Below, piece by piece: positions 1 to 41,302 of a stretch of 41,302 bases of DNA. This DNA comes from a virus (Duplodnaviria; Caudoviricetes), in IMG/VR virus record IMGVR_UViG_3300035562_000122, positions 1 to 41,302 of that record, one strand, 5' to 3'. Position numbers and translations under genes: made by a program. A model generated the notes under the pieces. That model was not told the origin of the DNA. It searched no databases and saw only the letters and a list, made by a program, of their open reading frames with translations. Position 1 is the first letter of the stretch; each line of letters opens with the position of its first letter.

Positions 1-399
1 CGGGCATTTCAGCTCGAGGCCGAAATTGTTACTGCAAAGTCCGTCAGGGGAGCACGCGGTACGCATGCTCTCGTCACGGAACAAGATCGGAGACTCCGTG
101 ACTTTCACGTCAGTAGTGAACTCGAAGAGGGTGCGGGCGTCTTCCTCATACTGTTTGCCCCATGCCAGCGCCTTGGCGTTAACCTCTGGCGCGACGCCGG
201 TGCATACCTCGGCGAGCAGGGTATGGAAGTAGGACATTTTCATGCCCGTCCATTTGGTGCCGGAGCGCGGCTTGGAAATGACGTTATGCACTTCAGAGGC
301 AGTAATGACGCCAAGGCGCAGCCGGTGCCACGCCTCATCACCCTGTTGGATAGTGGTTACGTCAATGCCGGTTTGGGCAAGGATAATTTCTGGTGTCAT
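1..399 (-). CDS. exo: Lambda-type exonuclease (YqaJ/Red-alpha family), runs off the window edge
   Basis: Manual translation from ATG at 399 gives [47 protein letters not shown]...[20 protein letters not shown], closely matching lambda Exo. Absent from the ORF track because there is no stop in the window. Confidence 0.93.
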
Positions 400-400
400 G

Positions 401-688
401 TCAGCAGTCCTTATGGTCATCCCACGGTCCGAATCCACCCACGTAAACGAAACCTCTCGATGGATCGCTAACATGTGTTTCGCGCTGTAGTCGCTCAATT
501 GAATTTCTGTCAATTGCCGCCTGGCGCATCTCAAGTGACTGATGACCTCTGCGACGACCATATTGCTTCCAATAGGCAGCACATGACTTACTGCAAAACT
601 GTGCCCATCCTCTTTTTCGATCAGCAACGCGGGCCATGAATTTGTCCGGGCAACACTTGCAGGTCACTTCAATGGTTTTCCCAGTCAT
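401..688 (-). CDS. Small Cys-rich putative Zn-finger protein inserted between bet and exo
   Basis: 95-aa ORF with CKCC...FCSKSC motif; ATG overlaps the bet stop (ATGA) and its stop lies 1 nt before the exo ATG. Confidence 0.75.
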
Positions 689-1530
689 GCTGCCGCCTTA
701 GCTTTTTTCTGAAGGAAGTTGAACCCTTTCTGTGCCTCTTCTTCAGAGAGGTCTGACGCCTCAAGAATTGGCCGTTTGAATATGTCGCTGCACACTGGGA
801 GGAAGTCTTGCTCCCAGTCTTTATTCAGCGATGTTAAGAGATCGGTGATCGCCTGAAGCGTTTCTTCGCTTGCTGCTGGTGGAAGTGCTTCTGTGGTGCT
901 GCGCGGGGTGACGTCACGGATATCAACGTCCAGCGATTTGCCTTCCATTTCTTCGGCGGTAGGCTGCTGTCCAATCTCAGGCCATGCCTTACGCAACGCC
1001 TGGGCTTCTGCGCATTTAGCCAGCTGTCCGTATGGGCGCTTTTTCCACATCGCGTTCGGCGCCGTGGTGTCGCGACCGCCGGTGGCGTAGTTTTCAATCC
1101 AGTATTCTTTGGCGCTGAACTCGACTATCTCGCCGCTGGGCATGCGCTTGAAAACGGTGTATTTGCACCACTGAGGGAAGGTAACCTCGACACCAGTAAG
1201 CGTCTGAGTTACGTCGGGCCCGAACTCAGGCTCCCGAGCCCCGGCATAATCGCCGGAACGGTCTGCCTGAATGCGGTAAAGCCCGATGCCCGGCATTACC
1301 ACGTCGCGCCAATCACCTTTACCTGTTTTCGAGTCTTTGACGTACATCGGAACGAGGTGTACAGGCTTGAGCAACGGGTCCAGCTGGCGGGCGCGGCAGT
1401 AATCAAGCGCCATCATTACCGATTCGTCTTTGGCGCCAGGGTAGATGCTATTCTTCAGCGCACTCCAGGTGGAGACGTCGACACCTATCTCCTGAAGCGA
1501 ACTTACTGTGATTGTTAATTCGTTTTCCAT
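685..1530 (-). CDS. bet: Phage single-strand annealing recombinase (Bet/RecT family)
   Basis: YCRARQLDPLLKPVHLVP, GIGLYRIQADRSG and MWKKRPYGQLAKCAEAQALRKAWP motifs; upstream of exo. Start set at ATG 1530 after a GAGGGG SD. Confidence 0.9.
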   Translation of the reverse strand: MENELTITVSSLQEIGVDVSTWSALKNSIYPGAKDESVMMALDYCRARQLDPLLKPVHLVPMYVKDSKTGKGDWRDVVMPGIGLYRIQADRSGDYAGAREPEFGPDVTQTLTGVEVTFPQWCKYTVFKRMPSGEIVEFSAKEYWIENYATGGRDTTAPNAMWKKRPYGQLAKCAEAQALRKAWPEIGQQPTAEEMEGKSLDVDIRDVTPRSTTEALPPAASEETLQAITDLLTSLNKDWEQDFLPVCSDIFKRPILEASDLSEEEAQKGFNFLQKKAKAAA

Positions 1531-1548
1531 CGTTAATCCCCTCAAAAA

Positions 1549-1833
1549 TTAAAACGGGCAGCCGGTACGGTGTTCCCAGTCGTATTCAGCCTGGGCGTAC
1601 GCAACTGCCGAAATGAAATCGTTGTAGGCCTCACCAGCTTTATCACTGCGAAGCCCTTCGTAAGGAAGAGGGCCAGTCTGTAAAGATAAATAGAACAGTT
1701 GAATCTGATCTTTCGGCATCGTGGAGAGGATTGCTTTCGCCCGGTCGTCTACCCACCTCTCTTTCTCGTCGGTGAGTTGCTGCTCTACCCAGCGCCGATC
1801 TTCGATGCGGTCGTAAGTGAGGTATGCGTTCAT
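1549..1833 (-). CDS. Probable Gam-like host nuclease inhibitor (positional)
   Basis: 94-aa acidic protein directly upstream of bet; N-terminus MNAYLTYDRIE resembles lambda Gam MNAYYIQDRLE, while the rest is divergent. Confidence 0.55.
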   Translation of the reverse strand: MNAYLTYDRIEDRRWVEQQLTDEKERWVDDRAKAILSTMPKDQIQLFYLSLQTGPLPYEGLRSDKAGEAYNDFISAVAYAQAEYDWEHRTGCPF

Positions 1834-1840
1834 GGTTGCC

Positions 1841-2809
1841 TCAATATTTGATGTGCGCGTCCTGCACTTTGCCGCCAGCGATCGCCAGCAGTGCTTTCTG
1901 CGCGAATTCTTCGGGGATGCCCTGATCTATAAGGTCGGCGATAACGCGACGGTTGACGGTGCGGCGGTGCTCTTTGTCTGCGGCGCGGCGCGCTTCTTCT
2001 TCCGCTTTACGCCGCTCTTCAGCCAGGCGGGCGGCTTCTGCCTCTTCCAGGCGGAGGCGCTCGGCGGCAACGGCTTCTTCTTTTTCGCGTCGTGCACGCT
2101 CTTCCGCTTCCTGCTTCTCACGTGCTGCACGCTGTTCCGCTTCAATGCGCTGGCGCTCCGCCAGATCAGCGCGGGCTTTCTCTTCGGCTTCACGGCGCGC
2201 TGCGGCTTCAATCTCTGCTTTGTGCTTAGCTTCGGCATCACGGCGGGCTTGTTCTGCCGCTTCGCGCTTAATGCGATCTTCGTGCTCACGCTGTGCCTGT
2301 TCCGCCTGGCGGCGCTGCTCTTCGCGGTCACGGTCAAACTTGTCATTCATCAGCAGAGCCATTTCGTGGTCTGCCTCGATCTGCGCGGCTCGCTGGCGGT
2401 CGAACTCTCCGTTCATCTCCAGCGCTTCGGCGTGCAGCGCGTTCATGGCTTCTTCAGTCTTAATGCGTTCCTGCTCGGCTTCCCATTCGGTGAGTGGGCG
2501 GCGGGTCGCGTCGCGCAGCTCGTCGCAGGCATCAACGAAACGCTTAATTTCGGCCTCAGCCGGACGCACAGCTTCTTTCAGGCGCTTCAGGTATTCACGG
2601 CCCGGCTTTTCGATTGCAGTCTTACTGCGGGACACCTGCGCTGCCAGTGAGGCGACACGGTCACGACCTTTCTTCGTGGACAGGTCCGGCACTTCGTTCA
2701 CTGCAAGGCGGATCTGCTCGAGGTAAGCATCAAGGCAGCCAGATACGTAAAGCACTGGCGCCTGCTCCGGCTTGATTTCGATGACAGTTAAGTCCGTTAC
2801 TTCGCTCAT
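1841..2809 (-). CDS. Conserved phage coiled-coil protein (E/A/R-rich), function unknown
   Basis: AGGAG SD before ATG 2809 (MSEVTDL...); long charged helical repeats and no TM segment. Confidence 0.8.
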   Translation of the reverse strand: MSEVTDLTVIEIKPEQAPVLYVSGCLDAYLEQIRLAVNEVPDLSTKKGRDRVASLAAQVSRSKTAIEKPGREYLKRLKEAVRPAEAEIKRFVDACDELRDATRRPLTEWEAEQERIKTEEAMNALHAEALEMNGEFDRQRAAQIEADHEMALLMNDKFDRDREEQRRQAEQAQREHEDRIKREAAEQARRDAEAKHKAEIEAAARREAEEKARADLAERQRIEAEQRAAREKQEAEERARREKEEAVAAERLRLEEAEAARLAEERRKAEEEARRAADKEHRRTVNRRVIADLIDQGIPEEFAQKALLAIAGGKVQDAHIKY

Positions 2810-2879
2810 GGTTTCTCCTGAAATTTGGATGTGCAGATCCCGCCCGCAGAAAGCCAGGCCGATCGGTTGAATAGGGTGG

Positions 2880-3092
2880 TTAGTGCTGGATAGGGTTTCC
2901 GTGACCGTCGAGCAGTACGTCAATCATCACGCAGTCACTGAGGCGGATGATTTCGGCGTCGGTGTGCAGGTACACGCATTTGCGCTCTTGGATGACCGCT
3001 GAGACACGATAGGTGCGCCCCTTATGCATCGCCATCATTCCCGGCGTTAAGCACTGGCGAATGAGTGGCGTCGTTCCATAGTGATGCATCAT
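2880..3092 (-). CDS. kilR: KilR-like cell-division (FtsZ) inhibitor
   Basis: HHYGTTPLIRQCLTPG..HKGRTY..V.LDGHGNP parallels Rac prophage KilR (HHFGTDEIPRQCVTPG..HEGRTY); lies in the kil position. Confidence 0.75.
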   Translation of the reverse strand: MMHHYGTTPLIRQCLTPGMMAMHKGRTYRVSAVIQERKCVYLHTDAEIIRLSDCVMIDVLLDGHGNPIQH

Positions 3093-3250
3093 TTTTTACG
3101 CTCCAGTTGCTCAAGGATTCCTGCGATGTGCAGCTGCCAGCGGTTCATGGTTATCTTTTCGCGGGGCTTATCGACTGAAACGAGCTGCCAGTGGTGGCCA
3201 TCTGCCATTTTTTTGATGGTGTACTGCTTGCTGTTGTGGGTGACTGTCAT
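3089..3250 (-). CDS. Small hypothetical early protein (53 aa)
   Basis: GAGGA SD before ATG 3250 (MTVTHNSKQY...); abuts the kilR start. Confidence 0.7.
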   Translation of the reverse strand: MTVTHNSKQYTIKKMADGHHWQLVSVDKPREKITMNRWQLHIAGILEQLERKK

Positions 3251-3341
3251 AAATCCTCTTGGCCTTATCGTGGCGAACGGAACGTTGATACATTGCATCC
3301 GGCGCATTCGCCGTAATAGGGCGGTGGATGGCCGCCCGGTT

Positions 3342-3378
3342 CATAACTAAGCCGCCTCTGTGAAGCGACTGAGGTATG
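3342..3378 (-). other. Internal-loop hairpin, RNase III-like processing site candidate
   Basis: Minus strand CATA-CCTC-AGTCGCTTC-ACA-GAGGCGGCT-TAGT-TATG: 9-bp stem, 4x4 internal loop and 4-bp lower stem. Confidence 0.5.
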
Positions 3379-3385
3379 AGGCATT

Positions 3386-3406
3386 AAAAAACACGCCGGA
3401 GCGGGT
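3386..3406 (-). terminator. Weak intrinsic terminator (tL-like)
   Basis: ACCCGC-TCCG-GCGTGT-TTTTT on the minus strand with one stem mismatch; follows the 3406..3681 ORF. Confidence 0.4.
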
Positions 3407-3681
3407 CAGTCTTCGTTACCTTCACCAACGAGCTGAGTAAGCTCAGCTTGGGAAGGTTTTTGCCAGTTGAGTATCTGGCCAGTTTCAATATCGATATCCA
3501 GTTCGAGATAGTCACCGTAGTGCTGGCCAGGGAAGCAATCCGGAACATATTCATCTTCAATGCTACGAACAGTGTTCCCATCAGCATCGATGATCTCAGC
3601 CGTAAATCTGTCGCACACCTTAATGCAGGTCTTGATGCGCTTTACGTCTACATCAACCTTCACGCATAATTCAGTTTTCAT
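3406..3681 (-). CDS. Acidic hypothetical phage protein (91 aa), first ORF of the PL operon
   Basis: GAGGGTAAGGGG upstream of ATG 3681; YVPDCFPGQHYGDYLELDIDIETGQILNW motif. Confidence 0.75.
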   Translation of the reverse strand: MKTELCVKVDVDVKRIKTCIKVCDRFTAEIIDADGNTVRSIEDEYVPDCFPGQHYGDYLELDIDIETGQILNWQKPSQAELTQLVGEGNED

Positions 3682-3689
3682 CCCCTTAC

Positions 3690-4394
3690 CCTCTGTAGTT
3701 ACCCGCTGATGCGGGAGAAATGCTTTGGTCGGTGTGGTGGACTGGCACTGAGTCGCCACTCTCACTTACTTCCTGAGCGCCCTGTTTCTGTATTGGCAAA
3801 CAACAATCTGCCCAGCCGGTTTTCAGGTCTTATCACACTGCTAGCGTTGCACCTCGCTTGAGGACACCGCCACCACACCCCGAAGCACTTCGCCACACTC
3901 TCGCAGTGGCCGCGCTCATGCCCTTGAGTCTCTGTCGCTCATCGCCGCTCATAACCGGTGTGCATCTGGCTTTTACACTGCTTGACCGGCATACCCTTTT
4001 CCTCAGTTAACCCTGACCAGCGGTATGTCGCAGTTCGGACCTGCGTCTGGCTCTCGCATGGAGACTCGGGGCCACATAATGACTGTGGCGTGTACGGGCG
4101 GTCTTACCGCTTTACTGCTTCATGGCTCACCTCCAGGTCATTTGGGGTTGAAAGATATTCGCGCTTCGCACCTCTCTTCCTGCCAGTGTTGCCCGTTCTC
4201 ACGCCTTCATCGCTCTCGCGAGGGGATAGCCTTCTCACCGACCGGTTCGCCGCCGGTGATACGCCGCATTTGTGCGTAGGGGTCTAAACAGGATTACTGA
4301 GTGCTGTTCCGACTTTGCATGTTGTTAATGAGCAGCCTGACTTGCGTCTGGCGCGGCTTAACTCTGGTGGCCGCATCGCTGTGTTGTTGCGATG
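3690..4394 (-). ncRNA. Long structured PL leader RNA (several closed multi-stem domains, boxA-like element)
   Basis: No credible long ORF on the transcribed strand. Long-range stems at 3731-3740/3870-3879, 3891-3897/4084-4090, 3906-3911/4070-4075 and 3926-3932/4061-4067. TGCTCATTAACA boxA-like sequence near 4323-4334. Confidence 0.6.
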
Positions 4395-4399
4395 GATTT

Positions 4400-4462
4400 A
4401 TAATAGCGATGAGTATTGTTTATAGCAATACGTATTGATATTGAATAATAGCAATTGGTATT
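4400..4462 (-). promoter_or_regulatory. PL promoter and OL1-3 operators
   Basis: Minus strand TTGCTA-17-TATTAT. 16-bp imperfect palindromes AATAGCGATGAGTATT (4402-4417), TATAGCAATACGTATT (4421-4436) and AATAGCAATTGGTATT (4447-4462). Confidence 0.8.
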
Positions 4463-4558
4463 AAAGTGTTGATAGCTAAAGGAATTTAATTTGTTTTTTT
4501 CGAGTGATTTAGATGTGTTTAGTGCTTTGTAGTGGCGATGGTCTTGGCGAAGGGCAAT

Positions 4559-4584
4559 AAAAAACCCAGCGCTATGGCTGGGTT
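4559..4584 (-). terminator. Intrinsic terminator of the cI-lipoprotein transcript
   Basis: AACCCAGC/GCTGGGTT stem followed by a T-run on the minus strand. Confidence 0.8.
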
Positions 4585-4602
4585 ATTCATGGATGTTAAG
4601 AT

Positions 4603-5085
4603 TTATCGGGTAACCATTACAGTATTGTTCTGTCCTGGTTTGACGGATGCGGCAGACATCAGCGCGCCGCCTTCAGTCACCAGCCCGTAGGTGGATGGGC
4701 GCATCCAGGTAACGCTGGTCTGAACGTAATATTCTCCAGGGGCAATATTGTCGAACTCAAACTTACCCTGCGCATCAGCAATCGTGACTTTCTCATACTT
4801 CGCTGCGCGCATATCCTCTTTGTTGCAACGAACTGGTCCCATACAGGTGGCGAACTGGAAGTCGGTATAGGATGTCTTCGGCATTAAGACTACCTGGCTA
4901 CCAGCTGCGACTTTTACGTCACCACCCATAGTCTTGAGGAATGCTTGGCCAGTCAATTTTTCAGCGCCGTCGAGTTTCAACTTTTCATATTCTGCCTGCG
5001 GGAATGGTGGCAGGTTTACCGGTTTTGGAATTGATACGCATCCAGAGAGAAGTGCTGCTGTCGCTGCAATTAATAGCTTTTTCAT
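4603..5085 (-). CDS. Lipoprotein with beta-sandwich (carboxypeptidase-regulatory-like) domain, rex position
   Basis: MKKLLIAATAALLSG|C lipobox, AAGGA SD, and an ADAQGKFEFDNIAPGEYYV Ig-like motif. Confidence 0.8.
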   Translation of the reverse strand: MKKLLIAATAALLSGCVSIPKPVNLPPFPQAEYEKLKLDGAEKLTGQAFLKTMGGDVKVAAGSQVVLMPKTSYTDFQFATCMGPVRCNKEDMRAAKYEKVTIADAQGKFEFDNIAPGEYYVQTSVTWMRPSTYGLVTEGGALMSAASVKPGQNNTVMVTR

Positions 5086-5123
5086 GATAGTCCTTGCTGT
5101 GAAAATCCTTTGCAGAATAATTA

Positions 5124-5828
5124 TTAACCGTGTTTTCTGTATGTCTGCGGCATACTGCCAATCACTTTGCCGAACACGAAGATTTTGTTCATCTCTTCTT
5201 TTTCGATCGGCTCCCATGGGCGGTAGGTCTGATTATCGGATATGACCAGCAGTTTATCTTTCATTTTCTGCAGGCGCTTAACGTGCGATGTGTCATCGTA
5301 GATGAAGGCGTAAATACCATCGCCATCAAAGTGCTGGACGCTGATATCCACAAAAAGCAGATCGCCAGGCTCAATAGTGCCAGACATGCTGTCGCCGCGG
5401 ACGTTGATAATTCTGATCTGTTCTGCCTTCCTGCCATTGAACATCCGGCGAGCATCTTCTACTGAATATTCCACGGATCTAAGCACCTCTACAAACTCGC
5501 TATTGATCGCGCCTGGTCCAGCGCTAACACAAAAGTCTAGTGCTTCAATTCGAAAAGTGTCTGTAGGTGCAAGCTCTGTTTTTGGCTGCGAAGTTACGCG
5601 CACCTGGCCATCTGCACGCATTGGCCCAACTCCGGTTGAAAGCCACTCAGTGCGAACGCCAAGCGCATTGGCGATCTCAACGATTTTAGTCGAGCCACGC
5701 GCATTACCGCTGGTCAGCCTCCAGATAGTGGGCTGAGCAATGCCGGCCGCTTTAGCTAAAGCGCCCTGAGACATGCCAGATAGTTCCATTGCCTGATTCA
5801 GGCGTTCTGCAAGAGTTTCTTTTTTCAT
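5124..5828 (-). CDS. cI: CI repressor (XRE HTH + S24 autopeptidase)
   Basis: N-terminal HTH (SQGALAKAAGIAQPTIWRL), SAG cleavage site, GDSM catalytic Ser and VKRL Lys; divergent from cro. Confidence 0.95.
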   Translation of the reverse strand: MKKETLAERLNQAMELSGMSQGALAKAAGIAQPTIWRLTSGNARGSTKIVEIANALGVRTEWLSTGVGPMRADGQVRVTSQPKTELAPTDTFRIEALDFCVSAGPGAINSEFVEVLRSVEYSVEDARRMFNGRKAEQIRIINVRGDSMSGTIEPGDLLFVDISVQHFDGDGIYAFIYDDTSHVKRLQKMKDKLLVISDNQTYRPWEPIEKEEMNKIFVFGKVIGSMPQTYRKHG

Positions 5829-5934
5829 GACTTTAAATTTATACGCTTGCGTATTGATGGTCAAAACACGTTTAGCTATTGCTTAAATCAATACGCATTG
5901 CTATTATCAATTCACGCCAATACTCATAGGAATT
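5829..5934. promoter_or_regulatory. OR operators with PR (+) and PRM (-)
   Basis: PR: TTGCTT(5879)-17-TATTAT(5902). PRM: TTGACC-17-TAAATT, 7 nt before the cI ATG. Operator-like 16-mers at 5840-5855, 5865-5880, 5890-5905 and 5919-5934 match the OL consensus. Confidence 0.8.
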
Positions 5935-5939
5935 GGAAC

Positions 5940-6167
5940 ATGACGAACAAAACCATCCAGCGAGCCATTGATATTGCTGGTAGCCAGAAGAAATTAGCCG
6001 ACCTGTGCGGCGTGGCTCAGCCGACAGTTTGGCGCTGGTTGCACGGCGGCGGTATTGATGCCCGCTACGTAATGAAAATCGTGTCTGCGACCAACGGGAA
6101 ACTTAAACCAGCAGATATCCGCCCAGATCTCGCTCAGTTACTTGGGGCGAATAACACAGCCGCCTAA
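5940..6167 (+). CDS. cro: Cro/YdaS-like HTH repressor
   Basis: GSQKKLADLCGVAQPTVWRW HTH and IRPDL C-terminal motif; first gene of PR. Confidence 0.9.
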   Translation: MTNKTIQRAIDIAGSQKKLADLCGVAQPTVWRWLHGGGIDARYVMKIVSATNGKLKPADIRPDLAQLLGANNTAA

Positions 6168-6195
6168 CTGGCGGCCTAACTACAAGGGAATGCAC

Positions 6196-6741
6196 ATGCA
6201 ATCACTTGCTTATCAACAGAGTACCGGATTTAGCCAAAGCGGTCTGATTATAGCGAATCAGCACCATGTCAAACCCCGGGATGTAACACATGAAGATATC
6301 CGCATAGCTGTCAGAGCGTGGGCATCGGAGTGCCGTAGCCGCGAATATGTCGCTGAGTTGATAGTCAATGAGTGGCGGGAGAACGGCGGGGATGGTCTGG
6401 ACATTCCAGCCGATCCATATCTGCAGATGCAGAAAGTATTCCGCTGGCTGGACGGTGACACGAAATACGCGGTCGAGAATATCCGCCAGTTGACCCCAGC
6501 AATCATGGCAGTTCTTCCGCTCGAATATCGCGGGCGCCTGGTGCCTCAGAACGACACCATGTCGCTTATCGCCGATGCCATCAAAGAGTGCGGAGAAGCC
6601 AAACAGGCTGTGCTCCTGAACGCTCCAGAGCATCAGAAGCTGAAAGAGGTAAGCGAGGGTATAGCGTCGCTGTTCCGCCTCATGCCGGAGCAGGTAGGAC
6701 CGCTGATGACGATGGTCACGTCGATGCTGGGGGTTATGTGA
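6196..6741 (+). CDS. YdaT-family / CII-position transcriptional regulator
   Basis: IRIAVRAWA, QKVFRWLD, LTPAIMAVLPLEYR and KEVSEGIASLFRL motifs; immediately after cro. Confidence 0.8.
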   Translation: MQSLAYQQSTGFSQSGLIIANQHHVKPRDVTHEDIRIAVRAWASECRSREYVAELIVNEWRENGGDGLDIPADPYLQMQKVFRWLDGDTKYAVENIRQLTPAIMAVLPLEYRGRLVPQNDTMSLIADAIKECGEAKQAVLLNAPEHQKLKEVSEGIASLFRLMPEQVGPLMTMVTSMLGVM

Positions 6742-6826
6742 GAGGCACCAGAAAAGAAAAAGCCCTTGAAGCGGTAACTTCAAAGGCCTTCCAAACACCG
6801 TGTTACGCCAAGTAACGGGAGTAAGT

Positions 6827-7543
6827 ATGACTTTCACTGTTGACAAAGTAAAGGCGCAGGAACTGCGTGAACAAATAATCGATGGGGTCCTAAAAATTGA
6901 CCCTGAAGAGATACTTACGATGCTCATCCCGGAAGATTTTTCGTTGAACGGATGGGTTTACGTTTTAAGCAACGAAGCGATGCCGGGAATCTACAAGATT
7001 GGCATGACAACCTCATCTCCCGAGGTGAGGGCCAGAGAGGTATCGCAAGGTACCGGCGTGCCAATGCCGTACGTTGTTGAGCACGCTTTTCACAGCTATC
7101 AACCTCGGCAGGATGAAGCGGATATTCATGAGTTTCTTGGTGAGTATCGCCTCAACCCAAACAGGGAATTCTTCAAATGCGAAATGGACATCATCCTCGA
7201 CGCAATTGATGGGCAAGGGCTGGTTCATAGAAACACCAGTGTTGAAGCCCTGGCAGACAATTGCGAGGTGATTACCTTCCAAAAGAAAGGGCGCCTCAAT
7301 CTTTCTGAGCTTTTCGACGATATCGGCGTATCAACATTCGGCGATCAGTTCGCTATTGCTGAGGGCCTAATAAGAATGGCTTGCCGCATGGTTAAGCGTC
7401 AGACGATTGAAGGGTATTCGGTGCTTTTATCTGAAGGAAAGGCCCAGCGAGTAAAGCAAGATATTACCCAGCAGTACGAGCATTACCTCTCTTCAAATGC
7501 AGAACAAAATCACAGCAAAGATATTAACCACGGCCAACTCTAA
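6827..7543 (+). CDS. T5orf172 / GIY-YIG-like domain protein
   Basis: GWVYVLSNEAMPGIYKIGMT..PEVRARE..TGVP.PY...E..IH..L..YR.NPNREFF signature. Confidence 0.85.
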   Translation: MTFTVDKVKAQELREQIIDGVLKIDPEEILTMLIPEDFSLNGWVYVLSNEAMPGIYKIGMTTSSPEVRAREVSQGTGVPMPYVVEHAFHSYQPRQDEADIHEFLGEYRLNPNREFFKCEMDIILDAIDGQGLVHRNTSVEALADNCEVITFQKKGRLNLSELFDDIGVSTFGDQFAIAEGLIRMACRMVKRQTIEGYSVLLSEGKAQRVKQDITQQYEHYLSSNAEQNHSKDINHGQL

Positions 7544-7552
7544 GGTGGAAAC

Positions 7553-8416
7553 ATGGCACGATCCAGAAACATCAAACCCGGCTTTTTCACCAATGATGAA
7601 CTGGCCGAATGCTCTCCATATGCACGCCTGCTTTTCGCCGGGCTGTGGACTATTGCTGACAAAGAGGGGCGATTAGACGACCGCCCAAAAAAGGTTAAAG
7701 CAATGGTTCTCCCGTTCGATGACGTTGACTGCAACGATCTCCTTCAGCAGCTGCATAACCATAAATTCATCGATCGCTACCAGGTGAATAATGAGCAATA
7801 CATCCAGATCAATAACTGGAAGAAGCACCAGAACCCTCACTGCAAAGAAGCTGCTAGTGAGATACCAAAACCAGTCGAAAACAATGACAGCACCGGACAA
7901 GAACAGTGCAAGAACGAGAATGACGAAGACAGTAAGGATGCCAAATCGCCTCAAGTCATTGAAAAGAATGAGGCACCAGATGAGCACAGTGCAAGCATGG
8001 TGCAAGAACCAGTTGAGAACAATTTAAATCCTGCTGATTCCTTTAACCTGATTCCTGATTCCCTCACTCTGATTCCTGATTCCTTGGATAACACCCAAGC
8101 CGCTGACGCGACTTGCGACGGAGGAGAGGCTGATGTCCATGAAATTTCTAGCCGTTATGCGTTCGAAGGCCAGATCGTCAGACTGAACCACAAGGACCAC
8201 CAGGCGTGGCTGAAGCTCTATCCGCTGATTGACCTGAACTACGAACTTCAGAAGTTGGATATCGAGTTCACGCATGAGAAGCCGAAGAACTGGTTTATTA
8301 CTGCAAGCCAAAAGTTGAGCTATCAGAACAAGCAAGCTGCCGGCCGATCCAAGACAACAAATCGTCCTGAGCTTGATTACAACAACACTGACTGGGCCTA
8401 TGGGGTGATGCGATGA
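7553..8416 (+). CDS. Replication initiator (O-position protein)
   Basis: MARSRNIKPGFF...GLWTIADKEGRL N-terminal initiator domain, internal iterons, and a lambda-O-like C-terminal tail (LDYNNTDWAYGV); overlaps P. Confidence 0.85.
   Translation: MARSRNIKPGFFTNDELAECSPYARLLFAGLWTIADKEGRLDDRPKKVKAMVLPFDDVDCNDLLQQLHNHKFIDRYQVNNEQYIQINNWKKHQNPHCKEAASEIPKPVENNDSTGQEQCKNENDEDSKDAKSPQVIEKNEAPDEHSASMVQEPVENNLNPADSFNLIPDSLTLIPDSLDNTQAADATCDGGEADVHEISSRYAFEGQIVRLNHKDHQAWLKLYPLIDLNYELQKLDIEFTHEKPKNWFITASQKLSYQNKQAAGRSKTTNRPELDYNNTDWAYGVMR
7890..8082 (+). repeat. Putative replication origin: 11-bp iterons plus CTGATTC heptamer array
   Basis: 11-mers GCACCGGACAA and GAACAGTGCAA (7890-7911), then GCACCAGATGA, GCACAGTGCAA, GCATGGTGCAA, GAACCAGTTGA and GAACAATTTAA (7973-8027). 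CTGATTC occurs five times in 7-bp register at 8034-8082. Confidence 0.7.
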
Positions 8417-9102
8417 AATCTCTTGCAGAGCAGATGCACGATTTTGACCGGGAGCAAATGCGCCGAATCGCCCATAACCTGCCTGAGCAGTACCAGGAGC
8501 GAGCGCCGGTCGAGCAGGTAGCGCAGGTATTCAACGGGTTGTTCAACCAGCTGCGCGCCGCGTTCCCGGCCAGCATGGCGAACTTTCGCACCCAGGACGA
8601 CCTGAACGAATTCCGCCGTCAGTGGATGCTGGCGTTTCAGGAAAACGGGATCCACTCGATGGCCCAGGTCGATGCAGGCATGCGCATTGCCCGCCGACAG
8701 GAGCGCCCATTCCTCCCATCGCCGGGTCAGTTCGTCGCCTGGTGCAAGCAGAGTGGCGGGGTGCTGGGTATCACCGTTGAACAAGTGATCGCCGAATACT
8801 GGGACTGGCGTAAACGTGCCTTTGAGTTTTTATCCAGCGAGCAATTCCCCTGGTCGCAGCCGGTCATGTACCACATCTGCGTTGAACTGCGCCACCGCAG
8901 CACAGAGCGCCAGTTAACGCATGGTGAACTTGAACGCGAAGCGGACGACCTCCTGGATATGTGGGAAAAGCGAGTCACTGAGGGTAAACCAGTTCCGCCG
9001 GTGCGCCGGGCAATTGCAGCACCAACTGCTGAACAGGGCCCGACGCCGATCCAACTGCTTCAGGCGAAGTACAACCGCAACAAGTCGAACGGGATGGTGT
9101 GA
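8413..9102 (+). CDS. P: Replication protein P (DnaB helicase loader)
   Basis: FDREQMRRIA, RRQWMLAFQENGI and RPFLPSPGQFVAWC match lambda P. Confidence 0.92.
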   Translation: MKSLAEQMHDFDREQMRRIAHNLPEQYQERAPVEQVAQVFNGLFNQLRAAFPASMANFRTQDDLNEFRRQWMLAFQENGIHSMAQVDAGMRIARRQERPFLPSPGQFVAWCKQSGGVLGITVEQVIAEYWDWRKRAFEFLSSEQFPWSQPVMYHICVELRHRSTERQLTHGELEREADDLLDMWEKRVTEGKPVPPVRRAIAAPTAEQGPTPIQLLQAKYNRNKSNGMV

Positions 9103-9103
9103 G

Positions 9104-9679
9104 ATGGACAGCTTAAAACAACGCATCGTTGATTACGTGAAAACAAACCAGCCGGTGCTGCGCGTGAAACTTGCCGTTGCCATGGGCATTACGCTCCGGG
9201 CACTCGACCGCGAGACAACGGTGCTTAAAGAGCATGGGTATCTCTTCAGCAAAGCCGGGTTCGGTTACTTCACCAGCGCAGAGGATTACGACGAGTGGCG
9301 CACAGGACCTGGTGCTGAACAACTCAGCATTCGCGGTTCAAAGGGCGGCTATTCCAGCGCAGCTATCCGCTACGGCAATAACCAGACCTACGCAGCGCGG
9401 ATCGCCATTCTGCTGGATGACGGCCGGGAAATGTCCGCGGCTGACATCGCCGACGAGCTGGGCGTGCCGTACCACAAAATCTCGACGGCCATCACCAACA
9501 TGGTGAACACCGAGGAGCTGAAACATACCGGCGCCGTTGGCCACCGCGTGTACTCACTCGGAAAAGCGAAGAAGCGTGCTCGTCGCCGCGCTGAATCAGT
9601 GAATGTTATCTGTCAGGAATGTCGCCGAAGCGCAGCTATGCAGCGCGTACTGGCTTTCTACGGGATGGTAGGAGCATGA
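9104..9679 (+). CDS. Hypothetical protein with two putative HTH regions
   Basis: ATG 9104 follows the P stop; wHTH-like MSAADIADELGVPYHKISTAI and C-terminal NVICQECRRS motif. Confidence 0.7.
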   Translation: MDSLKQRIVDYVKTNQPVLRVKLAVAMGITLRALDRETTVLKEHGYLFSKAGFGYFTSAEDYDEWRTGPGAEQLSIRGSKGGYSSAAIRYGNNQTYAARIAILLDDGREMSAADIADELGVPYHKISTAITNMVNTEELKHTGAVGHRVYSLGKAKKRARRRAESVNVICQECRRSAAMQRVLAFYGMVGA

Positions 9680-10158
9680 AATCAACATACGAAGAACTGG
9701 AAGCCAGATGCACGGCGCTGGCGGCGGAGAATGCGTATCTGCTTAACGGCGCATCTCGTGAGCTAAATACTTCATGGATGTTCCACAAAACGATGCTTGG
9801 TGCTCAGGCTGCTCTGGTATGTCTTTCCCATGGATATCAGGCTTCAGCTCGTGAATGGCTGGAAGGTACCACCGACGAAGCAGGGGCTGAAATACCTGAT
9901 GATATTTCCGTTGGTGAACTACATGAATGGTTCGAAAGCAATATGGTCAGCAATAGCGGGAATAGTGGATTTCTTACCAGAAAAGAGGCCGAAGTGGCTA
10001 TCAGGAAGGAATGCCCATCCACCGACGCTTTCCTGGCTGAAGTGCGGGCGCAGGGTGTGGAAGCGTTCGCCAATAGTCTGAAGGTTGCCGGTGGCGGTGA
10101 GCATCCATATTCACTTGTGGCCAACGAGTTCGCCGCACAGCTTCGCAAAGGAGTGTAG
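9676..10158 (+). CDS. Ea/Ead-region hypothetical protein
   Basis: LEARCTALAAEN and TDAFLAEVRAQGVE...FAAQLRKG modules typical of lambdoid Ea proteins; GGAG SD. Confidence 0.75.
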   Translation: MKSTYEELEARCTALAAENAYLLNGASRELNTSWMFHKTMLGAQAALVCLSHGYQASAREWLEGTTDEAGAEIPDDISVGELHEWFESNMVSNSGNSGFLTRKEAEVAIRKECPSTDAFLAEVRAQGVEAFANSLKVAGGGEHPYSLVANEFAAQLRKGV

Positions 10159-10160
10159 TC

Positions 10161-10808
10161 ATGAGCGATAGATTTTACATGCTGTGCACTCGCGAAACTG
10201 TGGGTAATAACGCGTCATTCCACTGCCACAACGGCAATGGGTATAGCTCCAATATCGACAGCGCCCACGTATACACGCGTGAAGAAGCTCAAAGAAGCTG
10301 GGAATTGGGTAGAGAGATTGATCAACCAGTTTGTGCTGACAGCGTTGATTCAATGGCTGTATGGCATGTCGATTGTCAGTACATACCTACCGAAAGCGTT
10401 ATTGAACCTGGCTGCGAGGATTATGTGGCCTACAAAAAAGGTAGTTGGAACGGTAACGATGTGTACTGGCTGCAACATGGTGGGCTTCCAACTGACGACT
10501 TCAGTAAGGCGTTCGTTTTTGTTTCCGCTAACACGGCAGAGCCTGGGATTGTATGGATTCCTTTTGCCTTGGCAGAAAAGGCTAAGCGTCGCACGTTCAG
10601 CATCAATGAGTTTAACCGACGCACCATGGTGCAGTCAGCTGGGCTGGTAATGCCTGATTGGCTGAAGAAGCACAACCGGAAAAAGTCACGTAGTGGAAAG
10701 GTTCGCTGGAATTGCCCTTGCTGCGGAAAGATTATCTGGCAGTTAAACCCATACGATTTTGATGGCTGTAGTGATTTTTCCTGTGAAGGCTGGAGGGCTG
10801 ACCAATGA
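10161..10808 (+). CDS. Conserved phage hypothetical protein with C-terminal Cys cluster
   Basis: 215-aa ORF with AGGAG SD; CPCC...C..C C-terminus. Confidence 0.75.
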   Translation: MSDRFYMLCTRETVGNNASFHCHNGNGYSSNIDSAHVYTREEAQRSWELGREIDQPVCADSVDSMAVWHVDCQYIPTESVIEPGCEDYVAYKKGSWNGNDVYWLQHGGLPTDDFSKAFVFVSANTAEPGIVWIPFALAEKAKRRTFSINEFNRRTMVQSAGLVMPDWLKKHNRKKSRSGKVRWNCPCCGKIIWQLNPYDFDGCSDFSCEGWRADQ

Positions 10809-11941
10809 GCAACATCGACAAACAGGATAATCGAGAAAATTTCGAAGCATGGGCGGAACAGGTTGGAGCACTACCGTGGGGACATCTAAAAAAACAACGC
10901 ACTGCTAGCGGTAATTACTCCGTTCAGATTTACACCTACATGTGGAATGCCTGGAATGCCTGCACGGAGGCGCTGCTGGATGAGCTGGAAGCCGCAGAGA
11001 AGCGCATAGCAGAACTGGAACAGCAGCTTATTAAGCCACTGCCAATTGGTGAGCTATTGCAACGGCTGGAGAATCAGACCGGTGAGCCGTGGGGTGAGAG
11101 GTATTTGGCATTTTCTGGCATGCAGCAGGATCCCGTCGCTTGGCGCTATCGCCATCATAACGGGTTAGCTCCAAGCCTCTGGAAATATGTTGATAGTGAG
11201 TCGGAATGCAACGCCGCGCCAAATTATCGGCGTCAGCCGCTCTATACCACCCCGCCAACGCCGGTAGTGCCGGATGAGATGTCCCCCAAACAGGCCTCTC
11301 GCTCATATGGTGGTGAGGTGCATGGTTATCGCGACGGCTGGAACGCCTGCCGCGCCGCCATGCTTAAGGTTGGCACCTTCACCAATGAGGGTACCACTAA
11401 TGCCGCTTATGGCATGCAAAAACCAGCATATGCAGATATTGACATGCTGGCTAAGGCGTTCAAAAACGCACCATTAGCCCCATCGGATAATCAGGGGGTG
11501 AAGTTAGCTGGCACCACGATTCATGGTGCCGAATCTGTAAGTAGTTGTGATGAGTTGCCGCTGGACTATCTTCAGGGCCACAAAGACGGATTGGAGTGGG
11601 CTGCACAGTTGGCAGAGGCCAATCATCCGCAAACTGGTGACTGGCTTTACGATGACCCAATCGAGCTCGCCAAGGCTATTCGTAAAGGTCCGGATATGCC
11701 TGCTGTTGAGGCTGGCAACTCTCCGGTGATTCCGGATGGATGGGTGATGGTTCCGGTAGTACCGACAGAACACATGGTCGTTGAAGGTTTTGAGTCTGAA
11801 CCAGACGAGTTTTTTAGCGATGCAGAAGTGTGGGAGGCCTACGACGCAATGAGCGGGTGTCAGCAGGCGGCGCACAGGGCTAAATTGTGCTGGGCGGCGA
11901 TGATTGCAGCGGTACCAAAGAAAAATGCAAACAGTGTGTAA
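10805..11941 (+). CDS. Mosaic Ead/Ea22/Eaa-like protein
   Basis: MSNIDKQ start plus LLDELEAAEKRIAELE, PVAW..PLY..PP.PVVP, GWNACRAAML and GNSPVIPDGW modules. Confidence 0.8.
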   Translation: MSNIDKQDNRENFEAWAEQVGALPWGHLKKQRTASGNYSVQIYTYMWNAWNACTEALLDELEAAEKRIAELEQQLIKPLPIGELLQRLENQTGEPWGERYLAFSGMQQDPVAWRYRHHNGLAPSLWKYVDSESECNAAPNYRRQPLYTTPPTPVVPDEMSPKQASRSYGGEVHGYRDGWNACRAAMLKVGTFTNEGTTNAAYGMQKPAYADIDMLAKAFKNAPLAPSDNQGVKLAGTTIHGAESVSSCDELPLDYLQGHKDGLEWAAQLAEANHPQTGDWLYDDPIELAKAIRKGPDMPAVEAGNSPVIPDGWVMVPVVPTEHMVVEGFESEPDEFFSDAEVWEAYDAMSGCQQAAHRAKLCWAAMIAAVPKKNANSV

Positions 11942-11942
11942 T

Positions 11943-11971
11943 TTGATTATCAATAATCAGTAAGCCATAAT
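11943..11971 (+). promoter_or_regulatory. Internal sigma70 promoter upstream of the nin genes
   Basis: TTGATT-17-CATAAT; a TGATTA-N4-TAATCA dyad overlaps the -35. Confidence 0.6.
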
Positions 11972-12031
11972 CATCATGTCGCAGGCCTGAACAACCTGCG
12001 GCATGCATCTGGCGCTTGAAGGGGACTTCAA

Positions 12032-12133
12032 GTGCAAAAGACAATCAGAACACCATATCACCTGTCACTGACGTCGCCCGGCGCCAGCGATTTTCTGCAT
12101 CCAGCGTTTTATCTCTCCGGAGGTGAAGCGTGA
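12032..12133 (+). CDS. 33-aa leader ORF (YlcH-like) coupled to ninB
   Basis: GTG start, MQKTIRTPYHLSLTSPGASDFLHPAFYLSGGEA; GTGA overlap with ybcN; AAGGGGA SD in a hairpin loop. Confidence 0.55.
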   Translation: MQKTIRTPYHLSLTSPGASDFLHPAFYLSGGEA

Positions 12134-12585
12134 ACCTTCCTCAAGACGGTATCAAGCTCCACCGCGGTAACTTCGCTGCCATCAGCCAGCAGATTCAGCC
12201 ATTGCTCGATGATGGCCAGTGCTTCCGACTGGTGGTAAAACCATGGCGCGAGAAGCGAAGCCTGTCACAGAACTCGCTCAGCCACATGTGGTACGGCGAA
12301 ATCAGCGAATATCTTATTGCCCGCGGAAAAGCATTCGCTACCCCTGAGTGGGCGAAAGATGCGATGAAGCACACCTATCTCGGTTACGAAAGCAAAGACA
12401 TGGTGGACGTCGTTACCGGAGAGGTCACCACCGTACAATCCCTCCGCCATACCTCCGATCTGGAAACAGGCGACATGTACATTTTCCTGTGCAAAGTCGA
12501 AGCCTGGGCGATGAATATCGGCTGCCACCTCACCATTCCGCAGAGTTGCGAGTACCAGCTGCTGCGCGATAAGCAGGAGGCTTAA
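12130..12585 (+). CDS. ybcN: NinB/YbcN-family recombination protein
   Basis: DGIKLHRGNF...KPWREKRSLSQN...SLRHTSDL, very close to DLP12 YbcN. Confidence 0.9.
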   Translation: MNLPQDGIKLHRGNFAAISQQIQPLLDDGQCFRLVVKPWREKRSLSQNSLSHMWYGEISEYLIARGKAFATPEWAKDAMKHTYLGYESKDMVDVVTGEVTTVQSLRHTSDLETGDMYIFLCKVEAWAMNIGCHLTIPQSCEYQLLRDKQEA

Positions 12586-12755
12586 TGGCTAACCTCATTA
12601 ATCGTGTCATGAACGGTCACATCTACAAGGTACCGTCCCGCCGCCAACGCAAGCCGGAGCCAAACCCTTCAGAGATCCCAACACTTCTCGGCTACACCGC
12701 CGGACTCGTCGATAAGAAATGGCTGCGTCTCGCGGCACGGAGGAAACGTGGCTAA
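12585..12755 (+). CDS. ninE: NinE-family protein (56 aa)
   Basis: Manual translation MANLINRVMNGHIYKVPSRRQRKPEPNPSEIPTLLGYTAGLVDKKWLRLAARRKRG matches DLP12 NinE. Confidence 0.85.
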   Translation: MANLINRVMNGHIYKVPSRRQRKPEPNPSEIPTLLGYTAGLVDKKWLRLAARRKRG

Positions 12756-13353
12756 ATTACCGCGCCGCAAGTGCAAGGTATGCCGGGAATGGTTTCACCC
12801 GGCTTATAGCAATGTCGTCTGGTGCTGCCCTGAGCATGGCGCCATTTACGCGATTGAGTTACGCACCAAAGAGAAGCTGAAGGCTGTAGCCAAGAGCATC
12901 AAGGAGCAGGAAGAGGCCGAGAAGAAAGGTCGCCAGCGTCGTGCAGATCGTCGTAATGAGCTGAAGCCGATCCGTCACTGGGTGCAGATGACTCAGCGCT
13001 CCTTCAATGACTGGCGGCGCGAAATGCTGCTGGCTGCCGGTCATGGCTGCATTTCCTGCGGAACCAAGACCGCTTTTGCATGGCATGCCGGACATTACCG
13101 CACCACGGCCGCCGCGCCACAGCTTCGCTTTAACCCGGACAATATCTGGCTCCAGTGCTCCGCCTGCAACGTTCACAAATCCGGGAACATCGAGGCGTAC
13201 CGCGCCGCGCTGGTCGAGCTGATCGGAGAAGCGCGTGTGCTGGTGCTGGAATCCAACAATGAAACCCACCGATACACCCGTGCAGAGCTGGACGGCATCC
13301 GCGCCAAGGCCCGGGCAGACCTTCGCGCGCTCAAACAGCAGGAGGCAGAATGA
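12748..13353 (+). CDS. ninG: NinG/Rap recombination endonuclease
   Basis: RRKCKVC..WCCPEHG, CISCG, HAGHYR and LRFNPDNIWLQCSACNVHKSGN. Confidence 0.9.
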   Translation: MAKLPRRKCKVCREWFHPAYSNVVWCCPEHGAIYAIELRTKEKLKAVAKSIKEQEEAEKKGRQRRADRRNELKPIRHWVQMTQRSFNDWRREMLLAAGHGCISCGTKTAFAWHAGHYRTTAAAPQLRFNPDNIWLQCSACNVHKSGNIEAYRAALVELIGEARVLVLESNNETHRYTRAELDGIRAKARADLRALKQQEAE

Positions 13354-13490
13354 AGCCAGAGCTTATCGAATCACTCCGTATGCGCTGGCAACGCCTCCGC
13401 ATTTACCGCCGTCCTGGTTCAGTAGTCACCGACTATCGGATCCTTCGTAACTTCGCCCGCATTTATCTCAAAGCAGGAGCCGCACAATGA
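13350..13490 (+). CDS. ylcG: YlcG-family small protein (46 aa)
   Basis: Manual translation MKPELIESLRMRWQRLRIYRRPGSVVTDYRILRNFARIYLKAGAAQ; ATGA overlaps on both sides. Confidence 0.75.
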   Translation: MKPELIESLRMRWQRLRIYRRPGSVVTDYRILRNFARIYLKAGAAQ

Positions 13491-14167
13491 ACAATCAGCA
13501 CCTCGAGTACGTACGTCAGCAGCTCATTGTGGCGACCGCAGATCTGAGCGGGGCGACGAAAGGGCAACTGGTAGCTTTCGCTGAGAACGCGCAATTCACC
13601 GCGACTGCGCGTAGCCGGGGACGGAAGAAAATCACCGACCCGGTCACCGGCAGGAGAGTTAACCCGGACGGCCCGGCGATGAGCGGCAACCAGTCACGCG
13701 CTAAGGGTTCATCTATCGCACTGGTCAGCCCAGTCGAGTACGGTACCGCATCCTGGCGCCGCGCTGTCCTGTCACTGGAAGAACACCAGAAGGCATGGCT
13801 GCTTTGGAACTACAGCGAGAATATCCGCTTTGAATACCAGGTGGCGATCACTCAGTGGGCATGGGCTGAGTTCCGTGAGCACCTCGGCGCGAAGAAGGTG
13901 GCCGGCAAGACGATGGAGCGCCTGAAGAAGCTTATCTGGCTTGCGGCGCAGGATGTACGAAAAGGCATTCACGGCGAAGAGCAGTACACAGGCATTGAGA
14001 TGGCTGAGCTAACTGGCATGGATGAGAAAAACTGGTACAAGACCTATGGCGGACATTGGGAGGCAATGAAAGTCATATTCAGTGGTCTTGATAGCGACGC
14101 ATTATTCACTGTTACGCGATCACGTTCACAACAAAAGGCAGCTAATTACAACCAATGTCTTGCATAA
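13487..14167 (+). CDS. Q: Late antiterminator Q (phage 82-type)
   Basis: LEYVRQQLIVATADLSGATKGQL, SWRRAV and LKKLIWLAAQDV; followed by PR'/tR'. Confidence 0.9.
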   Translation: MNNQHLEYVRQQLIVATADLSGATKGQLVAFAENAQFTATARSRGRKKITDPVTGRRVNPDGPAMSGNQSRAKGSSIALVSPVEYGTASWRRAVLSLEEHQKAWLLWNYSENIRFEYQVAITQWAWAEFREHLGAKKVAGKTMERLKKLIWLAAQDVRKGIHGEEQYTGIEMAELTGMDEKNWYKTYGGHWEAMKVIFSGLDSDALFTVTRSRSQQKAANYNQCLA

Positions 14168-14188
14168 GTAGAATAAAAGGCCTATATT
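14160..14188 (+). promoter_or_regulatory. Late promoter PR'
   Basis: TTGCAT-17-TATATT overlapping the end of Q. Confidence 0.75.
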
Positions 14189-14241
14189 TCATGTAAATCT
14201 GATATCGTCGCCATAGCTTCGTAGGTCGACAAAGAATTAAG

Positions 14242-14266
14242 AGCCTCGCATCGTGCGGGGCTTTTT
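14242..14266 (+). terminator. tR' intrinsic terminator
   Basis: AGCCTCGCA-TCG-TGCGGGGCT followed by a T-run. Confidence 0.85.
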
Positions 14267-14273
14267 CGTTTCA

Positions 14274-14348
14274 GGGTCAGAAGCACAGCGGTTGTGCGTT
14301 CGGCTGTTAACCGAATGGTCGAAGGTTCGAATCCTTCCTGTCCCGCCA
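14274..14348 (+). tRNA. tRNA-Asn (GTT)
   Basis: Cloverleaf: GGGTCAG/CTGTCCC acceptor (one T-T mismatch), GCAC/GTGC D-arm, TTCGG-CTGTTAA-CCGAA anticodon arm, GAAGG-TTCGAAT-CCTTC T-arm, G73 and encoded CCA. Confidence 0.9.
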
Positions 14349-14403
14349 AACCCCAGCCAGGGTATCTACGGCCAAAGAGCCGACATTGCTTTACCCTCAT
14401 ATT

Positions 14404-14426
14404 CCCGGCCTGTCGCCGGGTTTTTT
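14404..14426 (+). terminator. Intrinsic terminator between tRNA and holin
   Basis: CCCGGC-CTGTC-GCCGGG-TTTTTT. Confidence 0.8.
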
Positions 14427-14532
14427 ATTTCAGGCCCCGGGAATCATCATCGACATGCCTCGTTGTTAAATCCAGCCCGAGGGCCTGACCCTACAACACA
14501 CAGCTCCCGCTTCTACTGCGAGGAGAGAGACT

Positions 14533-14874
14533 ATGAAAATGCCTAACACTCCACATGGATGGGCAGATATCAGCGAGATCCTGGCGTCATGGTGGCGCGG
14601 TGACGTGCCTATCGGTGGCGTCATTATGGCAATCGTGATGGCTGTCCTACGAATGGCTTATTCCGGAAGCAGCTGGAAAGAAACGTTTTTTGAAGGATTG
14701 ATGTGCGGCGCTCTGGCGCTAACAACATACTCCGCTCTCGATTATTTCGACGTGCCGAAAGCGCTCACCGTTGGCATTGGTGGGTTTATCGGGTTCGTCG
14801 GCGTGAAAAAACTCAGCTCTTTTTTATCCGGGTATGTCGGAAACCGTTTCGGTGGTGGAAATGCAAACAAGTAA
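14533..14874 (+). CDS. S: Lambda-family holin with Met-Lys-Met dual start
   Basis: MKM start, three hydrophobic segments, GGFIGFVGV motif; directly before the endolysin. Confidence 0.88.
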   Translation: MKMPNTPHGWADISEILASWWRGDVPIGGVIMAIVMAVLRMAYSGSSWKETFFEGLMCGALALTTYSALDYFDVPKALTVGIGGFIGFVGVKKLSSFLSGYVGNRFGGGNANK

Positions 14875-15301
14875 TAACGGCATTACGTTGATTAAAAATT
14901 TCGAAGGCTGCAAGTTGACTGCCTACCAGGACAGCGTCGGTGTATGGACGATCGGATACGGCTGGACTCAGCCTGTCGACGGCAAACCGATTCGCGCCGG
15001 GATGACGATTAAGCAGGAAACAGCAGAACGTTTACTGAAGACCGGGCTGGTCAGCTATGAAAATGACGTGGCAAAGCTGGTCAAGGTTGACCTGAATCAG
15101 GGCCAGTTCGACGCGCTGGTGTCGTTCACGTATAACCTCGGTGCGCGGTCGCTATCTACCTCTACCCTGCTGCGTAAACTTAATGCCGGTGACTATGCTG
15201 GTGCTGCCGATGAGTTCCTGCGCTGGAATAAAGCTGGTGGCGAAGTCCTGAAGGGGCTCACCCGTCGGCGTGAGGCGGAGCGCGCTCTGTTCCTGTCGTG
15301 A
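14861..15301 (+). CDS. Endolysin, GH24 lysozyme
   Basis: FEGCKLTAYQDSVGVWTIGYG (E-X8-D-X5-T) and GLTRRREAERALF; no SAR domain. Confidence 0.95.
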   Translation: MQTSNNGITLIKNFEGCKLTAYQDSVGVWTIGYGWTQPVDGKPIRAGMTIKQETAERLLKTGLVSYENDVAKLVKVDLNQGQFDALVSFTYNLGARSLSTSTLLRKLNAGDYAGAADEFLRWNKAGGEVLKGLTRRREAERALFLS

Positions 15302-15849
15302 TTACCCTTGCTGATATTAAATCCTCATGGCGTCTGATACTGCTGGTGGCCGTCATTGCGGTAGTCGCCGTGCTGTGTATCCTGCTGGCAAACAGCCGCT
15401 CTGATGTTGCTACTCTGAAGAGTGATAATGACGTTCTGCGCAATGAAAACACTTTGCAGGGGACGGTTATCGCTGCTCAGGCTTTCAACTTCAACCGGTT
15501 TAACCAGGTGGCCGAAAACGCCAGCCGACTAAATTCACTGATTGATGCCAGCTCCGATAAAACTGTTATCGAGTATCGGGAGATCCTCCGCCGTGAAAAA
15601 ACCTGTGATCTGCCTGTTCCTGCTGATGTCGCTGGTGGGCTGCTCGAATACACGAACCGTCTACGTGCCAGCTCAATGCACACCGATTCCGGGAACGCTT
15701 ACGCAGCCGGTGATAGCGCCACTACCCCCGGCAGGCTGACGTATTGCCAGGCTGTTCTCTGGATCAGGCCACTGCTGGCCGCTATCGAAAAAGCGAATAA
15801 CCAGCTGGCTGGGATACGTGAAATAGAGAAAACCAGAGCCTCGCAATAG
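15298..15849 (+). CDS. Rz: i-spanin (Rz-like)
   Basis: N-terminal TM segment and periplasmic coiled coil; follows the endolysin and contains an embedded lipoprotein frame. Confidence 0.8.
   Translation: MITLADIKSSWRLILLVAVIAVVAVLCILLANSRSDVATLKSDNDVLRNENTLQGTVIAAQAFNFNRFNQVAENASRLNSLIDASSDKTVIEYREILRREKTCDLPVPADVAGGLLEYTNRLRASSMHTDSGNAYAAGDSATTPGRLTYCQAVLWIRPLLAAIEKANNQLAGIREIEKTRASQ
15593..15739 (+). CDS. Rz1: o-spanin lipoprotein (Rz1-like), embedded in the +1 frame
   Basis: GTG start, KKPVICLFLLMSLVG|C lipobox, Pro-rich 32-aa mature peptide; GGGAG SD. Confidence 0.75.
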   Translation: MKKPVICLFLLMSLVGCSNTRTVYVPAQCTPIPGTLTQPVIAPLPPAG

Positions 15850-15861
15850 CGGGGATTTTTT
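15836..15861 (+). terminator. Intrinsic terminator after the lysis cassette
   Basis: CCTCGC-AATA-GCGGGG followed by A and a T-run. Confidence 0.6.
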
Positions 15862-16014
15862 GTATCCGCATTTCACCGCGCACCGCAGCGCATTCAAACC
15901 ACGTCGAACCATACCCTTTGAAATGAGCCTTTGAGGAAGTCAGTTAGTGCTGGCGAGCCTCGACGGGCTGATTTCCTATGCGGCAAAGGTTCATCTCAAA
16001 GAAAGGTACACGCT

Positions 16015-16539
16015 ATGAATAATCCGTCAGTTATTCCGGCCTTCGACTTCCGAGAAATGGTGCAAGCCAAAAACGGAGAGGTCGTTACCACATCCAGAAA
16101 AGTTGCCACGTACTTCGGCAAGCGACACGGCGATGTGCTCAGGAAAATCGAGCAGGTTAAGACCGATTGCTCGAGTGAGTTTAGCCAACGCAATTTTGCG
16201 TCGGCTGATTATATCGATGAGCAGGGTAAGGTTCGCCCGATGTACAACCTGACGAAAGATGGCTGGATCATGGTTGTGATGGGGTTCACCGGGAAAGCCG
16301 CTGCGGCTATCAAAGAAAGCTACATTTCAGCGTTCAACTGGATGTCTGAGCAACTTAGCCGTCGTCTTGCCATGGGCGAAGAAATGCAACACCGCTACGC
16401 CATCAAAGAAACGCGCTCAAAGCTGAAAGGCACGATCGGCAGCCGGTTGATGAATGAGCGGAAGAAAGAGAAGCGCGTTCTGGATCTCGAGCATGATCAC
16501 ATCATGCAGGTAACGCAGCCCGAGTTGCTTATTGGCTGA
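16015..16539 (+). CDS. rha: Rha-family phage regulatory protein
   Basis: TTSRKVATYFGKRHGDVLRKIE...YNLTKDGWIMVVMGFTGKAA..KESYISAFN. Confidence 0.9.
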   Translation: MNNPSVIPAFDFREMVQAKNGEVVTTSRKVATYFGKRHGDVLRKIEQVKTDCSSEFSQRNFASADYIDEQGKVRPMYNLTKDGWIMVVMGFTGKAAAAIKESYISAFNWMSEQLSRRLAMGEEMQHRYAIKETRSKLKGTIGSRLMNERKKEKRVLDLEHDHIMQVTQPELLIG

Positions 16540-16641
16540 TCGCGGCATTACAGAAGCTCTTCAATGAGGGGCTTCGATAATGTTTAACCGCTAGCGCGGA
16601 TAAGACCGAAATAACCGCTGTAGCGGATAAAGAGGCCATCA

Positions 16642-16860
16642 ATGCCCGATATTTACCAAATCACGCTAACCACCCAAACAGGCGAAACCTTCACGGGCAA
16701 GATGTCACGACGTCAGCCTGAGCTGGTTAACGGCTTTGTGCCGCTGGCGACAGAGTCGGGCGAATGGCTGTATTTCGCTCCGGCTGATGTGAAGCGCGTA
16801 CATTTCGCGCCAGTGCCCATCGAGGAAGAAACCAATGGCGACGTGCAGACTGTCAGTTGA
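16642..16860 (+). CDS. Hypothetical protein (72 aa)
   Basis: ORF with GAGG SD in the pre-terminase region. Confidence 0.65.
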   Translation: MPDIYQITLTTQTGETFTGKMSRRQPELVNGFVPLATESGEWLYFAPADVKRVHFAPVPIEEETNGDVQTVS

Positions 16861-17014
16861 AATCAAAAGCAGGTGGTGGGTGCCGGTCTACCTCAGGACG
16901 CTGACGGTGCTCTGCTTGATGACTCGGTGCGAGCCTGATTATCGAAAGGTGGCTGAGTTCATCGTTAAGTATGGCTCTAGCCAGAAGTTGAAGTATGAGC
17001 CCGTAAAGAGATAA
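16835..17014 (+). CDS. Small hypothetical protein (59 aa)
   Basis: Manual translation MATCRLSVEIKSRWWVPVYLRTLTVLCLMTRCEPDYRKVAEFIVKYGSSQKLKYEPVKR; GAGGA SD; fills the gap to the next gene. Confidence 0.55.
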   Translation: MATCRLSVEIKSRWWVPVYLRTLTVLCLMTRCEPDYRKVAEFIVKYGSSQKLKYEPVKR

Positions 17015-17025
17015 CGGAGTAACCC

Positions 17026-17664
17026 ATGTCTAACGATGACGAGCGCAGGACACATCCGCCAGTTAACTTCATCGCCTCCGATAACTGGCATCCATACACC
17101 AGGCTGATCCCCGCTCACGAAGTGCATGAATGGATAACCCGGCAAATCCTCAGCGATACCGGAAGCATCCATAACCCTGACCACGAACACCTGCTTGATG
17201 CCGATCTCTGCTTCATGTGGGCGTCAGACTCGTTCGCGAAGAAAGGACGCTATGTGCTCGGCCAGGCTGAACAGGTAATGCTGCGCGCTGGTGGATGGCA
17301 GAAAGCCAGAATGGAACAGCAGATGCATGAATGGTTCGGGCGCATCCCGAAGTTCATCATCACGCTGGCAGCCGATTACTGCTCACAATGCAGTGACCTC
17401 GAGTTCTGCGCACTGGTAGAGCATGAGCTTTACCACATCGCCCAGGCCACCGATGATTTCGGAGCGCCTAAGTTCAACAAAGAGACCGGGCAGCCAGTGC
17501 TAACACTGCGCGGACACGACGTCGAAGAATTCACTGGTGTCGTACGTCGATACGGTGCCAGCAAAGAAGTACAGGAGCTCGTTGATGCGGCCAATGCGCC
17601 AGCAGAAGTGGCTCACATCGATATAGCCAGGTCATGCGGGACGTGCATGTTGAAGCTGGCGTAA
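17026..17664 (+). CDS. Putative phage metallopeptidase
   Basis: LVEHELYH (HExxH) and HDVEEF motifs; C-terminal CGTC. Confidence 0.8.
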   Translation: MSNDDERRTHPPVNFIASDNWHPYTRLIPAHEVHEWITRQILSDTGSIHNPDHEHLLDADLCFMWASDSFAKKGRYVLGQAEQVMLRAGGWQKARMEQQMHEWFGRIPKFIITLAADYCSQCSDLEFCALVEHELYHIAQATDDFGAPKFNKETGQPVLTLRGHDVEEFTGVVRRYGASKEVQELVDAANAPAEVAHIDIARSCGTCMLKLA

Positions 17665-17695
17665 CGCTTTATTCAGATTGTCATGGAGGTAGCCT

Positions 17696-18154
17696 GTGGC
17701 AGCATTATCGACAGAGGTTAAAGCCTTCATCGTTCAATCACTCGCCTGCTACGAGACCCCGGTAAAAGTCATTGAGCTTGTAAAGGCAGAATACGGCATC
17801 GATGTCTCACGGCAGCAGGTGTCGCAATATACGCCAGGCAACGCAATGGCGGCCAAGCTGAGCCAGAAGTGGATTGACTTGTTCAACGCCACCCGTAAAC
17901 GATTCCAGAATGAGATCGCCGACATACCGATCGCGAACAAAGCGTACCGGTTACGCGTTCTCGACCGAATGGCGACCAATGCTGAAAAGATGAAGAACTA
18001 CGGCATGACCTCGCAACTTATCGAGCAGGCCGCCAAAGAAATGGGCGATGCCTACACTAATCGCCAGAAAGTCGAGCACACAAGCCCTGATGGCAGCATG
18101 ACGCCGCAGCCAACAATCATCCAGCTACTGCCTGTTGAGCCAAAGCATGAGTAA
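17696..18154 (+). CDS. Terminase small subunit (DUF2280-like)
   Basis: FIVQSLACYETP..SRQQVSQY.P, IPIANKAYRLRVL and EQAAKE; directly before TerL. Confidence 0.8.
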   Translation: MAALSTEVKAFIVQSLACYETPVKVIELVKAEYGIDVSRQQVSQYTPGNAMAAKLSQKWIDLFNATRKRFQNEIADIPIANKAYRLRVLDRMATNAEKMKNYGMTSQLIEQAAKEMGDAYTNRQKVEHTSPDGSMTPQPTIIQLLPVEPKHE

Positions 18155-19394
18155 CGCCGTTCAACTGCCTATCCCCGCGAAGCTTGCACCACTGTTCACT
18201 GCGGTGAATAAGCGTTACCGGTGTTCGCACGGTGGGCGTGGCAGCGCCAAAACTCGCACATTCGCGCTGATGACTGCAGTAAAGGCGTATCAGTCGATGA
18301 TGAACGGTGAAAGCGGCGTGGTGCTCTGCGCGCGTGAGTTCATGAACTCGCTGGAAGAGTCGAGCATGCAGGAGGTAAAGCAGGCAATCCTGTCTGTCCC
18401 GTGGTTGGCTTCCAACTTTGATATCGGCGAGAAGTACATCCGCACCATCGACAAGAGCGTTAACTACGTATTCTGTGGTCTGCGGCATAACCTCGACAGC
18501 ATCAAGTCTAAAGCGCGCATTCTACTGTGCTGGGTCGACGAGGCTGAATCAGTCAGCGAAATAGCCTGGCAGAAGCTGAGCCCGACCGTTCGTGAAGAGG
18601 GATCAGAGATTTGGGTGACGTGGAACCCGGAGCGCGACGGTAGCGCCACGGATAAGCGTTTCCGCAAAGAGGCAGGCGACGACTGCATCACCGTTGAAAT
18701 GAACTATACGGATAACCCGTGGTTCCCAGACGTGCTGGAAGGTGAGCGACAGAACGATCAGCGCCGACTTGACCCGGCAACATACGCATGGGTGTGGGAG
18801 GGTGCTTACCTCGAAAACTCTGACAAGCAGGTGCTGGCCGGTAAATACCGGATCGCTGAGTTCTCGGACCAGTTATGGAAAGAGGCCGAACGTCTGTTCT
18901 TCGGAGCTGACTTCGGTTTCGCTAAAGACCCGAACACTCTGGTGCGTTCGTTCATCCTGCACAACCGGCTGTACATCGAATACGAGGCATACGGGCAGCA
19001 GACAGAGCTCGATCACATGCCGGAGTTGTACGACACGATTCCAGGCGCGCGAGATTGGCCCATCAAGGCCGACTCTGCGCGACCTGAGACAATCAGCTAT
19101 CTCAAGCGGCAGGGCTTCAACATCTCAGCTGCCGAGAAGTGGCAGGGAAGCGTTGAGGACGGGATCGCGCATCTTCGCGGATTCGACGAAATCATTATCC
19201 ATCCCCGCTGCAAGAACGTGGCGCTGGAGGCCCGCATGTGGTCTTACAAAACGGACCGCATCACCGGTGAGGTGTTGCCGAAACTGGCCGATGGATATGA
19301 GCACTGCTGGGACGGTATTCGCTACAGCCTCGACGGACACATTAAACGTAAGGGCCAGATGGCTGGAATGATGATTCCGAAACGCCTTCGCTAA
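18147..19394 (+). CDS. Terminase large subunit, PBSX family
   Basis: Walker A HGGRGSAKT, Walker B WVDEA, TWNP, nuclease GADFG and H.WDGIRY. Confidence 0.95.
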   Translation: MSNAVQLPIPAKLAPLFTAVNKRYRCSHGGRGSAKTRTFALMTAVKAYQSMMNGESGVVLCAREFMNSLEESSMQEVKQAILSVPWLASNFDIGEKYIRTIDKSVNYVFCGLRHNLDSIKSKARILLCWVDEAESVSEIAWQKLSPTVREEGSEIWVTWNPERDGSATDKRFRKEAGDDCITVEMNYTDNPWFPDVLEGERQNDQRRLDPATYAWVWEGAYLENSDKQVLAGKYRIAEFSDQLWKEAERLFFGADFGFAKDPNTLVRSFILHNRLYIEYEAYGQQTELDHMPELYDTIPGARDWPIKADSARPETISYLKRQGFNISAAEKWQGSVEDGIAHLRGFDEIIIHPRCKNVALEARMWSYKTDRITGEVLPKLADGYEHCWDGIRYSLDGHIKRKGQMAGMMIPKRLR

Positions 19395-19409
19395 CCAAAC
19401 GGATAAACC

Positions 19410-20759
19410 ATGACTGACCAATTAACTCTCGCCGTCAACCATGCGTTGAACGATGCGCGGATGGCGCGCGCACGTATGGGGCTGATGGCGCCAACGATGG
19501 GGCTGGACAATAAGCGCCATTCCGCATGGTGCGAGTACGGATTCCCTGAGCAGGTCACCTACGAAAACCTTTACGCCCTGTACCGACGCGGCGGTATTGC
19601 CCACGGCGCCGTAGAGAAGCTGGTGGGCAAGTGCTGGCAGACTAACCCGGAAATCATAGAGGGTGACGATGCCGACGAGAGCGAAGACGAAACCACTTGG
19701 GAGAAAAAGTCCAAACAGGTATTCACCAACCGATTCTGGCGCTCATTCTCTGAGGCCGATCGCCGTCGTCTGGTGGGCCGTTATGCTGGCATCCTTCTGC
19801 ACGTCCGCGATGAAAAAGACTGGAATCTTCCGGTAACCAAAGGGCGAGGTCTTCAGAAAATATCGGTGGCGTGGGCCGGATCGCTTACGGTGAGCGAGTG
19901 GGACACTGGCCTGAACTCGAAGACGTACGGCCAGCCTAAGATGTGGCAGTACGCCGAACGGTTGCCGAATGGTTCAAGTCGCCGTGTCAACATCCACCCC
20001 GATCGCGTTTTCATCCTTGGCGATTACTCAGACGATGCTATTGGCTTCCTTGAGCCAGCATATAACGCCTTCGTGAGTCTGGAGAAGGTAGAAGGCGGGT
20101 CTGGTGAGTCATTCCTGAAGAACGCCGCTCGCCAGCTTAATGTCAATTTTGAGAAGGAAATCGACTTCAACAATCTTGCGTCTCTATATGGCGTGAGCAT
20201 TGACGAGCTGCAGGAAAAGTTTAACGACGTTGCCGGGGAAATGAACCGTGGTAACGATGTTCTGATGACAACCCAGGGGGCCACAGTCACACCGCTGGTC
20301 ACTGCTGTTGCTGATCCGTCAGCGACCTATAACGTAAACCTGCAGACCGCCGCCGCCGGAGTTGATATCCCGACGCGCATACTGGTTGGTAACCAGCAGG
20401 CTGAGCGCTCCAGCACCGAAGACCAGAAATACTTTAATGCTCGTTGTCAGTCGCGCCGAGTAGACCTCGCTTTCGAGATAGAGGACTTCTGCGACAAGCT
20501 TATCGACCTGAAGATCGTCGACTCAGTAAGCCAGAAGGCTGTTATCTGGGATGACCTGAACGAACAGACCGGCACTGAGAAGCTCACCAATGCTAAGACC
20601 ATGGGCGAGATAAACCAGACCATGCTGGGCGGCGGTGATGCCCCGGCATTCAGTCGTGAAGAGATTCGTACAGCTGCGGGTTATGACAATGACGATGAAG
20701 AGCCTTTAGGAGAAGAGGATGGCGACGAAGAAGACGAAGCCTCCAATTCTGCCGCGTAA
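19410..20759 (+). CDS. Portal protein (DUF1073-like)
   Basis: 449 aa after TerL; IHPDRVFI and IPTRILVG motifs; acidic C-terminal tail. Confidence 0.8.
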   Translation: MTDQLTLAVNHALNDARMARARMGLMAPTMGLDNKRHSAWCEYGFPEQVTYENLYALYRRGGIAHGAVEKLVGKCWQTNPEIIEGDDADESEDETTWEKKSKQVFTNRFWRSFSEADRRRLVGRYAGILLHVRDEKDWNLPVTKGRGLQKISVAWAGSLTVSEWDTGLNSKTYGQPKMWQYAERLPNGSSRRVNIHPDRVFILGDYSDDAIGFLEPAYNAFVSLEKVEGGSGESFLKNAARQLNVNFEKEIDFNNLASLYGVSIDELQEKFNDVAGEMNRGNDVLMTTQGATVTPLVTAVADPSATYNVNLQTAAAGVDIPTRILVGNQQAERSSTEDQKYFNARCQSRRVDLAFEIEDFCDKLIDLKIVDSVSQKAVIWDDLNEQTGTEKLTNAKTMGEINQTMLGGGDAPAFSREEIRTAAGYDNDDEEPLGEEDGDEEDEASNSAA

Positions 20760-21645
20760 CTATCAGGATCCGACCGGAGCCGATGCGCTGGAACGCCGGG
20801 CAATGAAAGACTTCGCCAGGCGGATGAATAAGATTGGCAAGGCGTACAAATCAGCACTCGACAAAATACCTTCCTCCCTCGCAGTAAACGCACGATACGA
20901 ATACCAGTTAAACCCAACGCTACTCTCCATCATCCTGAACGATGCCAGTTACCTGGTTGATCAGGTGCTGCTGGAAGGTGGCGATTACGACCTGTGGTTT
21001 TACGAGTACATCGATCTGGCTTCGGAGAAAGGGACCGGGCAGTCGTTCTACAACCTCAGCCAGCAGTCGCCTGTGTACGCCGCTGGTCGTGAGTCGCTGG
21101 CGTACATCCTCGCAAGCGACCCGTACCAGCAACGCATGGCGCTGGTGCATGCCCGTGTGTTTGAGGAAATGAAGGGACTGACGGCTGACGTTAAGCGCGA
21201 CATGGCGCGCGTGCTGACTGATGGCGTGGGCCGTGGTCTCAATCCGCTGGACATTGCCCGCAACCTGACGGACCAGACCGGCATCGAGAAGCGCCGGGCA
21301 AACCGTATAGCACGAACTGAAGTGACTACCGCGCTGCGCCGGGCTAAGTGGGATGAAGACCAGGAGGCGAATGACCTTTACGGCCTTAAAACCCTTCTGA
21401 TTCACATCTCGGCGCTGTCACCGACCACCCGACATACCCATGCAGTGCGTCACGCCCACCTCTACACCAATGAAGAGGTCCGTGACTGGTACAGCAAGGA
21501 TGGCAACTCCATCAACTGCAAATGCAGCCAGCAGTCGGTGCTGGTGGATGCGGACGGTAATCCGGAATACCCGGACACCATCACGAAACTCAAACAGGAA
21601 TATAAATCGATGCAGGCGCGCGGTTACGCCTGGGCGGAGAAATAA
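20719..21645 (+). CDS. Minor head protein (SPP1 gp7 / Mu F family)
   Basis: RANRIARTE, TRHTH and INCKC motifs. Confidence 0.85.
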   Translation: MATKKTKPPILPRNYQDPTGADALERRAMKDFARRMNKIGKAYKSALDKIPSSLAVNARYEYQLNPTLLSIILNDASYLVDQVLLEGGDYDLWFYEYIDLASEKGTGQSFYNLSQQSPVYAAGRESLAYILASDPYQQRMALVHARVFEEMKGLTADVKRDMARVLTDGVGRGLNPLDIARNLTDQTGIEKRRANRIARTEVTTALRRAKWDEDQEANDLYGLKTLLIHISALSPTTRHTHAVRHAHLYTNEEVRDWYSKDGNSINCKCSQQSVLVDADGNPEYPDTITKLKQEYKSMQARGYAWAEK

Positions 21646-21647
21646 CT

Positions 21648-22913
21648 ATGCCTATGCAGGTCAACATCACCACGCAGGTGAACAGCCAGTCTATCCGGCG
21701 CGAAATGTACAACGGGCGCGAGCACTTGGTACTTCCGAGCTATACGCTGCCGGCGAACGTAGTAATGAATGGCGGTCTGTACACAGCTGAAGAAATCGAC
21801 GCGCACTATCAGGGACTGGAAGGCACCCTGGCGCCTCTGGGCCATCCTCAGGTTAACGGGCAGTTTGTGTCTGCATTCTCCCCAGAGGGTATTAACGCAG
21901 GCCATATCGGCGCGTGGAACCGCAACGTTAAGAAGTCCGGTAATCGCATTTACCTCGAAAAGTGGGTTGATGTGGCCCGCGCCAGTGAGTCGGAAGGTGG
22001 TAAAGAACTGCTTGAACGCGTGGCCGCGATTGAACGAGGTGAAGACGTTCCGCCGATTCATACCAGTGTTGCCGCATTCCTTGACCAACTTGAGCCCAAC
22101 GATCAGCAGCGCGCCACAGGTGCTGAGTGGGTAGCTGATATCCACGGCATGGACCACGATGCGATCCTGCTGCACGAAGTCGGAGCCGCTACTCCGGAGC
22201 AGGGCGTTGGCCTGATGGTTAACGCCGATCTGGCTCAGCCTCTTAAGGCGAACTCGGGCGCGCTGGTGGGTGAATCCTACCGGGAGCGCGAACAGCGTCT
22301 CGATCGCGCAGCTAAAGCGAAGTTTGCGCCGGGCCAAGATGAATATGCCTGGATTGCTGACTTCACTGACTCGCAAGCGGTAATCATCCGTAACGGCGGG
22401 AATGCTGAAGTGTTTGGATATAAGTCAGAGGGCGGGGTTATCACCTTCGACGATACCGGTACCGCCGTAGCGCGCCAGGAATCGTGGGTTGCCGTCGTAG
22501 CCAACAAATTTAAAGCTCTATTCACACCGCAGGAACAGCCTGCACCAAACCACAAAACGGAGGGCGACATGCCTTTAACCAAAGAAGAACTGGAACAAAT
22601 CGGCAGCATGATCGGCCAGGCTGTTGCGACCAATACAGAAGCGGCTGTTAAGCCTCTCGCGGAAAAGGTTGATGCGCTGCAGGCCAATCAGAAGCAACTC
22701 GCGGAAACCCTGACCGCCAACTCTCGCGCAGAAGAGAAAACAAAGCGCGAAGCGGTTGCGAAGGTCCATGGCGATATCGTGGCTAACGCACTGTCAGGCG
22801 AAGCTCTCGACGCGATGTTCAAGTCGCTGGGCGAAGCCGCTCCGCTGGGCACCAACAATGCACAGCAGCACAAAGAAACCGGCGCGCCTTCTGCTGCCGA
22901 ATACTTCAAATAA
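21648..22913 (+). CDS. Probable head maturation protease/scaffold
   Basis: PLGHP, HTS and DHDAIL..GA motifs with a helical C-terminal region; lies before the capsid genes. Confidence 0.65.
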   Translation: MPMQVNITTQVNSQSIRREMYNGREHLVLPSYTLPANVVMNGGLYTAEEIDAHYQGLEGTLAPLGHPQVNGQFVSAFSPEGINAGHIGAWNRNVKKSGNRIYLEKWVDVARASESEGGKELLERVAAIERGEDVPPIHTSVAAFLDQLEPNDQQRATGAEWVADIHGMDHDAILLHEVGAATPEQGVGLMVNADLAQPLKANSGALVGESYREREQRLDRAAKAKFAPGQDEYAWIADFTDSQAVIIRNGGNAEVFGYKSEGGVITFDDTGTAVARQESWVAVVANKFKALFTPQEQPAPNHKTEGDMPLTKEELEQIGSMIGQAVATNTEAAVKPLAEKVDALQANQKQLAETLTANSRAEEKTKREAVAKVHGDIVANALSGEALDAMFKSLGEAAPLGTNNAQQHKETGAPSAAEYFK

Positions 22914-22925
22914 GGAGCAGGAATA

Positions 22926-23378
22926 ATGCCTCGTTATCGTCGCGTTAATATTGACGGTCAATCTCTGTACAAGACCGAAACCCGCACCACGGCCGCTGCA
23001 CTGCTTCCTGGCACCGCCGCAACCATCAACTCATCCGATAAATTCGCTCAGGCCACCGCGCTAACCGGTCGCCTGTACATCATCGATGTCGGTTACCACC
23101 AAGGCTTGACCATCACCGAAGAAATTCCTGCCGGTGATTCTGCCGTCGGAAACTATGTCGAAGAGGGCCGAGAGTTGGCGCTGCGCTGCCTGCCTGGCGC
23201 GTATAAGAAAGACAGCCCGATAAAACTGGGAACTGCTGGTCAGTTCACCCTGGCCACTTCCGATACTGATTCAGTGATCGGCTACAGCCAGGATGAATAC
23301 ACCATCGCGGCCAGCACCACTGACTTCATTCGCGTCCGCATGCGCGTTGGCACTGTTGCAACCGCACCTGCGCCTTAA
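22926..23378 (+). CDS. Head decoration protein (probable)
   Basis: 150-aa beta-rich Thr/Ala protein immediately upstream of the MCP. Confidence 0.6.
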   Translation: MPRYRRVNIDGQSLYKTETRTTAAALLPGTAATINSSDKFAQATALTGRLYIIDVGYHQGLTITEEIPAGDSAVGNYVEEGRELALRCLPGAYKKDSPIKLGTAGQFTLATSDTDSVIGYSQDEYTIAASTTDFIRVRMRVGTVATAPAP

Positions 23379-23393
23379 TAAGGATAAAAGAAT

Positions 23394-24470
23394 ATGTATT
23401 TCTCTAAAGAGACACTGGCAGCAAACAGCCGCCTTGGTGGTCACTGGAATGAGCTGTGGGCTAACCGCAACATCTGGAATCAGCAGCAGGCAGGGATGAT
23501 CGCCGCCAACCGCTCGGTAATGACACCAGAAATGCTTGCTTGCAATGCAGTTGGTGGATTTGCTCGTGAGTTCTGGGCTGAAATCGACAATCAGATTCTG
23601 CAAATGCGAGATCAGGAAGATGGGATGGAGATCATCAATGACCTGATGAGTGTTCAGACCATTCTGCCTGTTGGTAAAACAGCGAAGTTATATAACATGG
23701 TTGGAGACATTGCTGACGATGTTTCTGTAAGCATCGATGGTCAGGCTCCATTCTCCTTTGACCACACTGAATATACCAGCGACGGCGACCCTATTCCGGT
23801 GTTCACTGCTGGTTATGGTGTGAACTGGCGTCATGCTGCTGGTATGAATTCTGTTGGTATCGATCTGGTTCTTGATTCGCAATCAGCAAAACTGAAAAAG
23901 GTTAACAAACGCCGCGTCGCTTATTACCTTTCTGGTGATGCAAATATCCAGGTGCAGGGATACCCAGCGCAGGGTATGAAAAACCACCGTCACACGCAGA
24001 AAATCAACCTTGGATCCGGTTCTGGTGGGGCCAACATCGACCTGACCTCCGCGACACAGGCTCAGCTAATTGAGTTCTACGGTAAAGGTGCGTTTGGCAC
24101 TACCGCCAGAAAGAACAAAGTTGCTCAGTATGATATCCAGTGGGTGAGCCCTGAAATTTGGGCCAACTATGCTCAGCCATATGTTGTGAATGGTGTGATT
24201 ACTGGCACCGTATTGCAGGCTATTCTGCCATTTGCACCAGTGAAGGAGGTGCGACCAACCTTCGCGCTGTCTGGTAATGAATTCATCGCTTATCAGCGTC
24301 GTCGAGGCGTCATTTCACCACTTGTTGGTATGGCTCAGGGGGTTGTTCCTCTTCCTCGTCCGTTGCCAAACATTAACTACAACTTCCAGATTATGTCTGC
24401 TGAAGGTCTGCAAATCACTGCAGACGACCAGGGCCTGTCTGGCGTTGTCTACGGCGCTAACCTGGCGTAA
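23394..24470 (+). CDS. Major capsid protein
   Basis: 358 aa; position after protease and decoration genes; a strong terminator follows the next gene. Confidence 0.8.
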   Translation: MYFSKETLAANSRLGGHWNELWANRNIWNQQQAGMIAANRSVMTPEMLACNAVGGFAREFWAEIDNQILQMRDQEDGMEIINDLMSVQTILPVGKTAKLYNMVGDIADDVSVSIDGQAPFSFDHTEYTSDGDPIPVFTAGYGVNWRHAAGMNSVGIDLVLDSQSAKLKKVNKRRVAYYLSGDANIQVQGYPAQGMKNHRHTQKINLGSGSGGANIDLTSATQAQLIEFYGKGAFGTTARKNKVAQYDIQWVSPEIWANYAQPYVVNGVITGTVLQAILPFAPVKEVRPTFALSGNEFIAYQRRRGVISPLVGMAQGVVPLPRPLPNINYNFQIMSAEGLQITADDQGLSGVVYGANLA

Positions 24471-24479
24471 GGAAACAGC

Positions 24480-24773
24480 ATGGCTAAATACGAAGTTGTG
24501 CGCGCGTGGTTCGGCGTGAAGGTAGGGCAGGTGGTGGAGTTGAAAGAACTGCACCCGGCGCTGAAGTCTAACGTCCGTCTCATGAATGGTGATGCAGGCG
24601 GAGAACTTACCCCGTCGACGCCTGATGCCGGTACCGGTGATAAATCCCGCAGAGAGGTTATCCAGGCTCGTCTGACTGAACTGGGTATCGAGTTTAAAGG
24701 CAATCTTGGCGCTGAAAAGCTCAGTGAGCTGTTGCCTGAAGGTGAGCTCGAAAAGCTTTTCCCTGCTGAATAA
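24480..24773 (+). CDS. Small head-associated hypothetical protein
   Basis: 97-aa ORF with AAGGA SD; C-terminal LTELGIEF...KLSELL (HeH/LEM-like). Confidence 0.7.
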   Translation: MAKYEVVRAWFGVKVGQVVELKELHPALKSNVRLMNGDAGGELTPSTPDAGTGDKSRREVIQARLTELGIEFKGNLGAEKLSELLPEGELEKLFPAE

Positions 24774-24775
24774 CA

Positions 24776-24798
24776 GCCGCCGCTAAGGCGGTTTTTTT
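24776..24798 (+). terminator. Intrinsic terminator after the capsid genes
   Basis: GCCGCC-GCTAA-GGCGGT followed by a T-run. Confidence 0.8.
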
Positions 24799-24835
24799 AT
24801 GCCCCGCTCCGGCGGGGCATTTCACGGAGTCGATA

Positions 24836-25240
24836 ATGGTAACTCTCGAACAGGCGAAGGAGTATCTGGAGAGCCAGGGAATTACCATTCCCGATTTTGT
24901 TCTTCAGGCTCTCGTCGACCAGGCAAACAGCATTCAGGAGTGTCTCGATGCGCATTATCCGGCATCGACCGCGCTGCTGATTCAGCTCTATCTGCTGGCG
25001 CTTATGGGGCTCGGGCAGGGGGATAAATACATCTCAAGCCAGACGGCGCCAAGCGGGGCGTCTCACTCGTTCCGGTATCAATCTTTCACTGACCGCTGGA
25101 AAGCGTCAGTGAATCTGTTGCGCGGCCTGGATAAGTACGGCTGCGCTACCTCGCTGATTCCTGCCGACCCTACTGTCACCCCGGCATTCGCTGGTATCTG
25201 GATCGGTAAGGGTGGCTGTATGTGCGGGGGTAAGTCATGA
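24836..25240 (+). CDS. Head-tail adaptor (probable)
   Basis: MVTLEQAKEYL start typical of gp6/gp15-like connectors; position. Confidence 0.65.
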   Translation: MVTLEQAKEYLESQGITIPDFVLQALVDQANSIQECLDAHYPASTALLIQLYLLALMGLGQGDKYISSQTAPSGASHSFRYQSFTDRWKASVNLLRGLDKYGCATSLIPADPTVTPAFAGIWIGKGGCMCGGKS

Positions 25241-25407
25241 CGTACAAATCAGTTAAGCACGGTCTCCCGCGCTCTTTCACCCGCGTCTGGGTAATGACCG
25301 ACACCGGGCGCGAGACTACCGGCTACGTTAAATCGGACGGTGAGTGGTTCATTAACTGCGAGCGCATCCGGGCGACTGGCGCGAAGGTGCTGAGATGGAA
25401 AGAATGA
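25237..25407 (+). CDS. Small hypothetical protein (56 aa)
   Basis: Manual translation MTYKSVKHGLPRSFTRVWVMTDTGRETTGYVKSDGEWFINCERIRATGAKVLRWKE; ATGA overlaps. Confidence 0.7.
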   Translation: MTYKSVKHGLPRSFTRVWVMTDTGRETTGYVKSDGEWFINCERIRATGAKVLRWKE

Positions 25408-25559
25408 AGCGGGGCGGGTTACTGCAAAACAGCCGGCATTATCGTGTTGGCGAAGTCGTCATGGACTCAGTCATCCCAGCAAATGCACTTAAGCGCGGCG
25501 AGAAACTTAAAGACCAGGGCGGAAACGTGACGGTTGTGCTGCGCTGGAGGGAGGGATGA
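25404..25559 (+). CDS. Small hypothetical protein (51 aa)
   Basis: Manual translation MKRGGLLQNSRHYRVGEVVMDSVIPANALKRGEKLKDQGGNVTVVLRWREG; ATGA overlaps on both sides. Confidence 0.5.
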   Translation: MKRGGLLQNSRHYRVGEVVMDSVIPANALKRGEKLKDQGGNVTVVLRWREG

Positions 25560-25909
25560 TGTCATCGGTAGCTAACTGGTCATACACCGCCACGGCGACC
25601 ATCTGGCGCAAGCTGGAAGGAAATGACGAATACGGCGACCCGATGGGCTATGCCGAACCTGAGCAAATCCTCTGTGATTACGAGGGCGGACTCAGCAAGA
25701 AGTTAGCCACCTTGGGCGCTGAAATCGTCGTGAAGAACACCGTCTGGACCGAGTTCGCGCTGGCGGCTGCCGGTGATTATCTGCTTATTGGTGCGTCGAC
25801 CGAACCCGACCCGGTTGTAGCCGGTGCCGACGAGGTGCGACAGGTTATCCGCTATGCCGACACGTTCGAGCGCCTGGCGGATGATTACGCCATCCTGACG
25901 GGAGCGTAG
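25556..25909 (+). CDS. Head closure protein (probable)
   Basis: DEYGDP motif; neck-gene position. Confidence 0.65.
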   Translation: MMSSVANWSYTATATIWRKLEGNDEYGDPMGYAEPEQILCDYEGGLSKKLATLGAEIVVKNTVWTEFALAAAGDYLLIGASTEPDPVVAGADEVRQVIRYADTFERLADDYAILTGA

Positions 25910-25911
25910 TC

Positions 25912-26376
25912 ATGGGCATAAAAGTTAAAGGCATCAGCCAAGCCAAGAAGCATCTTAACGACACCATCAACGACGCTAAGGGGCGCAAGGTAATCCGCGC
26001 GCTGCAGTCGGCGATGATTCTTATCGGTACTCGAGCGGCCTATTACACCCCGATCGACACCTCAACTCTGATTAACAGCCAGTTTCGTGAAATCGACGCT
26101 GGCGGGGTGTTCATTACTGGGCGCATCGGCTACTCAGCAAACTATGCCGCGTACGTGCATGAAGCGTCTGGCAAGCTGAAAGGTCAGCCACGAGCTCACT
26201 TTGGTGTCACCAGTAACCGCTCTGAGTTCGGACCGCAGAAACCGAAAGAGTTCGGTGGCGGAACCGGAAAGGGCAACTACTGGGATCCGCATGGTGAGCC
26301 GCAATTCCTGACCAAAGGAGCAAATGATGAACGCGATAACGTTGATGCGGTGATGCGCAAGGAGCTTTCGCTATGA
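25912..26376 (+). CDS. HK97 gp10-like tail completion protein
   Basis: TPIDTSTLINS, YAAYVHE and PQFL motifs. Confidence 0.75.
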   Translation: MGIKVKGISQAKKHLNDTINDAKGRKVIRALQSAMILIGTRAAYYTPIDTSTLINSQFREIDAGGVFITGRIGYSANYAAYVHEASGKLKGQPRAHFGVTSNRSEFGPQKPKEFGGGTGKGNYWDPHGEPQFLTKGANDERDNVDAVMRKELSL

Positions 26377-26756
26377 CACCCATGATGCATGAGCGGGTGC
26401 GAAACATGTTCGGCGACGCCGGGCTGACGACCGGCTTTACGGTGCAGCAGCTGATGTACGACGACCCGGGCGACCTGTCGAAGGCGATAATGGTATTCAG
26501 GCCAAACGGCGGGTCAAATATTCGGGCTGACCTCGGCTCTGAATATCACGTCCTGGTCGACGTCGTCGGTGCGAAGGACAAGCGCAAAGACGCGATCAAC
26601 GCCGTGCAGCGCATCGTCGATTACGTCAAGGTCAACCCCATGGCTGACGAGTGTGTCGGCTACATACAGAACATGGGCGCAATCCCCGCGCCGGTGCTCA
26701 CAGAAGAAGGGCGAATAGTCTTCCGACTTCAGTTCGCCTGCACTTACGGCGAATAG
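26373..26756 (+). CDS. Tail terminator (probable)
   Basis: 127 aa immediately before the tail tube gene. Confidence 0.65.
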   Translation: MTPMMHERVRNMFGDAGLTTGFTVQQLMYDDPGDLSKAIMVFRPNGGSNIRADLGSEYHVLVDVVGAKDKRKDAINAVQRIVDYVKVNPMADECVGYIQNMGAIPAPVLTEEGRIVFRLQFACTYGE

Positions 26757-26771
26757 CCATCCCAACCAAAT

Positions 26772-26798
26772 AACCCGCTTCGGCGGGTTTTCTTTTTT
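26772..26798 (+). terminator. Intrinsic terminator-like hairpin before the tail tube gene
   Basis: AACCCGC-TTCG-GCGGGTT followed by TTCTTTTTT. Confidence 0.7.
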
Positions 26799-26821
26799 AC
26801 ACATCAAAGAGGAAGTTTCTC

Positions 26822-27565
26822 ATGGGGAATTGCCCAAGCTCTAATGAGCGTCTATTCGGCGGTGCAGTCGTGCTGGAAGTCGCCGATGGCTGCCCGGACG
26901 CTAAGCCGCAGGAAGCAGACTGGAAAGCGCTTGCTGCTGGTACGTCGAAAGGGTTCGACTTCAACCCGAATACAGTTACCTCTGATGCAGATGATGGCGG
27001 CGGTTATGTCGAGACCATCATCACCAACAGTGATCTCACCTTCAGTTTTGAAGGTGAAGTGCGCAAAAAAGATAAGCTGGATCAGTACGGCGTCGGCAAG
27101 TTCATTACGTATTTTTCTGGTGAGTTGAAGGCTAAGCGTCAGACTGGTATCTGGGTACGAATGGAATATGGTCCAGTCGAATTTATCGGCTACATGAACA
27201 TCACTGCACTGAGCTCTGATGGCGGAACAAACGACATCGTCACGTTCTCTACTGAGTTCAAAGTCGGTGATGCCAGCACCATCGAGGTGAACGAGATCAG
27301 CGAAGTTGCAGTGACTGGCGTGACGGTAACCCCGACAACTAGCACCGGCACGGCGGGCGGTACCAGCACCTTCACGGTGAATATCGCACCAACCGGCGCA
27401 ACGAACAAAGGCTTCACTGTAGCGACTACCGATGCGACCAAAGCAACGGCTACCGCCTCCGGCAGCACCGTCACCGTGACACGTGTCGCCACCGGAAGCG
27501 CGCAAATCATCATCAACACCGAAGACGGCAACTTTGTGGCCGTACATACGGTTACCGTTACTTAA
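26822..27565 (+). CDS. Major tail (tube) protein with C-terminal Ig-like (Big_2) domain
   Basis: Tube domain then VAVTGVTVTP...PTGATNK...G.A.I...TEDGNF Ig signature. Confidence 0.85.
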   Translation: MGNCPSSNERLFGGAVVLEVADGCPDAKPQEADWKALAAGTSKGFDFNPNTVTSDADDGGGYVETIITNSDLTFSFEGEVRKKDKLDQYGVGKFITYFSGELKAKRQTGIWVRMEYGPVEFIGYMNITALSSDGGTNDIVTFSTEFKVGDASTIEVNEISEVAVTGVTVTPTTSTGTAGGTSTFTVNIAPTGATNKGFTVATTDATKATATASGSTVTVTRVATGSAQIIINTEDGNFVAVHTVTVT

Positions 27566-27622
27566 CGGATATTACAAAGGGTGGCGTGCTGCCCTTGATA
27601 ATGACCGTTTAATGGAAGGCCT

Positions 27623-28294
27623 ATGACTGCTTTAACCGATATTGGCGAACTATCTGTCAGTGACAGCCGCGAAGGCGGGAAAGACTATCTGCTCAGGCCT
27701 TCATTCAAGGCTATGACGCGGATCGGCACCCCGGAAGAGATTGTTCAGGCCTATGCCACTATCCACGGTAATGATGTATCTAAGCTCATTGAGGTGTGCT
27801 CTGTCACGCTTGGGCGTTTTCCTGAGTGGTTATCCCCTTCATTCAATCGCGCTGCTGAGAAGTTGTTATCAACGTGCATGCTGGTAATGCAGGCGTGTTG
27901 TGAAGACGACCTGTCGCCGATGATCGGCGAATGGAAAGGGTGGCGGCATTGCGTCGTATACCGTCCTGGACAGATGCCGAAAAACGACATCATTGTGCTG
28001 GCGCAGCACCTCATGCAGCACGGTGTTGTAGGGAAAGCAAAAGTTCGCCAGTTACAGCGCCACGAGAACACCGAACGTACGACTGGGTTTAAGGCTTTCG
28101 ACTATATCAGCGCAGCGCGCAGTCACTTTGACATGAACCGTACCGAAGCCTCGCAGTTGACGATGACCGAATTTCAGATGCTTTTGGCAGCGAAATACCC
28201 TGACCAGAAAGGCTTCACACGCGAAGAATACGACAGTATCGCAGACGAATACCTGGCGAAGCAGGCAGCGCGCAGGGCAAAAGCAAAGCAATAA
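27623..28294 (+). CDS. Tail assembly chaperone (probable)
   Basis: Lies between the tube and tape measure genes; LTMTEF motif. Confidence 0.65.
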   Translation: MTALTDIGELSVSDSREGGKDYLLRPSFKAMTRIGTPEEIVQAYATIHGNDVSKLIEVCSVTLGRFPEWLSPSFNRAAEKLLSTCMLVMQACCEDDLSPMIGEWKGWRHCVVYRPGQMPKNDIIVLAQHLMQHGVVGKAKVRQLQRHENTERTTGFKAFDYISAARSHFDMNRTEASQLTMTEFQMLLAAKYPDQKGFTREEYDSIADEYLAKQAARRAKAKQ

Positions 28295-28306
28295 CCGGAG
28301 AATGAC

Positions 28307-31246
28307 ATGGCAGGTGAGAAGAACGCCGGTAGCATCGTTTATGAAATCAGCGCCGACGTTGAGCCGCTGCTGCAGGGCGGGAAACAGGCCATTGACGCTC
28401 TGGATAAACTGGATGCTGCGGCCCAGCAGTCCGGCAAGGGGATGGATAACCTAGACCAGAGTACGTCCCAAACTGGATCCGCATTTACTGAACTGGCTGG
28501 TTATGCCAATTCCATGGACAACCAACTGCGCAAACTGAACACCAACGTGAGCGGTATTGCTCGCGCAATGGAAGAGGCCCGCAGCGGTACCGGCGGCGCT
28601 AGCAGTGAATTCAGCCGTGCCGAATCCATCATCGAGGCGCTGGGTAACCAACTGGCTGTGCTGGACGAAGCGCAGGAGAATGGCGCACGCAGTGCTGCTG
28701 TTCTTGCAGCGCAGTTGCGTGCCGGATCGAAAGCGACAGACGAAGAAAAGCAGAAGATCGGCGAATTGACCGGTCGACTCTTCGATATGAAAGGTGCTGC
28801 AGACACTTCGATGGGCAGCAATAAAGGCTGGAAGTCCAGCATGCAGCAGGCCGGGTATCAGGTTCAGGACTTCATAGTGCAGGTGCAGGGTGGTCAGTCC
28901 GCGCTGGTCGCGTTCGCTCAGCAGGGATCGCAACTTGCTGGCGCATTCGGGCCTGGCGGCGCTGTTTTCGGCGCCATAATCGCGCTTGGTTCAGTTCTGG
29001 CTGGTGTGCTGATCACTTCGCTTAATGGCGGTAAGAACGCCATGGATGCGCTGAAAGACGCAGCAGAGGCAATGGATAAGGTCGTCAACGTCTCTATCAA
29101 TGGCGTAGCTGCACTGTCAGACAAGTATGCCTTTCTCGCAAAAACCAATGCTGAAGTCGCTACGCTGATGCGTAACCAGGCGCTGCTGGAGTATAACCAG
29201 GCGATTGCTAAGATTCCAAAAGCCATTAGCGATGCATCGAATTCATTCATTTCGTTTGGTGATAAAGCGTTATCTGCATTCTCTGGGGGTTATGCTTCAG
29301 TTCAGGGGTTCAATGATCGCCTTGCAGCACTTGATATCACAACAAGTAATTACTCAGAGGCGCTGAAGCAGATAAGCTCTGCTGGTATGGAGTGGAACGC
29401 CACAGGAATGAGCATTGCCAACACAGTTGGCGCGTTAGCCTCTAAATTTGGCATTAGCGATCAGGCTGCTTTTGAGTTATCAAAGCAATTGTCTGACCTC
29501 AGCAAGAACCCTTCACCGCAAGCTTTACAGGATCTGGCGCTTAAATTGCAGAACCTTAAGCCAGCATCAAGTGATGGGCAGGCAGCAATAAACGCATTGC
29601 TTGGCCCTATCATTGAGCTCGCCAGAGAGGCTGCAAACGCTTCATTTAATGTCGATAGCCTTAAACGTTCGACCGATAATCTTACCGCTGGGCAGAAGAA
29701 CCTCATCAAGCAGTCCGAGCGTAGCCTGGCGCTGTCGAAGTTACAGGGTGAGGCACGCGCACGGCTGCAGGCGCAATACGCTGCCGAAGATGCCGGATTT
29801 GCGAAGGATGATCCGCACGCCAAGCAGATGGAAGATGACGCTGCCGCTACGTACAAAAATACGCAGGCGCAGAAGGCACTTCAGTCCGAGCATAAGAAGG
29901 GCGCTTCACAGGCTGATTCCGTTGCTCAGAAATTGGCGAACCTGAAACAGCAGTCAGAACTTGCCGCCGACTCAACTAACAAGTTGAGCCGTGAGCAGGC
30001 GATTCTGAATGCTCAGCAGTCTCTGGGAAAAGGTGCCACGAAAGAGCAGATCGCGTTGGCTGGCCAGTATGCCGCAACAAAATGGGATACGGCAAACGCC
30101 ATTAAAGCTCAAGCAGCAGCGGAGAAACTTCTTCCTGAGGCACGTGAAAATGCCAGTTACAAGCAGGATGTCGAAGATCTGGATACAGCACTGGCTACGA
30201 AGAAAATCAGCCAGGAACAGTACAATCAGACAGCTGAGCGACTGGAAGCAACCCACCAGGCAAATCTGGCAAAAATACGCTCACAGCAGGCCGTTACACC
30301 ACAGCAGGATGCGGTTGGTGCTGTTGACCCTGTGCAGCAACTGGCAAACGAAAATGCCAGGAAGCTTGCGCTCATCAATGCATTTGAACAGCAAGGCCTG
30401 ATTGTACACCAGGATGCGTTAGCACTACGCAAAGCCGCTGATGCTGAGTACGACCAGCAGCGCACCGCGGCCATGTGGGAGATGTGGAAAAACCAGAACA
30501 TTGGTAACCAGGTGCTTGCAAATGGCTTTGATTCGCTGGCTGGTAATGCCTCAAACGCTTTTACCGGTATTGTCACTGGAAGCATGTCTGCTCAGGAGGC
30601 CATGTATTCCCTTGCCAGTAATGCGCTTAACAGCCTGATCAACGGATTTGTTCAGATGGGTGTTGAGTGGGTGAAATCTGCTATTACCGGTAGTGCAGCT
30701 CAGGTTGCTGCTACGACCGCAACGACATCTGCAGCGGTAGCAGGGACAGCGACAACCACGGCTGCCAGCGTATCTTCTGCTGCCGCAACAACAGCAGCAT
30801 GGACGCCGGCGGCCATCGTCGCGTCTATCGGCTCGTTTGGTGGGGCGGCGGCCATCGGTATTGGTGCGGTCATAACTGCAATGGCAATGGCTGGAGGTAT
30901 TGCTGGTAAACGCAAGAACGGCGGACCGGTTTCAGCCGGTTCGATGTACCAGGTAGGTGAGGGTGGAATGCCTGAAATTTACCAGGCATCGAATGGTAGC
31001 CAGTACATGATCCCCGGGGACAACGGGAAGGTCATCAGCAACAAAGACCTGAATAGTGGGTCTGCAGGAGGTGGTGTGGTTGTGAATATCAATAACTACA
31101 CCGGCGCCACAGTTGATGCCCAGGCAACGCCTGACGGAAAAGGTGGCTGGTCTGTCGATGCGTTTATCTATGACATGGATAATGGCGGTCTCGCAAGTCA
31201 GGCAATACAGAGAAACTTCACCGCACCGCGCAAGGCAAGGAGCTAA
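28307..31246 (+). CDS. Tail tape measure protein
   Basis: 979-aa Ala/Gln-rich helical protein; GYQVQDFIVQVQGGQ..QQGSQL and GGPV..G..YQVGEGG.PE motifs. Confidence 0.92.
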   Translation: MAGEKNAGSIVYEISADVEPLLQGGKQAIDALDKLDAAAQQSGKGMDNLDQSTSQTGSAFTELAGYANSMDNQLRKLNTNVSGIARAMEEARSGTGGASSEFSRAESIIEALGNQLAVLDEAQENGARSAAVLAAQLRAGSKATDEEKQKIGELTGRLFDMKGAADTSMGSNKGWKSSMQQAGYQVQDFIVQVQGGQSALVAFAQQGSQLAGAFGPGGAVFGAIIALGSVLAGVLITSLNGGKNAMDALKDAAEAMDKVVNVSINGVAALSDKYAFLAKTNAEVATLMRNQALLEYNQAIAKIPKAISDASNSFISFGDKALSAFSGGYASVQGFNDRLAALDITTSNYSEALKQISSAGMEWNATGMSIANTVGALASKFGISDQAAFELSKQLSDLSKNPSPQALQDLALKLQNLKPASSDGQAAINALLGPIIELAREAANASFNVDSLKRSTDNLTAGQKNLIKQSERSLALSKLQGEARARLQAQYAAEDAGFAKDDPHAKQMEDDAAATYKNTQAQKALQSEHKKGASQADSVAQKLANLKQQSELAADSTNKLSREQAILNAQQSLGKGATKEQIALAGQYAATKWDTANAIKAQAAAEKLLPEARENASYKQDVEDLDTALATKKISQEQYNQTAERLEATHQANLAKIRSQQAVTPQQDAVGAVDPVQQLANENARKLALINAFEQQGLIVHQDALALRKAADAEYDQQRTAAMWEMWKNQNIGNQVLANGFDSLAGNASNAFTGIVTGSMSAQEAMYSLASNALNSLINGFVQMGVEWVKSAITGSAAQVAATTATTSAAVAGTATTTAASVSSAAATTAAWTPAAIVASIGSFGGAAAIGIGAVITAMAMAGGIAGKRKNGGPVSAGSMYQVGEGGMPEIYQASNGSQYMIPGDNGKVISNKDLNSGSAGGGVVVNINNYTGATVDAQATPDGKGGWSVDAFIYDMDNGGLASQAIQRNFTAPRKARS

Positions 31247-31248
31247 TA

Positions 31249-31746
31249 ATGGCGATCCCATATCCTGACTGGCTCCCGCTGGCGCAAAAAGGAAAAACAC
31301 CGGCCACCGATACCGGGTTCAGGACCGACCAGCCGACGGTCGGCGCGCCGATATTCCAGAAACTCACTGACGACCTGAAGACGACGTTCTCGCTGACGTG
31401 GATTTTCAAAACCAGAGACCAACACCGGGCCTTCATGCAATGGGTGCGCAGCCCCAACTATCTCGACAACTGCAACCAGTGGTTCACGATGCCTCTTGGC
31501 ACCGGGACCGGCGACACCGGAATTGAGATACAGGAGCTGCACTTCCTTTCGTGGCCGACCTGGTCGCAGTCCGGGTCAGTGTTCACCTGGAGCGGTGACG
31601 TTGTTGCGCGGAAACTGGTTAACTCTGATGACGACTACGACGACATCATTATCGAGCTTCCGCCGCCGTGGGCGTCATGGCTGGATATCATCGTGACCGG
31701 CTACCCCGACGATCGGGATCCGGAAAGTTTGCCGAGGGTGCCATAA
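31249..31746 (+). CDS. Distal tail protein (probable)
   Basis: Follows the TMP; YPDWLPL and WFTMPL motifs. Confidence 0.65.
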   Translation: MAIPYPDWLPLAQKGKTPATDTGFRTDQPTVGAPIFQKLTDDLKTTFSLTWIFKTRDQHRAFMQWVRSPNYLDNCNQWFTMPLGTGTGDTGIEIQELHFLSWPTWSQSGSVFTWSGDVVARKLVNSDDDYDDIIIELPPPWASWLDIIVTGYPDDRDPESLPRVP

Positions 31747-32216
31747 TGCCAACGCTCAGAGAGTTTCAAAGTCAGCGACCGAACCGGATACTGTACGAAA
31801 CGATAACGTTCTACAGTCCGGTTTTTGGTTATGTGAGGCTGGTGAATAATCAAATCTTTCCGAAGACCCTCGGCGGCCAGGTGTACACGCCGTGCCGCAT
31901 GGAGCTTACGGAGAGCCAGCAGAGCAATACGCCGATCCTCGACAGCACCGTAAAGTTCAGCCGACTGGCGCAGGACTTCAAGCAAAAGCTGAAGCAGTGG
32001 AAGGCCTTCGACCGTATCACTCCCATATCTGCAACTTATCAGCAGTTCGATGCTGCGGATATGGGGACGGCGATTAAGTCGTGGACGCTGTATGTCAGCG
32101 ACTGCTCGATGGATGACAAGGACGTTACCTGTCCGCTCACCCGAATAAACCCGCTCAACCGCAACGTTGGGCGCCTGTATACCGTCGAAGAGTTCCCGGG
32201 GCTGCAGAATGTCTAA
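31746..32216 (+). CDS. Tail tip protein (DUF1833-like)
   Basis: Ends YTVEEFPGL; TAATG coupling. Confidence 0.7.
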   Translation: MPTLREFQSQRPNRILYETITFYSPVFGYVRLVNNQIFPKTLGGQVYTPCRMELTESQQSNTPILDSTVKFSRLAQDFKQKLKQWKAFDRITPISATYQQFDAADMGTAIKSWTLYVSDCSMDDKDVTCPLTRINPLNRNVGRLYTVEEFPGLQNV

Positions 32217-32628
32217 AGATGAGTTTGTGTCTCTTGTCACTGGCATTCCGTGGCGAAATCGGTCGTGTAGCTTCGAGGCGGCAGATTGCTGGGGGCTGGT
32301 GGTGCTTTACTACCGTCACGTTCTTGGCATCGAAATACACCAGTCCCCTGACTACGAGTGTGGCCACGACTTCCTGACCTGCTATGACGCTGATGTTGTC
32401 TTCTGGAAACGCTGCGACGTGTTTGCGGAGGACGGTATCTTCGTGGCGTGGGTGGGGAGTCAACCGGTTCACGTCGGGCTGATAGTTGGTGGTCGTGCGC
32501 TACACAGCCGCGGGGAAAACGGGCACGTCAGGCCTGACGCCATCAGAACAATTCAAAAGCTATTCACCAGAGTGGAGTTTTACCAGTATGCCGATTATCG
32601 AGATCCAGCGAGTTCCCGGGCTGCCTAA
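32209..32628 (+). CDS. NlpC/P60 tail assembly peptidase
   Basis: DCWGLV...HVG...LH catalytic motifs. Confidence 0.85.
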   Translation: MSKDEFVSLVTGIPWRNRSCSFEAADCWGLVVLYYRHVLGIEIHQSPDYECGHDFLTCYDADVVFWKRCDVFAEDGIFVAWVGSQPVHVGLIVGGRALHSRGENGHVRPDAIRTIQKLFTRVEFYQYADYRDPASSRAA

Positions 32629-35074
32629 GGACAGGGCTGTCGTAGAGGTCGGTAAGGTATTCTCTGACTGGCTGATGCAGGAGAGCCTGCACAAAGACGT
32701 CAGAATCAACGTGAACGGCAGAGAGCTTCAGCCGGATGATGAGCTGGCGTTCCATCTCCATGAGTCTGATCGGGTTATCATCTTCGACCAGCCAAAAGGC
32801 GGCGGCCTGATAGGGACCATCCTTAACCCACTCGAGCACCTCAACCCGATTAAGTTCACGCAGAAGGTTCTGTCCGGCCTGATGCCAAAGCCTAATGCCG
32901 GATCCGCTGCCGCCGGTAACAGCAAGACATCACCAAACAACAGCCTGAAAGGGCAGACGAACATCGCGCGTAACGGCGAAGCGAAGCCGGATAACTTTGG
33001 ACAGGTAAGGGCATTCCCGGACCTGATTCAGGAGTCGCTTTTTGAGTATGTTAGCAACCTGAAATACGTCACTGAGTTGATGTGCTTTGGCCTGGGTAAG
33101 TATGACGTCACGTCAGTTCGCTTTTCAGAGTCGAATCTCGGCTCTATGGCTGGCGCCAGCTACACGATTTATCAGCCTGGAGAAACTATCCCGACAATTC
33201 AGGAAGGGTACCAGTTTGATGACGTTGATGGCCAGGAGTTGCCGGGCCCGAACGAAAGCGATGATATCCCGGTTGAAACGGCGACCGCCAATACAGTAGT
33301 CAGTGGTAATTATGCTGGTGGCCAGGTATCGATGAAGATCGTCAAGCAGGCGGAGTTCGACTTCTTCAAAGACCTGCCGCGGCCGTCGCCGGTTAAATTC
33401 ATTATCAACATCACGTATTCGACGACTGAGGGGTCGGTTACTCAGGATGTGACTATCAGCGCCAACCTCATCAACTGCATAGAAAGTGACGACGGCGCGG
33501 TGATAAATCCGGTTCAATATTACGAGTTCATCTTTGATCAGCTAAATGGCCCGGGCGTCCCGATTGATACCGCAACGATAAACACGACCAAATTTATCCT
33601 GATGCAGAACTCTGGCGTTACCGTCGGGCCGTTCTTCTCTCCGCTACCTGCGGAGCAGTTATGGATACACACGCAGTCCAGGCTTGGTCCGGAGGATTAC
33701 ACCGACTGGAAGGTGGTTATCTGGAAAGTTGACGATGATAACAATCAGATCCCCGGTACGCAGCAGGAGTTCGTCTACCACGTCCAGAACCCACGAGATG
33801 ACCTGTCAGATACTTTTTACCAGACGGATAAAATCATTCCGGCGGCCGGGGTTGGCCGGTACTCCATTTCCCTTACCAGGACAAACAATAGTCACGACAG
33901 AAGTGTGCTGCAGCTGGAAGAGATTCATTCGGTGAACATCCGTAATAACGTCGTGTATCCGGATGATACGCTCGTAACCGTAAAGCTGATGGCCACCGAG
34001 AACGCGACCAGTGGGCGGGAGCGCAAGTATAACGCGCTTATCACCCGGCACGTTATCAGCTACGACGTCGTGACGCAGCAGGTTGATTACACCATCAGGC
34101 CATCACGTAAGTTTGCAGATATCGCGCTGCACAACTGGCTGGTTGTCGGTAATCAAGGTGAAAGTAGCATCGATATTTATGGCCTGTATCAGATCCAGGC
34201 TGAGCTCGACGCTATCGACCCGCGCCTGGGTTACTTCGACTATACCTTCGACGATGAGGATATTTCTCTGGGGTCACGCATGGAGTCCATTTGCGATGCG
34301 GCCAGCGTATCGGTTTACGATGATAATGGCGTTCTGTCATTCACTCGTGACAGCAAAAAGACGTCGCCGGCCACCATCTTCAACCGGTCTAACACGAAGC
34401 CTGACGGATATTCACTGTCTTACGACATGACGCTTCCAGGTGGCTTTGACGGGGTGGAGGTCCAGTATCGTAACCCGGACACCAACAAGCAGGACTACGT
34501 GCGATACCGGGTGGATGGAAACAGCATTGTAGAAGGCCAGCCGACAAAGGCGAAAAAGTTCGAACTGCTGTATATCAGGAACCGCTTCCAGGCGAATGAG
34601 CGCGCCTTGCGTGAGTGTCGACGGCTTATCTACTCCCGCATGACGATGTCTGTCACAGCGCTTGCTGACGGCGAATGGGTGAATATCGGGGATATGGTCC
34701 AGGTGCCGGATACCTACGACACCAACCAGCAGGCTGGCTATATCGTGGCGCGCACTGGCAATGACTTTGAAACCAGCGAGAGGATCACCTTCTCTGGTTC
34801 GATGTTCGTTCAGATAACCGACTCGATGGGGGCGACTACGGCGCGCTATCCAGCGTCACCGCGCGCAGACACGCCGTTCGGATTCACTGCAACAATACCT
34901 GCTATCGCTCTCAACTTTTATGACGGCGTCGACGTTCAGTCACCTTCACGGTACGCAATTGCTACCTCAGAGGAGCTGGACGCCGGGCGATGGACTGTCA
35001 CCGCCAAGCAACCAGATGGAAAGGGCAGTACCGCACTAACTCTCGCTGAATACAGCGACAAGATCTACGAATAA
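32588..35074 (+). CDS. Central tail hub / host-specificity J-like protein
   Basis: Large tail-tip protein with an N-terminal ubiquitin-like region, NIARNGEAKPDNFGQVRAFPDL and IGDMVQVPD. Confidence 0.8.
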   Translation: MPIIEIQRVPGLPKDRAVVEVGKVFSDWLMQESLHKDVRINVNGRELQPDDELAFHLHESDRVIIFDQPKGGGLIGTILNPLEHLNPIKFTQKVLSGLMPKPNAGSAAAGNSKTSPNNSLKGQTNIARNGEAKPDNFGQVRAFPDLIQESLFEYVSNLKYVTELMCFGLGKYDVTSVRFSESNLGSMAGASYTIYQPGETIPTIQEGYQFDDVDGQELPGPNESDDIPVETATANTVVSGNYAGGQVSMKIVKQAEFDFFKDLPRPSPVKFIINITYSTTEGSVTQDVTISANLINCIESDDGAVINPVQYYEFIFDQLNGPGVPIDTATINTTKFILMQNSGVTVGPFFSPLPAEQLWIHTQSRLGPEDYTDWKVVIWKVDDDNNQIPGTQQEFVYHVQNPRDDLSDTFYQTDKIIPAAGVGRYSISLTRTNNSHDRSVLQLEEIHSVNIRNNVVYPDDTLVTVKLMATENATSGRERKYNALITRHVISYDVVTQQVDYTIRPSRKFADIALHNWLVVGNQGESSIDIYGLYQIQAELDAIDPRLGYFDYTFDDEDISLGSRMESICDAASVSVYDDNGVLSFTRDSKKTSPATIFNRSNTKPDGYSLSYDMTLPGGFDGVEVQYRNPDTNKQDYVRYRVDGNSIVEGQPTKAKKFELLYIRNRFQANERALRECRRLIYSRMTMSVTALADGEWVNIGDMVQVPDTYDTNQQAGYIVARTGNDFETSERITFSGSMFVQITDSMGATTARYPASPRADTPFGFTATIPAIALNFYDGVDVQSPSRYAIATSEELDAGRWTVTAKQPDGKGSTALTLAEYSDKIYE

Positions 35075-35093
35075 AACACCTCCTTCACAGCAC

Positions 35094-35119
35094 AACCCGG
35101 CCACTGCGCCGGGTTTTTT
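35094..35119 (+). terminator. Terminator-like hairpin before the tailspike
   Basis: AACCCGGC-CACTGC-GCCGGGTT followed by a T-run. Confidence 0.7.
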
Positions 35120-35130
35120 ATGGAAAAAAT

Positions 35131-37548
35131 ATGGCGACGCAACCTACTAACATGCCGGTACCAAGCGAATCCCCGCGCGACCTGAAATTTAATGCCGGGA
35201 AAATCGATGAGTTCGTAACCTCGCAGGGTTGGACGTATATCGATCGCTTCGGTGGTAAACATTACACCATTGAAGGAATCAACTATCTCGCGCAGCAGGT
35301 GATGAATACGTTCGGCTATGTAACTCTGACCGGCCTGACGTTTACCACAGGTGCTACGGTAGCAAACCCTAACGAAGTGTTGTTCAACACCGCTGACAAC
35401 GCCTATTACAAGTGGACTGGCTCTTTTGCCTCTGGGCCTAAAGTGGTTCCGGCAAATTCAACGCCGGAGTCTACTGGTGGTATCGGTCCTGGTAAATGGC
35501 TGAGTGTTGGTGACACCGTACTGAGATCTGACCTTGCAAGTCATGTAGATGGATTGGGTGATGAAATGCTGGGTGTGCAAATGCCATATGATGGTGGGGC
35601 CCCAACTACTCAGCATGAGGTCAATAAGCGACTGGTAAATATTCTTGATTTTCTAAATGCCCCTGGGGTTCCAGCATCTGGTGATGGCGTTACAGATAAC
35701 GCAGTAGCCTTACAGAAAGCATCATCTGCGGTTGGTGATGGTGGAGTAATTTACTTCCCTAAGCTCGGCGGAACTAATTATCTGTTAGGAGCGGCGACTC
35801 AGGCGTCATGGACAGATCATAGAATTTTAAAAACCGACGACGGGGTGATAATTACTGTTCCAGACAGCGGTTACATCAGTAATACTGCAAAGTTTGACTC
35901 GCTTGTGAAATTGCATTACGCAAGTATCAATAGTAATTTTTATTATCCGAAGTCGATAGGGCGCGAATATGGAGATCGCCCGGTATGGGTGTCAGATAGT
36001 GAAAGAGACACTTCAATTTTGGTTCCTGCTAATCCTGCTGCTGGCGATTTTACTTTCCGTCGGTACTCTAGTGGTTCTGATACGTCAACTGCAGCATCAG
36101 CAACTGCTACGAGCGCTACTGGGTACGTAGTTAGCGAAACATCATCTACATCGCAGACCTGTGGCATGGTTGCGCTGAATGACAAGGAAGAGCTATCTGC
36201 ATATTTTGACTCACCTACCAGCTCAACTACAACATTCTGCGTTGTTATGATTGAATGTACTGCTGGGCGTATCTGGTACAACAACATTGCGAGTAATACG
36301 GCTACGCCGGTGAAGAACATACGTTCTGGTGGCAGCGTGACAACGGCAAACCTGAGCTATCAGGGGATGTCTAACCAACCTGGATATGTTTTTTACAATG
36401 GTGATATTGCTGTCAGACGAGAAACGTCGCAGCACTTTTCATTGCTTGTTAATGGCTTTACTGCTGACTCTGTTGATGTTTCATCCCTTGGTGAGATTAT
36501 TCGCGTAGGTTTTGGGGTTACATCATCCGCAACAGGCAACATTACAGTAAGCCGACCAAGCATCCGACGACTTGGCGATACTGGGCAGATTGGAACATAT
36601 CTGCACATTTGCATTTTTGGTGACTCAATAACGGCAGAAGCACTTGGAGCGAGCTGGCCGAAAGCATTGAAAGCGCTGGATGCAAACAACGGAACCAGGC
36701 TTGTTACTGTTGATAATTATGCCCATGCTGGTGATGATTCTGCAGCACAAAGGTCGGTAATGGATGGCGTGAGCCTTGGAAATTACAACACCACATTAAT
36801 GATGATTGGTGTTAATGATATTCAGGGAGGGGTCCAGGGCGATGTTTATCTTGCCAATATGGAATACATGATCAACAAGGCTGTTAACTCTGGCCATAAG
36901 GTGGTTGTGGCATGCCCAAGCATGTTTTACGGACAGGCGCAGTCAGGTGGTGGAGGGCAGGATACGCAACGAGCAGATCAGGGTAAGTATCATCGCGCAG
37001 GGATTCGACGGATGTGCGCTGATAAAGGGGTTAAATTCATTGAGACAAACCAGATTATAGGCCCTGTTTTCAGTGATTTTATCACTGACCCAGCACTTCG
37101 AAATAAAGACTCAACTGTCGGAGATAACATTCATCCAACCCCAAACACAAACTATCTGATGGCAAGAGCTTTCTACAATGCACTTCGTGGCGTGTATTCA
37201 CCGGCAACATCAATGAATATGCGGCCTAAACCAATGCAGGGAACAACTGGGGCATCAGTAACACCGGGTACTGGATCCGATACTCCGACCTGGTCAAGAG
37301 ATTCAGACGGGAATATATACCTGTCAGGTATTTTGAATTGGACGGGGGGTTCTGCACCTGCTAATGGTACGGTTTTTTATACGCTCCAGCCAAGTGCAAG
37401 ACCTACAAAATCACTGAGGCTTGTTGGGCAGTTCGATGGTGGGATTTGTCGCATCATAGTCGATACAAGCGGTGATATATCTGTATTTGGCATGACAAGC
37501 GGAACGTGGGTTGCTCTTGATACGCTAGCATTTAAGGGCGTTGTGTAA
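35131..37548 (+). CDS. Tailspike with SGNH/GDSL esterase domain
   Basis: Conserved attachment N-terminus (PVPSESPRDLKFNAGKIDEFVTS; YYKWTG..PKVVPANSTPESTGG); SGNH blocks FGDSIT, NYAHAG, IGVND and DNIHP. Confidence 0.85.
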   Translation: MATQPTNMPVPSESPRDLKFNAGKIDEFVTSQGWTYIDRFGGKHYTIEGINYLAQQVMNTFGYVTLTGLTFTTGATVANPNEVLFNTADNAYYKWTGSFASGPKVVPANSTPESTGGIGPGKWLSVGDTVLRSDLASHVDGLGDEMLGVQMPYDGGAPTTQHEVNKRLVNILDFLNAPGVPASGDGVTDNAVALQKASSAVGDGGVIYFPKLGGTNYLLGAATQASWTDHRILKTDDGVIITVPDSGYISNTAKFDSLVKLHYASINSNFYYPKSIGREYGDRPVWVSDSERDTSILVPANPAAGDFTFRRYSSGSDTSTAASATATSATGYVVSETSSTSQTCGMVALNDKEELSAYFDSPTSSTTTFCVVMIECTAGRIWYNNIASNTATPVKNIRSGGSVTTANLSYQGMSNQPGYVFYNGDIAVRRETSQHFSLLVNGFTADSVDVSSLGEIIRVGFGVTSSATGNITVSRPSIRRLGDTGQIGTYLHICIFGDSITAEALGASWPKALKALDANNGTRLVTVDNYAHAGDDSAAQRSVMDGVSLGNYNTTLMMIGVNDIQGGVQGDVYLANMEYMINKAVNSGHKVVVACPSMFYGQAQSGGGGQDTQRADQGKYHRAGIRRMCADKGVKFIETNQIIGPVFSDFITDPALRNKDSTVGDNIHPTPNTNYLMARAFYNALRGVYSPATSMNMRPKPMQGTTGASVTPGTGSDTPTWSRDSDGNIYLSGILNWTGGSAPANGTVFYTLQPSARPTKSLRLVGQFDGGICRIIVDTSGDISVFGMTSGTWVALDTLAFKGVV

Positions 37549-37551
37549 AAT

Positions 37552-37584
37552 AAAAAAGGCCACTATTATGTGGCCTGTTTTTTT
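37552..37584. terminator. Bidirectional intrinsic terminator
   Basis: A6-GGCCAC-TATTAT-GTGGCC-TG-T7 between convergent tailspike and gtrC. Confidence 0.85.
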
Positions 37585-38668
37585 AAATTAGACCTTTTGA
37601 AAGGTTTATGTATATATCTGGAATGAGATATGCTAAGAATACTACGGAGGCTATAGCAATAACCACTCTTACCTTAACATCAATGCGAGTTAGTAAAAAC
37701 CCTATTGGTATAAGATTAACAATTAATGACATGTTTAGTGACCGTGGCGGAAAGTACGGTGACATAAACATAATGAAAGCCATAGCCAAAGACATCAATA
37801 CCGGAATGACAACATAACGGAAATAATCAATCCTACTGATATTTGACTTAGTCAGCATGCTTACGATTATCAGAATCGCTATCACCACTAATGAGTAAGA
37901 AACTGGTAAACTTGTATCAGGAAGTCGCTCAAAAAGGTGTAATTTGAGATGACCAAAGAAGCTCATCTCTCTCCATGCAGCAAAATCAGGGGCGGTCATT
38001 CTAGCCTGATTCCCAGGTGCGAGTATCAGTACCGCAGCTCCTATGCAGAAGGCAATAAACATGTTAACTAATCTGGAGAAATAATGCCTTTCTTTTACCC
38101 ACGCATAGATGACTGCTAATGCACTAAATCCAACAAGTGTAGCACTTGAGCTTTCATTGGTGCATCCTGCAATCAGTGAAAGAATGAAAGCAAAAACCAT
38201 ATTGTCTTTTTTGCCTTCAAATACTCTATAGAAAAGCAGGATATATCCAAGACATAACATAGAGGTCCAAAGATAGTTTGCCGCCCCAACAATCCAGAAA
38301 GTTGTTTGCCCAAGAGCTGGATTGAAAACGATATATGCAACAAACGTACTCACCAGAGCAGCCGCACTAATTGATTTAACATCTTTTTTATACACGAGAG
38401 CTGCTAGCCATATGATAGCAACAACCGGAATCGCATTGATGAAAGACATTAAGTTTCGGTCTGGTGCCTGCAGAATTGCGGAGCTGATAAAATCAGCTAC
38501 AACGCGACCACTCCACCCAAGGTAATGGTTGAATTTTACTGCAAGGTTAAGACCAAGTTTCTGATACGTGAAGTCATCAGAAAGCAGTGGCATAACTAAA
38601 TTGCACGAAAGTGCAATCAGATATATTGACAATAATACAATGATATTCCTGTCTTTATTGCTTATCAC
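37583..38668 (-). CDS. gtrC: GtrC-position polytopic glucosyltransferase (DUF6056-like, GT-C), possibly C-terminally truncated
   Basis: [27 protein letters not shown] and APGN..R motifs; many TM segments; low GC; follows gtrB. Confidence 0.75.
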
Positions 38669-39587
38669 TATTTGTTCCCTTCTTCAAAACAAAGCGCGGG
38701 CGCTCTTTTGTTTCAATGTAAATTCTACCTATGTACTCACCAAGCACGCCAATCCCAATTAGTTGCACACCACCCAAGAACAAAATTGAAACAATTATTG
38801 ATGGATAACCCCTAACGGCATTTCCCCACACCATAGTATCAATAACCATCCACGCGCCATAAATGAACGATATGGCTGAAATTGTCAGTCCGATATACGT
38901 CCATACCCTAAGCGGGAATGTTGAAAAAGATGTTATGCCTTCGAGCGCAAGATTCCATAATTTCCAACCATTAAACTTTGTACTTCCTGCAACCCTCTCT
39001 GCCCTTGCATACTCGACGACCTCAACATTTCCACCAACCCAACTAAGAACACCTTTCATGAATAGGTTTCTTTCTGGTAGCTGTTTTATATTATCGACAG
39101 TATTTCGAGACATCAGCCTAAAATCACCGACATTTTCCTCGATTTTCGGGTTGCTGATTTTGTTGTGCAGCTTATAAAACATCTCTGCTGATTTTCGTTT
39201 TAAATGCCCGTCGGTTGACCGATCAGTTCTCTTTGCCAGAACAACGTCAGCGCCGTTTTTCCACTTTTCTATCATCAGTGGAATTACTTCTATCGGGTCC
39301 TGCAAGTCAACATCAATTGGAATTACAGCATCGCCAGTTGCGTGCTCAAGTCCTGCGAAAAGTGCAGGCTCTTTGCCAAAGTTTCGCGTAAAGCTGACCG
39401 CCTTAACAAGTGGGTCAGAAATAGAAATTTCATTGATAATTGACTCGGTAGAGTCTTTACTTCCATCGTTGATGAAAACAATCTCAATATCATAAGACTT
39501 CAGAGCCTCGAACTCTCTAACAGTCTTATAAAAAATAGGTATTGTTTCCTCTTCATTATAAACAGGAACAACAAGAGATAATTTCAT
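38655..39587 (-). CDS. gtrB: Bactoprenol glucosyltransferase
   Basis: [32 protein letters not shown] and two C-terminal TM segments. Confidence 0.95.
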
Positions 39588-39946
39588 TTAGCTTCCTTGA
39601 AAACAACCAATTTTGAGAAAAAGAAACCACAAATTAGGCTTATTGCAGAAAACTCAATTAGAGTAATGATCGGTGATATTTGATAATAATCAGAAACCTT
39701 ACCAACGATAATACTCATTAGCCCCATAAATGAGACAAACAGGAAGTAGCCGCGAACCTTTAACTTTGCTTTAAATGTATACCGAGCATTTGCAAAGAAG
39801 GAAAAACTGACAGCGACTACGAAAGCAAGAAAGTTTGCTGCTGCCTGGTTTACTGAGAACATGTAGACACCCACCGAAAAGACTATCCAGTGTAAAGCGG
39901 TGTTCAGCACTCCTACAGACACGTATCTTGTAAATAACTTAAGCAT
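39584..39946 (-). CDS. gtrA: Bactoprenol-glucose flippase
   Basis: [38 protein letters not shown]; 120 aa, four TM segments. Confidence 0.93.
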
Positions 39947-39977
39947 ATGACTAATGTGGTAGTTTTTGATGTGCGAG

Positions 39978-40053
39978 AGTTTATCATTTAAGAGCATTCT
40001 GATCAGCACTTGATCTTACATTACTTCCATTTATACTGTTTAAATGTACAGTG
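39978..40053. promoter_or_regulatory. Divergent promoters (gtr, minus; SOS operon, plus) with two GATC sites and a LexA box
   Basis: Minus: CTGATC-17-TAAACT with extended TG. Plus: TTGATC-16-TATACT. SOS box TACTGTTTAAATGTACAGTG at 40034-40053 (CTGT-N8-ACAG) overlaps the plus-strand -10. Confidence 0.75.
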
Positions 40054-40073
40054 TTATGTGGTGGGCAGGCGTC

Positions 40074-40313
40074 ATGGCGCGCAAATCAGACATTCACTCA
40101 GCCTTTGTTGCTGCAGTTCAACTCAGCCAGAAGGGTTACAGGTTCCTTCAGACAGATGACTTCGTGAGGCAGTTGCGGCTGGTTAATCATCATTTTACGC
40201 CGGATGATGCAAACGCATGGATAGAGCGCAATCAGCCTGATTTCTGCGATAAAACGGCGGACAATGGTAGCAATCGCTACTGGATCCTTCGCAACATGGG
40301 GAGAGTTCACTAA
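40074..40313 (+). CDS. Small SOS-regulated hypothetical protein (79 aa)
   Basis: ATG 40074 downstream of the LexA box; TAATG coupling to the next gene. Confidence 0.75.
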   Translation: MARKSDIHSAFVAAVQLSQKGYRFLQTDDFVRQLRLVNHHFTPDDANAWIERNQPDFCDKTADNGSNRYWILRNMGRVH

Positions 40314-40633
40314 TGGGTTTTCCATCACCGGCTGACGATTATGTAATGCCTAATCTCACCCCAGAGTATCTCTGTGGGGTATCTGCAAACAGCCTGACGA
40401 TAGAGACGTCATCCGGTTATGCAGTCATCGAGAGAACTACCAGATTTGATAGGGGAGACATACTCCTGGCATCCCTTGATGGTCACAGCTATTTCGGAAA
40501 ATGGATGGGTTCTGCCTTTATCACCGAAGATGGTGAAGCGATAGAAGGCGAGGAGCTTGATGACCTGGTGGTTATCGGCGTCCTGACGTTCAGTATCGAC
40601 AGGGTAAAAGAAGACAGCAGCCCGACAGTGTAA
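40313..40633 (+). CDS. UmuD'-like protein lacking recognisable S24 catalytic residues
   Basis: Starts MGFPSPADDY (the UmuD post-cleavage N-terminus); GDILLA and VIGVLT beta-strands are retained; no GDSM Ser motif. Confidence 0.7.
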   Translation: MGFPSPADDYVMPNLTPEYLCGVSANSLTIETSSGYAVIERTTRFDRGDILLASLDGHSYFGKWMGSAFITEDGEAIEGEELDDLVVIGVLTFSIDRVKEDSSPTV

Positions 40634-41302
40634 TCAAATCCGTTTAATCAGCTCAGGGCCATGGTTCTTGACGTTGCCGACAGCCTGAGTAACCGGATGC
40701 CAGGCGAACATGTCGGCCGGCACTGAGCCATCAACTGCGATATTCTCCGCCTCTTTCCCGCAGACTTCCTGGCGCATCCATTCACGTGCGGCTTCTGGTA
40801 ACAGAACGAGCGGCCGCCGGTCGTGAATATCGACCAGACCTTTATCGGCAGCTGCCGTCACTATCAGGAAACCTTCTGCTTCATCACCGCGTTCGAACGG
40901 TGTGCTGCCGATTGCTGCCATGAAGATAGGTTTTCCGTCCGCGCGATGGATGAAATATGGCTGCTTCTTGTTGCCTTCCTTCTTCCATTCGAACCAGCCA
41001 TCAGCAAAACAGATTGCCCGGCCATGCTGCCAGAGGGGTTTAAACATTCTGCTGGTGGCCGCTGATTCAACCCGGGCATTAATCAGCGGCGGCTTATCCC
41101 ACCAACCAGGGGCGTAACCCCATAGCACCGGGTCAAGGTGCAACTCTTCGTCGCGCTCGCTGAGTAGTAGAACTTTGGTGCCTGGCGCCACGTTGTAGCG
41201 TCCGATTGGTTCAGGGTCATATGGGATATCACGATCGGCTTCGTCAGCCAGTATCGCGAGGTATTCTTCACGGGTCATGAATTGCGAGAAACGTCCGCAC
41301 AT
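40634..41302 (-). CDS. yedK: SOS response-associated peptidase (SRAP/HMCES), abasic-site protecting protein
   Basis: MCGRF (catalytic Cys2), RYNVAP, INARVE, DGWFEW, IHDRRPLVL and VGNVKN. Confidence 0.93.
   Translation of the reverse strand: MCGRFSQFMTREEYLAILADEADRDIPYDPEPIGRYNVAPGTKVLLLSERDEELHLDPVLWGYAPGWWDKPPLINARVESAATSRMFKPLWQHGRAICFADGWFEWKKEGNKKQPYFIHRADGKPIFMAAIGSTPFERGDEAEGFLIVTAAADKGLVDIHDRRPLVLLPEAAREWMRQEVCGKEAENIAVDGSVPADMFAWHPVTQAVGNVKNHGPELIKRI

What the first reader, a model, noticed from the sequence alone, without database searches (positions are those of the whole stretch)
3690..4394. N-less PL leader of ~700 nt built from tandem closed RNA domains: candidate undescribed ncRNA or antitermination system
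Seen: between PL (4400-4428, minus) and the first real ORF (ATG 3681) there is no N-like Arg-rich ORF. The leader opens with short hairpins (CATCGC/GCGATG, CGGC/GCCG) and a boxA-like TGCTCATTAACA. At least three self-contained domains follow. Domain A (~4293-4178) has TCACCG/CGGTGA and TCGC-GAGA-GCGA (GNRA loop). Domain B (4090-3891) is closed by three nested stems (CGCCACA, GTGGCC, GAGTCTC) around internal hairpins CGCAG/CTGCG, CATACC/GGTATG and CCGGT/ACCGG. Domain C (3887-3721) is closed by a 10-bp perfect stem plus an 8-bp extension. Knowledge: lambda needs N/nut here, whereas HK022 uses cis-acting put RNAs instead. Inference: either RNA-only antitermination or a polycistronic array of 120-200-nt structured RNAs released by processing (sRNAs, protein decoys or anti-defence RNAs). 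B and C sit 3 nt apart like swappable cassettes.
Basis: partly seen in the sequence, partly recalled or inferred. Interest (0 to 1): 0.8.

Follow-up and report, generated by a model that had tools for sequence, protein, structure and literature searches.

The report
Three-module RNA leader replacing N
The 700 gene-free bases after this prophage's early-left promoter are three separately swapped folded-RNA modules: one sits where related phages carry the known RNA antiterminator put and likely does a similar job without an N protein, one heads long phage and plasmid operons and likely helps transcribe them, and one is cargo in a lambda-type stem predicted to be cut out as a small RNA.

Summary
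Real, with corrections. This is a phi80-type PL leader with no N gene in the prophage. Domain A (boxA plus ~150 nt) is homologous to phi80 nutL and covaries. Among 115 leaders sharing the same 5' hairpins, 51 carry boxA+A, 42 carry put, none both, and 0 of 72 checked have a lambda-type N. Domain B is an uncatalogued pseudoknotted ~245-nt family with a start-stop minigene (98 of 114). B also heads plasmid pilus and T4SS operons. Domain C is cargo in the lambda N-leader RNase III stem, a slot holding 28 payload families, some tRNA-shaped. No function was tested. Against: A is single-copy, its boxA is off-consensus, and no strong left-operon terminator was found. The scan reported A and B before on other DNA; the put/A exclusivity count and the tRNA register of the payloads were not in the notes I saw.

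The parts
4400..4428 (-). PL promoter (-35 4428-4423, -10 4405-4400); start probably near 4393
   Evidence: same position as annotated phi80 pL and HK639 pL; start inferred by alignment
4335..4394 (-). Three short 5' hairpins; related to the 5' block shared by phi80 and HK639 leaders
4323..4334 (-). boxA-like element, one mismatch (position 5) from GYTCTTTAANA
   Evidence: boxA-like sequence upstream of A in 203 of 203 loci; consensus from PMC5725501
4161..4313 (-). Domain A, homolog of phi80 nutL RNA: hairpin 4313-4282, junction closed by 4281-4279 with 4194-4192, 'nutL core' hairpin 4276-4265, stem 4259-4235, GNRA hairpin 4221-4210
   Evidence: model R2 match 4156-4348; sub-coordinates read by hand
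4112..4134 (-). Shine-Dalgarno plus start-stop minigene (Met-Lys-Gln-stop, 4123-4112)
   Evidence: 98 of 114 unique B loci vs 20 of 1469 random and 71 of 2280 shuffled windows
3891..4110 (-). Domain B: multi-helix RNA with pseudoknot (4027-4022 with 3995-3990) and 3' hairpin with a T-loop-like loop
3721..3887 (-). Lambda N-leader-type closing stem, predicted RNase III site
   Evidence: arms match the lambda N-leader stem; cleavage in lambda recalled, not tested here
3726..3879 (-). Domain C payload, 154 nt, 10-bp terminal stem and 3' ACCA if cut as in lambda (family F1, 48 loci)
3682..3715 (-). Junction hairpin and SD shared with phi80, HK639 and HK225
3406..3681 (-). 91-aa acidic ORF in the slot where phi80 has its 'N' gene; not N-like
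3386..3406 (-). Weak hairpin plus T run at the position of phi80 tL1A
   Evidence: below threshold

Best explanation
The leader is a mosaic of three independently exchanged non-coding modules, in which boxA plus domain A likely loads host Nus factors onto RNA polymerase without an N protein, domain B likely loads a ribosome and suppresses polarity in cis, and domain C is predicted to be cut out by RNase III as a small CCA-ended RNA. Shown: the modules exist, A and B covary, all three reshuffle; A and put never co-occur in the sampled slot; no lambda-type N accompanies A; B carries a minigene and heads long operons; the C stem holds many unrelated payloads. Inferred: (1) A folds co-transcriptionally and stabilises NusB/E on an off-consensus boxA, as N-boxB does in lambda, giving Rho-resistant transcription through the untranslated leader and left operon (about 0.55). 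(2) A ribosome on the start-stop codons plus the B fold keeps the elongation complex coupled or protects the RNA at the head of long operons (about 0.45 for a cis role). (3) RNase III cuts the C stem, frees the SD of the first ORF and releases the 154-nt payload (about 0.75 for cleavage; the payload's target is not identified, a decoy or pairing role is a guess).
For: A: homologous to the 278-bp phi80 nutL region, which spans boxA and A; covariation; boxA-like element upstream in 203 of 203 A loci; repressor gene upstream on the same strand in 59 of 65. Of 115 leaders picked only by the shared 5' hairpins: 51 boxA+A, 42 put without boxA, 0 both, 22 other; 0 of 72 with at least 1.2 kb downstream have lambda-type N. 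Of 126 unique A leaders, 0 have lambda-type N within 2 kb, 5 phi80 N, 8 a Proteus/Providencia Arg-rich ORF (12 leaders in all); 55 first-ORF families among 122. Of 90 cassette contexts: A with N 0, A without N 44, N without A 24, neither 22. No phrog_271 in 5 of 5 whole A-type records. B: 94.0% paired vs 81.2% shuffled, 23 of 36 pairs change on both sides; minigene 98 of 114; on 22 plasmid records, and 4 of the 5 opened lie co-oriented upstream of pil or VirB operons, the fifth in a prophage late region. C: arms match lambda; 28 payload families; one is called tRNA-Ser by ARAGORN; an RNA from the same slot of P22 (P22B) was detected in infected cells (PMC13397905 table). In phage VT2phi_272 the same leader continues into Rfam isrK and C4.
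Against: No function was measured. A occurs once per genome with no rightward copy in the window and 5 of 5 records, unlike nut. The window's boxA departs from consensus at position 5, and 113 of 203 A loci (the phi80 type) carry a C4-to-T change at the position PMC5725501 marks as critical (their inactive mutant was the double C4T/T6C). No strong intrinsic terminator was found in the left operon 1-3700, so the need rests on Rho sites not located here. phi80 genetics assigns a role to its N gene (recalled). B coexists with A and with true N, and in late leaders it lies after a terminator-like hairpin. The B alignment A2 was fitted to the structure, and its 3' 27 nt are invariant by my search pattern. 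Related sequences inflate all counts. The P22B ends lie 17 nt inside and 11 nt beyond the predicted cassette ends. The 3' CCA was part of my search pattern and pairs within the stem. C shows little covariation.
Confidence: 0.55

Rival explanations
1. All three domains are trans-acting RNAs (sRNAs, decoys, tRNA mimics) in a polycistronic array; boxA alone shields the array from Rho as in rRNA operons, and A is just the first cargo.
For: Slot 3 holds many payloads, some tRNA-shaped; isrK and C4 follow A in VT2phi_272; 60 of 114 B loci are followed by the 5' arm of the C-type stem, which would give a defined 3' end; A is single-copy; rrn antitermination depends mainly on boxA (PMC8632103 passage).
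Against: A is tied to boxA and to the first slot and excludes put, which cargo need not do; B sits at the heads of plasmid transfer operons.
Confidence: 0.25
2. A is the binding site of an unrecognised N-like protein (phi80 N, the Providencia Arg-rich ORF or a gene elsewhere in the genome), so the system is a protein-RNA antiterminator with a large nut.
For: phi80 records annotate both nutL and N; A contains a boxB-like hairpin; 8 of 126 leaders have an Arg-rich ORF downstream; small divergent N proteins are easy to miss.
Against: 114 of 126 A leaders have neither candidate within 2 kb; a phi80 N homolog also occurs in the locus of yong1, which has a lambda-type N, and in a put leader; none of 44 N-slot proteins scanned matches an N family.
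Confidence: 0.13
3. The modules are selfish or neutral hitch-hikers at a recombination hotspot, and the conserved arms are only exchange linkers.
For: Extreme mosaicism; lambda lacks A and B; weak single-sequence z-scores.
Against: Compensatory changes across many helices, a conserved minigene with a variable peptide, and fixed positions relative to promoters and operons.
Confidence: 0.07

Closest known systems
phi80 nutL and N region (M11919, NC_021190)
   Same: Same order: pL, 5' hairpins, boxA, domain A (~80% identity), closing stem, junction hairpin, SD, ORF, tL1 position, kil.
   Different: B is inserted, the payload differs, and the N slot holds an unrelated 91-aa gene. The records mark only a boxA, a 12-nt core and a 278-bp span, not a folded ~150-nt RNA.
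put RNAs of HK022 and HK639
   Same: Same slot after related 5' hairpins in leaders without lambda-type N; mutually exclusive with A in the sample.
   Different: No sequence match. put is a ~65-nt double hairpin that binds the beta' zinc-binding domain (PMC8632103, PMC9378689 passages) and had no boxA in 42 of 42; A is a multi-helix junction always preceded by boxA and lacks a rightward copy.
Lambda, P22 N leader with RNase III hairpin
   Same: Near-identical stem arms just upstream of the first SD.
   Different: No N and no nutR-like copy; the interior is one of 28 exchangeable payload families rather than a fixed loop.
rrn leader antitermination (boxB-boxA-boxC, Nus factors, SuhB, S4)
   Same: Hairpin then boxA ahead of long structured RNA with RNase III stems, no phage protein.
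   Different: boxA is off-consensus, no boxC was looked for, and a large conserved RNA follows boxA.
conAn of Gram-positive conjugative elements, EAR, ops-RfaH
   Same: Cis elements that help transcribe long transfer or biosynthetic operons; B heads pil and VirB operons.
   Different: conAn is described as bipartite (abstract); B has a minigene and no partner gene identified. The EAR and ops comparisons are recalled; no Rfam match.

Membership tests
put antiterminator RNA | Sequence and two-stem similarity to HK022/HK639 put | tested here: not met
   blastn of HK639 putL against the leader and window gave only chance hits
put antiterminator RNA | Acts in cis through the beta' zinc-binding domain, Nus-independent | not testable with these tools
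   needs reporter assays; the constant boxA argues for Nus use
lambda-type nut/N | Cognate Arg-rich N protein in the genome | tested here: not met
lambda-type nut/N | Paired left and right sites | tested here: not met
   single match in the window and in 5 of 5 records
phi80-type nutL | Homology and position after pL with boxA and core hairpin | tested here: met
phi80-type nutL | phi80 N gene downstream | tested here: not met
   present in 5 of 126 A leaders
Nus-binding boxA | Perfect match to GYTCTTTAANA | tested here: not met
   one mismatch at position 5; perfect matches occur in a minority of A loci
Lambda N-leader RNase III stem | Conserved stem arms just 5' of the first SD | tested here: met
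Lambda N-leader RNase III stem | Cleavage by RNase III | not testable with these tools
   no RNA run available; lambda cleavage recalled
tRNA (domain C payload) | Cloverleaf called by ARAGORN or Rfam | tested here: not met
   window payload not called; payload F13 in L036 called by ARAGORN but below the Rfam threshold
Any Rfam 15 family (A, B, C) | Score at gathering threshold or a significant E-value | tested here: not met
   (best E 5.3 in 3200-4700)

The most novel reading that the evidence does not exclude
boxA plus domain A is a third class of lambdoid early antiterminator, an RNA that replaces N while recruiting host Nus factors; domain B is a ribosome-loading RNA that drives long operons in phages and conjugative plasmids; and the textbook lambda N-leader RNase III hairpin is a tRNA-derived expression slot from which lambdoid phages release dozens of different CCA-ended small RNAs.
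Probability: 0.3. Interest if true: 0.9.

Novelty: new variant of a known kind. Interest (0 to 1): 0.72.

Why it matters
How N-less lambdoid phages transcribe their early operons is usually put down to put by default (PMC12315714 passage). Here the commonest occupant of that slot is a different, boxA-linked RNA that also lies in laboratory phi80, so the question can be tested directly in E. coli K-12. Domain B would be a new cis-acting RNA shared by phage and plasmid transfer operons. The payload catalogue suggests that a long-studied processing stem releases many uncharacterised small RNAs.

Tried and rejected
Led nowhere: no RNA holder listed among sequencing runs, none laid; order-wide genome search, 1 of 401, the seed genome only; GTDB pattern scan, 6 Enterobacter loci; the metagenome collection was not scanned. 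Dropped rows: 4 of 32 payload clusters (F4, F28, F30, F32) judged false by eye; chance matches to the 15-nt A seed were filtered by a second motif; 5 of 120 leaders were too short. Left open: whether the plasmid B copies keep the minigene was not checked. Literature: 10 searches found no description of A's fold, B or the payload families; the original phi80 and lambda N-leader papers are not held, so prior description there cannot be excluded; no supplements were read, and those of viral structured-RNA surveys may list these motifs.

Full report
Setting. The window is a lambdoid provirus of 41,302 bases, 88% complete by CheckV. Repressor (5864-5124), cro, cII, kil, gam and a single-strand annealing gene are in the usual order. 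The flagged stretch runs from a promoter-like site at 4428-4400 to a 91-aa ORF at 3681. The closest named relatives are phi80 and HK225. Rfam has no match in it.

No N. The N family phrog_271 has 0 matches in the window, and tblastn with 8 N or N-slot proteins gives best E 0.11. The 91-aa ORF sits exactly where phi80 has its annotated N, behind the same junction hairpin and SD, but is acidic, has no PHROG family and has 46 homologs without Pfam domains.

Domain A. It is about 80% identical to phi80, where GenBank M11919 annotates a 278-bp nutL covering boxA, A and part of the next cassette. I collected 203 loci (118 unique). All 203 have a boxA-like element just upstream; 113 have the phi80 variant, 30 the TGCTCTTTAACA form and 6 the window's. 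On a plain MAFFT alignment of 26 representatives, 91.8% of cells pair vs 82.8% in shuffles, 12 of 19 pairs change on both sides, and slid controls fall to 27-40%; the 'further pair types' measure did not exceed shuffles. A repressor gene lies upstream on the same strand in 59 of 65 loci. A model of A matches once in the window and once in each of 5 whole records.

What shares A's slot. HK639's leader begins with the same 5' hairpins as phi80's and then carries its annotated putL. I scanned IMG/VR with those hairpins only: of 120 loci, 115 were long enough; 51 had boxA+A, 42 put with no boxA match, none both, 22 something else. None of 72 with at least 1.2 kb downstream had a lambda-type N, 1 had phi80 N. 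In a put-seeded set, 0 of 120 had A, 0 of 120 had the B pattern (45 were short), and 14 had an N- or Nun-like ORF downstream. Of 126 unique A leaders, 0 had lambda-type N within 2 kb, 5 phi80 N and 8 an Arg-rich Proteus/Providencia ORF; first ORFs fell into 55 families, and none of 44 proteins scanned matched an N family. These counts include close relatives, so they show pattern, not independent events. The inference is that boxA+A is an alternative to put and to nut/N. Against it: no rightward copy, off-consensus boxA (PMC5725501 passages), and no strong intrinsic terminator in 1-3700, although phi80 annotates a Rho-dependent tL1B.

Domain B. A 27-nt pattern found 119 IMG/VR stretches (estimated 170), 67 clusters; blastn finds it in 129 of 5426 E. 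coli genomes and 22 plasmid records. A fold with local hairpins, a three-base closing helix and a 3' hairpin reaches 94.0% vs 81.2%, with 23 of 36 pairs changing on both sides (alignment fitted to the model, though the top unbiased mutual-information pairs fall in the same helices). In the long subtype a 6-bp pairing crosses another helix and covaries, giving a pseudoknot; support in the short subtype is weaker. An SD with a start codon and stop within 6 codons precedes B in 98 of 114 unique loci, against 20 of 1469 random and 71 of 2280 shuffled windows; the peptide varies and 16 are pure start-stop. Of 81 contexts: 20 after A, 19 before N, 5 after Q, 6 after a repressor, 31 unclassified. Of 5 plasmid hits opened, 4 lie co-oriented upstream of type IVb pilus or VirB operons and 1 in a prophage late region. 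This favours a cis role at operon heads, but a released RNA is not excluded, since 60 of 114 are followed by the C-type stem arm.

Domain C. Its closing arms match the lambda N-leader stem, which I recall is cut by RNase III; the paper was seen only as a reference title. Searching all loci for this stem gave 85 unique payloads in 146 loci and 32 clusters, 4 dropped as false. The window's payload (48 loci) occurs behind A, behind put and in N-positive leaders with high identity and little covariation. Taken at lambda's register, payloads begin with a 7-10-bp stem and end in purine-CCA (79 of 85), but the CCA was in my pattern and also pairs in the stem. The register is still informative: one 71-nt payload is a complete cloverleaf called tRNA-Ser by ARAGORN, though below the Rfam threshold, and several others carry T-arm-like ends. 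The window's own payload is not a tRNA. In P22, a 96-nt RNA from this slot (P22B, 642 reads per million in infected cells) is tabulated in PMC13397905 (passages and table); its ends do not match the predicted cut sites. In VT2phi_272 the leader continues into Rfam isrK and C4.

Mechanism. Shown: three conserved, reshuffled modules and their co-occurrence patterns. Inferred: boxA+A builds an N-free, Nus-based complex that resists Rho, by analogy with rrn leaders (PMC8632103 passages); B's minigene loads a ribosome and supports read-through or stability in long operons; RNase III releases C and the first SD. Confidence in the whole is 0.55.

Prior knowledge. Papers seen: passages of PMC5725501, PMC9378689, PMC8632103, PMC13397905, PMC12315714 and bioRxiv 2024.10.31.621285 (lambda PreS, from a different place in the left operon); others as listings or abstracts only. 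Ten searches found no description of A's fold, B or the payload families; older phi80 and lambda papers are not held. Earlier notes of this scan reported A-type leaders and the B family on other DNA; they are unchecked AI notes and gave me two leads, the put slot and the plasmid context, both tested here.

Verdict. New variant of a known kind, interest 0.72; a 0.3 chance of the bolder reading at 0.9.

Noticed in passing
L441, L446, L459, L477 and others, just after the match at 1501-1527: A third unnamed ~150-nt RNA behind a boxA-like element fills the same slot as A and put in most of the 22 'other' leaders; further types occur in L453/L506, L479/L507 and L489. No Rfam match in the four scanned.
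   Followed up: partly
L036 1555-1625: A 71-nt tRNA-shaped payload (ARAGORN tRNA-Ser, anticodon tga) sits inside the N-leader-type stem of an A+B leader.
   Followed up: partly
L005 3331-3518 (VT2phi_272): isrK and C4 Rfam matches lie in tandem in the PL leader before a Rha-family gene; domain A occurs in many Stx2a phage records.
   Followed up: no
L008, L088, L192, L196, L237, L608: Homologs of the gene annotated as phi80 N turn up in other contexts, including the yong1 locus, which has a lambda-type N, and a put leader, so its assignment as the cognate antiterminator deserves re-testing.
   Followed up: partly
L009, L023, L180, L210 downstream of A: Proteus/Providencia-type A leaders are followed by a 65-71-aa ORF with an Arg-rich N-terminus and no PHROG family.
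   Followed up: partly
window 14192-14348: isrJ match followed by tRNA-Asn just after the Q-like gene.
   Followed up: no
L006 2600-2680 (RothC): Another closed-stem cassette between B and two tRNA genes contains the same short loop motif as a stem of domain A.
   Followed up: no
L424 about 2920-3000 (HK639): An insert with a tRNA T-arm-like end precedes gene 44.
   Followed up: no
window 15931-16539: An ORF that looks like a Rha-family regulator follows the lysis genes, as in phi80 (not scanned against families).
   Followed up: no
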